64,000 bases of DNA, taken from NCBI GenBank assembly GCA_963792965.1, contig CAWBYW010000007.1, forward strand, positions 658,177 through 722,176, read 5' to 3'. Within the stretch, counting starts at the first letter, position 1, and every line of letters starts with the position of its first letter. The translations under genes were made by a program, and so were the position numbers. The notes under the pieces were generated by a model. It had not been told where the DNA came from and made no database searches. It saw only the letters and a list, made by a program, of their open reading frames with translations. Below are positions 1 to 64,000 of this stretch, piece by piece. Source of the DNA: an uncultured delta proteobacterium (GTDB lineage Bacteria > Desulfobacterota > Zymogenia > Zymogenales > Zymogenaceae).

Positions 1-1365
1 GCCATCGGGATCAGGATCGCGGGAAACGACTTCATGGACGGCGGCCACACGAACACCGAGTCCGCCCTCTTTGCCGCCGCGGCCGAGCATGCGGGCGTCG
101 ACGCCGTCAACGTCACCGGCGGGTGGCACGAGACCTATGTCCCCCAGCTGACCACCAACGTCCCCCCCGGCGTCTTCGTCTACCTCGCCCGCGGGATAAA
201 GGAGAAAGTCACCGTCCCGGTATTTGCCTCAAACCGGCTGGGCGATCCCGAGCTCGCCGAGAAGGTGCTGCGGGCGGGCTCGGCCGATATGATCTGCTGG
301 GCGCGGCCCCTGATCGCCGACCCGGAGCTCCCCAACAAGGTGCGCGAGGGGAGGCTTGACGAGATCACCTGGTGCGTCTCCTGTAACCAGGGATGTTTCG
401 ACGCGATCTTTTACCGCACCTCCGTCGGATGCGTACTGAATCCCGCCGCCGGGAGGGAGAACGAGGTCTCGCTGAGGGCTGCCGACAAGAAGAAGAGGAT
501 CCTGGTTGCCGGCGGAGGGCCGGGGGGCATGGAGTTCGCCCTGACGGCCGCCCGGCGCGGGCATACCGTGACCCTGTTTGAGAAGGAAGACCGCCTCGGC
601 GGGCAGATAAACCTCGCCAAGACCCCGCCGGGAAAACGGGAGCTTGTCCGCATCATCGACAGCATGCGCGACCGGATGAAACATTTCGGTGTCGTGGTGA
701 ACACCGGATTTCCCCTCACCTCCGAAGTAGTCAGGGAAGAACGGCCCGACTATCTTGTCGTCGCCACGGGGGCGCGCCCGATCGACATTCGCGTCCCCGG
801 CATCGATAAGCCCCACGTGGTGAGCGCCTGGGACGTGCTGTCAGACAGGGTGGCCGAGATCGGCAAGAAGGTCGTCATCGTCGGCGGGAGCGCCACGGGC
901 TGCGAGACCGCGCACACCATCGCCTCGATGGGCGTGCCCGACGCCGAGGCCTTCACGTTCCTGATGTACCACCACGCCGAGGACCCCGCCTATGCCATGG
1001 ACCTCCTCCACAAGCCGGGCCGGGAGGTGACGGTGATCGACCTGGTAGAGCGGATGGCCGACAACGTCAGCAAGACCGCCCGCTGGTCGCTCATGAAGAG
1101 CCTCAAACTCATGGGGGTGAGCCTCATGCCCAAGACGAAACTCTGCGAGATCACGGACGACGCCGTAATCGTCGAGACCCACACGGGCAAACAGACGATC
1201 CCGGCCGACACCGTCGTGATCGCCGTGGGGGCGCACTCCGTCAATGACCTTGTCGAGGCAGCAAAGGCCGACGGGATAAAGGTCATCACCATCGGTGACG
1301 CCAAGGCCCCCCGAAAGATCATGGACGCCGTGCGCGAAGGCTTTGACGAGGCACTGACGATATAG
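1..1365 (+). CDS. NADH:flavin oxidoreductase / 2,4-dienoyl-CoA reductase (FadH-like, OYE + Fe-S + FAD domains), 5' truncated by window
   Basis: Frame open from base 1 (AIGIRIAGNDFMDGG); ARPLIADPELPNK, CxxCNQGC Fe-S motif, two dinucleotide-binding motifs (VAGGGPGG, IVGGSATG). Confidence 0.9.
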   Translation, partial: AIGIRIAGNDFMDGGHTNTESALFAAAAEHAGVDAVNVTGGWHETYVPQLTTNVPPGVFVYLARGIKEKVTVPVFASNRLGDPELAEKVLRAGSADMICWARPLIADPELPNKVREGRLDEITWCVSCNQGCFDAIFYRTSVGCVLNPAAGRENEVSLRAADKKKRILVAGGGPGGMEFALTAARRGHTVTLFEKEDRLGGQINLAKTPPGKRELVRIIDSMRDRMKHFGVVVNTGFPLTSEVVREERPDYLVVATGARPIDIRVPGIDKPHVVSAWDVLSDRVAEIGKKVVIVGGSATGCETAHTIASMGVPDAEAFTFLMYHHAEDPAYAMDLLHKPGREVTVIDLVERMADNVSKTARWSLMKSLKLMGVSLMPKTKLCEITDDAVIVETHTGKQTIPADTVVIAVGAHSVNDLVEAAKADGIKVITIGDAKAPRKIMDAVREGFDEALTI

Positions 1366-1482
1366 GGCCCCGCAGGGGAAAAAGGCGGCTTATTGGTCTC
1401 TTCCCGGACAGGTAAAATAGGCCTACCGGACAAATTCCTGACGTCTCGCTACATCGGGAATCAATTATAACTACGGAGTCAT

Positions 1483-2988
1483 ATGATGCCTAAACAGTAC
1501 GACGCAGTCGTCATCGGCGCCGGGCTCGGTGGCCTCTCGGCGGCGACGTTCCTTGCCAAGAACGGGAGGAGCGTGCTGCTCCTTGAGCGACACAACATTC
1601 CCGGCGGATACGCCACCTCGTTCTGCCGGGGGCGCTTTGAGTTCGACGTCTCGCTCCACGAGCTCTCGGGCATCGGGACCCCGGATGCGCGCGGGAGTCT
1701 CTATAATTACCTCGACTACCTCGGCGTCGCCCAGAAGATGAAATTCCTTCACATGCCCGACCTCTTCCGGGTGGCCGATGATAGGATGGACCTCACCATC
1801 CCCGCCGGGAGGGACAAGTGCCAGGAATACTTCATCAGCAATTTCCCCAAGCAGGCCGCCCAGATCGAGAAATATTTCGAAACGGTCAAGGATTTTTCGG
1901 CCGAGTTCTCGGGCGTCGTGATCGGCGCGGCGAGTAGATCCACCGACCTTTCTCCCGAGAAATTCCCTAACTTCGTCAAATACGGCATGAAGACCTATAA
2001 GGAGGTCGTCGACACGATCATTACCGACGAAACGCTCAAGGCCGCCCTCTCGCCCTACTGGGGCTACGCGGGCCTGCCTCCCTCCAAGATTCCGTTCCAC
2101 CTGATGGCATCCATCTGGGAGACGTTCCTCCAGGATCCGCCCAACCATATCCGCGGACGGTGCCAGGCACTTTCCAACGCCTTTGTCGACACCTTCACCG
2201 GGCTCGGCGGAGAGGTGAAATTCAACTGCGGCGCCAAGAAGATCGTCACCAGAGACGGGAAGGTCTCCGGCGTGATCACCGATGATGATCGGGAGATAGG
2301 CACGAAAGTCGTCGTCTCCAACGCGAACCCTCTGTTCACCATGATCAACCTCGTGGGCGGCGAACACACGCCCCGGAACTATATGCAGGACCTCAACAGC
2401 CGCCTCCCCGGGTTTTCGACCGTCAATGTCTTCCTGGGGCTTGACTGCCCGCCTGAGACGATCGGGGCCAGGGTCCACGAGAACTTCCTCAACTTCTCCC
2501 GCGACATCGACGCGATCTGGGAAAAGGGATTTACGCTCGCGCCCCCCGAAGGGATCCTTGTCACCAACTATAATGTCACCGATCCCGAGTTTTCCCCTCC
2601 CGGCACCTCGGTCATGGTCATGATCGCCGGCTCCTACTCACGCCCGTGGTATCTGTTGCCGCCCGAGCAATATGTGGACGCCAAGAACGCCTTCGCGCGG
2701 GGGATGTTAGATGTCGCCGAGAAGTACTACCCCGGGCTCAATGACCATATCGAGGTCATTGAGGTCGCCACCCCCATCACCAACATGCGCTACACCGGTA
2801 ACATCGGCGGGGCCATCTACGGCTTCGAGAGTATCGTATCCGACTCGGGGATCCTTCGCATCCGCCACAACACCCCCATCGACGGGCTCTTCTTCGCCTC
2901 GGCATGGACGATCCCCGGCGGCGGCTATCAGCCGTCTATTTCGTCGGGATCCATTGCCGGCGGCAGGGCGCTTAAAAAACTACTGTAA
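1483..2988 (+). CDS. phytoene desaturase (CrtI)/retinol saturase-family FAD oxidoreductase
   Basis: N-terminal VIGAGLGGL...ERHNIPGG, ATP-T motif, GAIYGF, C-terminal TPIDGLFFASAW-PGGG. Confidence 0.85.
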   Translation: MMPKQYDAVVIGAGLGGLSAATFLAKNGRSVLLLERHNIPGGYATSFCRGRFEFDVSLHELSGIGTPDARGSLYNYLDYLGVAQKMKFLHMPDLFRVADDRMDLTIPAGRDKCQEYFISNFPKQAAQIEKYFETVKDFSAEFSGVVIGAASRSTDLSPEKFPNFVKYGMKTYKEVVDTIITDETLKAALSPYWGYAGLPPSKIPFHLMASIWETFLQDPPNHIRGRCQALSNAFVDTFTGLGGEVKFNCGAKKIVTRDGKVSGVITDDDREIGTKVVVSNANPLFTMINLVGGEHTPRNYMQDLNSRLPGFSTVNVFLGLDCPPETIGARVHENFLNFSRDIDAIWEKGFTLAPPEGILVTNYNVTDPEFSPPGTSVMVMIAGSYSRPWYLLPPEQYVDAKNAFARGMLDVAEKYYPGLNDHIEVIEVATPITNMRYTGNIGGAIYGFESIVSDSGILRIRHNTPIDGLFFASAWTIPGGGYQPSISSGSIAGGRALKKLL

Positions 2989-3002
2989 GGGAGACGATCC
3001 TC

Positions 3003-4163
3003 ATGGATATCAGGGAATTCTTGGGACACGTGGAGGGGTTCAAAGAGGTTATAGAGGAGCGTGAGAGCCTGAAGCGCGTCTTCGGCGATATCTCCATCCC
3101 GAGGGACTTCGCCGATAATTACATCAGGCTATTGCATCCGAAAAAGATCGCGGTAACAGTGGTAGAGATCGTCGATGAGACCGCCTCGGCCAAGACCTTC
3201 CGGCTCGCCCCGGAGGACGGCTACCTCCCCCCCTTCCGGGCGGGGCAGTACGTCAACTGGGAGGTCACCATCGGAAACGTGAAGACCGGCCGCGCCTTCT
3301 CGATCTCGTCGCCCCCGCACCAGCGCGGCTTTTACGAGCTGACCGTGCGCAGGATGAGCGAGGGATTTGTCTCTCATTACCTGCTGGACAAGGTGAGAGT
3401 CGGCGATCGGTTTACGATCTCGGGGCCGGCGGGCGCCTTCTACCATGAGCCGCTGATCGACACGAAAGAGCTCGTCTTTATCGCCGGCGGCTCGGGGGTC
3501 ACTCCCTTTAGGAGCATCATCAGGGAGGCGGCCGAGCGGGGGCGGGACCTTTCGATCTGGCTCGTCTACGGCAGCCGCACGGACGAAGACGTCATTTTCG
3601 GAGAAGAGCTCGCGCGGATCGCCAAACACCATCCTCATGTGAAGTACCGGCTCGTCGTCTCGGAGCCGTCGGCCCGATACAAAGGCAAGACCGGCTTCAT
3701 CACCGCCGACGTGATAAGAGAATTCGTGGGGGACGTGAAGGGGAAGACCTTCTACCTCTGCGGGCCGGAGCTGATGTATCGGTTCGTGGGGCCCGAGCTT
3801 TCAAAACTCGGTGTCTCGCCCCGGCGCGTCAGGCGCGAGTCGTACGGCCCACCCGCCGACGTCACCAAAGAATCCGGGTGGCCCACCGATATCACGGCCG
3901 ACAGGCGATTCAAGGTCATCGTCAATGGGGAGGCTACCATCGAGGCGCGCGCGGGCGAGCCGCTCATCGTAGCGCTCGAGCGGGCCGGTCTCATCGTCCC
4001 CAGCCTCTGCAGGAGCGGCGAGTGCAGCCTCTGCCGCACGAAGATCGTCAAGGGATCGACCTTTATGCCCGACCGCGCGGCCGTCAGGGAGTCGGACCGA
4101 TGGTATAACTATGTCCACTCTTGCATGGCCTACCCCCTCTCCGACCTCGAGATCCGCTTTTGA
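3003..4163 (+). CDS. FNR-type FAD/NAD-binding oxidoreductase with C-terminal 2Fe-2S ferredoxin (PaaE/Hcr-like)
   Basis: RAFSISS, AGGSGVTP, YLCGP, CRSGECSLC...C motifs. Confidence 0.9.
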   Translation: MDIREFLGHVEGFKEVIEERESLKRVFGDISIPRDFADNYIRLLHPKKIAVTVVEIVDETASAKTFRLAPEDGYLPPFRAGQYVNWEVTIGNVKTGRAFSISSPPHQRGFYELTVRRMSEGFVSHYLLDKVRVGDRFTISGPAGAFYHEPLIDTKELVFIAGGSGVTPFRSIIREAAERGRDLSIWLVYGSRTDEDVIFGEELARIAKHHPHVKYRLVVSEPSARYKGKTGFITADVIREFVGDVKGKTFYLCGPELMYRFVGPELSKLGVSPRRVRRESYGPPADVTKESGWPTDITADRRFKVIVNGEATIEARAGEPLIVALERAGLIVPSLCRSGECSLCRTKIVKGSTFMPDRAAVRESDRWYNYVHSCMAYPLSDLEIRF

Positions 4164-4176
4164 CCGAAAAAGACAA

Positions 4177-4205
4177 CGGCCCCGATACCGAAGGGTAAGG
4201 GGCCG
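4177..4205. terminator. GC hairpin between convergent genes
   Basis: cggcccc...ggggccg arms between stops at 4163 and 4221. Confidence 0.4.
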
Positions 4206-4220
4206 CTCTTCTTGTTCCGA

Positions 4221-4415
4221 CTAATCCTCGACCCAGCTGATACATTCCACCGGACAGGAATCGATGGCCTCCTGGATCTCTTCCTCCTTTGCCCCCGTGG
4301 GGTCAAAGACCTCGGCCACCATATCGTCGGTGAGCCTGAAAACCCCCGGACAGAGGTCCACGCAGGTCTCGCAGCCGGTGCAGATATCCTGGTCAACGTG
4401 CGGCTTCTTTGCCAT
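4221..4415 (-). CDS. ferredoxin (single 4Fe-4S type)
   Basis: CTGCETC...CP motif in an acidic 64-aa protein; GGAGG RBS upstream. Confidence 0.9.
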   Translation of the reverse strand: MAKKPHVDQDICTGCETCVDLCPGVFRLTDDMVAEVFDPTGAKEEEIQEAIDSCPVECISWVED

Positions 4416-4635
4416 TGGCTACCCTCCACCTTATACCCCATGAGGACTTCGTTTTCATGGGGGCGCAGGTCAAAGAATGAGATGAATCCCGTGTATGTCC
4501 GCCGGGCCGCCGCTGGGCCGCCCGGAATTATCCCAGCCCGTCGCCGGACGGGGTCAAGCGCAGGCCCTTACCGATTGTGATAGGTACGACAAAAAGGCTG
4601 GCCGGCCGAAGGATGGTCTTTTCACGCCGCGGCCC

Positions 4636-5784
4636 TCAGGCGATTTCTCTCCCGCCGACCCATGTCTTCAGTATATCCAACTTCCCGTCCAAAAGCAAGA
4701 GGTCGGCCTCTTTTCCGACCGCGATGCTCCCGACCCGGTCATCGACCCCTATGAGGGTTGCCGGATTCAGGGAGGCGGCCCGGACGATGTGCACCAGAGG
4801 AATATCAGTGTTATTGTAGACGTTTCTCACACCTTTCATGAGGGGGCTCGCGCTTCCGGCCAGCACACCGGACCCAGCGATGAAGATTCTCCCTTCCACA
4901 AGGCGCACTTTCGCGCCGAAAAAGTCGTACTCGCCCTCCGGCAGTCCCAGAACCGCCACCGCGTCCGAGACCATGATCATTCGATCCGGACCCTTGAGCC
5001 GATAGCCCATCTCGACCATCGGCGCGGCAAGGTGAAACCCGTCGCAGATGAATTCGCTGTAAACCTCGCCCGACAAGAGCGCCGCGACCGCAATCCCCGG
5101 CTCCCGGTGATGGATGGGGCGCATGGCGTTGAACGTATGACAGGTGACCCTCAGTCCCCTCTCTATCGCCTGGGTCCCCTCAGCAAACGTCGCGTCGGTG
5201 TGGACGGCACCCGGGATGATTCCCTCACGGGAAAGCTCTCCGATCAGATCCATTCCCCCGTCGAGCTCCGGGGCCAGCCCCATCATCGTGAGGAATCCTT
5301 CGGAGGCCTCGATGTATCTTTTCAGATCACCCTTTTCATATTTCCTCAGCGCGTCGAACCGCTGTGCCCCGGCCCGGGCCGGATTGAGGTACGGTCCCTC
5401 CATGTGGATGCCGAGGATACGGGCACCCGTGAGCGTTTCCCTCGCCTGTCGGATCGTCGAGAGCGCCGTCAGCGTCTCCTCCATCCGGGAGGACTCTACC
5501 GTCGGGAGAAATGACGTTGTACCGAGGCCGGGCAACGCCTCCGACATCCTCTGGAGGTCCTCCACGCGTGCCGACTGGCACATGATTCCGAACGCCCCAT
5601 GGATATGCTCGTCCACAAGCCCCGGGCTCAGATACGCGCCCTTTGCATGTACACGCTCGGAGTCCGCGCCGCCGAGGCCCGGACCGATCTCGGCAATCTT
5701 ACCGTCTCGGACCAACACGTCGTTGCCCTCGGAGATCGCATCGGGGAGGATGAGCCTTGCCCCCGTAATGATGAAATCTTTCAC
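4636..5784 (-). CDS. nagA: N-acetylglucosamine-6-phosphate deacetylase
   Basis: PGLVDEHIHG, GIHMEGPYL, HTFNAM, DGFH, LAGS motifs. Confidence 0.9.
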   Translation of the reverse strand: MKDFIITGARLILPDAISEGNDVLVRDGKIAEIGPGLGGADSERVHAKGAYLSPGLVDEHIHGAFGIMCQSARVEDLQRMSEALPGLGTTSFLPTVESSRMEETLTALSTIRQARETLTGARILGIHMEGPYLNPARAGAQRFDALRKYEKGDLKRYIEASEGFLTMMGLAPELDGGMDLIGELSREGIIPGAVHTDATFAEGTQAIERGLRVTCHTFNAMRPIHHREPGIAVAALLSGEVYSEFICDGFHLAAPMVEMGYRLKGPDRMIMVSDAVAVLGLPEGEYDFFGAKVRLVEGRIFIAGSGVLAGSASPLMKGVRNVYNNTDIPLVHIVRAASLNPATLIGVDDRVGSIAVGKEADLLLLDGKLDILKTWVGGREIA

Positions 5785-7052
5785 TGTCTTCCTTCAATGA
5801 GATCGTATGCCACCTTCACAACGGCACCGATGGACTCCGGCGATAAGAACGCCGACGTCGATTCATAGCGGTCTTCGCCGACCGCGAGATACCCGAAGTA
5901 GTCTTCCGCATAGCCACATACCATCAGATCAAAAGAGGCCCGCGCCTTCAGGGCAAGCGCCGTTTCACTCATGACCTCTCCGGGAAGAAAGATGATGCCG
6001 AGTGTCCCGATCTTCACAAGGATAACCCTCAGCTCCATGTTGCGAGGCCCCATGATATGCTCAAATCCCCCTCCCCCGATGAAGTAGAGGGTGACAAGGA
6101 TACCCTCCCGGATCGATTCGAGCCGACGAATGCCGCCGGTGGAGAGCCCGCCCGAGCACGCCTTCTTGATCCTTCCTTCGATCTCCGCCAGCCTCCGTTC
6201 GACCTGTTCCCTGTCCGGAAGAACCCGGTACCCGACCGGGACGGGAATAAACCCCACACTGATCTCTTCACCGACCAGGGGCCGGCTCACGTCCTCGGCA
6301 TCACGAACGGAGTTAAAGAACAGATCGGTAAAGCGGCCCAGCTCCCGCTGGTCTCTTCCGCGTCTCGTGAACCGGGTGCTTACGTCGGCCGAGCCACCGT
6401 TGAGAAGAAGGGAAGTCCCTCCCAATAGCCCGTCAGACTTCGCCAGTCCCCTTCCGACCCAGTCCGCGGAGAACATGAGGTTCTCCGGCCCCAGGACCGT
6501 CGGGTGGCACCCGTAATTGACGATCCTCGAGACGGTCTTCCCGTCCCCTTTCTTCGCCGTCAGGATGATGAGCTCATCGTCGACGGGCCGCTCCGGATCA
6601 TTTCGGTGCGCGCCGAGGCCGCTGACGCCCGCCTTCCCGATCCATAGGGTTACCGGGCGGGCGGACGCTGTCAGACTCTGCGCCGCCTCGACGAGCCTTC
6701 GTGCCGTCCCCTCAAGATAGGAATCCTCATCCAAAGCCGGAACCGCGGACGATCTGAAGACTCCCGGGCCGGAATGCGTGTGGACGGCGCTGATGATGAT
6801 CTGGTCTTCATCGATCCCGACCTCGCGTGCGATCGCCTCTTTAATGATCGTGGTCCAGCGGCCGTCCAGGAATACCCAGTCGAGGCTCACCAAGAGCAGC
6901 CGATCGCTTCCCGCCGAAAGGAAAAGGAGCCGCGCCCTGATCGGATCCAGGATGCCCTGTGACACCCCCGTGCGGAACAGATATCCGCCGAGGGGAAAAC
7001 CAAGCGGTGGGGTTATGTCTATCGACGCCGTCGACGCGAGAAATTCCCCCAT
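5781..7052 (-). CDS. neutral/alkaline ceramidase N-terminal domain family amidohydrolase
   Basis: DITPP...GGY, HTHSGP, NYGCHPTV, SAD, LPGE, GY...Y motifs; overlaps nagA by 4 bp. Confidence 0.8.
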   Translation of the reverse strand: MGEFLASTASIDITPPLGFPLGGYLFRTGVSQGILDPIRARLLFLSAGSDRLLLVSLDWVFLDGRWTTIIKEAIAREVGIDEDQIIISAVHTHSGPGVFRSSAVPALDEDSYLEGTARRLVEAAQSLTASARPVTLWIGKAGVSGLGAHRNDPERPVDDELIILTAKKGDGKTVSRIVNYGCHPTVLGPENLMFSADWVGRGLAKSDGLLGGTSLLLNGGSADVSTRFTRRGRDQRELGRFTDLFFNSVRDAEDVSRPLVGEEISVGFIPVPVGYRVLPDREQVERRLAEIEGRIKKACSGGLSTGGIRRLESIREGILVTLYFIGGGGFEHIMGPRNMELRVILVKIGTLGIIFLPGEVMSETALALKARASFDLMVCGYAEDYFGYLAVGEDRYESTSAFLSPESIGAVVKVAYDLIEGRQ

Positions 7053-8029
7053 TACCGAAGGCCTTGGATCAGATGATCGCGAACCGCGGCAAAATCGAGA
7101 TAGAGACGCTCAAAAGCGATTTTCACTCCCCCACCGATCGCGGGCATCTCGGGGGGCCTGATCTCCGCCTTATGAAACACGTCCCTGATGGACTGGCAAA
7201 ACGGTGCGATGACGAGATCCCGCGCCAAAAAGACGCTGCCCGACCAGGAGACCTTCACCTCTTCGGGGGGGATCTTAAGGTTTCGCGCGACAGTGACTAC
7301 CCCGAGGGCGAGCTCCCGCCCCGCATCACTCATGATTCGGCGGGCGACCTCGTCCCCGTCTCGCGCCGCCTCGGCCACGACGACCGCGCCCTCGGCAATC
7401 CGGTCGCGCGTCACGCTCTTGTCCAGATAGACGGTAATCGCCACGGCGATCATATCGGGGACACCGAAAAGTTTCGGTAACTCCTCAACCAGCCGTGTCG
7501 GAGCGTCCCGCCCGTCAAAAGCCCGGGCCGCCGCCCTCAGACCCCTCACCGCGATGTCGTAGGCGCTCCCTTCATCGCCGAGTATGTGTCCCCACCCCCC
7601 GGCCTGAAGCCCCTCGCCCCGCTTATTTCTCCCGTAGACCGTCGAGCCGGTTCCGGCCGTCGCCACCACGCCCCACCCATAGGGGAGCGCCCCAAAAAAT
7701 CCCGCCACCATGTCTCCCACCAGATAAACCGGCACGCCCGGAAAATATTCCGAGATGATCCCTTCAACGTAGTCGGCCCCCTCCCTCAGGTAGCCGATAC
7801 CGGCGGTGTCGCCGGCAATGATACGCACATCGGCCGGATCGATGCCCGCCGATTTCATCGATTCGGCGATCGCCTCTTTCAGTGAGGCCCTGACCACCTC
7901 GATGGGGGAAAGGACATGGTTTGCCGGCCCGGAAGAGCCCCTCCCGATGATCTCGCCCTTCGTCGTCACGGCGATCGCCGTCGTGTGCGTCCCCCCGCCG
8001 TCTACCGAGATGATGATATCTTTACCCAT
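7052..8029 (-). CDS. BadF/BadG/BcrA/BcrD-family sugar kinase (GlcNAc/MurNAc kinase-like)
   Basis: VDGGGTHT, AGTGS, GGWGHILGDEGS motifs. Confidence 0.88.
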   Translation of the reverse strand: MGKDIIISVDGGGTHTTAIAVTTKGEIIGRGSSGPANHVLSPIEVVRASLKEAIAESMKSAGIDPADVRIIAGDTAGIGYLREGADYVEGIISEYFPGVPVYLVGDMVAGFFGALPYGWGVVATAGTGSTVYGRNKRGEGLQAGGWGHILGDEGSAYDIAVRGLRAAARAFDGRDAPTRLVEELPKLFGVPDMIAVAITVYLDKSVTRDRIAEGAVVVAEAARDGDEVARRIMSDAGRELALGVVTVARNLKIPPEEVKVSWSGSVFLARDLVIAPFCQSIRDVFHKAEIRPPEMPAIGGGVKIAFERLYLDFAAVRDHLIQGLR

Positions 8030-9375
8030 TACTGTTCCTTGATCCCCATGATCTTTCTGGTCTCCTCGGGATTGTCACCGAGCTTATATCCGAGCAGGAT
8101 AACAAAGCCGATAAGAGAGACGACTCCGAGCACGATCCACACAAGCTTGATGCCGAGTGGATGTTCTTTCGTATTCCCAAAAGCCGAAAATAGCACGGGA
8201 AGAACCACGGTGGAAAGCGCGAACCCGACCTTCCGTGAAAACCCGAAAACCCCGTAATACATCGCCTCCCGACGCTTGCCCGTCAGCATCTGGTCGTAGT
8301 CGGCGATGTCGCCCATCATGGCATAGACGAGGATCATGAACCCGCCCAGAGGGATGCTCACCGGCGGAAGGAGGATAAAGCCCTGGACGGCGATCGGAAT
8401 GCCGGGAATCGAGCCGACCAGGAAGATCAGGGGAAAGAAGGCCGCCAGCAAGAGCGAGACAACCTGCAACAGCCGCCTCTTGCTATATCGATGGGAAAGC
8501 CACATCCAGAGGGGAACCGACGCAACCATGCAGAGGATGAACTCGGCCTGGTAATACATCACGAACGACTCGGGCTTATCCACAACGGACTTGACAAAGT
8601 AGGGCATGATCACCAGCAGCACCTCGTAGCACATATAGAGGGCGACGATCGCGAGGCCGAAGAAAAGAAACTGCTTGTTGGTGAAGGTCGCCTTGAACGA
8701 GTCCCACAGTTTTATCTTCACATCGGCCCGGGAAAATTCCACCGGCAGCTCCTTGATCCCCGGAAGGCAGATGTACATCGTGACCAGACCGATGGCCGCC
8801 GTTACAATCGCCATCGTGACCGGTCCCTTATTCTGGAAGAGATTTGGTGCGATGAATGCCACCATCAGAAAACCGACGATGGCGTAGATCAGCTTCCACG
8901 AGGTGAGCTTGACCCGGTCATCGGAGGTGAGGGCGATCTCGGCCAGGAGGGCGTCGTATGGGATGCCGATGACGTCGTAGAATAAGAAATAGACAAAAAA
9001 CACGCCCATCAGATATATCACGTTAAGGCTCGATACCCCGGCCACAGGTGGGAGCCAAAGGAAGATGAACGCAATGATCATCAGGGGTGTGCCGATGACG
9101 ATGAACGGTTTCCTCCGTCCCCATCGGGTCTTGGTATTGTCTGAAATGTGGCCGATGAGGGGATTTATGACCGCGTCGAAAACCCGCCCTACGGTAAGGA
9201 TCAGGCCGACGGCCATGATCGGAATATAGGAATGCCTTCCCGAATCGGACGGCGGGGCATAAAAATACATGATCCAGGTAAAGAGCACACCTTCCACGAA
9301 GTTGAGGCTGATCGAGCCCCAGTTATAGAAAAAGACCTCCTTATTGGTGAGCCGCTTGATGACTTCCTTTTCCAT
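8029..9375 (-). CDS. MFS transporter, glycoside-pentoside-hexuronide (MelB-like) family
   Basis: ~12 hydrophobic segments; DAVINPLIGHISD, TRWGRRKPF, DYD...TGKRRE motifs. Confidence 0.9.
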   Translation of the reverse strand: MEKEVIKRLTNKEVFFYNWGSISLNFVEGVLFTWIMYFYAPPSDSGRHSYIPIMAVGLILTVGRVFDAVINPLIGHISDNTKTRWGRRKPFIVIGTPLMIIAFIFLWLPPVAGVSSLNVIYLMGVFFVYFLFYDVIGIPYDALLAEIALTSDDRVKLTSWKLIYAIVGFLMVAFIAPNLFQNKGPVTMAIVTAAIGLVTMYICLPGIKELPVEFSRADVKIKLWDSFKATFTNKQFLFFGLAIVALYMCYEVLLVIMPYFVKSVVDKPESFVMYYQAEFILCMVASVPLWMWLSHRYSKRRLLQVVSLLLAAFFPLIFLVGSIPGIPIAVQGFILLPPVSIPLGGFMILVYAMMGDIADYDQMLTGKRREAMYYGVFGFSRKVGFALSTVVLPVLFSAFGNTKEHPLGIKLVWIVLGVVSLIGFVILLGYKLGDNPEETRKIMGIKEQ

Positions 9376-9815
9376 CGTGTCGCCTCCTGATAGAGTTTAT
9401 CCGATCGCCACCCGTATCGACCATCTCCGCTCATCCCCCGCGAAGAAATAGAGCAGATAAAACCCTCCGAGGAGCAGACCCCAGGCTGACACCCGAACCG
9501 GGAAGAGTTAGGGTGAGACTCTCCTCGGCGCAGAGAGGCTCGGGGGCTCGATACTTCCGACTCCAACCGGTTGATCTGCCCGGGTCGGAGGGGGGAGATT
9601 ACAACAGTCGAGCGGAAAGGACGGAGAAATCGTCGGTGAAGCCGGGGCCCGCCGTCTGATCTTTCGGCGATGAGGTCGGGGTAAGGCGATATTCGCCCCC
9701 GGTAACGAAGTCGTCGATCCGCCCGCCGGAAAGAGGCCGTACGGAAGGTCCCGTCGGCTCCCATAGAATCGTCGGAAAGGAGAGCTCGATCCACCCGCCC
9801 TTGGTCCCGTCCGTT

Positions 9816-10550
9816 TCAAATATGCTTGATCCTTCCCCGGTATTTCATGAATTCCTGAATGAGCTCTCCGAGTTTAGCGGCCTCCATGTTCACGGAAACA
9901 TAGACCGCCGGCGGCTTCTTTTTCTCGGCAAGGATATGGGTGGCTTCGATGATGACACAGTGGAGAAGGATCGATCCGATGATGGTCGAAGTGGGGCCCA
10001 TCATTGCCTTTACTCGCGGCACCTGGACGGAGGCGTCACCGGGGAGGACGCCGGTATCCAGCACGACATCCGCGACCTCGAAGAGACGCTTCCCCGAAGG
10101 GTGGCCCGACTTGATCGCCATCGTATGCTTCATGCTCGTGACGGCGATGAGCTTTAGTCCCATATCTTTCATCCGGAGGGCCATCTCGATGGGGGCCTGG
10201 TTCTTGCCCGAGTTGGAGATGATGATCGCTACGTCACTGCTCCTGATCTGGTATCCCGAAAGCGTCATCGATGCGACGCCGGCCAGCCGCTCCATGTTCG
10301 TACTGCGTAGTGCACCGTGGGAAAGGAGAAACGAGGGATCCAGGATCGCGTTTACCGGCACGATCCCCCCCGCCCGGCAAAAGATCTCCTGCGCCACGAG
10401 CGCCGAATGTCCACTGCCGAATGTGTGGACGACACCTTCCAGTTCAATGGCCTTGGCCACTAAGGCGGCGGCTTCGTTAATTTTTTCCCTCTGCGAGTCG
10501 GCGACCTCTTTGATCTGACGACCGACCTCCTCTACAAATGCCTCCCACAT
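9816..10550 (-). CDS. SIS (sugar isomerase) domain protein
   Basis: FGSGHS, RAGG, SNSGKN, DTGVLPGDA, GPTST motifs. Confidence 0.88.
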   Translation of the reverse strand: MWEAFVEEVGRQIKEVADSQREKINEAAALVAKAIELEGVVHTFGSGHSALVAQEIFCRAGGIVPVNAILDPSFLLSHGALRSTNMERLAGVASMTLSGYQIRSSDVAIIISNSGKNQAPIEMALRMKDMGLKLIAVTSMKHTMAIKSGHPSGKRLFEVADVVLDTGVLPGDASVQVPRVKAMMGPTSTIIGSILLHCVIIEATHILAEKKKPPAVYVSVNMEAAKLGELIQEFMKYRGRIKHI

Positions 10551-10575
10551 GCGGTGTGACCCCCATAGCTATATG

Positions 10576-11385
10576 TTAACGCGCCAGTAACGCCCTCACC
10601 TTCGGACAGAACGGACAGAGCTCCCACGAACAGAGGAGAAATAAGGGATCTTCCTTAAGTATTCCGGTCACCGTCGTAAGCAGGCCCTTTCCCGACACCC
10701 GCTGGATCAGGGCGCCGCCCATCCGGTAGTACGTGATAAGCCCTCGCTGTTTCAACGGCTCCTCCACGGCAACAAAGTTGATACTGCATCCCGGATTTTC
10801 CCTCGGCGGGAATTCCCGCGTGGTGCCGTCCGCAAGTCGGGAAAGTAATGGACGGGCGTACTCGTCGCTATACGGGATGTCGAGGTAAGGGACGGCCGCC
10901 ATGGCCTCCGCGACGTGGACGGCGGAGTTTGCCCAGTGCCCCACACCGAGAAGCAGGATATCTCCCCCCTCCTGGAGGATCAGGTCTACCGGTGAGCCAA
11001 CCCCGAGGGCGGTAGCGGTTTCATGGGCACGGACGTAGTGCTCCTTGTCTTTTCCCCATACGGCGACCGAGTGGGAGGGATGGATGCTCCGAACAACGTC
11101 CGCGCGCCTTCGAAAAATCTCGGAGATCACCCCGAGGGTGGTCGGAGTGCTCCCCGGATCGAAGATCCGTGCGGGGGGAAAGGTGAACGTTGGCATCATG
11201 ATGGTGCCGGACTCCGTAACCGACCGAACCAGCGAATCGATAACCGTGTTCGCCCCGCCCTCGACCCACCCGAGCATTTTCAGGCTTGAGTGGACGAGGA
11301 ATCTCTCCCCCTCTTTGGCTCCAATACTCCTCAGGGCTTTTTCGAGGTCGGAGCGGGTGATCTTCTCTTGGTCTGCCGCCGTCAC
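10576..11385 (-). CDS. AAC(3)/YokD-family (Antibiotic_NAT) N-acetyltransferase
   Basis: LVHSSLK, MPTFT, RSIHPSHS, LLLGV, NSAVHVAE; C-terminal CxxxxCxxC. Confidence 0.88.
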   Translation of the reverse strand: MTAADQEKITRSDLEKALRSIGAKEGERFLVHSSLKMLGWVEGGANTVIDSLVRSVTESGTIMMPTFTFPPARIFDPGSTPTTLGVISEIFRRRADVVRSIHPSHSVAVWGKDKEHYVRAHETATALGVGSPVDLILQEGGDILLLGVGHWANSAVHVAEAMAAVPYLDIPYSDEYARPLLSRLADGTTREFPPRENPGCSINFVAVEEPLKQRGLITYYRMGGALIQRVSGKGLLTTVTGILKEDPLFLLCSWELCPFCPKVRALLAR

Positions 11386-11668
11386 GTTTTGTTTCAGGTC
11401 AGTAAGAAATCAGGTCTATAAAAGGAATGATCGACACGCGCCGCTCAGTCTTTCCCAGCCAACGCGAGGAAACGACCTCATCGCCGGCGTCACCCGAAAA
11501 AAGGGGCACGGGAATATGTCGTATCGAGCACGCCACCACGACCCTATGAACGCACGGGTGAACGAGGGCATAAGTCCTCGATATATAACCCCTTTTCGGG
11601 ACGGCTCTATCTGCGGACCCCGCCTCGCATCGACGGCAACGCCGGCTGACGTTCAGCGCTTAGCAGAG

Positions 11669-11684
11669 TGTGATGTCTGTCACA
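11669..11684. promoter_or_regulatory. CRP-type operator TGTGA-N6-TCACA
   Basis: Exact TGTGAtgtctgTCACA in the divergent intergenic region. Confidence 0.6.
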
Positions 11685-11772
11685 TTCGGTATGTTACCCA
11701 TTGTATTCCTTTTTTTTCTCCTTTTTCAAGACTTTTCTGTAGGTTTGACAACTTTATGAAATATTTTTCTCC

Positions 11773-11801
11773 TTGAGCAAAGACGGCAAATGGGATATAC
11801 T
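11773..11801 (+). promoter_or_regulatory. sigma70-like promoter for moxR
   Basis: TTGAGC-17 bp-TATACT, ending 31 bp before the ATG. Confidence 0.55.
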
Positions 11802-11832
11802 CTTAATCTTACATATCGCATAAGGACAGCAC

Positions 11833-12681
11833 ATGAATACCTACGCCGGAACCAAGACTTATATCGTGTCGCCCGAGCTCAGAGATTCCGTTAATGTCTC
11901 TATTGCCCTGTCACGTCCGCTCCTCGTCAAGGGCGAGCCGGGAACGGGCAAGACGCTCCTTGCCCACTCGATCGCCGAGGATCTCAACAAGAGGATCATC
12001 GTCTGGAACGTCAAGTCCACGACGAAAGCCCGGGACGGGCTCTACGTCTATGATACCGTCCAGAGACTCAACGACGCCCGCTTCGGAGAAGGAGACGTCT
12101 CCGACATCAAACGGTATATCAAGCTGGGGAAACTGGGCCAGGCATTCACGACCGACGAGCAGGTGGTGCTCCTGATCGACGAGATCGACAAGGCCGACCT
12201 CGAATTTCCCAACGATCTTCTCGGGGAAATGGATGTCATGACATTTCACATCCCCGAGACCGACGAGACCATCACGGCCAGGCACAGACCCATCGTCATC
12301 ATCACGAGCAATGCCGAAAAAGAGCTGCCGGACGCCTTCCTGCGCCGGTGTGTATTTCACTACATAGAGTTCCCCCCTGAAGAGCTGATGGAGCGGATTA
12401 TCCACGTTCACTTCCCCTCCATCGAGGATCAGCTCCTTTCGTCCGTCCTCAAGAAGTTCTATTGGATACGCACGATTGATCAGCTCCGGAAGAAGCCTTC
12501 CACATCCGAGCTCGTCGATTGGGTGAGGGCGCTCATGGTGGGAGGGATTACGCCCGATCGCATAGAGACCGAGATACCGTTCCTCGGGGCGCTGCTCAAG
12601 AAACGGGAGGATTTTAGCGTGCTGGAACGTCAAGGGGAAAACCAGAAGATATACGAGAAGTACCGCTCCCAGTCCCGGTAG
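11833..12681 (+). CDS. MoxR-family AAA+ ATPase
   Basis: Walker A GEPGTGKT, Walker B LLIDEIDKAD, TSN...LPDAFLRRC. Confidence 0.92.
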   Translation: MNTYAGTKTYIVSPELRDSVNVSIALSRPLLVKGEPGTGKTLLAHSIAEDLNKRIIVWNVKSTTKARDGLYVYDTVQRLNDARFGEGDVSDIKRYIKLGKLGQAFTTDEQVVLLIDEIDKADLEFPNDLLGEMDVMTFHIPETDETITARHRPIVIITSNAEKELPDAFLRRCVFHYIEFPPEELMERIIHVHFPSIEDQLLSSVLKKFYWIRTIDQLRKKPSTSELVDWVRALMVGGITPDRIETEIPFLGALLKKREDFSVLERQGENQKIYEKYRSQSR

Positions 12682-12801
12682 GCGACCCCACGTCCGTGGG
12701 GGGGCGCGGCTTTCGGCCTCGTGCCGAGATATCTCCGCTACTCCTCCGAAGGAACTCGAAGGGTTGTTGCGCCGGTGCCCCTGATTATATCAGAATAGAC
12801 T

Positions 12802-13968
12802 ATGTTTACTGACTTCTTCTTTGAGCTCAAGGCCGCGGGCGTCCCGGTGACGCTCCACGAATGGATCGCCCTGCACGAGGCGCTGGCCAAGAACCTGAAT
12901 TTCGCAAGCCTCGACCACTTTTACGGCGTCGCGCGGGCGATCCTCATCAAGGATGAATCTCTTTTCGATAAGTATGACGTCGCCTTCGCCTCATATTTCA
13001 AAGGGATCCAGACGCCCGACGAGATCATAGACGAGATCCTCAAGGGCCTCAAGAAGGTCGACGCGCTGGCCCTGACCCCTGAGGAGATGGCGCTGCTTTC
13101 GGCGCTGGATCTTGAGCAGGTCCGGGCGAACTTCGAGCGGCAGTGGCGTGAGGGCCACTACAAGGACCACTCCGGCGGCAACCGGGCCATCGGGACGGGT
13201 GGCACCTCCACCCAGGGCGCCTTCGGCTACCATCCGACGGGCATCCGCATCGGGCAGGGGGTATCGCGCTATCGACGCGCGATACAGGTCGCCGAGGAGC
13301 GCCGCTTCAAGAACTACGCGTCCGACGTGATCCTCGATACGAGAAACATGCGTGTCGCCCTCTCACGGCTCCGGACGCTGCTGCCCGAGGGGTCGGAGGA
13401 CGAGCTCTCGCTTGAGAAGACGATCGATAAGACGGCACGAAACGCGGGGGAGATCGATCTCGTCTGGCAGAAGAGCCTCACCAACGCCGCGAAGGTGATC
13501 CTGTTGATGGACGCCGGTGGCTCAATGGACTCGTACGTCGATCTGGCCAGTCGGCTCTTTTCGGCCGCCAAGGCCCAGATCAGGGACCTGAAATATTTCT
13601 ACTTTCATAACTGCATCTACCAGGACATTTACACGGATATGCGGCGCCGGTCCTCCTTACCGACCCACGATTTCCTCACCAAGTTCGGCCCGGAGTATAA
13701 GTGCATCGTGCTGGGGGACGCCGACATGGGGCCGACCGAGCTCCTGAACCGGAACGGGGCGATCCACTATTTCTACTATAACGACGTCCCGGGGATAGAG
13801 TGGCTGCGTCGCGTCAAGGATCACTTCAGGAAGACGATCTGGCTCAACCCTCAGCCCGCCCGCGTCTGGCCCGTGACGGATACGATCCCAATGGTGGAAG
13901 AGATTTTCCCGATGTACGAGCTCTCCATCGACGGCCTGACCGACGGCATCCGACGGCTCATGCGCTAA
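12802..13968 (+). CDS. VWA domain (CoxE-like) partner of MoxR
   Basis: DAGGSM MIDAS-like motif, YFHNCIY, GDA, WLNP; adjacent to MoxR. Confidence 0.88.
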   Translation: MFTDFFFELKAAGVPVTLHEWIALHEALAKNLNFASLDHFYGVARAILIKDESLFDKYDVAFASYFKGIQTPDEIIDEILKGLKKVDALALTPEEMALLSALDLEQVRANFERQWREGHYKDHSGGNRAIGTGGTSTQGAFGYHPTGIRIGQGVSRYRRAIQVAEERRFKNYASDVILDTRNMRVALSRLRTLLPEGSEDELSLEKTIDKTARNAGEIDLVWQKSLTNAAKVILLMDAGGSMDSYVDLASRLFSAAKAQIRDLKYFYFHNCIYQDIYTDMRRRSSLPTHDFLTKFGPEYKCIVLGDADMGPTELLNRNGAIHYFYYNDVPGIEWLRRVKDHFRKTIWLNPQPARVWPVTDTIPMVEEIFPMYELSIDGLTDGIRRLMR

Positions 13969-14104
13969 CCCAACCCGTTAACTTAAGAACCGGCGTTTCA
14001 CTTCATCAGGCGCCGCTGAAAAAGCGGGGCCGCCGGATAGGACACGAAATGCCCCTCTGTTGCGATGGCGGGGCGCGAACGTTAGAGTATCCACGACCCG
14101 CTGA

Positions 14105-14647
14105 TTAGTCTTTCTTGTTCTCAAAGACGCACGCCGGATCCCCCTTTGCCACACACTGGGTTTCCACGATTCGCATCTCGCCAAATCCTCCCGCATGACA
14201 CATCGCTTCAAACGCGCCCGCCAGGAAATCGCAGACCGACACCTTTGAGCTATCGGCAAACCGTATGACGAAAGGGGAAAAAGACGCCCGGCACAGGAAG
14301 ATGCCCTCTTTACCGTCTATTTTCTCAACCTCACCAAACGACCAGCCCCTCTTACCGCCGCTCTTCGTGTAGTGCCTCACGAGCTCTTCGCCCCCAAGGC
14401 CGAGCTTCTCGATCATGGACTGGGAGACCTTGTACGCCGCCTCGTAGCCGGCCCGGCGCATGAAGACTTTTGCCAGGTTAATGCCGCCGATATCCGCGGC
14501 GGCGCGGATCATGTCGCTGAAGGTATCCTGCGGGGTGAGGACAAAACGCTTTCCGAGATAGGTCAACATCCCCTCGTCATCAAGCAGTATATTCTTCTTC
14601 AGCTCTTCCAGATCCGCAGGACTATTGACTCGTTTTCCATCGGCCAT
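14105..14647 (-). CDS. V4R (4-vinyl reductase) domain protein
   Basis: C-terminal VCDFLAG...ETQCVAKGDPACVF signature. Confidence 0.85.
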   Translation of the reverse strand: MADGKRVNSPADLEELKKNILLDDEGMLTYLGKRFVLTPQDTFSDMIRAAADIGGINLAKVFMRRAGYEAAYKVSQSMIEKLGLGGEELVRHYTKSGGKRGWSFGEVEKIDGKEGIFLCRASFSPFVIRFADSSKVSVCDFLAGAFEAMCHAGGFGEMRIVETQCVAKGDPACVFENKKD

Positions 14648-15098
14648 GATACGATCTCCTTTGTCATGAGGTAGGCTGTCCCTCCATCGGGAGGTGATAT
14701 GGTATCGGTCCTTACGTCCCGATCGTTAGGTGGACTGAAGGAAAAGCGGGGGTGCGGCCCCGACTTAATAGAAATGACGGAAGTCCTGACACGGATGCAT
14801 AAATATTTTATATTGTAAACTTTAGCTATTCGCCTTCATAATATAGTACGCCTTTAGGCGATGCAAGTAATTTATTATTACGTCGTCCGTTTATCCCCGG
14901 GACCTCGATACGCCCTTCCGAGCGTCGGAGCCAGGGCGAATCTTCCAATTTGCTCAGATTTCGGCGTTTACGAGACCTCGGCCACTGCTCACCGCTACCG
15001 AGTATGCCTGATCGGGGCTCCTTCGTCCCCGGTAGTGCCCCGGGTGAGGAAAAGGACCCCGGAAGACAAACGTGTCGGGTCAGTTTATGACGATGTCT

Positions 15099-15128
15099 TT
15101 GACAACCGGCCTCGATCCCCCATATAAT
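15099..15128 (+). promoter_or_regulatory. consensus sigma70 promoter for chrA
   Basis: TTGACA-18 bp-TATAAT. Confidence 0.65.
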
Positions 15129-15185
15129 ACTTGTGCAGGAAACTCATTGGAGACACCCTCTGAAAGTGCGTGGAGAGGATACGAT

Positions 15186-16364
15186 TTGGTACATTCTCGA
15201 CATAAAGATATCGACCCCCGCGCCTCGATAGCGGGGCTGTTTCTTTCTTTTCTCAGGCTGGGCGCCACGGCCTTCGGGGGGCCGGCCATGGTGGCCAATG
15301 TCCGTGCAATGGCCGTCGAGAAGAAGGGATGGCTCACCGAGGAATCGTTTCGTCAGGGAGTGGCCCTGTGCCAGACGATCCCCGGGGCGACGGCCATGCA
15401 GAGTTGCGCCTACGTGGGCCTGAGGGTGCGCGGCGTACCGGGGGCCCTGGCGTGCTTCGCGGGATTCGGCCTGCCGGCCTTCATCATCATGATGGGACTT
15501 TCGGCCTTGTATGTGCGCGCGAGTTCCCTGCCCGCGGCGGTCTCGATATTCAACGGGCTTCGGGTGATAACCGTCGCCATTGTCGCCCATTCTTTCATAT
15601 CGTTCGGCAGAGCCTATCTGAAAAAGTGGAGCGATAGCATCATCGCCCTTATTGCCGCAGGCATATTCGGATTGGAGGTGAACCCGATCCTCGTGATACT
15701 GTTGGCCGGCCTTCTGGGGATGTTGTTCTATCGCCAAGAAACGATCCCGCAAGGGATTCACGGGACGGCAGGTGACTCCCGGAATCGCAGATACCTGTTG
15801 GCGATCCTGCTCTCGGCGACGATCGGATATCTCATCCTCTTCATCGTCCACCGGAAGCTCTTCGACATCGGCGTCCTCATGCTCAGGATAGACCTCTTTG
15901 CCTTCGGGGGAGGATTCGCCTCGGTGCCCCTCCTCTTTCACGAGGTGGTCGACGTCCGCTCCTGGATGGACGGCCCCACGTTTCTGAACGGAATAGCGAT
16001 GGGACAGATCACCCCCGGCCCGATAGTGGTGACGGCGACGTTCGTGGGCTACCTGATGTACGGCGTCATGGGGGCAATCGTGGCCACGGTCAGCATTTTC
16101 TTGCCCTCGATCCTGCTCCTCATTGGGATCGTCCCCTATTTTGACCGGTTGCGCGCCTCCTCCTACTTCAACAGGGCCGTTGAGGGTATACTCTTTTCTT
16201 TCGTCGGGCTGCTGTTGATCGTCACGATTCGGTTTGCCTTGTACATCCCCTGGGATACCTATCGAGTGGTCCTGGTTCTGGCGGCCTTTGTCGCCCTCCT
16301 TCTCAGGGTTGATATCGTCTGGGTCGTCCTTATAGGGACAGTGGTCTCTTGGATCATATTATGA
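15186..16364 (+). CDS. chrA: chromate efflux transporter (long-chain CHR)
   Basis: Two repeats with FGG and PGA/PGP motifs; start moved to TTG 15186 (GGAGAGG RBS) because the promoter lies inside the 15072 ORF. Confidence 0.9.
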   Translation: MVHSRHKDIDPRASIAGLFLSFLRLGATAFGGPAMVANVRAMAVEKKGWLTEESFRQGVALCQTIPGATAMQSCAYVGLRVRGVPGALACFAGFGLPAFIIMMGLSALYVRASSLPAAVSIFNGLRVITVAIVAHSFISFGRAYLKKWSDSIIALIAAGIFGLEVNPILVILLAGLLGMLFYRQETIPQGIHGTAGDSRNRRYLLAILLSATIGYLILFIVHRKLFDIGVLMLRIDLFAFGGGFASVPLLFHEVVDVRSWMDGPTFLNGIAMGQITPGPIVVTATFVGYLMYGVMGAIVATVSIFLPSILLLIGIVPYFDRLRASSYFNRAVEGILFSFVGLLLIVTIRFALYIPWDTYRVVLVLAAFVALLLRVDIVWVVLIGTVVSWIIL

Positions 16365-16484
16365 TTCGATGTCTCCCCGCCCGGAATAGAGACTCCTTCC
16401 TTGTGCGCCAGTCGGGGGCCGAGCTATAACCACTCATTAAAAAGAAACAATAAAGATACATTCCCCTGCTCCGTAAGAAAGTGC

Positions 16485-16513
16485 TTGACAGATGACGACT
16501 ACTTTGCTATATT
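16485..16513 (+). promoter_or_regulatory. sigma70 promoter for arsR cluster
   Basis: TTGACA-17 bp-TATATT. Confidence 0.65.
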
Positions 16514-16520
16514 ACCAAAT

Positions 16521-16868
16521 ATGCTAATAGATTCTAAAAAGATGGAAGCACAAAACAGAGCATATCTCGAGGTCAAGTCCCGTATCTTCAAGGCGCTCGG
16601 CCACCCGACAAGACTCTTTATCGTCGAGCAGCTGGCACAAAAAGAACGGTGTGTAAACGAGCTGACGGAAATGGTGGGGTCGGACATGTCGACCATCTCC
16701 AAGCATCTTTCGATTCTCAAGAACGCTTACATAATCCAGGACAGCAAGAAAGGGAACCACGTATTCTACTCCTTGAGCATGCCGTGTGTTCTCAACCTGT
16801 TCGGCTGTGTCGATACCGTCATCAAGTCCGTGGTCGAAGAACAGAGGGGCTGGGTTGCTGAGAGATAA
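16521..16868 (+). CDS. arsR: ArsR/SmtB-family transcriptional regulator (start 16521 or 16542)
   Basis: FKALGHPTRL, ERCVNEL, STISKHLSILK HTH, C-terminal PCVLNLFGC. Confidence 0.88.
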   Translation: MLIDSKKMEAQNRAYLEVKSRIFKALGHPTRLFIVEQLAQKERCVNELTEMVGSDMSTISKHLSILKNAYIIQDSKKGNHVFYSLSMPCVLNLFGCVDTVIKSVVEEQRGWVAER

Positions 16869-16890
16869 AGGGATTCTTTTTTGCTTAAAT

Positions 16891-16914
16891 GTGGCTATTT
16901 AGCCAAATAGCCAC
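16891..16914. promoter_or_regulatory. perfect inverted repeat, probable ArsR operator
   Basis: GTGGCTATTT-agcc-AAATAGCCAC between arsR and the permease. Confidence 0.55.
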
Positions 16915-16952
16915 GTAGTTGGCTCTTTAAGATATTTTTCGGAGGCGACTGG

Positions 16953-17900
16953 GTGTTCAAGTACATTGCCGACAGGCTGGTGTATGGCCTGCTGCACATA
17001 GCGCCGGACACGATGCTCGGCGGGGCCCTCAACTTTTTCTTCTACGACACGATGAAGATCTTTTTCCTGCTCATCGTGATTATTTATGTCGTGGCGGTCA
17101 TTCGATCCTTCTTCCCGCCGGAGCGGGCGCGCCGCCTCCTGGGAAACCGGCGTGAATACGCCGGCAACTTTCTTGCGGCCCTGCTCGGCATCGTAACGCC
17201 GTTTTGCTCCTGCTCGGCGGTGCCGATGTTCATCGGCTTCGTCGAGGCGGGCCTGCCGCTCGGCGTTACGTTCTCGTTTCTTATTTCTTCGCCCACCGTC
17301 AACGAGGTCGCCCTCGTGATGCTCTGGGGACTTTTCGGATGGAAGATAGCGCTCCTCTATATCGCCACGGGCGTCACCCTGGCCTTTTTGAGCGGTATCC
17401 TCATCGGGAAGCTGAATCTCGAAAACCAGGTCGAAGACTACGTCTATAAGATTCGTATGGGCCAAAGCGAGACCGCGGCCCTCACGTGGCGCGACCGCTC
17501 AAGCTATGCGTTTGGATATGTGTACGACATCCTGAAGCGGGTCTGGCTCTTCGTGCTCATCGGCATCGCCATCGGCGCCTGGATTCATGGCTACGCGCCG
17601 ATTGACTTCGTCGTGAAATATGCCGGGGCGGACAACCCCCTGGCCGTGCCGATTGCCGTGCTAATCGCCATACCGCTCTATTCCAACGCGGCCGGCACCA
17701 TTCCTATCGTCCAGGCGCTGGTGGAAAAAGGCATGCCGATAGGGACGGCGCTCGCGTTCATGATGGCGATCGTCGCCATCTCCGTCCCGGAGATGGTGAT
17801 CCTGCGCAAAGTGATAAAGCCCAAACTGATCGCTATCTTTGTGGGCATTGTGTCCATTGCGATTATTATTATTGGATATCTATTCAACGCCGTCTTATGA
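16953..17900 (+). CDS. arsP: ArsP/DUF318-family permease
   Basis: TPFCSCS and PLYSNAAG motifs, SVPEM; ars context. Confidence 0.8.
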   Translation: MFKYIADRLVYGLLHIAPDTMLGGALNFFFYDTMKIFFLLIVIIYVVAVIRSFFPPERARRLLGNRREYAGNFLAALLGIVTPFCSCSAVPMFIGFVEAGLPLGVTFSFLISSPTVNEVALVMLWGLFGWKIALLYIATGVTLAFLSGILIGKLNLENQVEDYVYKIRMGQSETAALTWRDRSSYAFGYVYDILKRVWLFVLIGIAIGAWIHGYAPIDFVVKYAGADNPLAVPIAVLIAIPLYSNAAGTIPIVQALVEKGMPIGTALAFMMAIVAISVPEMVILRKVIKPKLIAIFVGIVSIAIIIIGYLFNAVL

Positions 17901-17932
17901 GAACTGGATAATGAAGCAGAAAGGAGTAAGCA

Positions 17933-18167
17933 ATGAAGAAAATACAGATACTCGGCATGGGCTGTGCCAACTGCAAACGGCTGGAAAAGAACGCGCGAAC
18001 GGCCGTCGAAGAGCTCGGCATCAAATGCGAGGTAGAGAAAGTAGAAGACATTGAAAAGATCATGTCGTTTGGCGTGATGGCGACCCCGGGCCTGGCCGTG
18101 GACGGCAAGGTCGTATCGGCGGGCGAAGCTGCTGACACCCGACGAGATCAAGGAGTTTCTGAAGTAG
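17933..18167 (+). CDS. MTH895/ArsE-like small thioredoxin; 1-base frameshift near 18125
   Basis: GCANC, VMATPGLAVDG; removing one base restores the typical tail GKLLTPDEIKEFLK* (TAG 18165-18167). Confidence 0.82.
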
Positions 18168-18246
18168 GCGACCGCCGGCAAACACGTTCGGTATTCGACA
18201 CACGCACAAGGCAGACTCGTAACATCTATTGTTGGAGGAATATTCC

Positions 18247-18627
18247 ATGAGTTCGAAAAATGATTGTCAATGTTCAACTGCCCCTAAACTGATCTTCCCC
18301 TGCTCCGGGGCCGCGGACGTTGGGGGAATTGCCGACCAGGCAGGGCGGAAGCTATCCCGTGAAGGCATCGGAAACATGTTCTGCCTCGCTGGAATCGGCG
18401 GCGGGGTCTCTGGGATGATCGAATCGACAAAGGCCGCCTCGGCGGTCCTTGCCATCGACGGCTGCCCCATTGACTGCGCTAAAAAGACGCTGGAGAAGGC
18501 GGGCATCACCGATTTTGTCCATCTCAGGGTCACCGACCACGGAATGAAAAAGGGAGAGTCTCCCGTTACCGACGAGAGTATTGATAATATCGCAGATAGG
18601 GGCGCGGCCCTCCTTATGGGTCGTTGA
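18247..18627 (+). CDS. DGC-domain putative zinc-binding protein
   Basis: FPCSGAADVG, CLAG, IDGCPIDC; GGAGG RBS. Confidence 0.88.
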   Translation: MSSKNDCQCSTAPKLIFPCSGAADVGGIADQAGRKLSREGIGNMFCLAGIGGGVSGMIESTKAASAVLAIDGCPIDCAKKTLEKAGITDFVHLRVTDHGMKKGESPVTDESIDNIADRGAALLMGR

Positions 18628-18846
18628 CAGATACGCCTTTCGCGAATAACGATGCCCCATATGTTCATTATACCGGCGTGTCTGTAATCTTGGCAGGCAA
18701 TCGTCTTCGCTCACGGTCCGGACGCGCCCAAGAACTTTCGGGCGACTCTGAATCGACCCGGACGTAGCGGCGCAAGGGAGACACGGCCGGCGTCCCGTAG
18801 TCCCACATGGGTCACCGTTTTTGTGAACAAAGCAAAGGAGAAGAAG

Positions 18847-19473
18847 ATGAAAACACAATTCGTACCGCCGGGATGGGCATTTGACTTTCATGGGCATCGC
18901 TGTCCTTTCATGCCGATCGGCTACCGGATGGGGATGCTGGCAATGGAGAAACTCGGGATCGAGCGCGAGAAGGATCACGGCTTCTTCATATTCCCCGAGA
19001 TGGGAGAAGGCCATCCGCAGAGCTGCATCATGGACGGCATGCAGGCGGCGACCGGCGCAACCTACGGTAAGGCCCTGATGGCCAAAACCTTTTACGGCAA
19101 ACTGGCCGCGACCTTTTATCACCCCAAGAAAGGGGCCGTCCGCTTTTCTCTCACCCCGGCATTTCTGGACGCGATGGGCAAATTCGAGTTCTTCGCATAC
19201 CGCAAGCGTGGCGTGGAGCCGTCGGGCATCCCTTCTGTGGTCGGCGATGAAGTCATCGACTGGATCGCCGAGCAACCGGACGACGCGATCTTTAAGGTCG
19301 AGGATAAACCGGACTTCACCTATACGCCGGTGAAGGGTTCGTTCAACAAGACGCTCTGTACTGAATGCGGGGAATATGTATTCGATCGGTTCGTACGTAT
19401 CAAAGACGGCAAGCCCTTTTGCATACCCTGCTCCGGATATCAAAAAACGGTCAAGCGTGAGAGCGGGGCATGA
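18847..19473 (+). CDS. FmdE-family protein with C-terminal zinc finger
   Basis: FHGHRCP, CIMDG, CTECGE...CIPC. Confidence 0.85.
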   Translation: MKTQFVPPGWAFDFHGHRCPFMPIGYRMGMLAMEKLGIEREKDHGFFIFPEMGEGHPQSCIMDGMQAATGATYGKALMAKTFYGKLAATFYHPKKGAVRFSLTPAFLDAMGKFEFFAYRKRGVEPSGIPSVVGDEVIDWIAEQPDDAIFKVEDKPDFTYTPVKGSFNKTLCTECGEYVFDRFVRIKDGKPFCIPCSGYQKTVKRESGA

Positions 19474-20213
19474 CGGCGGTTATTGCGGGGATCATCACCT
19501 TTGCCTTTACGACCCTGCTCACCATCGCAGGCGTGGGAGCGGCCTTCATCCTGATTCCCGTTTTTATTGCGCTTGGGATCGAGCTCCACGCGGCGATGGC
19601 GACGGCCCTGCTGCTGAACTCAATCAGTATGTCGGTCGCCTCTGTCAATTTCATCAGACGCAAGCTGGTCGTATGGCGAATCGCAATTCCGATTCTCATC
19701 ATCGCCAGCGCGCTCTCTCCCATCGGCGCGCGAGTGAGCCAGCAGCTTGACAAAAACCTGCTGCTCTGGATGTTTGTGGGCTTCCTGGTCTTCGCGGCGG
19801 CAATGATGCTCTTTTACACTCCCAGACTGAGGGAGAGCTCTTACAAAACGGGGACGCTTCTGGGGGTGGGAATGAGCGTCGGCGGCGTTGCCGGGTTTCT
19901 GGGCGGGCTGCTCGGCGTTGGCGGTGGAAACTTCATCGTGCCGGCGCTGGTGGGATTTGGATTTGATCCGAAGAAAGCCTCGGCAACCACCGCATTCGTG
20001 GTGATCTTTGCGTCATTCGCGGGCTTCCTGGGGCATGTGACGCTCGGCGGCATGAACTACCTATTGCTCGGCTTGACCGCGATCGGCTCTGCCGCCGGGG
20101 CCGCTCTCGGGTCGTATCTGATGTCTGATAAGCTCAAGGGAAGACAGGTCAAAATCATCATCGGCCTCGTGTTGATCGGCATCGCCGTCAAGATGATCTG
20201 GGATCTTCTGTAA
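19470..20213 (+). CDS. TauE/SafE-family (sulfite exporter-like) membrane protein
   Basis: GVGAAFILIP and GLLGVGGGNFIVP repeats; multiple TM segments. Confidence 0.85.
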   Translation: MTAVIAGIITFAFTTLLTIAGVGAAFILIPVFIALGIELHAAMATALLLNSISMSVASVNFIRRKLVVWRIAIPILIIASALSPIGARVSQQLDKNLLLWMFVGFLVFAAAMMLFYTPRLRESSYKTGTLLGVGMSVGGVAGFLGGLLGVGGGNFIVPALVGFGFDPKKASATTAFVVIFASFAGFLGHVTLGGMNYLLLGLTAIGSAAGAALGSYLMSDKLKGRQVKIIIGLVLIGIAVKMIWDLL

Positions 20214-20310
20214 TGTATTGGACATGCCGCGCCGAAACGGATAAGCGTGCTGAAAAACAATATGAATACGGTAATAGGAAAGCTGAATCGGGTGACAAAG
20301 GAGATAACGC

Positions 20311-20749
20311 ATGGAAACAAAACCTGAGAATCGAATAAACAAGCCCCGGATTTCTTCCGTGGTTAAGATTATCCTTTTGGTATTGGTTGTATTCGTGGCG
20401 GCAGGTGTGTTATACATCTCTGCAATACGGCCCGGCGTAATTGGCCGACACCGCCGTCGCCCGTGATTCGCTTCCCGTCCTCGTGGACCTGGGCGCGGAC
20501 AGGTGTATACCCTGCAAGATGATGGCGCCGATTCTTGAGGAACTCAGAAAGGAATACAAGGGTAAGCTTGAGGTTGTCTTTTATGATGTATGGAAAGACC
20601 CCGCTCCCGCCGATAAATTCAAAATATACGGCATTCCGACACAGATATTCCTTGATGAAACCGGAAAGGAGCTGTATCGTCACGCAGGCTATTTCTCAAA
20701 AGAAGAAATACTGCGTAAATGGAAAGAGTTAGGCTATGATTTTCAATAG
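20311..20749 (+). CDS. membrane-anchored thioredoxin; frameshift near 20440
   Basis: ATG 20311 with RBS gives a TM anchor (IILLVLVVFVAAGVLY); second frame gives DLGADRCIPC...IPTQIF. Confidence 0.8.
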
Positions 20750-20876
20750 GAACCGGTGTCCCGCGGGAAAGAGATATGTTCTTTCAAAAGACGTATACGT
20801 CGTGCTGTGATGAGACAGGCAACAAACGAAACGCGGTAGTACCGTACCGCTCTTACATCTGAGGAGTTGTTAGTTC

Positions 20877-21486
20877 ATGAAACCAAAGACCGTCGTCACC
20901 ATAATCCTGCTGCTTTTCGTCGCGGCCAGCGTCGCCTACCTTGTTGTGGGAGAACGCGGAGGGCAAACCAAAAGCCGAGACCATTCCCTCCGGGTCCGCC
21001 CTGACCGATCCCGTTCCTAACAATTCTGTCGATACTAATAGCTCTCGTGGGACGCCTCCGGCTGTCGCTTCTCCGGCGGACACATCGTCAGAGGGTAGAA
21101 CCCCCCCGAGTAACCGCGTACCGCCGGCGACAGTGTCTCCCGACACCTATGTCGTCGTTTACTATTTCCACGGCTACTATCGCTGTATGACCTGCCGGAC
21201 GATCGAGATGTACACGCGGGAGGCCGTCAACGAGGCCTTTCTCAAGGAGCTCGGCGACGGCAGCCTTCACCTGCGCGTTCTCAACATGCAGGATCCGGTC
21301 AATGAGGCATATGTGAAGGACTTCAAATTGGAGTACTACGTCGTCGTGCTTGAGAAGGTGGTTAATGGCAAACGGGTCGAATGGAAGAAGCTCGAGGGGG
21401 TGTGGGACCTCCTCAAGGATAAGGACGCGTTCAAGAAATACGTCGTAAGCGAGACACGGGACTACCTGAAGGGAATTAACCAATGA
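20877..21486 (+). CDS. arsF: ArsF-family (thioredoxin-like) exported protein; frameshift near 20950
   Basis: ATG 20877 with signal/TM MKPKTVVTIILLLFVAASVAYL; VYYFHGYYRCMTC motif; precedes ArsG-like gene. Confidence 0.72.
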
Positions 21487-22175
21487 CGGACCTTATCATT
21501 GCCGTCGCTTCCGCCTTCTGGCTGGGGATACTCACCACCGTCAGCCCCTGTCCCCTGGCGACCAATGTCGCCGCCGTATCGTATGTTGGGAGAAACGTCA
21601 CAAGCTCATGGAAGGTCTTTTTTTCCGGCCTTCTCTACACACTGGGGAGAACGACGGTCTATGTTATCATCGGGGTGATCCTGGTCAAGAGCCTGCTTAC
21701 GGCCGTGAATCTATCTTTGTTTCTCCAAAACCATGTCAACCAGATACTTGGCCCCATCCTCGTCGTTGTGGGTATGGTCCTGGTCGGGTTGATCAATTTT
21801 AACATCTCCGGGTTTGGCCAGAGCAAGCGGCTCGAGCGATGGGTTGACGCCTTGGGCTTGGGAGGGGCGTTCCTCCTGGGGGCGGTCTTTGCGCTCTCGT
21901 TCTGCCCGGTCTCGGCGGCGCTGTTTTTCGGGAGCCTGATTCCCGTTGCAGTGGCCAGCGGATCGGTCCTAATCGTCCCCTCCGCCTACGGGGCGGCAAC
22001 GGGCCTGCCGGTGCTGGTTTTCGCGGTGCTGTTGGCCGCCGGGGTAAAACAAATCACCCCTGTATTCGACAAGATCGTCCGTTACGAGATATGGATCAGG
22101 CGTATCACCGGCATCGTTTTCATCCTCGTGGGAATCTATTATTCCCTCGTATACATCTTTCGGATCTATGGTTGA
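21483..22175 (+). CDS. arsG: ArsG-family / CcdA-like membrane protein
   Basis: SPCPLATN and LSFCPVSAALFFG paired TM cysteine motifs. Confidence 0.78.
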   Translation: MTDLIIAVASAFWLGILTTVSPCPLATNVAAVSYVGRNVTSSWKVFFSGLLYTLGRTTVYVIIGVILVKSLLTAVNLSLFLQNHVNQILGPILVVVGMVLVGLINFNISGFGQSKRLERWVDALGLGGAFLLGAVFALSFCPVSAALFFGSLIPVAVASGSVLIVPSAYGAATGLPVLVFAVLLAAGVKQITPVFDKIVRYEIWIRRITGIVFILVGIYYSLVYIFRIYG

Positions 22176-22310
22176 AGGTATATAATACGGGCACGCGGGT
22201 CGGCAGTGGCGTCTAATAAGCCCAACAAGAACCGCAAAAATCCGATCGTCCATCGATCGCTGCCATAAGGTGTATTGCTTTTGTCATTTACCGGTTAATA
22301 GGAGAATGGC

Positions 22311-23369
22311 GTGAAAACTGTGGTAGTGGAAGAAAAGAAGCTCTCGTTCGTCGACCGGTTTCTCACCGTCTGGATCTTCGTCGCCATGGCCCTTGGAATT
22401 GGGATCGGGAACTACTTCACGTCGGTCACCGATTTCATATCGGGGCTCCAAATCGGCACCACGTCCATCCCCATCGCCGTGGGTCTCATCCTCATGATGT
22501 ACCCGCCGCTGGCCAGGGTCAAGTACGAGGAGATGGGAAAGATCTTCCGGAACAAGAAGCTTCTTGTCCTTTCTCTCGTTCAGAACTGGATCATCGGGCC
22601 GCTCTTCATGTTCGGCCTTGCGGTGCTGTTCTTGCACCATTACCCGCACTACATGATCGGCGTCATCCTCGTGGGGCTTGCCCGCTGCATCGCCATGGTT
22701 ATCGTCTGGAACGAGCTGGCGGGGGGTGACCGGGAGCTCACCGTGGGACTCGTGGCCTTCAACGCCGTCTTCCAGGTTCTCTTCTATGCGGTCTATATCT
22801 ACCTCTTCATCACGGTGGGGCTCAACTGGCTGGGCCTTGCCAACGGTGTTCAGGCGCAGATTTCGTTCTGGGACGCCGCCAAGACCGTCTTCGTCTACCT
22901 CGGGATACCGTTCGTGGGCGGCATTGTCACCCGATTTTCACTCCTCAAGCTGAAAGGGAAACAGTGGTTTGAGGAGGTGTTTGCGCCGCGGATCGGCCCG
23001 ATCACCCTTGTCGCACTCCTCTTCACGATCGTCGTCATGTTCTCCCTCAAGGGAGGCTATATCATCCGGCAGCCCTTTGACGTATTGATCATCGCGGTGC
23101 CACTGGTCATCTATTTCCTCGTCATGTGGTTCGTAACCTACTTCATCGCATATAAGATTGGGGCAAACTACGGCCAGTCGACCGCCGTCTCCTTTACCGC
23201 CGCCAGCAACGATTTTGAGCTTGCCATCGCCGTCGCGGTGGCCATCTTCGGGATCGCGTCCAGCGAGGCGTTTGCCACGGTGATCGGCCCGCTCTTGGAG
23301 GTGCCCATCCTGATCTCGCTGGTCAACGTGGCCCTCCGGTTCAAGACGCGCCTCTTTGCCCGCGCGTAA
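22311..23369 (+). CDS. acr3: ACR3-family arsenite efflux transporter
   Basis: [40 protein letters not shown]. Confidence 0.95.
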
Positions 23370-23388
23370 AGAGACGTTTTTCCACCCA

Positions 23389-23427
23389 TAAAAAAGCATC
23401 CCAACGACCTCTTGGTCGTTGGGATGC
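23389..23427 (-). terminator. intrinsic terminator (14-bp stem), possibly bidirectional
   Basis: gcatcccaacgacc-tctt-ggtcgttgggatgc with an A-run on the left, between convergent genes. Confidence 0.75.
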
Positions 23428-23476
23428 CGCCTGACCTGTTCCTGTCCTGACCAACCCCCTACCCGCTATCGCATCG

Positions 23477-24226
23477 TCACTTCGACCCGGTCGGCCCGAG
23501 GATCGCCCGTGCTCGCTCCCTGCCAGTCTCGGTTCGGAAAACCGTGCCGATGACGCGCTCCAACTGTTGCTCCGTCTCCGGCATCTTCATGTCCCCTTCG
23601 AGGAAATTGACGATCGTATCGGCGTCCCAGATGATCCGAAACTCGAGCGTGTCGATATCGCGCGCGCTGTGGTGGCTTCCCACGATGCGGCAAACGTGCT
23701 CAATCACATCCTTGTCCATCCCGAGATGCTCCATGATCCCTTTTGCGATGGGAGGCCCCTCCATCTCCTGGTACCTCGGCGCGCTCGAGCCGTGCTTTTG
23801 TTCCGCCGCCTGAATGCCGATGTCGTGCAGGAGGGCCGCGGCCGTGACGACCGGTCCGTCTCCGCCCTCCCCCCTGCGGATCGCCTCGGCGTGAGAGAGG
23901 ACCGCCAGCGCATGGGCGACACGTTTTGCATCGCTTCCGAATTGGGCCTTCATCGACTCGATCAGCCGAACCTTTAAGGGCGAGGGAACGTTGGACTGGG
24001 CGATGTCCCCCCTATTTCTGCCGAGGCATTGTTCGGCCCGCCCGCACCAACGGGCACACCCGAGCCCCACACGCGGGTTTTCGATGCGCTGCCCGCACCG
24101 GCACCTGCGCGAAACCTCATCCTTGAAAAACTCGACCGAGCCGCCACACGCGCTGCATTTCACCTCGAAGATATCCCCCGGCTTCCAGTAGCGGGAGTCC
24201 TGTCCCGGACAGATGGACTGTGTCAT
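23477..24226 (-). CDS. HD-domain phosphohydrolase with N-terminal Cys-rich zinc-ribbon
   Basis: CPGQD, CSACG, CRCG, CARWC; H...LHDIG...HH...DAD. Confidence 0.85.
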   Translation of the reverse strand: MTQSICPGQDSRYWKPGDIFEVKCSACGGSVEFFKDEVSRRCRCGQRIENPRVGLGCARWCGRAEQCLGRNRGDIAQSNVPSPLKVRLIESMKAQFGSDAKRVAHALAVLSHAEAIRRGEGGDGPVVTAAALLHDIGIQAAEQKHGSSAPRYQEMEGPPIAKGIMEHLGMDKDVIEHVCRIVGSHHSARDIDTLEFRIIWDADTIVNFLEGDMKMPETEQQLERVIGTVFRTETGRERARAILGPTGSK

Positions 24227-24268
24227 GGCGCCGCCCTCATTTGAAAATATGAAATGTCTCCATTTCCA

Positions 24269-25072
24269 TCACCGACCGACACCCCGTACCTCCCCCTTTC
24301 CCGCTCCCGGCTCGATATACTCCTGGAGGATTTCCCCGCTCCGCGATATGATCACGGCGCGCAGGATCGTGTCGTTGCCGGCAAGACCCACGGCTTCCTT
24401 TGCCATCGTCATGAGCCCGTGGCAGCAGGGGACCTCCATATGGGCCACGGTGAGCGATCGCACGCCGGCCTCTCGTATGATATCGGAGAGTCGCTCGACG
24501 TAGTCCTCTGAATCGTCGAATTTAGGACAGGCCAACGCCACGGATCTGCCCCTCAGGAGCAGCGTGTGGAGGTTCGGGAACGCCGCAGCGGCGCAATCGG
24601 CGAGGAGCACGAGATCGCATCCCTCAAGAAAGGACGCCTGTGGATTCAACAATCTCAGCTTTATGGGCCAGTGCGTCAGCTCGGATTGGATATCTGAAGC
24701 ATGACCCTCCTTGCCGCCATGCGGGACCGTCCGCTCTATCGTCATCTCGTGGCTCCCCGGACAGCCGCATGCAAGGGGTGCGACAGACGGCTTGGTCGCG
24801 CTCTCGGGGCCTCCATGGGTGTGGCCATGCGTCGCATCGACGTGGTCGTTTGACCGATCTTCGTCGAACTCGTCCGCTTCGCGCTCAATGACCCTGAGAG
24901 CGCCTGTCGGACACTCCCCGATGCAGGCCCCCAGACCGTCACAATAGACGTCGGAGACGAGCTGGGCCTTCCCGTCGACAAGCACAAGCGCCCCCTCGGC
25001 ACAGGCGTCGACACACTGACCGCAGCCGCTGCACGCGGATCGGTCGATTTCAATGATCTCTCTCTTGCTCAC
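24269..25072 (-). CDS. 2x4Fe-4S ferredoxin-domain Fe-S protein
   Basis: CSGCGQCVDAC, CDGLGACIGECP, GCPGS, WPIKL, CPKFD, MEVPCC. Confidence 0.88.
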   Translation of the reverse strand: MSKREIIEIDRSACSGCGQCVDACAEGALVLVDGKAQLVSDVYCDGLGACIGECPTGALRVIEREADEFDEDRSNDHVDATHGHTHGGPESATKPSVAPLACGCPGSHEMTIERTVPHGGKEGHASDIQSELTHWPIKLRLLNPQASFLEGCDLVLLADCAAAAFPNLHTLLLRGRSVALACPKFDDSEDYVERLSDIIREAGVRSLTVAHMEVPCCHGLMTMAKEAVGLAGNDTILRAVIISRSGEILQEYIEPGAGKGEVRGVGR

Positions 25073-25491
25073 GTTTTCCCTCCAAAGGTGGTCATCACAT
25101 CCGAGATGCGCGTGTTCATCAGGTATCCTCTCAGCTCCTCATTGATCCTCTTCACCAGATCCCCGAAGATGCAGTTCCCCTTGTCGCACAACGGCGTCTC
25201 CAGCAGACACGCCTGCCCGACGAATTTCCCCTCGATTACCTCCCAGACGGCCATCAGCGGCGTGGCGTCGGCGCCGTCCATCAGCACGAATCCTCCCCCA
25301 CGCCCGCGCGTGGACGATACGAGTCCCTCTTTGGCCAGCCGCTGGAGCACCTTGGCCAGGTGCGCCTCCGACGCGTGAAGGGTGGCCGCCATATCCCTTG
25401 CCGATAGCGGTTTTTCCCTATCCATCGAAAGAAGCGCCATCGTGTGGACGGCCAGCGACGCGGCCTGGGAGATCTTGAGTACGGTGGTCAT
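25069..25491 (-). CDS. Rrf2-family transcriptional regulator (3 Cys)
   Basis: HLAKVLQRL...STRGRGGGF, CLL...C...C. Confidence 0.9.
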   Translation of the reverse strand: MTTVLKISQAASLAVHTMALLSMDREKPLSARDMAATLHASEAHLAKVLQRLAKEGLVSSTRGRGGGFVLMDGADATPLMAVWEVIEGKFVGQACLLETPLCDKGNCIFGDLVKRINEELRGYLMNTRISDVMTTFGGKT

Positions 25492-25524
25492 GGCATGTTC
25501 ACCTCATGGTGACTAATAGGCATT

Positions 25525-25559
25525 CAGGTATCAGTATACCTGTTTATACTGATTGTCAA
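25525..25559. promoter_or_regulatory. putative Rrf2 operator/promoter
   Basis: Overlapping palindromes CAGGTAT-N4-ATACCTG and ATCAGTATA-N6-TATACTGAT next to a minus-strand TTGACA (25554-25559). Confidence 0.5.
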
Positions 25560-25819
25560 CTCTTCTTTCACGTCGAAATAGGAAAAATCGGCTCTTGTGA
25601 GGCGCTTCGGGATGAAGCGCCGAGGGATGGGAGGGGAGCGATACTACGGTGCGAGAAATCGGACAAGACGAAGGGGCGGATCGGGGAATTCGGCGGACGT
25701 GCCGCGGCCGGCGGGACCTACAGAGGGTCGCGTCAGGCTCGGATCGCCTGCATCACACCGTGTCTCTCTCGCAATTCCGCCCGTATCCGCGTGGAGGGCC
25801 GCATCTGGATACGACCTCG

Positions 25820-26032
25820 CTACCGCCATGCCGCCAGAAACCGCGCCAGCGACCTGTCGTAGCTCTTCTCAACGTCCTCGGGGAAGAGGCAGCCCGGCAG
25901 CTCGTTCTTCTTCCTGTGGTGGGCGATGCACTCGCAGCACCTCCCCTTCCGGCTGCAGGCAACATACGTGCAGCCGCACCGGTCAAGGTTCTTCTGAAGG
26001 CTCGGGCACTGCGCTTTCGTCGTTTCCGTCAT
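25820..26032 (-). CDS. small Cys-rich protein (DUF6485-like)
   Basis: CGCTY..CSRKGRCCECI.HH...ELPGC.F...E..YDRS; GGAGG RBS. Confidence 0.75.
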   Translation of the reverse strand: MTETTKAQCPSLQKNLDRCGCTYVACSRKGRCCECIAHHRKKNELPGCLFPEDVEKSYDRSLARFLAAWR

Positions 26033-26050
26033 CTCACGGTGCGCCTCCCG

Positions 26051-26866
26051 TCAGATCCCAAGGAGCGCCTTGGGGTTGGTCTCGGTCATCTGCACAAACG
26101 TCGTCTCTTTCAGTTTGAGCTCTTTTAGCTCCTTCATGATCCTGACCCGCGTAAGCAGCGGGTAGTCGCTGCCGAAGAGGACTTTCCCTGTAAGCGCCGT
26201 ATCGGCAAGCCGGATGACCCCCTCGGGAATGTAGCGCGGGGCCCATCCCGCGATGTTGAAATAGACGAAAGGATTTCGCCTCACCACCGCCAGCGCCTCC
26301 TCCCACCAGGGGTAGCCGAAGTGGGCGATGATGAGCTTGAGCCGTGGGAAGTCCACCGCCACGTCGTCCACGGGCAGGGGCCGGCAATACTTGATCTTTG
26401 TGCCGAAATGGAACTGGGTGCCGGTGTGAAAGAGGACCGGTACGTTCAACGACTGGGCGGCCTCGTAGAGGGGGTATATCTTCTTGTCGTTGATATCAAG
26501 CTCCACAAGATGCGGGAGCAGCTTGAGCCCCCTGAGCTTGAGCTCGCCTACCGCCCGCTCGAATTCCTTCAGGCCGTCCTTGCCCTTGTGAGGGTCGACG
26601 CTCGCAAAGCCGATGAGCCGGTCCGGGTATTTTGCGACGGTCTCGGCGACGAGATCGTTTGAGACCCGGTATTTGTGGATCGTCTCGGCGTCCACGGCGA
26701 CGATGACCGCCTTATCGACGCCGGCGGCGTCCATGTCTTTCAGCGTATCCTCGATGGACGGAAACCCCATGTCTTTGAACATGGACTTGTAGCCCTCGGC
26801 CATCGCCTTGGGGAAGCTCTCGATGGCCTCTTTCGTCCAGAGCTGCGAGTGGGTGTCGATGATCAT
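26051..26866 (-). CDS. amidohydrolase_2 family metal-dependent hydrolase/decarboxylase
   Basis: IIDTH, GLKL, FHTG, IIAHFG, FGSDYP; AGGAG RBS before ATG 26866. Confidence 0.88.
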   Translation of the reverse strand: MIIDTHSQLWTKEAIESFPKAMAEGYKSMFKDMGFPSIEDTLKDMDAAGVDKAVIVAVDAETIHKYRVSNDLVAETVAKYPDRLIGFASVDPHKGKDGLKEFERAVGELKLRGLKLLPHLVELDINDKKIYPLYEAAQSLNVPVLFHTGTQFHFGTKIKYCRPLPVDDVAVDFPRLKLIIAHFGYPWWEEALAVVRRNPFVYFNIAGWAPRYIPEGVIRLADTALTGKVLFGSDYPLLTRVRIMKELKELKLKETTFVQMTETNPKALLGI

Positions 26867-26915
26867 GTAATGCTCCTTATGCATGCGAGTGAGGGAGAAT
26901 CCTCCCGCTTGAGGA

Positions 26916-27417
26916 TTACCTTTTCCTGTTCAGCACCGTACTCTCAATAAAATCGGCCATTGCCCCCACGTCGGCAAGATCGATTACGCGCGCGTCCGTC
27001 TCCACGGGGCAGTCGGACGCGACGGCGATGAGGTTATCGTCCTTCGTGCAGAGGAGCTTGTCCCTGATCCCCTCGCGGAAGACCTCGATCTTGGGGTGGA
27101 CGTCCTTCTTGAAACCCTCGGAGATGATGATATCGACGTCACCGATGAACCTCTCCCTGATCTCCGAGAGCGTGAGGTCGTCGATTCGTGTCGGCGATCA
27201 CGGCGATCCTGGTGGGGGAGGAGATCACGGTCACGGCGGCGCCGGCCTCCCGCAGCCTGAAGCTGTCTTTGCCCGGCACGTCGATCTCAAAGCCGTGCAC
27301 GTCGTGCTTGATCGCGCAGATCCTGAGCCCCCTTCCCACGAGCTCGGGGATCAACCGTTCAAGGTAGGTCGTCTTGCCGCTGTCGGACCACCCGACGACG
27401 CTGATGATGGGAATCAC
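26916..27417 (-). CDS. mobB: molybdopterin-guanine dinucleotide biosynthesis protein B; frameshift near 27185
   Basis: GWSDSGKTT, IKHDVH, PGKDS; other frame continues DIIISEGFK...PKIEVFR...IAVASD to TAA 26916. Confidence 0.85.
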
Positions 27418-28016
27418 AGGTTCTTCTCCCGGGCGATGAGCTTTGCCCGCTCGTAGTCCTGGGGGGTGTTGATGTTGAAAAAAGAGAGAAGCTCCCGATC
27501 CACGGCCAAAAGCTCCTCCTCGCCGACTAACCGCACGTTCACATCGTTCAGAAAAGAGATCGCCTGCTGCGTTCCGGAGCTAATCCTCTTCTGGACGGCC
27601 GCGAGACACCGCTTACTGTACGCCGCAAAAAGCGGCTCGTAATAGCCGTTGAAATACGGTACCGCGGCATCGCTGTCCCCTCGCGCCGCGACGAGATATT
27701 CGATAAGCTCCCGTTTAATGAAGGGCATGTCGGAGGCCGCGAAAAAGGCCGCGTTGTCCACAAGGTAGAAGAGCCCGGCGTGGATGCCCCCGAGCGTTCC
27801 GATGCCCGGCATCACGTCACGCCTGGTTTCAAGGCCGAAACGGGCGTATTTTTCCGGCTCATTGGTAACGATGATAGTGCGGGAAAACACCGATCCGAAA
27901 ACATCGATTACGCGCTCGATAAGCGCTTTTCCCCCCACCTCCAGAAACGACTTATCCGTGCCCATTCGACGCGACGACCCACCCGCAAGGATCACGCCGG
28001 TCACGGATCCTTCCAT
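27414..28016 (-). CDS. mobA: molybdenum cofactor guanylyltransferase
   Basis: ILAGGSSRRMGTDK, DMPF, EPLFAAY, FNINTPQD. Confidence 0.93.
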   Translation of the reverse strand: MEGSVTGVILAGGSSRRMGTDKSFLEVGGKALIERVIDVFGSVFSRTIIVTNEPEKYARFGLETRRDVMPGIGTLGGIHAGLFYLVDNAAFFAASDMPFIKRELIEYLVAARGDSDAAVPYFNGYYEPLFAAYSKRCLAAVQKRISSGTQQAISFLNDVNVRLVGEEELLAVDRELLSFFNINTPQDYERAKLIAREKNL

Positions 28017-28976
28017 CTACTGCTCGTCCGCCGTATCGGGTGGACTGCCGGCCGACTCCGGGGTGTTCTTCTGGAGCCACCGATAGTATTCATTTTCAAG
28101 CTTATTGAGCACCGAGTCCCGGAAAATCAGCGACCCGACCGGAACCATCTCGCCGGTCATCCGGTACGGGCGGGCGGCACCTATGGTCACGGTGACCCTC
28201 CCGAGCCGCTTCCCCTTCTCGTCGGCCGAGACCATATAGACGCCTTCGTGAAGCGTGGGTATGGGGATCGGTTGGGGCTCGCTCGTGGTGATGATGAGGT
28301 CCACGCCCGGGACGGCCTTGGCGAAGTCGTAGGCGTCCTTGCGGTCCATGGCCAGGAGCGCAACAATAAGGGTTGCCTTGCCCGACAGCTCCTTGACCAT
28401 CTTTCTCCCCGTCTCTCTGGGGTCCGTAAAGGTGAAGGTGTCCACATCGTGGGCGCCGGAGACTCCCCCTCCCGCGATGCCGAAGAAGCCGACCTTGACG
28501 CCGCCGACATTCTTGACAAAGGAGGTCTCGAAGACCGGCGCTCCCGTCTTCTTTAATACGATATTGGAGCTGATAATCTTGAAGCTCGACGTATCCCTGA
28601 TCTTCACCAGGAAGTCGAGCCCGGCCGCCAGATCGTTGGGGCCGACGTTGGCGACGTCATACTTCACCAGGCTCATGCCTTTTGCGACATACTCTGCGGC
28701 TACCTTGTCCTCGGCCTCAGTTATTGAGGAGAGGCTGATGCCGTTAAAAAGAGAATTTCCCGCGTCCACCACGATGACGTTCGGGTTACCCTTCCTTATT
28801 TCGTTAAGGACGGTGGCTCGCCGGGCGAACCCGCCCAGCCGTTTATTCTCTCACCCGCAGGGGATAACTTCGCCATAGTTGTCGCAGGAATGGACGATCG
28901 TCACCATCGCGGCGACGGCCGCAAGCGGCCAGCTCAGGAAAAGCACCAGCAACGACAGCGCATAAAGTTTCTTCAT
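28017..28976 (-). CDS. secreted UshA/5'-nucleotidase-fold selenoprotein (CGU motif, in-frame TGA at 28851-28853 read as Sec), 319 aa
   Basis: ATG 28976 + signal peptide + IVHSCDNYGEVIPCG-TGA-ENKRLGGFARRAT...VVDAGN continuous in frame with ORF 28017..28772; SECIS-like hairpin follows. Confidence 0.85.
28815..28840 (-). promoter_or_regulatory. bacterial SECIS-like element
   Basis: CUGGGCG-GGUU-CGCCCGG hairpin; loop starts 20 nt after UGA. Confidence 0.7.
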
Positions 28977-28995
28977 AAGGGGCCGTTCTCCTCTT

Positions 28996-29211
28996 TTATC
29001 TACTTGTCCAAACGCCGATCAACAGCACAATGAGCCACAATAAAAAGAGTCCGATTATGGCCTTGGTGACAAGCGACAGCTTCCGCCGGTCGCCCTTTCC
29101 CCTCAGCGACCGGATGTAGTAGTAGAGATAGACGAAAAACAGGACGCCCAGCAATGCCCCGACGCCCAAAAAAGTGATGACGATGATCTTGATCGCGATA
29201 GGATTTGACAT
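28996..29211 (-). CDS. small two-TM membrane protein
   Basis: Two hydrophobic stretches; tightly packed in the operon. Confidence 0.65.
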   Translation of the reverse strand: MSNPIAIKIIVITFLGVGALLGVLFFVYLYYYIRSLRGKGDRRKLSLVTKAIIGLFLLWLIVLLIGVWTSR

Positions 29212-29222
29212 GGAAGAGCCCC

Positions 29223-30566
29223 TTACTTTTTCGTCGACTGTGCCGTCCGAATGATCTCCCTGACCTCGGCCAGCGGCGCGTCCCCTGAAAACGGTACGAA
29301 GACGAGGCTGAGACTGTCGATTCCCGAGAGACTCGACGCGGCCTTCTCGAGCTCAGTCGATCCGACCGGCTCTCCACTATCCCAATCCCTCACCTGGAGC
29401 TTTATCCCGACCCGGCCCGGATCCTCCGTGAGCGTGGTGGCCCGTGACGAGATATCGGCGAGGAGCCCGAGGGCGTCGCCTATATTTGAGAACCCCTTTT
29501 CCTTCATCATCTGGCGGTGGTAGGCCATGATGAAGAAATAGTCCGCTCCACTTTTCTTGTACTCGGTGATATCCTCCGAGAGCCACGCGAGCGCCTTCTC
29601 CGGACGGCAGGCCGCTTCGTACGAAAGATTGACGGCGAACTCCATATCGGGACGGATTTCGTGCACTCCGTCAATAATCGCGCGTGCAACCCCGGCAAGG
29701 CGCCGGGCCTTGAAGCGCGACCATTTCCAGAAATCATCCGTGTAGCCCCGTGCGTAAAACTTTGTCCCGTCCGGCGACGGGTACGGGTCGACATAGAAAG
29801 ATTCGGGACGAATCGGGGCGCCGTAGAGCTTCTCCGCGTGTTCCCCCATTCCCTCGTTATGTTTGAGGACGAGGTCATCCTGAAAGAGGATTCCGTCGAT
29901 GTCGTAGGCCGCCAGGTCCCTATAGAGCGAGACCAGGTCGTCCACCCGCGCATCGTCGAAGAGGTCCCTCCCGAAGGCCGGCACGATCATCTTCTTACTG
30001 AAATCGTAGACACGAAGCCCGTAAGCACTATCCCCCCACGACGCGTATCGCGTGGTCATCCACGCCCACACAGAGAGCCTGTTCTTCTTGGCCGCCGAGA
30101 TAATCGCGTTGAGCACGTCGTCCACAACCGGCGCGTGGGTAGTATTGAAATAGACCCCCGCGTCCGTCTTGGGATGTGCGAAGGGATAGAAGTGATCTCC
30201 TTTATTATGGAATACCCGGACGATAACCGTGTCCGCACCTGTATCCGAGATCGCCTTCATCTCCCGATCCAGCTGTTCGGGGGTCCGCGACGAAAAGAGG
30301 AGCACCTGGAAGCCCAGGATACGCTTCACCGGCTTTTCCTTGAGCACGGTTGTCTTATTTCCTTCAGGTATTGCGCCGATACCTGAGTCGTTCGGCGAAG
30401 GAAGCGTGCGGGTGGAGATGAAGTTGGAGGGGGCAGAGGTATGTATCGGTTCCGGTGCGCACCCGATAAAAAAAAGAAGCGCACAGGAGATCCCGACCGT
30501 GATCCCGGCGGCGCGCTTCCCATGTCGTGTCTTACGGATCACGTGTACACCGGTAAGAATGGCCAA
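29223..30566 (-). CDS. GH153/GHL13 (PgaB C-terminal-like) glycoside hydrolase, probable lipoprotein
   Basis: FFIGC lipobox-like; VWAWM, DGILFQDD, W...K, MAY motifs. Confidence 0.72.
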   Translation of the reverse strand: MAILTGVHVIRKTRHGKRAAGITVGISCALLFFIGCAPEPIHTSAPSNFISTRTLPSPNDSGIGAIPEGNKTTVLKEKPVKRILGFQVLLFSSRTPEQLDREMKAISDTGADTVIVRVFHNKGDHFYPFAHPKTDAGVYFNTTHAPVVDDVLNAIISAAKKNRLSVWAWMTTRYASWGDSAYGLRVYDFSKKMIVPAFGRDLFDDARVDDLVSLYRDLAAYDIDGILFQDDLVLKHNEGMGEHAEKLYGAPIRPESFYVDPYPSPDGTKFYARGYTDDFWKWSRFKARRLAGVARAIIDGVHEIRPDMEFAVNLSYEAACRPEKALAWLSEDITEYKKSGADYFFIMAYHRQMMKEKGFSNIGDALGLLADISSRATTLTEDPGRVGIKLQVRDWDSGEPVGSTELEKAASSLSGIDSLSLVFVPFSGDAPLAEVREIIRTAQSTKK

Positions 30567-30569
30567 CGA

Positions 30570-31227
30570 TTACTGAAAATGCGCGGGGAGCTCCGAGATG
30601 TCCTCGATGATGATCTCCGCCCCGGCGTCTTTCAGGTCTTTACGTGTTCCGAACCCGTAGGTAACGCCACAGGGGATGACGCCCGCGGCCCGTGCCGCCT
30701 TGATGTCGTCAGGGGTGTCTCCCACCATTACGGTGCGGGAGGGGTCGGCGCCGAACTCGCTTCACGGCAAAGATAATTGGCTCGGGATACGGCTTCATGC
30801 TCCCCGCGGTATCGGCCCCCACCACGAGGTCGATCATATCGGTAAGCCCCAGCCCTTCAATGACTCGGTCGGCCATATGTTTGAGCTTATTGGTCACCAC
30901 CGCCTTCTTCTTGGTGATGCCGGAGAGGGTTTCGATGACCCCGGGGAACGGTTTGGTAGTAACCAGAAGGTGCTTGTCGAGATGCTCGAGGTAGACCCGG
31001 AAGGTCTCATACTTCGCGGCGCCGTCACCGCCGGAAAACCTCGAAAGGAGCTGAGATACACCTTTGCCCAGGAGGGTGGCGATACGCTCCTCGGAGAGCT
31101 CGCGAAATCCAAAGGATTTGAGGGTCTGGTTGATAGCGGCCACGAGATCTTTCTTGGAGTCAGACAGCGTGCCGTCGAGGTCGAAGAGGAAGAGGTCTAT
31201 TTCCTTTTTATGGTTTTTCTTTTCCAT
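30570..31227 (-). CDS. HAD-family phosphatase (phosphoglycolate phosphatase-like); frameshift near 30760
   Basis: FDLDGTL, VTNK, KPYPE; second frame MVGDTPDDIKAARAAG...VTYGFG to TAA 30570. Confidence 0.82.
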
Positions 31228-31360
31228 CGGAGTCTTGTGCTCACCCCCCTCGTATTGATGTCTATCGTTAACCGGACGCCATAATAGATCGTAGAAACCC
31301 AAGTTTTTGAACTATAGCACCAATATAAATAAATTGTCAACATGAGAGAATACTTATTTC

Positions 31361-31389
31361 TTGATCGAAAGACTATTTTTTTATATACT
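31361..31389 (+). promoter_or_regulatory. sigma70-like promoter for arsN2
   Basis: TTGATC-17 bp-TATACT in AT-rich divergent spacer. Confidence 0.5.
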
Positions 31390-31441
31390 TGAGAGGCCGA
31401 CAACAATCGCCGCGGTCAACGGGTGCCCAAGAGAGACCAAT

Positions 31442-31887
31442 ATGGAAGCAGTAATTACGCTCAGGAAGGCGCACAAGGACGACATCCCGTTTATCACGCG
31501 GTGCTTCAGGAAAACGAGCTTCCCTGCAGACGACGTGCCGGAAAAGATAGACTCGCTCTTCGTCGTCCTTTCCGATCGGCGGGACGTAGGCACCGGCGGG
31601 GTGGAGCTCCTCGGCCGGTACGGGCTCCTCCGATCTCTGGCAGTCCGGCACGAGGAGCGGAACAAGGGGATATGGCGCGGCGGCCGTGCGTGGGTTGGTG
31701 CGGCACGCAAAGGAGCGGGGAGTCGAGGAGCTCTACCTGCTGACGACGGACGCGGAGGCCTTCTTCGAGAAGCTCGGGTTTGAGCGAATCGACCGGGACT
31801 CCGCACCTCTGTCCCGTCAAAGAGACGAGCCAGTTCTCGGGCCTCTGACCAGACTCGGCCGTCCTGCTGGTCAGCAGGCTCGCGTAG
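31442..31887 (+). CDS. arsN2: arsenic-resistance N-acetyltransferase ArsN2-family GNAT with several indels; in-frame TGA (31846-31848) at the conserved Cys position
   Basis: Across frames: ENELP, GGVE...GLLRSLAV, LYLLTTDAEAFFEKLGF...RDSAP, ETSQFSGL-TGA-PDSAVLLVSRLA-TAG. Confidence 0.75.
31863..31878 (+). promoter_or_regulatory. bacterial SECIS-like element
   Basis: CCUGCU-GGUC-AGCAGG perfect hairpin; loop starts 21 nt after UGA. Confidence 0.65.
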
Positions 31888-31980
31888 CCTCCCATGCGCC
31901 CTTCAGAGATCCCTGGGACTGGGCAGATGATTCCCCGGGAAAAGAGCGTTCTCGTTTTTCGAGAAAGCTCTCTCTATTTC

Positions 31981-32631
31981 TCACCGCTTTTCAAGATAAC
32001 GCGCGATCATCCGGGCCGTTTCCCGAAAGACGCGGTCGCGGTCGATCGGTACCTCGTAGAATAAGAGGTACTGAATAATCTCATCCATAGCTTTGTGGAC
32101 GACGAGCGTTGCGGCATCGGCGTCTCTCACCTCGATTCGGTCTCCATAGCGCTCTAAGAAGGCCCCGACGATAACCTTCCGTGCCTCCCGCTCGAAGGAC
32201 TCATGGACCGCCCTGATCTCGTCGTCGATGAGCGAAAGGATTACGACATCTCGCTGTATCCTGAGACGGCGTGAGAGAATTCCGGCAAACCGCTTGATGA
32301 CGCGGTATATGGACTCCTCGATATCGACGGTGTCGGAGGGGTCATCGTTGGTTTGACCCAACAACTCATCTCTGAATTCATCCGAATAAGACGCAAAGAT
32401 CTCGACGAAGATATTCTTCTTATCGGAAAAATATGCATATACGGTCCCGATCGAGACTCCGGCGGCGGCCGCGATATCTCGCATTCCGACGGCATCGTAC
32501 CCTCTCCGGGAAAAGAGCTCAAAGGCCGCTTCCACGATCCTCGCTTTCTTTTCCCTGGCGCGATCCTGCACCGGTGTGCGTGCGGTGCTTCTTCTTCTCC
32601 CTCCCGGTTTACCTCTATTATCCATCTCCAC
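31981..32631 (-). CDS. TetR/AcrR-family regulator
   Basis: IVEAAFELF...GMRDIAAAAGVSIGTVYAYFSDK HTH. Confidence 0.92.
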   Translation of the reverse strand: MEMDNRGKPGGRRRSTARTPVQDRAREKKARIVEAAFELFSRRGYDAVGMRDIAAAAGVSIGTVYAYFSDKKNIFVEIFASYSDEFRDELLGQTNDDPSDTVDIEESIYRVIKRFAGILSRRLRIQRDVVILSLIDDEIRAVHESFEREARKVIVGAFLERYGDRIEVRDADAATLVVHKAMDEIIQYLLFYEVPIDRDRVFRETARMIARYLEKR

Positions 32632-32741
32632 GACTCCATGAACGGTCTTGGCAAGACGTCATCTCCGTGAGCGACCGGTGATCATCATATCGGGTTTCCT
32701 TTCGTTTATCAAGAATAATAAGAACCGTGTTCGCTTTTCTC

Positions 32742-32793
32742 TTGACAGAGAGAAACAGAGCGTATAGAATCATAATATGAACGCCGTTCATAT
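32742..32793 (+). promoter_or_regulatory. sigma70 promoter plus TetR-type operator
   Basis: TTGACA-17-TAGAAT (32742-32770) followed by ATATGAAC-gcc-GTTCATAT (32775-32793). Confidence 0.7.
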
Positions 32794-32843
32794 GGACCCT
32801 ATTCCTCGGCTACGTCCATGCCGGGGCTCCAAAGGAGGATACC

Positions 32844-34060
32844 ATGAAACAATTCAGGCCACACGTCGGGTACCATCATTTTCACGACGAGGTGAACATG
32901 AACTTCCAACTCAATCGTGCTCTCTCGTTCGGGGAGGGCACCGCCCCCGAGATCGACGCGATTGCCCGGAGAATAAAGAACCTCGCCGATTGGAAGCGGG
33001 AGTTTCTGGGGCTTGCCCGGATGGCGGAACGCGAAGGGAGGACGGCCGTCGCCCTGTCTTCCTATCGGCTTGCCGAGTTCTACATGACCACGGGCGACCC
33101 CGACAAAGAGCGGGCATACGATCGGTTCATCGAGCTCTTCCACGATTATATGGAGGATGAATATGCGAAGGGACGCATCATCGAAGATCGTGTAACTTAC
33201 CAGCGGGGATATCTTCCCGTGATGAGACTCCCGGTGACCGAGGGGAAGAAGAAGGGTACGCTTGTGGCGCACGGCGGGTACGACTCATTTATCGAGGAGC
33301 TCTACCCATTGATGACCTATTTTCGCGATCATGGATACGAAGTATACGCCTTCGAGGGGCCGGGCCAGGGGGGATGTCTCAGGAGGTACGGACTCGTGAT
33401 GACTCCCGAGTGGGAAAAACCGGTCTCCGCGATCCTCGATCATTATAAGCTCGAGCGACGTGACGCTGTTGGGAATTTCGCTCGGCGGGTATCTGGCGCC
33501 CCGCGCCGGCGGCATTTGAAAAAAGAATAGCGCGAGTAATCGCCTACGACGTGATCTACGACTTCTTCGGATGCATCGCGTCGGCTCGGGGACCTCTTTT
33601 GGCGACCGTGATACGCGCCCTCACGGCTCTGAGGGCCGCGCCGTTGCTCAATGCGATCGTCCGTGCCCGGATGAAACACGACCCCTTCGTCTCGTGGGGA
33701 GTGAGCCAAGGATACCATGTATTCGGAGTGAAAAGGCCCTACAACTATTTTAAGGAAACGATGGAATACTCGACGAAAAAGATTTCCCGCCTCGTCATCC
33801 AGGATGTCCTTTTGCTGGCCGGCACCCACGACCATTTCGTCCCGACCGAGATGCTCTACCGCCAGGCAAAAGCGCTCACAAGCGTCCGCTCCCTGACTTG
33901 TCGTCTCTTCACCGAGGCAGAGTTCGCCCAAAGCCATTGTCAGGTCGGAAACATCGAGCTCGCGCTCTCGTGTATCGTTGCGTGGATGGACGAGATGGGG
34001 GACGAGAAAAGAAGTGAGCGGCCGATGAATACTTCGAGAAAGATTCGTTCACTCCGTTGA
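32844..34060 (+). CDS. alpha/beta hydrolase (S9/FrsA-like); two frameshifts near 33455 and 33508
   Basis: GGYDSFIEE, EGPGQG, GISLGG nucleophile elbow in the intermediate frame, DHFVP, HCQVGN. Confidence 0.82.
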
Positions 34061-34082
34061 GGGCCGCGAGGAGCAACAAATG

Positions 34083-34109
34083 AAAACGGGGGGCGCATGC
34101 CCCCCCGTT
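34083..34109. terminator. hairpin between convergent genes
   Basis: aacgggggg-cgcatg-ccccccgtt. Confidence 0.65.
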
Positions 34110-34132
34110 GTGTCTATCCTGAATCTTCCTCG

Positions 34133-36588
34133 TTACAGCCCGAGATCTTCCTTCCAGAAGCGGCTCCCCTCAGAGGGCCGGCCGTAGTCGCCGCCCTCGC
34201 TCGGAAGGCTGTCGGACTTGAAGCATTCGATCACCGAGCCCATCGACTCATCGGTGACGACCCCTCCCGTTTCCGGGTCGACCCGCTCAAAGACGACGCC
34301 CTCCGGGACCGGGAAGCTCTCCACCGGCATACCCTTGACCGCCTCCACCATGTAGTTGAGCCAGATGGGGGCGGCGGCCATCGCTCCGGTCTCGTTGTGG
34401 CCGATCGTCTTTTCATCGTCGAACCCGACCCAGACGCCGGTCGTCAGCTGGGGAACGTATCCCATGAACCAGGCGTCGACGAACTCATCGGTCGTCCCGG
34501 TCTTTCCCGGCACAGGGCCGCCCGATGGCCGCAACGCGCGAGCCGGTCCCGCTCTGCACGACGCTTTCCATGAGGCTCGTCATGATGTACGCGGTGGCGG
34601 GGGAAATAACCGGCTCCGATTTGGGGAGATTCTCCTCGAGGACCTTTCCGTCACGATCGACGATCTTGGTGACATAGATCGGCTGGACGCGGTTACCCTG
34701 ATCGTTGAAGACGCAGTAGACGTTGGTGAGCTCCAGAGAGCGAAACGCCCACCGAGCCGAGCGCAAGCGAGGGCACCGGATCAAGCGGCGACGTGATGCC
34801 GAGCCGTTTGGCGTAGTCCACGACGTAGTCGGGGCCGATATCCATGATGATCTTTACCGTTACGATATTGCGGGAGAGCATCAGCGCCTTACGGAACGTG
34901 GTTGGTCCGTAGAACTCCCCGTCATAGTTCTTCGGCTTCCAGACGCCTCCCCGCGAGTACTTATCCCGATAGACAACCGGGGAGTCATAGATAACCGTGG
35001 CCGGGGTGTATCCCTTGTCGAGGGCCGCCGAATAAATGATCGGCTTGAACGAAGAGCCGGGCTGCCGCCGCCCCTGTACGCACCGATTGAATTCGCTCCG
35101 GCCAAAGTCATACCCGCCCACCATGACCCGGACGTACCCGGTATCGGGCTCCATCGCAAAAACCGCGCCTTCAACGAGGGGTTCCTGGTCCAGCGCAAGC
35201 CGGTACTGGCCACTGGCGTCGTCGCGGCTTTTGATCGAAACGAGGATAATGTCCCCCTTCTTAAGGGCCGAAGACGGTTTCGAAATGCTGTAGGAGTAGA
35301 CGTCCGGGTTGAACTCCCGCGCCCAGCTCATGTCCGAAAGGGCGATGGTTCCGGTGAAGTTGCCCAGATCGACGGTGACGAGGTTCTTTGAATCGTCCAC
35401 CTTGGTCACGAGTCCCTTATAGGTCGATCCGATCACCAGCGGTTTCGTTCCATATTGTTCCTGGAGTCCGGTGACAAATTTCTGGGCGTCCTCTCCCGAT
35501 ACGTTGTCCGCGGCTCCCCTCCACCCCTGGCGCTTGTCAAGCTCCTTGAGACCTTTTCTCAGGGCGACGAGGGCCGATTTGTGCATATCCGCGTCGGCGG
35601 TGGTGTAGACCGAGAGCCCCTCCCGATAGAGGACCGTCGATCCATATTTGTCCTCGATGTATCGACGAACATATTCCGAAAAGTACGGGCATTTCTCCCT
35701 GGTAGGGCTTTCGATCGGCTTGAGGGAGATAGGCGCCTTGAGCGCCTCCTCGATCTCCTTGTTGTTGATGAAGTTTTCCTTGACCATCATCGACAGGACG
35801 TAACGCTGCCGCTCCTTGGCCTTTTCCCAATGTTTATAGGGGGAGAAGCTGTCCGGCGCCTTGGGAAGCCCCGCCAGCAGCGCACATTCGGCCAGATTGA
35901 GCTGGTCGACCGGCTTTCCAAAATAGACCTCCGAGGCCGCCTCAACCCCATAAGCGCCGTAGCCCAAGTAGATCTGGTTAAGGTAGAGGTAGAGGATCTC
36001 CTCCTTCGTCAGGTAGTTTTCAATGCGGTAGGCAAGGATCGCCTCCTTGATTTTGCGCGTGAAATCGACGTTAGGCGTCAACAGGAGCGTCTTGATAAGC
36101 TGCTGGGTGATGGTGCTGCCGCCTTCTACGATCCGTCCCGCTTCGAGATTGTGGATGAAGGCGCGGATGATCCCGCGGATGTCTATCCCCGGGTGCCTGA
36201 AAAAGCCGCCGTCTTCCGCGGCGACAAACGCCAGCACCAGCGTCTTAGGTATCTTATCGTAGGAGACGACGACCCTCCGCTCTACGAAGTATTCGCCGAT
36301 CAGATCGCCCTTATCTCCGTAGATCTTTGTAATGATACTCGGTCGGTAATCCTTAAGCGCGGTGCCGCTCGGGAGGTCACGCGAGAAAAAGAGATAGACT
36401 CCGAGGAAGATAGAGGAGGTAAGCACCAGAAAGACGAGGGTTATGAACAGAAAGATAACGAGAGCCATCTTCCTCTTCTGGGTCTTGCTGTCCGCAAGCA
36501 TCATCAGGCTCTCTTCCGACGTCTTGTAGCCCTTGTCTCTAAACATGGTGAATCGGGGGAATTTCGCTTTAACGTTCAATTTTATCAC
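34133..36588 (-). CDS. mrcA: penicillin-binding protein 1A; two frameshifts near 34740 and 34525
   Basis: TM anchor, EDxxF..H.G, GGSTITQQL, RKIKE, PGSSFK, SRN, GKTGTT motifs over three frames. Confidence 0.9.
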
Positions 36589-36657
36589 TCAATCCGTAAC
36601 ATTTCAATCATATAGTTCGACACATACGCCGCCACGAGGTTCCGAAAAACAGAGCGA

Positions 36658-37653
36658 TCACAGCATTTTCTCTACGAAGGCCTTGCTCCGAAGCTCTTTC
36701 ATCCACTGCTCGAAGTAGCCCATCGTTCTTTCCCGCTTGATGGCCTCAATGATCTCGGGCTTCACGTCTTCGACCGTGACGCTTTCGATAGGCTTGGAAT
36801 CCGTGACCTTAAAAAGGAGGAACCCGTTTCCGGTGGCGACCACGTCGCTGACCTGGCCGGTCTTCATGGTGCCGAGCAGGGCCGCAAAGCCGGGGTCGAG
36901 AGTCGTGGAATTGATGAAGCCCATGTCGCCGCCCTTATCGGCGTCAGGAGCCGCCGAATATTCGCTGGCCATCGCCTCAAAGCTCGCTCCCGCTCGTATT
37001 TTCTTCATTACCATATCGGCCTTCTTCCCGACCTCGGCCACCGCATCGCTGGTTGCGTCCGCGGGAACCGGGAAGACGATTTCGCTGATGCGAAACTGCT
37101 TGCGGCCCGCGAACTCCGCCTTATGTTCGTCAAAATACTTCGCGATCTCATCGTCGGTTACGATGATGTGAGTAGCAAGCTTTCGGCCGATCAGCCTCTC
37201 CTTCTTGATCGAGTATTCGACTTCTTTTCGATACTCCTGATAGGTCTTGCCCTCTTTGGCCAGGAGATCCATGAGGTCCTGTCTGTTAAGTCCCTTCATC
37301 TTCAGCTGCTCGGCGATGGCCCGATCCACATCGATCTCGGTAATATCCAGTCCGTATCCCTTGACGGCCTGATCGAGGAGCTTCCTCAGGATGAGCTGCT
37401 CAAGCACGATATCCCGGGCCTCTTTGACGGTCATCCCGTTCTTGAGAACGGTGGAAGGCTCGCCCTGAACGTTACTGCCGCCTTCGGAGAGGAGTTCGCT
37501 CATCGTGATTACGTCATCGTTGACAATCGCGATCACCCTATCATTGACATCGGCGGCGTTGACACCCTTGGCAAAGAAGGCCCCGAGCAAGAGCGCCGCG
37601 CCTACCGGAACGTATCTGAGGAGAGTACTTCTTTTCATCTCACGAGCCTCCAA
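36658..37653 (-). CDS. SurA-like parvulin peptidyl-prolyl isomerase
   Basis: DRVIAIVNDDVIT SurA N-domain; FEAMASEYS, GGDMG rotamase. Confidence 0.85.
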   Translation of the reverse strand: MEAREMKRSTLLRYVPVGAALLLGAFFAKGVNAADVNDRVIAIVNDDVITMSELLSEGGSNVQGEPSTVLKNGMTVKEARDIVLEQLILRKLLDQAVKGYGLDITEIDVDRAIAEQLKMKGLNRQDLMDLLAKEGKTYQEYRKEVEYSIKKERLIGRKLATHIIVTDDEIAKYFDEHKAEFAGRKQFRISEIVFPVPADATSDAVAEVGKKADMVMKKIRAGASFEAMASEYSAAPDADKGGDMGFINSTTLDPGFAALLGTMKTGQVSDVVATGNGFLLFKVTDSKPIESVTVEDVKPEIIEAIKRERTMGYFEQWMKELRSKAFVEKML

Positions 37654-37672
37654 TAGTTGTATCTATCTTTCG

Positions 37673-38650
37673 CTACATCTTTATCTTCTCAAGGACCGAT
37701 GGATTTATCTCGATCTTCTTGTTCTTCCTCATCCCTTCGAACCACGCCGCGTATTTTTCTTCCTTCTTGGCACGTTTGAGCTTTTCTTCGATCTCGGGCC
37801 GTGCCTCTTCGAGGGTGAGCACCTTGGCTTCCCGCCGATCGATGACCTTGAAGATGTGAAAGCCATACTCGCTCTCGATCACCCCTGACATCTCCCCCGG
37901 CTTCATGGAAAAGACGACGGAGAATGCGGGGGGCATTTCGTCCTGGCTGAAGTATCCGAGGTCGCCACCCTTCTCAGAGTCCGGTGAGATGGAATAGGTC
38001 TTGGCAAGCTCCGAGAAATCCGCCCCGCCCTTGATCTTATCGAGGATGGTCTGGGCCTGATCTTTGGTCTCGACCATTATCTGAAGCGCCTTGACACGCG
38101 TGGGGGCGTTATACTGATCCTGATTATCCTTATAGTATTTTTCGATCTCTTCCGGCGTTACCGAAATATCGTTGCCCGCCACGGCCGACACCAGTTTATT
38201 GAGCATGATCTGATACTGGATCTCCTTCTTCCACGCCTCGGGGTCGATCTTCTCCTCTTTCATTCTCGAGGCAAAGGCGTTTGAATCCGGGTAATCGCCC
38301 ACGATCTTCTTGATCTGCTCGTTGATTTCCGCGTCGGAGACCGTAATGCCCATCTTTTGCGCCTCGGATGTGAGGAGCTTTTTCTCGATAAGCTGATTGA
38401 GCAGGTTCACTTTCAGGGTCTTGGCCCCTTCGGCGTTGAGGGATTCGCCCGGGGGAAGCTGCGCCTTCAGCTTTTCGAGGCCCGATTTGTATTCGGAGAG
38501 GGTAATCGTGGCACCGTCCACCGTTGCGAGGACTTCATCGCCCTGGCCTTCTTTTTCCCGCAGACCACAGCCGAACAAAAGCGTGAAGCCAAGCGGGATC
38601 AGGATCAGGATAATGGGAACGAGTCTCATTTGTTTCATGGATCTTCTCAC
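37673..38650 (-). CDS. PpiC-type peptidyl-prolyl isomerase lipoprotein
   Basis: LFGC lipobox; FSELAKTYS, GGDLG, YGFHIFK. Confidence 0.88.
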   Translation of the reverse strand: MRRSMKQMRLVPIILILIPLGFTLLFGCGLREKEGQGDEVLATVDGATITLSEYKSGLEKLKAQLPPGESLNAEGAKTLKVNLLNQLIEKKLLTSEAQKMGITVSDAEINEQIKKIVGDYPDSNAFASRMKEEKIDPEAWKKEIQYQIMLNKLVSAVAGNDISVTPEEIEKYYKDNQDQYNAPTRVKALQIMVETKDQAQTILDKIKGGADFSELAKTYSISPDSEKGGDLGYFSQDEMPPAFSVVFSMKPGEMSGVIESEYGFHIFKVIDRREAKVLTLEEARPEIEEKLKRAKKEEKYAAWFEGMRKNKKIEINPSVLEKIKM

Positions 38651-39477
38651 AATTTCTTTAAGCGGTCTTCATCTATCTCTATCGTAATTCCCTTTTCAAG
38701 CTTCTTGACAAAGTTCTCGAAGAACTGTTTCTCTTTTTGGTCGGCAATGAGCTGCCGTATTTTCTTGGCCGCCTCCTCATACGGGACGGTCTTTATCATC
38801 TTGGGTCTGTCCAGACGGATGATGTGAAATCCGAAATCGGTCTCGATAATGGGACTGATGTCTCCCGGTTTCTTCAGTGAAAAGAGCGCGTCCTCAAATT
38901 CGGGGATCATCTGACCCCGCGTGATTTCGCCGATGCTTCCCCCCGACTCCGCCCCCGGGCCTATGGAAAACTTCTTCGCCAGCTCGGAAAAGCTCTCGCC
39001 CCTTTTGAGGAGCGCCATGATCATCTCCGCGTCCTGACGGGTCCTCACCACAATGTAGCTTGCCTCCACCGTCTCCGTCGTGAATTGCCCCTTGTGGGTG
39101 TCGTAATATTCCCTTATCTCCTTATCGCTGACGACGGTCTCTCCCTCGAACTGACGGTTAAGAAGTTCGCTGATGAGGAGGTTGCGCCGGTAGTTTTCGA
39201 TCTTATATCGAATCTCCTCATTGTTTTGCAGCCCGAGACGCAACGCTTCCTGCAACAGAAGCTCTCGGACGATGATCTTATTGAGGAATTCCTTCTTATC
39301 TTCAATTGTCCTGAGGGCATTTCTCTGGGCCTCGGGAAGATTGTCCTTCTCCCAGAGGTATTCATCCACGGTGATCGTATGACCGTCAAAGCGAGCCAAT
39401 ACCTTGTCTTTGCTGCATCCCGCAACGTAGAGCAAGAGAAAAATGACAAAAAATAGCTTCAGAGCCCTGCGATCCAT
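38647..39477 (-). CDS. PpiC-type peptidyl-prolyl isomerase lipoprotein
   Basis: VAGC lipobox; FSELAKKFS, FGFHII. Confidence 0.88.
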   Translation of the reverse strand: MDRRALKLFFVIFLLLYVAGCSKDKVLARFDGHTITVDEYLWEKDNLPEAQRNALRTIEDKKEFLNKIIVRELLLQEALRLGLQNNEEIRYKIENYRRNLLISELLNRQFEGETVVSDKEIREYYDTHKGQFTTETVEASYIVVRTRQDAEMIMALLKRGESFSELAKKFSIGPGAESGGSIGEITRGQMIPEFEDALFSLKKPGDISPIIETDFGFHIIRLDRPKMIKTVPYEEAAKKIRQLIADQKEKQFFENFVKKLEKGITIEIDEDRLKKL

Positions 39478-39500
39478 AGGATCCTATTTAGGGAAATTCC

Positions 39501-42500
39501 TTAAAGTGTAACATACTGAGACAGTCTCTGCAATACATTTCTCAGAGCGCCTAAAAGCTCGCCCTTTGCCGCCAGTTGTGCGCGATATTTGAGCGTTCCG
39601 TCCGGGGTAATCGCGAATAGATGGGGGGATTCTTTTACGAGAGCGACAATTCCCTCCGTATCGATCCGAGCCTTCTCGTGAAACGTTATCGTGACGACCC
39701 CCTTTCGATGTTTCATCCCGGTGATCGTTGCCGCACGCGCGAGCGTTTTGAGCTCCATGAGATCGATGAGGTTTTTCACCTCCATCGGCGGAGGTCCGAA
39801 CCGGTCGATGATCTCTGCAGCTATCTCCTTCAGGTACGTTGTGTTCTTGGTCCCGATCAATCGCCGATAGATGCCGAGGCGAACGTCGGAATCGGAAATA
39901 TAGTCCGAGGGAATATAGGCGGAAAGAGGTATCACGATCTCCGGATCGATCTCGACGGGGACGCTCTCTCCCTTGATCTCCAACAGCGCTTCCTCGACCA
40001 TCTCTTTATACATCTCGTAACCGACGGCATTGATGTGTCCCGATTGGTCGGCGCCAAGCAAGTTTCCCGCACCCCTGATCTCGAGGTCATATTCGGCGAT
40101 CTTGAGCCCCGAGCCGAGCTCAGTGAACTCGCTGATGACCTTGAGCCTTTTTTTTGCGTCGGCGGTCATCGAGAGCGACCCCGGCACGAGGAGATAGGCG
40201 TATGCGCGGACGGTTGAGCGGCCGACCCGTCCGCGAATCTGATAGAGCTGCGCCAGGCCGAACATATCGGCGCGGTTGATGATGATCGTATTGGCCGATG
40301 GGATGTCAAGACCCGATTCGATGATGGCGGTCGAAAGGAGCATATCGATTTTCTTGTCAACAAAGTCGAGCATCACGCGCTCCAGCTCATGCTCGTCCAT
40401 CTGGCCGTGGGCAACGCCGATCCTGACCTCGGGCACGAGGCGTTCGAGGAATTTCCTGATCGCCGGCATGCTTCTTATGCGGTTGTGGACAAAGAAGACC
40501 TGCCCGGAGCGGGATATTTCCCGCGTGATCGCTTCTTTAATCACCTCCGGGTCAAACTCCGACACGTAGGTCTTAACGGAGAGACGATTGGGCGGCGGGG
40601 TATTGATGATGGAGATGTCCCGTATGCCCATGACGGACATCGACAGGGTTCGCGGTATCGGCGTCGCGGTCATCGTCAACACATCGAGCTGCGTCTTTAT
40701 TTTGACGATCTTTTCTTTGTGGGCGACCCCGAACCGATGTTCTTCGTCGACGATAAGGAGGCCGAGGTTCGAGAAATGGATATCCTTGCTGAGGAGTCGG
40801 TGGGTCCCGATTACGATATCGACCGTGCCGGCCGCAAGTCCCTCAATGACCTCCTGCTGCTCTTTCTTGGTGAGAAACCGGGAGAGCATTCGCACCTCTA
40901 TGGGCCAGTCGCGAAATCGTTCCCTGAAAGAATTGAAATGCTGTTCGGCAAGGATCGTGGTCGGCACGATCAGCGCCACCTGCTTATGATCCATGACGGC
41001 GATGAACGCGGCCCGCATCGCTACCTCGGTCTTTCCGTAACCCACGTCGCCGGCGACCAGCCGGTCCATCGGGGTGGGGCTTGTCATATCGGCGATGATG
41101 TCTTTCACGGCGGACAGCTGATCGGGCGTCTCCTCGAACGCAAAGAGCGCCTCGAATTCCGAGAAATCGTCCCCCGGTCTTGAAAAGTGGTGCCCGGGGA
41201 GCGCCTTGCGCGCCGCGTAAAGCCGCGCGAGCTCACACGCCATGGCGAAGATCTCAACCCTCACCCTCTTCTTGGATTTTTCCCAGGCACCGCTCCCGAG
41301 CTTGTTGAGTATCGGCGGCTTGCCGTCGGCCCCACGGTAACGGTGGATGAGGGAAAGCTTATCTATCGGGATGTAGAGTCGATCATCTTCATCATACACC
41401 AGGTGGATGAAATCTCCGGTGATCCCCATCACCGTGAGATTAGCCAGGCCGATATATTTTCCGACGCCGAAGCGGGTATGCACCACGAAGTCACCGGGGA
41501 CAAGGGAATCGGTGGTATCGATGGCGTCGCCCATCTGGGGCTGCCTCGGCTTCCTTATTTTTATCTTTGTGCCGAAGATCTCTTCTTCGGTGATCACCAC
41601 AAGACCGCGCGCCGGGTCTTCGAAACCTTCCCGCAAGGCGCCGATGAGGATTTCGGCACCGGGCCCTCCGGAAACGAAGCGGGCCAGCGACTTGTCCGAT
41701 ACTTCGATATCTACCCCGTGTGCCGCAAGGAGGTTTCTCATCCGCTCTCCCTGGGCGGGCGTGATGCAGATGAAGGCGGCGCTCCCGCCCCCTTCCCGCG
41801 TCTCGGTAATCTTCTTGACGAGAGGGGAGAGAATAGTCTGGCCTTTCCTGCTCCTGTCGATTTTGGCGCGAAGCTCCCGGTGATCGGCGGAGATGGCAGT
41901 GATAAGGGTGTCCGCCGGAGAGGTGCGGATTGGGTTGAGCTCGATCATCTTCATGGCGGCCAGCGCCCGCCGTGTCTCATCGGGAGCAACGAACAGCTCC
42001 TCTGGAGGCGGCACCGTCTCCTTTCTCTCAAGCGCCCGTTCGTAGTTGCCCTGAGCCTCGATGAAGTACTTTTCGGCCTCATCCCACACGACTTCCGGCT
42101 CGTCGACGAAGACCATGCACCCCGTGGGGAGGTAGTCGAAGACTGTTTGCAGCCGGCCGTAAAACGCGCCCAATGCCCAGAGGAGGCCGGGTCCGACCCG
42201 GTAGCCCTCGAGCTCCTGGGCCGTCTCCCTGATCCGTCTGATCGGGGTGTCGATCTCGGCGCCCCGCTGTCTGACCCAGCGTATCGCCCTCTTGAGGGCG
42301 TCTTCGGTGAGGATCACTTCAGACACGGGGATGACCTCCTGCGCGGTAATCTCCCCGATGGATCGCTGCGTGAATGGATCAAAGATCCTGAGGGACTCGA
42401 TCGTATCGCCGACAAGCTCCACCCTGACGGGGTTGGACCCGTTCGGACAGAAAAGATCGAGAATCCCTCCCCTCGTCGAGAAATCGCCGGGGGTGGTCAC

Positions 42501-42994
42501 GAGGCTTGTCTGAACGTAGCCGGATTGCATGAGATGCGCGATGATCGATTCTCGAGTCCTTTCGTGGCCGACCGTGAGCATGAGACGTGACGCGATCAGG
42601 CTCGTCTTCGGCATGACCCGTGTCATGAGCGAGCCGATGGGGGAAGCCAGGACGAAACGGGGCGCTGCCCCGGCAAGCGAAAAGAGGGTGCTTATCCTTG
42701 TAATCGACGTATCCAACAGGGGGGTAAGCCGCTCGTAAGGGGCCAGACCCCAGGAGGGGAAGGCGAGCATGGTATGGCCCGAAGGGGCGTCCCGGATATA
42801 GAACTCAAGGTCCTCGCAAACCTGATCGAATCGCTTCTCGGTCGTGATGAAAAGGGCGGGAGTCTTCAGGCGAATTGACGCGTCGGCCGCGAGGTACTCG
42901 GCAGACGAGCCCGAAAGCCCGGTGACCTTCAGGCCCGTCTTTGTCCCCCCGATCTTCTCAACGGCCTGGTCTAAACTTTCTTCTCTTCTTCCAT
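39501..42994 (-). CDS. mfd: transcription-repair coupling factor (true start probably ~42994, with an indel)
   Basis: GDVGYGKT, DEEHRFG, TATPIPRT, QIRGRVGR, TRCF tail; frame open upstream of 42770 (VTGLSGSS). Confidence 0.95.
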
Positions 42995-43031
42995 AGAGGT
43001 GTGTGTGGGCAATGCGGGAGTGGGCGCGGCA

Positions 43032-44069
43032 TCAGGGGAAGAGGGGCGGTGCCGTAAGCCCGGTTGTTTCGGGGATATTCAAGAGGATATTCATGTTTTG
43101 TATCGCCTGCCCCGCGGCGCCTTTGATCAGGTTGTCGATCGCGGTGATGACGATGAGCTTTCCCGTATCGGGAAAAGAACAGACCCCGATATCGATGAAG
43201 TTGGATCCCCTCACCCATGCGGTGTCGGGGAATATCCCCTCGGGGAGAAGTCTGACGAAGGGCTCCTTCCCGTAGTGGCGGCCGAAGAGTTCCCTTATTT
43301 CCCCGGTCGCACACCTTTTCTTCGTTTCGGCATAGATCGTCGTCAGTATGCCCCGATTAATGGGGAGCAGATGTGGGGTGAAGACGACCCTGATGTTCGA
43401 TCGGGCCGCCTCGGAGAGCTTCTCCTCGATCTCCGGGCCATGGCGGTGACTGCCGACCTTATAGGCGTGGAATCCCTCGCTGATCTCGGTATAGAGCGTT
43501 GAAAGCGAAGGGCCTCTCCCCGCCCCGGAGACGCCGGACTTCGAATCGATGATGATCCTCCCGGTATCGATTGACCCTTCCCTGAGGAGGGGAACCAGGC
43601 CGAGGATGGCGCCGGTCGGATAGCAGCCCGGGTTTCCCACGATCTTCTTCTTCGCGATTGATTCCCGGTAGACCTCCGGCAGGCCGTAAGCCGCATCCGT
43701 CAGCATAGAGGGCCGTGTGTGCGCTGAATAGGCGGCCCTGTAGGTTGCTTCGCTCTTGAATCGAAAATCGGCGCTGAGGTCGACAACCGGGATGCCCGCG
43801 CGCGAGAGCTCGTATACCGCTTCCGTCGCGGCCTGATGTGGCAACGCCGTGAAGGCCCCGTCCACCCGATCCCGGATCGCCGGGTAATCGGGAGGCACGA
43901 ACGTGAGGTCACTGTACCCCGCAAGATGCGGGAAGACCTCACCAAGCCGTTTTCCCTGGTGTTCCCGCGAAGTAATGACCGAGACCGTCATATCGGGGTG
44001 CGAGGAAAGGATACGCACCAGTTCGCCTCCCGTGTAGCCGCTTGCCCCTATGATTGCGATCTTCTTCAT
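43032..44069 (-). CDS. argC: N-acetyl-gamma-glutamyl-phosphate reductase
   Basis: GASGYTG, NPGCYPT, SGVSGAGR, DNLIKGAAGQA. Confidence 0.97.
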   Translation of the reverse strand: MKKIAIIGASGYTGGELVRILSSHPDMTVSVITSREHQGKRLGEVFPHLAGYSDLTFVPPDYPAIRDRVDGAFTALPHQAATEAVYELSRAGIPVVDLSADFRFKSEATYRAAYSAHTRPSMLTDAAYGLPEVYRESIAKKKIVGNPGCYPTGAILGLVPLLREGSIDTGRIIIDSKSGVSGAGRGPSLSTLYTEISEGFHAYKVGSHRHGPEIEEKLSEAARSNIRVVFTPHLLPINRGILTTIYAETKKRCATGEIRELFGRHYGKEPFVRLLPEGIFPDTAWVRGSNFIDIGVCSFPDTGKLIVITAIDNLIKGAAGQAIQNMNILLNIPETTGLTAPPLFP

Positions 44070-44318
44070 TGGACTTCATGTAAACGGAGAGTTGGAGCAT
44101 AGTACCCGGCCCTCTCCGGTGGGTGAGGAGATGATTATCGTAAAATGGGTGAGCACCCGATAGGGATGAGACGCTCTTTGACTAAGCGATGAGCCCGCGT
44201 CGATTCGCGCATATAAGAAAACAGGCCGTCTCCTCCCCATGACGGACGGACACGGCCCTCTCTCCGTTTGCCACTGATAGCAGCTCAGACAACCCCGTGA
44301 AACGACAAGACGCGATGA

Positions 44319-44720
44319 CTACCGCTTGGAGAACTGGAACCGGGCCCGTGCACCCCTCTGTCCGTATTTCTTTCGCTCCTTAATCCGGGAGTCACGCGTG
44401 ATGAGGCCGGCCCTCTTCAGGACCTGACGGCATTCCGGGTCGTATTCAAGGAGGGCCTTACTGATCCCGTGTTTTATCGCTCCGGCCTGGCCGGCGATGC
44501 CACCCCCGGTGACATTAACGGTGATGTCGAACTTATCAAGCGTCTTGGTCAGCTCGAGGGGTTGGTATATGACCATCTTGGCCGTCTCGCGGGAGAAGTA
44601 TTCGCCGACGTCCTTGCTGTTGACCATGATTCTTCCCATACCGGGTCTCATGAAGACCCTGGCGATGGAGGTCTTGCGTTTTCCCGTCGCGTAATATGTC
44701 GTTGTCGTTTCGTTTGCCAT
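44319..44720 (-). CDS. rpsI: 30S ribosomal protein S9
   Basis: [22 protein letters not shown]...QFSKR. Confidence 0.98.
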
Positions 44721-44741
44721 TGATAGGATTCCCTCTGCTTT

Positions 44742-45173
44742 TTAGTGGATGGTCAGGGTCTTCGGGTTCTGCGCCGCGTGCGGATGCTCCGGTCCCGCGT
44801 ATATCTTGAGCTTCTTGATCATTTTGCGACCGAGCCGATTCTTCGGAAGCATGCCCGTTACGGCCCTGGCGATCACCTCTTGCGGTTTCTCTTTCAGGAG
44901 TTTTTCAGCGGTGGTCTCTTTCAGCCCTCCCGGATACCCCGAGTGCCGATAATATTTCTTGTCCTTGAGCTTCTTCCCGGTCAGCTTCACCTTATCGGCG
45001 TTGATCACGATGATAAAATCACCGGTATCCATATGTGGGGCGAAGATCGGTTTGTTCTTCCCCCGAAGGACCATGGAGATCTTGGTGGCAAGCCTTCCGA
45101 GGACCTTCCCTTTCGCGTCCACAACATACCAGTTTTGAACGATATCTGATTCCTTCGCGATAAATGTCTTCAT
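44742..45173 (-). CDS. rplM: 50S ribosomal protein L13
   Basis: WYVVDA, GRLA, HSGYPGG, PHAAQ. Confidence 0.98.
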
Positions 45174-45216
45174 GGCTCTTCTCGATTCGGATATGGTGTC
45201 AATGTCAAATTCTACT

Positions 45217-45245
45217 TTTATAAAATATTTTCATGGGAATGTCAA
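45217..45245 (-). promoter_or_regulatory. sigma70 promoter for rplM-rpsI
   Basis: Minus strand TTGACA-17-TATAAA. Confidence 0.65.
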
Positions 45246-45475
45246 GCTTTTTTTGTCTCGCTTAGGCGACGTGGCCGTGAGAATAATGTGACATCAATCT
45301 CCCCTCCCGGCGTGCTGGCATCCCTTTTTAGCCGCCCTATTTTCGCCCCATCCCATCGACCGTTGCGGTACGCTTGGACTCAGCTACGTCCAATCAATCG
45401 CTAAACAAGGACCCATGTCACTTCTCACGATCCGCGCGTCCTTTCGGAAGCGGCGGCTCGGACGATGTCACCGGC

Positions 45476-46165
45476 TTATTCCTTCGAGTTCGGGCCACGC
45501 TTCTGCTTTTCGTAATACTTCGGGTAATGTTTTTTGAGACAGTCGGAGCATATGCCGTGACTGAATCTCGCGTCCGAGTGCTCTTCGATATAGCTCTCCA
45601 GCTTCAGCCAGTAACCCTCGTCCGTACGAATCTTCCTGCAATATGAACATATCGGCAACAGGCCTTTCAGTGTCTTGATCTCGGCCAGCGCTCCTCTCAG
45701 CTCCTGTGTCAGTCTCTCCCTCTCCTCTTCCACCTGGCGGTGTTCCGTCACGTCGGTCAAAACACCCACTAAACCCGCCACTGAGCCGTCCTTATCGATG
45801 AAACAAGCCTTATGGAAGATGATGTCCTGCCTTGATCCGTCGGGGTTCTTGAACGACACCTCGTAATATTGTGCCTCTCGATTCTGGATCAGCACAAGAT
45901 CGATTTCGTGGTGTGCCGCCGCGATCCTCTCGGAGTTGAGGTCATAGTCGGTCTTCCCGACTATCTCGCTCTTGGGCACTCCCGCGTATTGTGCGAATGC
46001 CTCGTTACAGAGCCGGTAGACTCCTTGTGTGTCTTTAAAGAAAACCGGGCTCGGAACCGCGTCAAACAACGCTTCCAAGAAATCTGCTCTCTCTTTAATC
46101 CGCATTTTTTCCTTCGGCTCCGCGGGAGGCGGTAGAATCTTTCCGGGAACGAGAAGGCATATCAC
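45476..46165 (-). CDS. PAS-domain protein with C-terminal LPICxxCxKIR...SHGICxxC domain (start may be ~46105)
   Basis: PAS_4 (PVFFKD, GKTD) plus Cys/His tail. Confidence 0.82.
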   Translation of the reverse strand: MICLLVPGKILPPPAEPKEKMRIKERADFLEALFDAVPSPVFFKDTQGVYRLCNEAFAQYAGVPKSEIVGKTDYDLNSERIAAAHHEIDLVLIQNREAQYYEVSFKNPDGSRQDIIFHKACFIDKDGSVAGLVGVLTDVTEHRQVEEERERLTQELRGALAEIKTLKGLLPICSYCRKIRTDEGYWLKLESYIEEHSDARFSHGICSDCLKKHYPKYYEKQKRGPNSKE

Positions 46166-46216
46166 TGTTATCGTTACATTTCCGGATCGGCGTTCCTATA
46201 TACCGCGTGGGGTTGT

Positions 46217-47836
46217 CTATATCTTTTCATCCAGCATCAGTTTCATTTCGACGGCCCTCTTCACGTCTTCACACAGCGCCACAAAATCTATCGGCTTTTC
46301 TATATAGTTAAAGGCCCCAAGCTTGACGGCCGCGATCGACGTATTCGTGTCCGCGTGTCCGGTGACGATGATCACCTGCGAGTTGGGCGATACCGTTTTA
46401 ACGTATTTGAGAATCTCTATCCCGTTTTTTTTCGGCATGACGATATCGGTTACGACGACATCGTGTCTTCTTTCCGTGAAGTGCTCTATCGCCCGCTCGC
46501 TGTCCCCCACGATGGTGATATCGGAAAATCCCTCGGTACGAAGAAATTCCTCACTGAGGCTGCAGATCTCTTTTTCATCGTCGATAATGAGGATCTTGGC
46601 GCCCAGGATGTCTTCGATAGTCCGAAAAGAGATATTTCCCTTCCTGAGGATTTGACTTAAGAGCTCTTCCTTGACCGACGCGAGCTGCTCCTTCTCTAAG
46701 TAGGCTTGCTGCCTTCTGAATATATTTTCAAGGCAGTATGAGAGTTCCTCGATGAATCCTCCGATATCGGATGCGGATCGTTCATCGTTGACGGTCCCTT
46801 TTGCCGGCTTATTGAGAAAATATGAGGCCCCCAAGAACTGCGTCTTGAGCCGGACCTGCGGATCGTCGACACCGGTGGTGATGATAACGGGAATGGTGGG
46901 GAAGTTCTGGCTGATGAAATTGAGGAGATCCATGCCGCCGTAAATATCTTTATCATCATAGAGGCCCGCCATCAAGAGATCAAGGATGATTGCCGGTGAT
47001 ATCCGGCCGGTCTCCAGCTGTTGTATCCGGTCCAGGGCGTCCTTCGCGTTGTCGTACTCTTCAACGTTGAAACTGAAATGCCGCAGGCCGTCGGCTATGA
47101 TCGTTCTCATGAGGAGCTCGTCCTCGACAACGATAACTAACTCTCGTGGCTTGAATGTGGTGAGGCTCTTGGCCACGTCCTTGAGCGTCCGGTTGATCTC
47201 TGTGTGTGGATCGGAACCCGACGCCGTCACGAAGGCGGATGTACCGAATTCCTTCTCGCCGCTAAAGAGGCCGTCGGGCTCGAAATTGATGACGTCGTCC
47301 AGAGAACCCTCGACTTTCTTGGTGAAATCATCGATGCCGATCAGGTATTTATCGGGGACGGCCGGCGGAGTCATCTCTTCGAAGCGATACACTCCGTTCC
47401 AGAACATCATGCCGAACATTACATCCTCGCTGACATCCTTAAGGATTTGGAAGAGCGTCTCTTGAGTAAGGTATCCTTCATCGATGAGAATTGATTCGAG
47501 GCGCCTGCCGGGGTTCCTTTTTTGGACCTCGGCGGCGATCTTCATTTGTTCCTCGGTAAGGACGCCTTTCCGAACCAATCGGTCGCCAAGCTTTTCCTTC
47601 AATAGCGGCGTGGAAGCCGAAACGATGTTACCCTCTCGAAAGAAGATGGTACCAAATCCTTCCCGCGATTTGATCAGGAGTTTGCCGGAAAAGAGGTCGT
47701 CACGGGTTAGCTTGAGGAGTTCAATGAAGTTCTTTTCATTAAACCTCCCCGAGCCCCTTTTTGGACGGATTATCCCTTTTTCCATCTCAAACAATCTCCC
47801 TAAAATAATTGATATGGGTGCGCTTCCCTGAGACAA
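46217..47836 (-). CDS. DUF4388/PATAN-like response regulator with two receiver domains
   Basis: SGKLLI...GTIFFREGNIV, LGDRLV, WNGVYRF; REC motifs VEDE..DLLM and IDDE..DIVMP. Confidence 0.82.
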   Translation of the reverse strand: MSQGSAPISIILGRLFEMEKGIIRPKRGSGRFNEKNFIELLKLTRDDLFSGKLLIKSREGFGTIFFREGNIVSASTPLLKEKLGDRLVRKGVLTEEQMKIAAEVQKRNPGRRLESILIDEGYLTQETLFQILKDVSEDVMFGMMFWNGVYRFEEMTPPAVPDKYLIGIDDFTKKVEGSLDDVINFEPDGLFSGEKEFGTSAFVTASGSDPHTEINRTLKDVAKSLTTFKPRELVIVVEDELLMRTIIADGLRHFSFNVEEYDNAKDALDRIQQLETGRISPAIILDLLMAGLYDDKDIYGGMDLLNFISQNFPTIPVIITTGVDDPQVRLKTQFLGASYFLNKPAKGTVNDERSASDIGGFIEELSYCLENIFRRQQAYLEKEQLASVKEELLSQILRKGNISFRTIEDILGAKILIIDDEKEICSLSEEFLRTEGFSDITIVGDSERAIEHFTERRHDVVVTDIVMPKKNGIEILKYVKTVSPNSQVIIVTGHADTNTSIAAVKLGAFNYIEKPIDFVALCEDVKRAVEMKLMLDEKI

Positions 47837-47850
47837 TCGAGATACTCTTC

Positions 47851-48849
47851 TTACCCGCTGTCTTTTAGGAACGCCTCGACCAGTCTTACGTCAAACTGTT
47901 TTTCGGATTCGTGCCTGAGATAGGATCGAATCCACTCCCTGTCCATAGGCGGACGATAGGGACGGCTGCTGCTGAGGGCGTCCCATACATCCACTACGGC
48001 AAAGATACGCGCCGAAAGCGGGATACCCTCTCCCTTCAACCCGCGCGGATAGCCGGTCCCGTCCCACTTTTCATGGTGGCAGTACGGGATGTCCAGTGAG
48101 GGCCGCAGATAAGGAATCGGGTAGAGGAGCTTATAGGCGTAGTCGGGATGTTTCTTCATCACCGCCCACTCCTCTTGGCTAAGAGGACCCGGCTTAAAAA
48201 GGATCGCGTCGGATATCCCCATCTTTCCGATATCGTGAAGCAGTGCGCCCCGCCTGATATGCTCCATCTCCCCTTCAGGGAACCCAACGGCACGGGCCAG
48301 CCGCAACGTCAACTCGGTAACCCGTCGGGAATGGCCCTGTGTTTCGGCATCTCTGAGCTCGAGGGCGCGTGCCCATCCCTCCAGGGTATCATCGTATGCC
48401 CTTTCCAGCTCCGAATGGGCCCGTTTGAGGCTCTCGCGCTCGGTGAGGAGCTCCCTGAACCGATTGAGACTCGTGATATTCTTAACCCGCGCAGAAAGCT
48501 CGGTAAGATCAAACGGCTTGGAAATAAAATCGTCGGCCCCGCTTTCGATGCCCTTGATTCGTGATTGCGCGTCTCCGAGGGCAGTGATCATAATGATAGG
48601 GATCTGGCTGAGGAGGGGCTCGGCGCGCAGCTTCCTGCAGACCTCAAAGCCGTTCATGCCCGGCATGACAACATCAAGCAGGATAAGGTCGGGGACCACT
48701 TCCCGTGCCTTTTCGTAGGCCTCCAGGCCGTTTTCGGCGAAATCGAGGCGGTATCCGCCCTCAGAAAGGAGCAGCCTCAACACCTCGCGAATATCCGGCT
48801 CATCGTCGACGATGAGGATCGTGCTTACGCGGTCGCCACTTCCATCCAT
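47851..48849 (-). CDS. REC + HD-GYP cyclic di-nucleotide phosphodiesterase
   Basis: DVVMP receiver; HDIGK, HHEKWDGTGYP, RPYR. Confidence 0.93.
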   Translation of the reverse strand: MDGSGDRVSTILIVDDEPDIREVLRLLLSEGGYRLDFAENGLEAYEKAREVVPDLILLDVVMPGMNGFEVCRKLRAEPLLSQIPIIMITALGDAQSRIKGIESGADDFISKPFDLTELSARVKNITSLNRFRELLTERESLKRAHSELERAYDDTLEGWARALELRDAETQGHSRRVTELTLRLARAVGFPEGEMEHIRRGALLHDIGKMGISDAILFKPGPLSQEEWAVMKKHPDYAYKLLYPIPYLRPSLDIPYCHHEKWDGTGYPRGLKGEGIPLSARIFAVVDVWDALSSSRPYRPPMDREWIRSYLRHESEKQFDVRLVEAFLKDSG

Positions 48850-48861
48850 CCTGCCGGCCTC

Positions 48862-50162
48862 CTACTGGGATCCCTCGAGGGACTCCCTTTTCCTGAGGGC
48901 CCTCGCGACGCTTTGGGAGAGAAGCTCAAAATCGAACGGTTTTTCAAAATAGTCGAACGCCTCCAGCCTCAGCGCCGCGATCGCCGAATCCTTTCCCGAT
49001 CTCCCGGTGATGATAATCACCTGAGACGAGGGAGAGAGTGACTTTACCTGCCGCAAAAGGTCGATACCGTGCAGCTTCGGCATGGCGATGTCGGCGATCA
49101 CGACGTGATGACTTTTCCGCTTGAAAAAGTCGAGTGCCTCCTCGCCGTCGCACGCACTGTCTATATTCGAAAACCCGTCTTGCGCAAGATATCCGACGAC
49201 GGCATCTCTGATCGCCTCATCGTCATCCACGACAAGTATAGAGGAGCGTTGCCGGTTCTCTTTTTCTCCATTCGTGCGGTCATCCGGTTTCGGGGGCTGT
49301 TTTTCGCCGGAGGGTTCGCGCATCGGCACGACGTCATTTTCACGCACGAATCGACCCGTCAGTCTTCTCTCATTCGCTTTTTGCTGAAGAACAACGTTTT
49401 CAAACTGTGTCGTCCTCCAGGAATAGCCATGAAAGTGGCTCTTAAGGCCGGAAAGAAGCGTGTAAATCCGTGCCTCCTGCTCTCCGGCGTACTCACCGAT
49501 CTCCCGGCTACTGGCACCCAGGGGAACCGGTGAGCTGAATATCTCGTGACGGCTGATTTGTTCGTCCATCCAATCAAGGAATAGAATATTGGGAACGTTA
49601 TCCGGCCACGGCTTGAGGATGGTGATGATCGAACGTGCATGATCCCTTTTCTCCCCCGCCAGCCTGACGAGCAGTTCCCTTTTCTTCGGATTACCGCATC
49701 TTCTCGCGGATTCCTCGTAAACCCTTCCCCCACGTTCGTGTAATTTAGCCAGAACCCGCAACGTATCGCGAAGGGAGACTTCTCCCGTCCACGCTCCTGC
49801 GCTCGGTACGTCTTGTTCTTTCCCGCCCTGTGCCGGCTCGGGCGGGATCCCCTCCCTCCCCCTGCCCGCACAAGCGCAATTTTCTTTTCAATCAACAGCG
49901 CACCGGAGACTACGCTCGTCCCAAAGAAAAGACCCAGCAGATCGGCCGCAATATCGTCGGAAGAGATTTCCGCGTCGAGATAGATCTCTTTTCCCACCAT
50001 CGCGGCAAAAGAAAAGACGGCGACAAATATGAGTGTCTTCCACCATTCATTGCGGTGAAGTCGCCAGTAGGGGTAGAGGATCAGTACCCACCCGAAGGGG
50101 ACAAAGAAAGCGATGAGACCGTGATAGAACACCGTCACATCGAGATATGGACTATTTCCCAT
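48862..50162 (-). CDS. membrane (VanZ/YfiM-like) + ferritin-like + receiver fusion; probable frameshift in the G-run near 49860
   Basis: TM block GKEIYLD...DIAADLLG in one frame; other frame open from ~49860 through LVRLAGEKRDH to a C-terminal REC. Confidence 0.6.
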
Positions 50163-50312
50163 CTTTTCCCGTTACTTCAGACAGGTGCGCGCCAAGGGTC
50201 TCTGCTTTCAACAAAAGAGCCCGAGAAGAGAGCGTGAAAAGTTACCGTTTGGGCCACGCATACCTTCTTGGCCCATCACCTTGTGACCGGGTGTGCCGAA
50301 TAGCCGAGCGCC

Positions 50313-51113
50313 CTATTCCCTTTCGTCGAGGAGCAACTTCTTCTCGATAGCCCTTTTCGTGATCCGCGCCAGGGCGTCAAGTTCAAAGGGCTTTTCAATG
50401 TAGTCATATGCTCCAAGCTTCACCGCGCTGATTGCGGTATCTTTGGACGCGTTGGCGGTGATGATGATCACCTGGGAGTTTGCCGAGACGGCCTTCACGT
50501 GACGCAGGACTTCCATGCCGCTCTTTTTCGGCATCACGATGTCGATAACCACCAGATCGTGTTTTTGCTTGTTGAATTTCGTGATCGCCTCTTCTCCGTC
50601 CCCGGCGGTGTCTATCTGTGTGAATCCCTCCTCTCTGAGACATTCACCGATTAGATTGAGTATCTCGTTTTCATCGTCGGCGATGAGGATATTGGCGCCG
50701 TAAAGTTTTCTCGTATCGAGATCGTGTGGATTCTCATAGATGAATTCGAGGGGACCCTTGATCACCTCGAAGGACTTGTTAATCTCCTCGATATCTTCTA
50801 TCGTAAAGGGCTTCCTGAGGCAGACGTATACGCCCTCTTTCAGAGGGGCGTTAAGCATTCTCTCGACGGCGTTTCCCGAGATCATGACCGCGGGGACTTT
50901 TGGATCGATCTCTCGAATCTTCTTGAGCGTCTCAAAGCCGTCTATCCCCGGCATGGCAACGTCAATATAGGCGAGGTTTACATCGTGCTCCCTGACGTAG
51001 TCCACGGCGTCATAACCGCTGGGAACCGTAACGACCGTGTGACCCAACTCCGTCAGAACCTCCTCGAGATATTTCCTGATGCCCGGCTCGTCGTCAACGA
51101 CCAAGATCTTCAT
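50313..51113 (-). CDS. tandem two-receiver-domain protein
   Basis: VDDE..DVAMP..KPF and ADDE..DIVMP..KPF. Confidence 0.9.
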   Translation of the reverse strand: MKILVVDDEPGIRKYLEEVLTELGHTVVTVPSGYDAVDYVREHDVNLAYIDVAMPGIDGFETLKKIREIDPKVPAVMISGNAVERMLNAPLKEGVYVCLRKPFTIEDIEEINKSFEVIKGPLEFIYENPHDLDTRKLYGANILIADDENEILNLIGECLREEGFTQIDTAGDGEEAITKFNKQKHDLVVIDIVMPKKSGMEVLRHVKAVSANSQVIIITANASKDTAISAVKLGAYDYIEKPFELDALARITKRAIEKKLLLDERE

Positions 51114-51125
51114 AGCTTCCCCCTT

Positions 51126-54100
51126 TTAAACGGGTGGAGTATCCACCAGAACCTCTTGTATTACCACCAACAAGCCACTAATTTCAAACGGCTTTTCAAC
51201 GTACCTATTGCCGGTTATTTTGAGAAAGCTCTGGGTGTCTCTGCCGAGTACGTCTCCGGTAATGAAGATGATCCTATCGGACAGGTCCGGGTGATGCTTT
51301 TGGATAAAAGTATACAGCTCCTTGCCGCTTATCCCCGGCATCTTCATATCGGTAATGATCCCGTCGTATCGCTTCTTCCCGATCAGCTCGATGGCTGTCT
51401 CGCCGCTGCTTGAGGCATCAACGTCGTAGCCCTCGTCTGACAGCGCCTCAACGACGAAGTCACGAAGGTTCTCCTCATCTTCAACGACAAGAAGCGCCTT
51501 CTTCCCTCTGCCGTGCAGTATCATTTCCATGACGGGCTCCTGTACCTTAATCGGATCAATGACTAACGGGAGCTCGACGGAAAACCGCGCCCCCCTGCCG
51601 GGTTTGCTCTCCACGTGTATCCTGCCGCCATGTTCCGAAACGATACCATACGCGATGCTCAGCCCCAATCCTGTCCCCTTCCCCACGTCCTTGGTCGTGA
51701 AGAACGGATCGAAGATATACTTCTTGATATCCTCGGGGATCCCCGGTCCGTCGTCGATGAACTCTATCGTAATGGTATCCCCCCACAATCGTGACCTGAT
51801 AATCAGGCTACCCCCGCCGACGGTCGTCAGGACGTCGTGGGCGTTGTTGATGATGTTTATGAACACCTGCTGGAGTTGATAGGGATCGGCGGACATTTCA
51901 GGAATGTCATCGGCGAGGTCCAGCTTCATATTGACGTTGTCAACCCTTAATTCATATTCCCTGAGCCGGAAACACTCCGTGAGCACGTCGTTGATGTTGG
52001 TCTTTACTCTTTCAGGCTTATGCTTTCGGGCGAACGTGAGGAGCCCTTGGATGATCTTTGATGACCTGATGGATTCCTTTCGTATAACCTCAAGCTTCCC
52101 TTTGATCTCCTCGCCGATCTCCTTTCTCATGAGGAGCTGCGCGTTGCCGATAATGGACGTAAGAGGATTATTGAGCTCGTGGGCGACGCCGGAGAGGATC
52201 CCCCCGAGGCTTGAGAGCTTCTCGGTCTGGAGGAGCTGAGTCTGCATCCTTTTGCGCTCGGTAATATCCCTGATGGTCCCCTGATAGCCGATGACAGTAC
52301 CCTCACGATCTCTCCGGACCGTCGACGTAATGAGGCACTCGACGGCCGTGCCGTCTTTGTTGACCATCGTCACCTCGTAGTCCTTCACAAACCCCCTTTC
52401 GGCGACCGCCGCTCTGAAGCGTTCCCGCTCTAAGGGATTATCATATAATTCTTTGACATTAATGTCCAGTAGTTCCTCCCGCGTGTATCCGAAGATATCC
52501 TCCGCGGCCCGGTTCATGTCGACGAACTTCCCCTCGTTCGTCGTCAGGTAAACCACATCCCGGGATGTCTCGAAGAGGCTTCGGAATTTCTCCTCTGACT
52601 GCCTGAGTGCCTCCTCCGCTTCCTTGCGCTCGGTAATATCGCTGAGGAAGCTGATGACGGCTCGTCTCCCTTCCCAGACAATCGGGACCCCGCTGATCTC
52701 CATCCACTTGACGGTTCCCTCCTTATCCATCGCGCGCAAAGCAAAGAAGGGGGGCACCTCAGCACCCCGAAGCCGTTTCCGGTGTAGCTCCATCGCTTTT
52801 TCCCGATCGTCCGCGTGAAGGAACTCGACGAACGGGCGGTTTGTCATCTCTTCTCTGGTATAACCCAGGATCTGTTCAAGCTTCGGATTTACGTATATGT
52901 TGATCCCGTCCTGGGAGATGGCGACCCCCTGGCTGGCGTGCTCGACCACGAGGCGGTATTTCTCCTCAGACTCCGCAAGGGCCTCCTCGGCCGCCTTTTT
53001 TTCCGTGATATCCTTGGCGATGCCGTAAATGCCGACGATCTTTCCGTCAATAAGTATCGGACTGTTGGTCGTATCGAGATAGACCCGCCGCTTGTCCTTT
53101 GTGACGATAGCACGATTCGTAGTGTTGCGTCTTACCCCGCACCGCGTCCGTGAAATGTCTGTGCGTGTCTTCGCGGTATTCCGTGGCGATGAGCGGCTTA
53201 AACGACATCGAGAGGAGCTCCCTTTCGGAAAAGCCTGTGATCAGGCAGGTGGACCGGTTGACGCTCAGGAAGTTGCCATTAAGGTCGAACGAATAGACCG
53301 CGTCGGGGTTATGCTCGAAGAGTGACCGGTAGCGCTGCTCGCTCTCCCTGAGGGCTTCCTCGGCCCGCCTGCGCTCGGTGATATCCCTGCTGATGCCGAG
53401 GAGACCGACTAACGCGCCCTTCTCGTCGCGCACTGTCGAGAAGGTCGTCTCGGTCCAAATCGTCGATCCGTCCTTGCACGTCTCTTCTAATTCCAATATC
53501 CGCGTCCGGCTAAGGTTCTTTGATCTTTTTGCCTCTCTCTCCAGCACTCCCCCGAACTCCTCCATCGCGATTTGGAGGGAATCGTGAGTCAGGGCCTCGG
53601 CGGGCGTCTGCGCCATTGCCTCTTCGACGGTGAAACCGCGGATGCGGGTGACGGAGGCGCTGATATAGGTGAACGCGAAGCTCATATCGATAGTGAAGAT
53701 GATGTCATTTGCGTTCTCGGCCAGGAGGCGGTAGCGCCGCTCGCTCTCCCTGAGCGCTGTCTCGGCACGCTTTCGCTCGGTGATATCGATTGCCGAGCCG
53801 ATAACGCCGGTCGTCCTGCCGTCCCTGTTCTTCCTGAGGGTGAGCGTAAGTTGGACGGGGAATCCCACGCCATCCTTTCTTGTTATGATGACTTCTTCCT
53901 CGATCGCCCCATTGCCCTTCAAGCCCCACGCCGTTCTCTTCCGTATCGCCTCAAGCTCCTTCTCGGGATAGATCAGTCCGATACTTTTCCCCACCATCTC
54001 CTCGGCATCGTAGCCGATCAGGCGCTCCGCCCCCCTGTTCCAGCTCGTGATATTCCCCTTGAGGTCGGTGGTAATGACGATATCGTGGATCTGGTCGAGT

Positions 54101-55824
54101 ATCTCCGCCTGCTCTCTCAACCGTTCTTCGATATGTCGCCGCTCGGTGATGTCCCTGGCGATGCCCGTGGTCCCTATCACCTGTCCACGGTCGTTATATA
54201 TCGGGGTCTTGATCGTTTCAGTCCACTCCGTCTTCCCCCTTACGTCGGCCATCGGCTCCTCGAGGACTATCGCTTTTCCGGAGGACATGACCTCGCGGTC
54301 GTCATTGCGGAATTTCTCCGCAAGCCCCTTCGGCCAGATATCGAGGTCCGTCTTCCCGACCACTTCACCCGGATCCAGACCGCACGCCCACCCGAAGGGC
54401 CGGTTGACCGCGATGAAACGGCTTTCCTTGTCCTTCAGCCATGCGATGTCAGGGATATTGTCGAGAATGGCCTTCTCTCTTTTTTCCGTCTCGCTGAGCG
54501 CCTCGTTGACCCGAGATAATTCGGCCTCGGCCCTTTTGCGCGCGGTGATATCCCGAGCGATGCTGAGCACCGCCCGTGTCCCCCCGTAGTCGATGATCCT
54601 CGCGCTTATCTCAACCGGGATAACCCTGCCGTCCCGCGAGAGATGAGTTGTCTCGAAGGAGGCTGATCCCTTCTCTATTACCTCCTCTCATCCGTTCGGG
54701 AATATGCGCGGCAGACTCGGGGCTGTCGATATGCGGTAAGCGACATTCCGACGAGCTCCTCTCGCAGGTAGCCGAGTCGCTGACAAGCCGTTCGGTTTAC
54801 GTCCAGGAGTTTCCCGTTGAAATCGAGGACGAAGATGGCATCGCCGGCGGCGTCAAAGAGCGTCCGGTATCGCTCCTCCGACAGCCGGAGGGCTTCGGCC
54901 GCCCGGCGCCGCTCACGGTCCGACTCGATGGCATTGAGGGCAAAGGCAAGATCCCGACCGATTTCCTCGATGAGCGCGATCTCCTCGTTATCAAATATAT
55001 GCTGATGCTTCGAGTAGGCGTTGATGACGCCGAGAATCCTGTCGTCCACGAAAAGCGGGGTGGCGATGCATGATTTCACCCCCGATTGTTCGACCTCCTC
55101 CCGCCACGGTGAAAATATCTCATTGTCGGTGTTTTCGAAGACGCAGAGCATGCTTTGTCCGGATCGCCGAGCCCGAGGGCCCCTTACCGGTCGATGAATC
55201 ATCCCACGTCACCGTCTGTTGCCTGAGCCACTCCATCGGCAGTCCGGAGGCCGCCACGGGGATGACCCTGGCGTGTTCCGGTCCGATCAGTCCGATCCAG
55301 ACCATATCAAAGCCCGCCGCCCCGCACAGGATCTCGCACGCACGCGCCAGCAGCGTCTCCGATTCGTGCTCTTCGACGACGAGCCGGTTAATCTCCCGGA
55401 TCGACCCGAGGAGGCGATTGAGGTAAACAACCTTCCGCTGCGCCTTGTTTCTCTCAATAGCATAGTCGATCGAGCGCACAAGCGCCAGTGGGGTGATGTC
55501 GGCTTCGATAAGATAGTCCTGAGCACCCTCGTGGACGGCCTGCAGAGCCATCTTCTCGTCTCTGAGGGAGCTCAACACGATGACGGGGACTTCCGCGGCG
55601 TGAGAGTGGATCTTTCGAAAGTTCTTGATCCAAAGGCTGCCGGACAGATCGAGGCTCAACAGGATAAGATCGAAGGACTCGTCCGAGAGGCGCCGGAGAC
55701 CCTCGCCGAGCGATCCGACGGTATCGATATGATAGCCGACCGAAGAGTCCTGCAGGTATCCCTGAAACGGCTGCGCATCGACGGGGTCTTTCGCGAGGTG
55801 CAAAACACGTATCCGTTTTGGCAT
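51126..55824 (-). CDS. hybrid histidine kinase: pseudo-REC, GAF, 7 PAS, HisKA, HATPase, REC (~1560 aa), split by at least 4 indels
   Basis: Consecutive ORF fragments 55120-55824, 54678-55202, 53047-54570, 51126-52949 join mid-domain; AHELNNP, DDGPG, GTGLGL, DMKMP. Confidence 0.85.
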
Positions 55825-56455
55825 GATGGTTACTCTTTATTGGGGAGGCTGACGATGAAAAGCCGCATACGCTCGACCGGCTCCATCGCGGTCACGACCG
55901 ACTGCTCATAGGGAGGCCGCGCGGCGGCTCGACCCGTGTAGGATTCAGCGTTTCGGGACATCGGCCTTTCTCGGAGAAAGTCGGGATACCGCTCCATACA
56001 CCCGCTCATCGTCTTATTTTTATTCTGCCCGATTTTTCCGCTTTTCGTCAGCTGGCATACCCCTGTCGTCCATCCGGCTCCTGTGATCTGCTTATTCTAA
56101 GCGGGATAAAGCGGCGGCTATCGCAGGCCGGCGTCACCGGACCGATAGTTACTGCATTAATTAACAATAACCGTAATAATGATTGCCAACGAGGATGATA
56201 TATTAAATTGCGCTAAGAAATACTAATAGTAAAATCTACTATAAGATAAATATTCAATTAATACAATACCCAATTTTTTCATTTGAAGCATTACTTCAAT
56301 CAAACAACTTTTTTTATACGCCGCCCTCCCTCCTTGGATGTGCCTGCGTCTCTTACGCCGTCCGCTCCCACACCCACTCACAAAAATCTTTGATTTGTCA
56401 CTCCAAATATGATAAGTTTTGCTATTAGCATATAAAAGAGCCGTTCGCCATCCGC

Positions 56456-57730
56456 TTGGCCCATTTAAGCCGATCTGCGAACATGGCATCGCGTAGGAAG
56501 GAGACAATTAACATCTTGCCGCCCACACGATCCCCAAAGGAAATAGGCTCAGCTCTCAAGAAGCTGAAGGTCGCCCTCATTATAGACAAGTTTGATTCTC
56601 GAATGGGCGGGGCCGAACGGTACGCGCACGACCTGGCCGAGGGATTGCTGAAGGAGGGCCACGAGGTCCACGTCTTTTGCAGACGGGGCGACCCCTCACA
56701 CAACGGGATTACGGTACACTCGGTTCCGACGATCCCCTACCCCAAGTATCTGAGGCTTTTGACCTTTGTGGCGGGAACCCGTCGGCTTGTCGCTCATGAT
56801 GGATTCGATATCGTCCACGGCCTCGGGTATAATCCCGGAGTGACCGTCCTTAACCCCCATACGGGGGTGGAGCAGTCCTGGATCGAGGGAGACGACCGAT
56901 CACGAGAATCGGGGGCTGCACGATGCTGGGCCCGGCTTGTCCGATTCCTTACCCCGCGCCGTCACCTCATCCTCTCTCTACAAAGACGCCAATATCGCGA
57001 TCCGAGCGTAAAGGCCATCATCGCAATTTCCGATATGGTCAAAGAGGATATGGTCCGTTTTCACGCCGTCGATCGTAATCGGATCGAGGTGATCTACAAT
57101 GGGATTGACATCGAGCGCTTCCGGCCTAAGAACCGGGACCTGTTTCGTGATGAGACGCGAAAAAAGCTCGGCGTGAAAAACGATGAGATCCTTATCCTCA
57201 TGGTGACTAACAACTTCAGACTCAAGGGACTCTATCCCGCCGTACGCCTGTTGCCGTCCCTCAGGAAGCGGGTCCGTGCGCCGTTCAGACTCCTTGTCGT
57301 CGGGAGAGACAATCCCCACCAATACCAGAGGGAAGCCCAAAGTCTTGGCGTATCGGACCTGATAACCTTTCTTGATTATGTGCCGGACGTTGCGCCCCTC
57401 TACGCGGCCGCCGATATTCTCTTTCATCCGACCTTCTACGATTCGTGTGCGCTGGTTATCTTCGAGGCGCTTGCCTCCGGGCTTCCGGTGGTGACCACCC
57501 GAAAGAACGGCGCGTCGGGCGTCATCGTCTCCGAAGAGATGGGGCAGATCGTCGACGACCCGAGGGACAGCGGTGCCCTGGCCGATGCCCTCTGCTCGTA
57601 TTTTCCTCAAGAGGCGCGGACAAGGGCCTTTGCCGCTGCCGAAAGGATACTGCCGAAGCTGTCGGCCGTCCAAAACCACGGAAAAATTCAGGAGGTTTAT
57701 CGCCGCGTGACCTCTCGGGGAGGCGGATAA
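56456..57730 (+). CDS. GT4 glycosyltransferase (WaaG/RfaG-like); start uncertain
   Basis: GGAERY, YNGID, KG, EALASGLPVVTT. Confidence 0.9.
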   Translation: MAHLSRSANMASRRKETINILPPTRSPKEIGSALKKLKVALIIDKFDSRMGGAERYAHDLAEGLLKEGHEVHVFCRRGDPSHNGITVHSVPTIPYPKYLRLLTFVAGTRRLVAHDGFDIVHGLGYNPGVTVLNPHTGVEQSWIEGDDRSRESGAARCWARLVRFLTPRRHLILSLQRRQYRDPSVKAIIAISDMVKEDMVRFHAVDRNRIEVIYNGIDIERFRPKNRDLFRDETRKKLGVKNDEILILMVTNNFRLKGLYPAVRLLPSLRKRVRAPFRLLVVGRDNPHQYQREAQSLGVSDLITFLDYVPDVAPLYAAADILFHPTFYDSCALVIFEALASGLPVVTTRKNGASGVIVSEEMGQIVDDPRDSGALADALCSYFPQEARTRAFAAAERILPKLSAVQNHGKIQEVYRRVTSRGGG

Positions 57731-57792
57731 ACGCTCGTACTTACGCCGCCCGTGTCACGTGTCAGTCGGCTCTGAAAGGATAAACTCTTAAT

Positions 57793-58578
57793 ATGAAGAA
57801 AATGAAGAAGCTTCCTCTTTCGGTCTATATTATAACCAAAAACGAGATCAGGCGCATCAGAGAGGCGCTCACAAGTGTGGCGGGCTGGGTCGACGAGATC
57901 GTCGTGGTCGATTCCGGCAGCACCGACGGAACACTCGAAGTCGCCAAGGAGTTCACGGACCGCGTGTACCATCGGGATTTCACGGGATATGGAGAGCAAT
58001 ACAGCTATGCTCACAGTCTGACGAAAAATGAGTGGCTCATGTATATCGACGGAGATGAGGAAGTCTCACCCGGCCTTCGCGACGAGATCATCGGACTCTT
58101 CGAGAACGGGAGACCACGCGCCGACGGCTACCTGGCCCCACGGGAGACTTTTTACCTCGGACGATGGATCAGGCACGGGGGGTGGTATCCCGACAACATT
58201 CTCCGCATTTACCGGAAGAAACAAGGGGCATGGGGAAAGGGCCTGCATCCGAAGCTGCACATTGCGGGAAAGATCGGAAGCTTGAGAAATCCTTTCCTCC
58301 ACTATAACTACCTCAACATCTCCCACCAGATCCAGACGGTAGATCAATATTCGAAGTTCGCCTCCCGGGAGCGCGTTGGTCAGGGTAAGGGGTTCATGAT
58401 GTTCAAGCTCTTGGTGAATCCCCCCTTCCGGTTCGTTCGGGACTATATATTCAGACGGGGTTTCCTGGACGGCATGCCCGGTTTCATCATCGCACTCACC
58501 ACCGCCTACTACGTCTTCATCAAATATGCAAAGGTGTGGGAGCTGGTTAAAGCGGAGGCGGACGCTCGGGATCGATAA
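57793..58578 (+). CDS. GT2 glycosyltransferase (WaaE/KdtX-like)
   Basis: VDSGSTDGT, IDGDE, GGWYPD, GFLDG. Confidence 0.9.
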   Translation: MKKMKKLPLSVYIITKNEIRRIREALTSVAGWVDEIVVVDSGSTDGTLEVAKEFTDRVYHRDFTGYGEQYSYAHSLTKNEWLMYIDGDEEVSPGLRDEIIGLFENGRPRADGYLAPRETFYLGRWIRHGGWYPDNILRIYRKKQGAWGKGLHPKLHIAGKIGSLRNPFLHYNYLNISHQIQTVDQYSKFASRERVGQGKGFMMFKLLVNPPFRFVRDYIFRRGFLDGMPGFIIALTTAYYVFIKYAKVWELVKAEADARDR

Positions 58579-58686
58579 CCACGGGATTAATCCCTCAGGC
58601 ATGGCAGGAAAGAGGGACACCCTGATGCGGCCGAGGCAACGGATGATTCGAAAGGCTCTTTGTCTCCTCTTTTGGTATAATAAACC

Positions 58687-59544
58687 ATGACGTTACCCGT
58701 TTCCGTCGTCATCCCGACGCATAACAGACCCGACATGCTCCGAGGCGCGATCGAGAGCGTCCTGGCGCAGACGTATCCCGTGCGCGAGATCATCGTCGTC
58801 GATAACGGCCGGCCCGAAGAAACCGAGCGCGTCGTTAAGGAATTCAGCATCCCCATTGTTCTCGTTCGATCCTCCGTTCCCGGCCCGTCTACCTCCCGTA
58901 ACCGGGGGGTGGAGATCTCGCGCGGTGACTACATCGCGTTTCTCGATGATGACGATCTCTGGCACCCGGATAAGCTCGCTGTCCAGATGGATTTCTTGGA
59001 GAAGCATCCGGACGTCGTAATGGTGTCCAGTCGAATCTTCCCCTTCGGCCGGGAAATAGCGATCGACAGCAGTGCCTGGATATCGGGTGATCTCTTTGCC
59101 CGCCTCTTTATGGAGAGCTTCGTGGCGACTCCAACGGTGGTGGTGAAAAAGGACGCGTTGGTCAGGGTCGGCGGATTCGACCCCCGATACATGAGGGCTG
59201 AGGACTACGACCTCTGGTTGCGTATCACGGACAGATTCATCACCGCCCATCTGAAATCGCCGACGGCCTGGTTTCGCAGCAGCCCCGGCCAGTTGAGCAA
59301 GAACAAGATCGACCTGAGAAAGAGCGCCATGGCGGTGCTCCGAGAGCGTTATAATCCGAAAAAGGTCAGCTCGCGCCGGTTTAACCGCAGAATGTCGGAC
59401 GTCCTTATCTTCCTCGGCAGAGAACAGGTGAAGTCGGGCGACGCCGTGGGGGGGAGGCGGAGCCTGATCGAGGCTTTCAGGCTCACACCCTTTCGGCTCC
59501 GTCCGATCCGATACTTGATAGGCAACCTGCTTAGACGAAGGTGA
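58687..59544 (+). CDS. GT2 glycosyltransferase
   Basis: SVVIPT, RNRG, FLDDDD, EDYDLW. Confidence 0.9.
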   Translation: MTLPVSVVIPTHNRPDMLRGAIESVLAQTYPVREIIVVDNGRPEETERVVKEFSIPIVLVRSSVPGPSTSRNRGVEISRGDYIAFLDDDDLWHPDKLAVQMDFLEKHPDVVMVSSRIFPFGREIAIDSSAWISGDLFARLFMESFVATPTVVVKKDALVRVGGFDPRYMRAEDYDLWLRITDRFITAHLKSPTAWFRSSPGQLSKNKIDLRKSAMAVLRERYNPKKVSSRRFNRRMSDVLIFLGREQVKSGDAVGGRRSLIEAFRLTPFRLRPIRYLIGNLLRRR

Positions 59545-59602
59545 GCTCGGACGGCAGTCGAGACTTCCGTAAGTCTCCCCCGAGACGCTCCACTGCCGTG
59601 CC

Positions 59603-60805
59603 ATGAATCATGGGAGCGGTCTTGTTCGGACGGAGAATCCTGAAAACTGGAGGATGCTCGATATGAATGGCTTACGAAATGCCTTTGCTACGGCGCTTCT
59701 GACCCTGGGTCTGTCTCTTGCGGCCCCCGCCTACGCTGCCGAGATAACCGTGGGGCCCGTACTTGAGCATCCCGGTACCGACACAATGACCGTCATGTGG
59801 GAGACCGACGTCCCGGTGGACTCTTCCGTGATCGTGACCGACCCGTCAGGGGTGATCACGGATGTGTTAAGCCCGGAAAAGGGAGAGCATCATCTGGTCA
59901 CGCTTTCGGGGCTCAAACCCGGCACGCGGTACGACTATCGGGTAGTGGGAGATCGAAAGGTCCTTCATGAGGCCTCCTTTGTCACCTTCGACGGAGACGA
60001 GTCGTACCGCATCGTAGTGATGGGGGACTCACGTGACAACCCCAAGGTATTCCGAAAGCTCCTTGTGCTGATAGAGGAAAAGAAACCTTCACTCATCGTG
60101 CATCTCGGCGACATGGTTCACGGCGGAACAGACAGTTCCGTCTGGAAAAAGTACTTTTTCGACGTGGGAAGGGATGTCTTCGATCACATCCCACTGGTGA
60201 CCGCGATCGGCAATCATGATCTCGATAAGCACAAGAAGGCCGATCTCTACGCGCGCTATTTCCCTTCCCCAAAGAGCGTGCCGGAAGGAAGGCTTTACTA
60301 TGCGTTTTCTCTCGGAAGGGACCTGTATATTGTCCTTGACATCTATACGGTCAGGCCTTTTTTCGCCTTCACCGAGGGGATGTGGCTTGCCGACACGCTC
60401 AAGGAAGCCTCGACGGACGCGCGGATACGGCACATCTTCGTCCTTTCTCACGAGGGCGTGACGAGCTACAAGAGCGCGCGGAGGGGATTTTTCGGGCTTA
60501 AGCTCTTTACCGGCGTCATGGGGAGGCGCCACGTAACCGCGCTCATCACCAGCCATGACCACCACTACATCAGGGGCGAGACCTACGCGGGATTCCCCTT
60601 CTTTATAACCGGCGGCGGCGGCGCCCCTCTGTACGATGTCGCGAACCACAATCCGTATGCGCCCCTTATCGGGAAAAAGGAGATCGGCCTCAAAACTTAT
60701 AATATACTTTTGATGGACGTCGATGGTGATGCCGTGACGTTTACCGCCGTAGACGAAAACGGAAGGGTCATTGACAAGGCCACGATTCGAAAGGAAAAGA
60801 AATGA
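59603..60805 (+). CDS. secreted purple-acid-phosphatase-like metallophosphoesterase (start may be ~59654-59663)
   Basis: Signal peptide, FN3-like N-domain, GDS, GDMV, GNHD, HDHHY. Confidence 0.85.
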   Translation: MNHGSGLVRTENPENWRMLDMNGLRNAFATALLTLGLSLAAPAYAAEITVGPVLEHPGTDTMTVMWETDVPVDSSVIVTDPSGVITDVLSPEKGEHHLVTLSGLKPGTRYDYRVVGDRKVLHEASFVTFDGDESYRIVVMGDSRDNPKVFRKLLVLIEEKKPSLIVHLGDMVHGGTDSSVWKKYFFDVGRDVFDHIPLVTAIGNHDLDKHKKADLYARYFPSPKSVPEGRLYYAFSLGRDLYIVLDIYTVRPFFAFTEGMWLADTLKEASTDARIRHIFVLSHEGVTSYKSARRGFFGLKLFTGVMGRRHVTALITSHDHHYIRGETYAGFPFFITGGGGAPLYDVANHNPYAPLIGKKEIGLKTYNILLMDVDGDAVTFTAVDENGRVIDKATIRKEKK

Positions 60806-60862
60806 GAGCCGGCAGCAGATGGCCGGCATGCGCCCCTGCGGATAGGACTCGCGCGGATATGG

Positions 60863-60890
60863 AAAAGGCCCCGGCATCGGGCCTGGGGCC
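60863..60890 (-). terminator. possible terminator between convergent genes
   Basis: aaaa-ggcccc...ggggcc. Confidence 0.4.
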
Positions 60891-60915
60891 GTAGCGACGT
60901 AAAGACAACCCGTCT

Positions 60916-61680
60916 CTATTCGATCTTCCTGGCCGAGACGAAGATCCTATCGGAAGCCTGCGATATGGGGACGATTCTTACGCACTCCAGGCGTGCGGCC
61001 GTAAGCTCATCCCTGATCTCTTCGTTCGAGCAGTACTGCTTGGCTATCTCCCGGATCCCCTCTATTTTCTTTACTTCCCGCCTTCCCTTCCTGGTTTCGG
61101 TGGTCTTGTATTGCACCAGCAGATACTTCCTTGACAGTCCGGCCATTTTCTTTAAGAGCCGGATCCTTCGTTCCTTATTGAAGTAGTAGAAGAACCTGAT
61201 CGAGGCAACCAGGTCGATGTCCCGTTGTCCCGGCACGTTCTTGAGGACGAAGGCATCGCCCTTGATCGCCCGGTTTTGGGGGCCCAGAGTTCTGCAGAGC
61301 TTTTGGGCGGCCTCCACCATGGGGTCGGAGACGTCTATGCCGGTTATCCGATATCCCCTCTTATGCCAGTAGCCGAAGAGCCTCCCGGGCCCGCAGGGGA
61401 TGTCGCACACGTGGGCGATATTCTCAAGACCTTCCAGCGCCTTGTCTATTGCGCGCGCTTCGGACCACCTTTTGAAGAATCCGAATATAGATTTCCCCCG
61501 CCTGAATTCTAAATACTCGTCGGGATCCTCGAAGGGGGTGCATCTTTCGGTATCTTCCCCTTCCGGACCGCAGACTAAGGCCGCCCTCTCGGATTTCTTT
61601 TCCTCCCGACCGGGGGAGACGATGCGCCCGGCGCCAGGGCCGGAAACAGCCTCACGAGACTTGTCTCGCGCGTTTACCAT
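60916..61680 (-). CDS. class I SAM-dependent methyltransferase
   Basis: DIPCGPGR, GIDVS..M, GDAF. Confidence 0.85.
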   Translation of the reverse strand: MVNARDKSREAVSGPGAGRIVSPGREEKKSERAALVCGPEGEDTERCTPFEDPDEYLEFRRGKSIFGFFKRWSEARAIDKALEGLENIAHVCDIPCGPGRLFGYWHKRGYRITGIDVSDPMVEAAQKLCRTLGPQNRAIKGDAFVLKNVPGQRDIDLVASIRFFYYFNKERRIRLLKKMAGLSRKYLLVQYKTTETRKGRREVKKIEGIREIAKQYCSNEEIRDELTAARLECVRIVPISQASDRIFVSARKIE

Positions 61681-62001
61681 AATTACCTCGTCAAAATCGA
61701 TCCGGGTTTCTCCGGCTTGGACCGTATTACGGGTAAGCCATCTTTTTTGGCGATAGATTAGAACAGCCGAAGATGCTTTACAAGCACATTAGTTCATTAT
61801 AATCCTTGCGGCTAAACATCCGCCGACGACAGGGTCGCTCATCGACACGGCCGCCCGGCATCCCACCAAGGTCTTCGTAAGCCGCAGAGATCTCATCCCC
61901 CAAATATTTCTGTTGCCGGATAAGGGAAACCGTAATAAGATATATAGGATATGTGTGTCTTCCGGCGCCAGTTTTTGACGAGATCCTGTTGGGGAAACTA
62001 C

Positions 62002-63142
62002 ATGAGAATTCCTTTTTTTGACAATCCCGGGTCGGCCGGCGCACGGAGAGTTGCCGGGATCTCGATCGTCATCGTCGTCATTATCGCGGTAGGATCCGAT
62101 CGCCTACTTGTTCTCGAAGAAGGAAGCGCCGATAACCATCGGCGCGATTATCGATCTCTCAGGCCCCAACGCGTTCCTCGTCGAGGTCAGGGACGGCATG
62201 ACGCTTGCCGTCGATGAAGTAAACGCGACCGGAGGGATAAACGGGAGGGAGATCGAGGTGGTCTTCAAAGACAGCAGGTCGGACCCCGAGACCGGGAAAA
62301 AGGCATTCGAGGAGCTCGAGCGGGAATACCATCCCCTCCTCTTCGTCTCGACGACCAGCTCCGTCTCGCTGGCCCTGGCGCCGCTTGCCGAGAAATACCG
62401 GGTCCCCCTTATAGGGATCGCCGTCATGTCCGACGACCTGACCAAGCAGAACAAATGGGTGTTCCGGTACGCGACGTCCTCCGTTGAGGAGGCAAAGAGC
62501 GTCGTCTCGATCCTGGACTACCTGAAGATACGGCGGGTCGCCGTGCTGTATCAGGACGACGACGCGCGCGGCGGCCCCGCCTTCTCGGTATTCAGTGAGA
62601 TGTTCGAGAAGGAAGGCGGGACGGCGATCGGCCGGCCGTTTGACGCCTCCCACCCCAACCTCGCGTCGATCACTCCCCTGGTCACCGGCGAGAAGGCGAC
62701 ATATATAATAGGTTTCGTTCCTTACATGAAGAATGCCGTTCTGAGCCTGCGGGCCCTGCACTATCCGGGGGCCATAATCGGCGACGTGGGCATGGCGAAT
62801 CTGGTGGGAAGCATGCCCGAGGTGAACGGGGCGTATACCGTCGCCCCCATTATCTATAGTCCCGCTTACACCTTTGCCCGTGACACGAGGGATAACTACG
62901 AAGCCGCCTACCACAGGGCGTTTACCCCGCCGGCGGCGGCCGGCTATGACGTCGTTAAGCTCCTTGCGGGCCTGTTTGAGGACCGTCAGATGAGTCGCAT
63001 AAATGTGCGGGACATCCTCGAGAGCTGGTTTATCTACCCCGGCGTCCTTGGAACCATCGAAAGCGGGGCCGGGACGCGTGACATTATCTATCCGCTCTTT
63101 CCCGTCAGGATTGAAAACAACGCGATGATCTATCTTAGATAA
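62002..63142 (+). CDS. LivJ-type (Peripla_BP_6) substrate-binding protein; frameshift near 62100
   Basis: ATG 62002 plus TM segment; IGAIIDLSGP, VNATGGINGR. Confidence 0.78.
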
Positions 63143-63152
63143 CGGGAATCGC

Positions 63153-64000
63153 ATGAAGATCACGATCAGGAACCAGGATCGTTGCCGGTCTCCTCGCCCT
63201 CCTGCTCTTGATGGGGGGGTTGGCCGTTTTCCTTGCCTCCGAGGTGAGGAGGTCGACGGAACAGGCGATCAGCGGCTCCTCCATCATCGCGGCCGACGAG
63301 ATCCTCACGCGGATCAACAGGGACATCTACACCAAGATCGAGGGTCTTCAGACCTACACGTACACGCCCGTTCCGCGGGGATTCGTGATAGCGTCCAACG
63401 GGGCGTTTGACGCCATCCCGAACGTCGAGTCATACGTCGCCGAAAACGACAGGGAATGGAAGGCGGCCGGGTCGAGAGAGACCACGCCGTTCATGCGTGA
63501 GCTGATCCAAAACGATCTATCGAGGCGCCTAAAGAACCTTTTCATAGGATTCTACGAGCAGAAATACGGATACCGAATATGGGTACGGGCTTCGGTTACC
63601 AATAAGTACGGGGCAACCATTGCGTTGACGGACAGGACCCCGGCGTACAGACAGGACGGCGAGGCATGGTGGAAGTCCGCCCGAGACAACGGATTTTTCG
63701 TCAGCGGGATCCGTTATGATGATCTGAGTCGAACAAACGTCGTCGATATCGCCGCAAGGATCGATGACGACGGCGGGCATTTCATCGGGGTCATACTCGG
63801 GAGCATCGACATCCTCGGGATCGCCCGGGATGTGGAAATCTCGCTCAAGCAGTACCCTTCCACGGTGGTCCGGCTCGTGACAACCGACGGGCGGCTGGCC
63901 TATTCCACGGAGGCCTTCAAACCCCTGGAAGACATATCGAAAAAGGAGTTCTTCGCCCACATCAAAGGGAAAGAAGGCAGCTTTATCGCGAAAGAAGGGG
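63153..64000 (+). CDS. membrane sensor with Cache-like extracytoplasmic domain, 3' truncated; frameshift near 63170
   Basis: After one indel: RIVAGLLALLLLMGGLAVF TM, then VTNKYG, WWKSA, FIGVI Cache-like motifs, open to the window end. Confidence 0.65.

Follow-up and report, generated by a model that had tools for sequence, protein, structure and literature searches.

ArsN2 is clade 2 of the GNAT N-acetyltransferases of ars operons in the part of Nadar et al. (2019; PMC6465285) that deals with it. There, arsN2 is placed nearer to N-acetylglutamate synthases (NAGS) than to phosphinothricin acetyltransferases, the arsN genes were all drawn from ars operons, and the focus is on arsN1, with no activity reported in the ArsN2 passages. 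Selenocysteine (Sec) is described in a 2026 review (PMC13188914), in its text and family table, as being carried in the active sites of selenoproteins, and Sec forms of two arsenic enzymes, ArsM (UxxG) and ArsC (UxxS), are included. Many recently found selenoproteins act in mercury and arsenic resistance according to that text, and Sec is proposed there as a metal ligand. The legend to its Fig. 2 gives the rules for a bacterial SECIS (bSECIS): a loop of 3 to 9 nt, a stem of 4 to 16 bp, a G in the first two loop positions, 16 to 37 nt from the UGA, and a minimum free energy (MFE) of -7.5 kcal/mol or lower. Finally, the passages on glutamate binding in PMC4490483 report that the NAGS of Neisseria gonorrhoeae (ngNAGS) binds the glutamate carboxylates with C-terminal Arg425 and Ser427 and glutamate with the main chain of Cys356. 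Here, we describe a gene that very probably encodes a Sec-containing member of the ArsN2 clade.

The gene lies near the middle of the window, which is the whole stretch of 64,000 nucleotides that was analyzed (Table 1). Its predicted product is 147 amino acids long after four single-base frame breaks are read through. Three readable pieces match NF040501, the NCBIfam equivalog model, at model positions 5-65, 62-111, and 113-131 of 133, with scores of 43.2, 53.2, and 20.3 bits, respectively; the window copy scores piecewise only because the frame breaks split the gene, whereas the curated cutoff of 125 bits is for a whole protein. With TGA read as Cys, intact orthologs exceed that cutoff (146 bits for G005/L022 and 144.2 bits for L070), the Cys-form protein P0009 scores 144.3 bits, and scans of genomes G005, G007, and G009 gave 137.9, 136.5, and 133.6 bits. 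Thus, the ArsN2 assignment of the initial annotation is borne out by the family model, with pieces of the window copy covering positions 5-131 and its orthologs well above the cutoff. A match to Pfam Acetyltransf_1 supports GNAT membership. The acetyl-CoA motif of GNATs is R/Q-x-x-G-x-G/A; the orthologs read RNRGYG, and the window copy reads ERNKG/YG, interrupted at the slash by a frame break. All nine residues that are invariant in the family are retained by the window copy.

Table 1. Positions of the ArsN2 gene, its elements, and neighboring genes in the window
Feature	Position	Strand	Remarks
ArsF-family gene	20941-21486		ars cluster
ArsG	21483-22175		ars cluster
ACR3	22311-23369		ars cluster
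UshA-like PCGU selenoprotein gene	28020-28976	-	TGA at 28851-28853; known selenoprotein type, 3 kb from the ArsN2 gene
ArsN2-family GNAT N-acetyltransferase gene	31442-31887	+	NF040501 matches to three readable pieces; start codon ATG at 31442 and stop TAG at 31885-31887 in frame translations of the window
Frame break, one base missing at GG run	31500-31501	+	From frame translations; position inferred
Frame break, one base extra at CCCT	31522-31525	+	From frame translations; position inferred
Frame break, one extra base in AA/GGGG run	31665-31669	+	Inside R-x-x-G-x-G motif
Frame break, one extra base at T/CCC	31812-31815	+	Relatives and contigs shorter by one
In-frame TGA, proposed Sec codon	31846-31848	+	Residue 135 (ortholog numbering), motif (E/Q)F..L-U-P.SA
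Twelve codons PDSAVLLVSRLA and TAG stop	31849-31887	+	Last strand of GNAT fold
Candidate bacterial SECIS hairpin	31863-31878	+	6-bp stem CCUGCU/AGCAGG; loop GGUC at 31869-31872

The ArsN2 gene stands apart from the arsenic genes of the window. The ars genes (ArsF family, ArsG, and ACR3) end 8 kb upstream of it, and the UshA-like selenoprotein gene is the closer neighbor; both had been remarked on from the start and proved to be as described. The gene is monocistronic, divergent from a HAD hydrolase gene and convergent with a TetR gene, and G005 shares with the window the gene order GHL13-HAD-ArsN2-TetR-alpha/beta hydrolase. In the two genera examined, the ArsN2 gene is flanked by the HAD and TetR genes and is in neither case within an ars operon.

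An in-frame TGA near the 3' end of the gene coincides with a conserved cysteine. The third frame segment reads ...VKETSQFSGL-TGA-PDSAVLLVSRLA-TAG, and its TGA aligns with the Cys of the Cys-form homologs. The Cys column is one of nine invariant columns in an alignment of 75 sequences, and Cys is found there in 149 of the 150 best cluster representatives; the C-terminal motif EF..LCP.SA is present in the Sec forms, with U instead of C. A Sec/Cys pair is therefore present at this position, and the initial annotation was right that the gene ends in a TGA followed by a TAG and that the TGA falls on the conserved Cys. Moreover, the TGA is kept in all six DNA sequences of the clade, that is, in the window, in four sister-genus genomes (G005, G007, G009, and G002), and in the metagenome contig L070, and the five other assemblies carry the same hairpin, which settles the suggested search for homologs with TGA at this site. 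TGA is not reassigned in the clade, because in L022, L026, and L070 the same gene uses TGA as its terminator, 13 codons after the Sec TGA.

The TGA-containing form is confined to a narrow group in the sets surveyed. Among 100 database hits, the 25 closest proteins (61 to 92% identity; from JGI, NCBI, ENA, and Logan) include 24 whose final residue is the L of ...EF..L, immediately ahead of the Cys column. The remaining protein, P0009, carries Cys at the column and a complete C terminus, and it is nested within the Sec clade in the tree. Three of the 24 (P0003, P0010, and P0020) are separated by a tree distance of zero from the translated loci L023, L070, and L024, respectively, whose DNA has the TGA and then the C-terminal extension. 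A strong ArsN2 match was found in 23 of 401 genomes sampled from the phylum, and TGA was found only in four genomes of one family (f1). Likewise, among the best 27 of 83 loci (L067 to L093), none has TGA at the column except L067 to L070. Cluster representatives match ArsN2 in 5743 cases at E <= 0.001; none of the best 150, which the Sec-form survey covered, ends at the Cys column, such that Sec forms may also occur elsewhere, among the roughly 5600 weaker matches. Sec-clade members are absent from the representative matches (best identity, 50%). At least 24 database entries lose 13 residues through truncation at the TGA, and reannotation is needed.

Coding constraint continues past the TGA. 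Among the six sequences, every difference in the codons for Pro, Ser, Ala, and the second Leu after the TGA is synonymous; the frame ends where it does in the Cys homologs, and the P.SA motif is shared with them. Third-codon positions are invariant in 6 of the 12 codons after the TGA versus 3 of the 28 before it. The AlphaFold2 (AF2) model has a strand at residues 140-145, which falls in the post-TGA stretch.

The same stretch holds a candidate SECIS hairpin. It starts with the 15th base after the TGA, which leaves a spacer of 14 bases, and the UGA-to-loop distance is 20 nt. Folding gives an MFE of -7.7 kcal/mol for the 16-mer and of -8.5 kcal/mol for the 20-mer. Loop (4 nt), stem (6 bp), spacing (20 nt), and MFE (-7.7 to -8.5 kcal/mol) are all within the bSECIS rules of PMC13188914. 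The perfect hairpin 15 nt after the TGA, as first described, was located again and is kept in five other assemblies: 15 of its 16 columns are invariant in the six sequences, and the sole change, C to U, retains a G-U pair. Covariation is therefore near nil, consisting of that one change from G-C to G-U. By itself the hairpin is weak evidence, because a minimal bSECIS hairpin follows 2.8% of sampled TGAs in the genome (2164/76047). The exact pattern of TGA, 14 bases, and hairpin is found at this one site in the whole genome, and the reversed control has none. Rfam gave no match in 31300-32000 at E <= 1, as expected if Rfam has no generic bacterial SECIS model.

The genome has the machinery for Sec incorporation, for which a check had been proposed. 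It has selA (in four pieces), selB (363.8 bits), selD (355 bits, with its own in-frame TGA), and tRNA-Sec (72.9 bits), all above the curated cutoffs, and selB was also found in G005, G007, and G009. From the Sec/Cys pair, the conserved SECIS-like hairpin, and these genes, we infer that Sec is inserted at residue 135. The hairpin, with its GGUC loop 20 nt downstream, would recruit SelB and tRNA-Sec to decode the UGA as Sec, and translation would run on for 12 codons past it to build the last beta-strand. Sec probably took the place of the family-invariant Cys once, in an uncultured deltaproteobacterial (Zymogenaceae-like) clade of sediment and soil; no paper was found under the name Zymogenaceae. 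The Sec form of ArsN2 first proposed for this gene came through each refutation test that was run. We put the probability of this explanation at about 85%, a joint figure that takes in Sec decoding, its origin, the frame breaks as assembly errors, and the proposed function.

What residue 135 does is suggested by structure. The AF2 model (pLDDT, 94.4) has the strand and helix order of a GNAT, and there are at least 500 GNAT fold matches in the PDB. The best is the NAT domain of N-acetylglutamate synthase from N. gonorrhoeae (2r8v; TM, 0.84), Mycobacterium tuberculosis Rv2747 (5yge/5yo2) matches at TM 0.77 to 0.80, and N-acetylglutamate synthases are also the best PDB matches by sequence. In the model, the beta6-beta7 connection contains a short helix, and residue 135 comes after it; in NAGS, this segment provides the ligands of the acceptor carboxylates. 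The putative place of residue 135 relative to the NAGS ligands is taken from fold similarity and distance from the C terminus; sequence alignments to NAGS end at about residue 124-127, and the C-terminal segment is not alignable. By analogy with NAGS, we consider it most likely that the substrate is an amino acid-like trivalent arsenical and that the selenol or thiol binds it through its arsenic atom while its amino group is acetylated. That the substrate contains arsenic is a guess, because no published biochemical activity was found for any ArsN2 protein in the literature searched; in particular, the ArsN2 passages of the papers examined contain no ArsN2 assay.

Alternatively, Sec135 might be a catalytic nucleophile that forms an acetyl-selenoester in a ping-pong mechanism, or a redox switch, and the substrate might be an ordinary amino acid or thiol and not arsenic. 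Sec usually stands in for a catalytic, redox-active Cys, the nearest solved relatives acetylate glutamate, and the clade's gene is outside ars operons in both genera examined. In contrast, GNATs, including NAGS, normally pass the acetyl group directly, with no covalent intermediate. NF040501 takes its name from ars-operon members, and the Sec forms score above its equivalog cutoff. Fusions also occur in the family, with an LMWPc (ArsC-type) domain in one of 10 longer ArsN2 representatives and a methyltransferase domain in another. The review cuts both ways, as it places Sec in active sites and yet reports recent selenoproteins in mercury and arsenic resistance with Sec as a proposed metal ligand (PMC13188914, in its text). 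We consider a nucleophile less likely than an arsenic ligand, and this alternative as a whole is possible but doubtful. A more specific form of the arsenic-ligand reading is more doubtful still, and we offer it as speculation. ArsN2 might acetylate a trivalent arsenical analog of glutamate, and the Cys or Sec, at the place of the NAGS Arg and Ser, might capture it through a covalent As-S or As-Se bond, such that the Sec form would be a high-affinity version for scavenging very low concentrations in anoxic sediments. If so, it would be the first GNAT-fold selenoenzyme to use selenium for substrate capture instead of redox chemistry.

Whether the window copy itself is intact turns on its four frame breaks. 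About four apparent indels had been noted, and four were found, each the gain or loss of one base within or next to a short run of G or C. The first two compensate, with VLQENELP between them in another frame, and contigs X2 and X3 read ...GAGCTTCCC joined straight to 31526 onward. At the third, the short-read contig X1 (98% identical over 31556-31707) is one base shorter, and at the fourth (31812), X2 and X3 (about 90% identical) are one base shorter; all four relatives have one base fewer at both sites (alignment columns 231 and 376). The contigs cover the stretch in parts, and none spans the whole gene. The pseudogene test proposed at the outset came out in part against real indels: the extra base is absent from short-read contigs at two of the four sites.

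The Sec-ArsN2 family could be real and the window copy a pseudogene inactivated by four genuine indels. We retain this possibility for this genome because the gene has 4 breaks in 446 bases versus 3 in the adjacent 4.3 kb, a density roughly ten times higher. Moreover, the G002/L069 copy is also broken once, and no public sequencing run contained as much as half of the sampled words (highest share, 0.12). Set against this are the contig evidence above, the position of all four events at G/C runs, and like breakage nearby and elsewhere, with one break in the HAD gene, two in the alpha/beta hydrolase gene, and selA in four pieces. The copy has also lost none of the nine invariant residues, nor the P.SA motif or the hairpin, and its only stops are those created by the shifts. 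Single-base indels of this kind are typical of long-read assemblies, and the close relatives are metagenome-assembled genomes (MAGs) in very few, megabase-long contigs, which suggests that they are long-read assemblies. Assembly errors are the likelier cause, because short-read contigs lack the extra base at two sites and the neighbors and selA are broken alike, and the four breaks would then be single-base errors of a long-read-type assembly. A pseudogene is improbable.

The TGA might instead be a real stop, such that the clade makes a truncated GNAT of 134 residues and the hairpin is a terminator or regulatory element and not a SECIS. All gene callers ended there, giving the 24 truncated database proteins, a moderately U-rich CUUGUUUGAU follows the hairpin in some relatives, and minimal bSECIS-like hairpins follow random TGAs at the frequency given above. 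Such a truncation would cost the protein its invariant Cys together with the last strand of the core (140-145), and yet the 12 codons beyond the TGA keep P.SA, change only synonymously at four codons, and end as the Cys homologs do. Moreover, the window and L023 have no U-run 3' of the hairpin, and the nested Cys form P0009 has the full C terminus. We regard termination at the TGA as very improbable. Finally, a sequencing or assembly error for TGC or TGT is effectively refuted for the family, since even in this error-prone assembly the errors observed are indels and not substitutions, TGA recurs in five independent assemblies besides this one, and the column is where 24 database proteins stop. 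As for the reads, X1 begins with the second base of the TGA (31847), and contigs X2, X3, and X4, which extend across the codon, come from relatives about 90% identical; among the contig differences listed, which are all but seven, none is at 31846-31848.

Sec-ArsN2 appears to be an undescribed selenoprotein family, as the initial annotation suspected. The literature searched yielded no paper on a Sec-containing GNAT or ArsN2, although supplements of surveys (e.g., deep-Sep, PMC12013277) may list the family, and NCBIfam has no selenoprotein-specific model for ArsN2. In the text and family table of PMC13188914, there is no acetyltransferase or ArsN entry, and "gnat" is found only inside other words. 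ArsN2 is a widespread, annotated arsenic-resistance enzyme for which no reported activity was found in the literature searched, and the natural replacement of a Cys by Sec strongly suggests that the residue is functionally critical. Because the swap singles out one invariant Cys in an acceptor-side loop, it provides a concrete hypothesis and a set of U, C, and S mutants for a substrate search. The family would add a GNAT-fold enzyme to the bacterial selenoproteome and a third arsenic-linked type beside ArsM and ArsC.

How the locus compares with known systems may be taken from the RNA to the protein. Like the SECIS of E. coli fdhF, the hairpin is short, lies just 3' of the UGA inside the coding region, has G in the first loop positions, and is spaced within 16 to 37 nt; the fdhF loop is presumably also GGUC. 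Unlike that type, it has only a perfect 6-bp stem with no bulged U identified, and SelB binding is putative. As with NAGS, the fold is that of a GNAT, and Cys356 of the gonococcal enzyme aligns with S65 of the invariant LLRS motif of ArsN2; NAGS differs in its kinase-like domain, which ArsN2 lacks, and in having Arg425 and Ser427 where ArsN2 has a C-terminal segment of helix, Cys or Sec, and strand. Sec-ArsM and Sec-ArsC, as treated in the text of PMC13188914, share with the window family a Cys-to-Sec change at a conserved Cys of an arsenic-linked enzyme in anaerobic, Sec-using bacteria, and detection by Sec/Cys pairs and a bSECIS. They have a Rossmann methyltransferase fold or a thioredoxin-like/LMWP fold, however, whereas the window family has a GNAT fold and a lone Sec that lacks the Cys partner of a UxxC-type motif. 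The closest likeness is to ArsN2 itself (NF040501), with the same fold, length, and motifs (LP, LLRS, R-x-x-G-x-G, and EF..L[C/U]P.SA) and, as in the ArsN2 passages of PMC6465285, a closer relation to N-acetylglutamate synthases by sequence and fold. The window family differs from ArsN2 as defined there in that its gene lies outside an ars operon and in that Sec replaces the invariant Cys.

An ArsN2-family arsenic acetyltransferase gene at 31442-31887 (+) appears to encode selenocysteine (Sec) at residue 135 (U135), by an in-frame TGA in place of the family's invariant Cys. The gene is small and cannot be read in one single frame. Its three longest readable pieces match NCBIfam NF040501 ("arsenic resistance N-acetyltransferase ArsN2") at model positions 5-65, 62-111 and 113-131 of 133, and Pfam makes it a GNAT. 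Together with the frame translations, these matches bear out the initial annotation, which had described a GNAT gene with a TGA, a hairpin and a final TAG. It had also placed the TGA on the conserved Cys, and homologues carrying TGA there were found. When 61 related genomes were scanned with NF040501 (cut-off, 125 bits), four of a sister genus in the same family had an ArsN2 match containing one TGA. G005, G007 and G009 exceeded the cut-off (137.9, 136.5 and 133.6 bits), and G002, with one additional break, scored 105.8. All four translate as ...EF.(G/V)L*P.SA.LLVSRL.*, and at the same segment the Cys forms have EFRQLCPLSAIVM... (G036) and EFSLLCPETAVLM... (G004). In a phylum sample of 401 genomes, 23 had a match at E <= 1e-20, the TGA occurring only in those same four. 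Two Cys-type loci, L060 and L062, have no Cys at the column but carry one a few residues further on. The TGA form also occurs in a JGI metagenome contig (L070, 76% identity); of 83 DNA loci from wider searches, the best 27 were translated.

Features of the gene, its surroundings and the Sec machinery
Feature	Position	Strand	Detail
SaoE-like efflux protein	16953-17900		NF040736, 132 bits, below cut-off
Thioredoxin	20441-20749		within metal/metalloid cluster
ArsF-family gene	20941-21486		nitroreductase subunit
ArsG permease gene	21483-22175
ACR3 gene	22311-23369
UshA-like selenoprotein gene	28020-28976	-	PCG-TGA (PCG-U) motif, TGA 28851-28853
HAD hydrolase	30570-31302		two pieces, single frame shift
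ArsN2, first frame piece			MEAVITLRKAHKDDIPFITR
ArsN2, second frame piece			VLQENELP
ArsN2, third frame piece			ADDVPEKIDSLFVVLSDRRDVGTGGVELLGRYGLLRSLAVRHEERNKG
ArsN2, fourth frame piece			YGAAAVRGLVRHAKERGVEELYLLTTDAEAFFEKLGFERIDRDSAPL
ArsN2, last frame piece			VKETSQFSGL-TGA-PDSAVLLVSRLA-TAG
Frame break	near 31500-31501	+	GG
Frame break	near 31522-31525	+	CCCT
Frame break	31665-31669	+	AA/GGGG, one base more than in four relatives
Frame break	31812-31815	+	T/CCC, one base more than in four relatives
In-frame TGA	31846-31848	+	frame translation
Hairpin	31863-31878	+	CCTGCT-GGTC-AGCAGG
Final TAG	31885-31887	+
Alpha/beta hydrolase	32844-34060		three pieces, single frame shifts
selA	G000:C16:161118-162159		four pieces (L001-L004), single frame shifts; best piece 193.5 bits
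selB			intact, 363.8 bits
selD (L152)	G000:C7:544063-544998, outside window		TIGR00476, 355.1 bits, one in-frame TGA
tRNA-Sec			72.9 bits (gathering score, 47)

A collection of 5.8 billion proteins gave 100 listed matches. The 25 closest (61-92% identity) comprise 24 that end at ...EF..L, one residue short of the Cys, and P0009 (147 aa), which reads LCPNSAVPLVGRLD. Most of the remaining 75 have Cys in an LCP-type motif of the C-terminal tail, and a few are fragments or divergent. The Sec-form entries in NCBI, JGI, ENA and Logan all stop at the TGA. We aligned 75 sequences: 4 Sec forms with U read as Cys, P0009, and 70 full-length Cys forms, leaving out truncated P0001-P0025 and fragments P0053, P0086, P0087, P0093 and P0099. 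Only 9 columns are invariant, the Cys/Sec column among them. For clusters at 50% identity, 149 of the 150 best representatives have Cys at the column, 1 has it shifted by one position, and none ends there. That representatives library has no Sec-clade member among its matches (best, 50% identical); the other collection has 24 clusters at 90% identity.

Translation probably continues past the TGA. In six DNA sequences, the following codons are CCA/CCG/CCC (Pro), a variable one (N/D/G), TCC/TCG (Ser), GCG/GCC (Ala), GTC/GAC, CTG, CTG/TTG (Leu), GTC, AGC, AGG and CTT/CTC, then one codon or stop. Four of these vary only synonymously, the family P.SA motif is kept, and the frame closes 12 to 13 codons past the TGA, at the end point of the Cys forms. 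Three of the six use TGA as that closing stop, and thus TGA is not reassigned genome-wide. In an AlphaFold2 model of the G005 protein (pLDDT 94.4, pTM 0.88), residues 140-145 form the last strand of the GNAT sheet, so a stop at 135 would remove it.

The hairpin is a candidate SECIS element. It combines a 6-bp stem with a 4-nt GGUC loop, is spaced 20 nt from the UGA, and has a folding energy of -7.7 kcal/mol as a 16-mer or -8.5 as a 20-mer. It lies within every bacterial constraint in the Fig. 2 legend of PMC13188914 (loop 3-9 nt, stem 4-16 bp, G at the first two loop positions, 16-37 nt from UGA, MFE <= -7.5 kcal/mol). Alone it is weak evidence, because 2.8% of the TGAs sampled across the genome (2164/76047) are followed by a perfect 6-bp hairpin that obeys these loop and spacing limits. 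Conservation adds weight to the SECIS reading: across six sequences otherwise 65-88% identical at the protein level, 15 of the 16 hairpin columns do not vary, and the sole change, C to U in G009, retains a G-U pair. Third-codon positions are invariant in 6 of 12 codons after the TGA versus 3 of 28 before. Nowhere else in the genome does the exact TGA-N14-hairpin pattern occur. The six sequences hold essentially no compensatory covariation in the hairpin, and an Rfam scan gave no match for it.

The genome carries the sel genes that the initial annotation had named as a check: selA, selB, selD and tRNA-Sec were all found. SelD is probably itself a selenoprotein, judging by its TGA. G005, G007 and G009 have selB as well; in G002 (89% complete) it was not found at E <= 1e-60. 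The second Sec gene noted nearby also stands, as the UshA-like gene 3 kb upstream. Its 319-aa product scores 193 bits on NF041198 ("UshA-like (seleno)protein"), below the 275-bit cut-off, and matches only positions 18-269 of 519; thus, it has no counterpart to the C-terminal half of that model. The gene directly after it encodes a MobA-like NTP transferase.

The frame breaks in the window copy are most readily read as assembly error (probability roughly 0.85). Short-read contigs of other public runs inform three of the sites. At 31665, X1 record 1 (151 bases, 31556-31707, 3 mismatches) is one base shorter than the window sequence; so are X2 record 4 and X3 record 7 (about 89-91% identical) at 31812. 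In the X2 and X3 contigs, ...CTTCCC runs straight into 31526. The first two shifts cancel each other within 25 bases, and the gene corrected at four sites is 444 bases, 147 codons plus stop, equal to its relatives. Homopolymer indels of this kind are typical of long-read assemblies; the named relatives, which are MAGs, have contigs of megabase length. A real pseudogene is an improbable alternative. It would account for the crowding of breaks, four within 446 bases or about tenfold the local density, but it sits poorly with the short-read contigs at 31665 and 31812, with like breaks in the HAD (one) and alpha/beta hydrolase (two) genes and selA, and with retention of all invariant family residues. 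GHL13 and TetR are intact. At just one nearly invariant position does the window copy differ (T103 to D), and clade member P0018 shares that change. Indel errors are frequent in this assembly, so any frameshift in this genome is to be distrusted. The copy in G002, a Candidatus Zymogenaceae MAG of 90 contigs (L069/L026), has one break in a G-run (GIGGG*). Whether error or decay, the window copy does not bear on the existence of a Sec-ArsN2 family.

A maximum-likelihood tree of 72 rows (28 Sec-labelled, P0009 and 43 Cys forms, without P0053 and P0070-P0100) was rooted at the midpoint. So rooted, all Sec forms and P0009 form one clade (100/93 support). Truncation alone gave 24 of the 28 Sec labels, three of them confirmed by DNA (P0003, P0010 and P0020, at zero distance from L023, L070 and L024). 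P0009 is nested past two early Sec branches, so the Sec/Cys label needs two changes; the simplest reading would be that Sec was gained once and reverted once to Cys. P0009, from a JGI metagenome, is thus an apparent revertant to Cys and offers a natural control for comparing function. Sec-form genomes carry the labels "uncultured delta proteobacterium" and "Candidatus Zymogenaceae".

ArsN2 was suspected not to be an established selenoprotein family, and literature searches agree: no paper linking ArsN2 with selenocysteine was found, and selenocysteine with GNAT gave unrelated papers only. The main text of a 2026 review tabulating known prokaryotic selenoprotein families (PMC13188914) has no acetyltransferase, ArsN, NF040501, PF00583 or PF13508, its two "gnat" matches lying inside other words. 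The main texts of a 2022 review and the deep-Sep paper gave no match. NCBIfam release 20.0 has only the plain ArsN2 model for this protein and uses "(seleno)protein" in names of other families. On these negatives and the truncated entries, we rate Sec-ArsN2 as a putative new Sec/Cys family in the bacterial selenoproteome, reached by standard logic.

The gene order GHL13-HAD-ArsN2-TetR-alpha/beta hydrolase is common to the window and G005. ArsN2 stands alone, the HAD gene being divergent across a 140-base AT-rich spacer and the TetR gene convergent. The ars cluster reported 8 kb away is there (ArsF-family, ArsG and ACR3, 20941-23369), ending 8 kb upstream, within a metal/metalloid cluster at 16953-23369. 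SaoE belongs to a selenoprotein-associated operon (PMC13188914). Nadar et al. 2019 named arsN2 under an ars-operon criterion (PMC6465285); the present gene is ArsN2 by sequence but falls outside that criterion, as theirs lie in ars operons and it does not. Among 10 long representatives of the wider family, one is fused to LMWPc (ArsC-type) and one to a methyltransferase, others being joined to regulators or a PLP enzyme. Fusion partners in P0126, P0207, P0158, P0138, P0170 and P0111 are LMWPc, methyltransferase, Cys/Met PLP enzyme, response-regulator/Trans_reg_C and sigma-70; some of these may be gene-calling run-ons.

How residue 135 might act is best read as arsenic ligation. A thiol or selenol there would take the place of a carboxylate-binding side chain and bind a trivalent arsenical amino acid through its arsenic, so positioning the amine for acetyl transfer. 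Selenols have higher affinity for As(III), and selenium might tighten arsenical binding. The main alternative is a nucleophilic or redox role for the residue. The ligand reading draws on N-acetylglutamate synthases. PDB sequence searches found no solved ArsN2 structure, and the nearest folds are acetyltransferase domains of these enzymes (2r8v, TM 0.84; Rv2747, 0.77-0.80). The ngNAGS enzyme binds the carboxylates of glutamate through Arg316, Arg425, Ser427 and the backbone of Leu314 and Cys356 (PMC4490483). By phmmer alignment, which also gave the numbering offset of 20, Cys356 aligns with S65 in the invariant LLRS motif of ArsN2, and Arg316 adjoins the near-invariant LP motif of ArsN2. With ngNAGS length taken as 436 (a 456-residue chain minus the offset), Arg425 and Ser427 are 11 and 9 residues from the C terminus, and U135 and conserved S138 are 12 and 9; the match is only approximate because the sequence alignment stops short of this segment. 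By the model, U135 and S138 fall in the beta6-beta7 connection, the same one that would carry Arg425 and Ser427.
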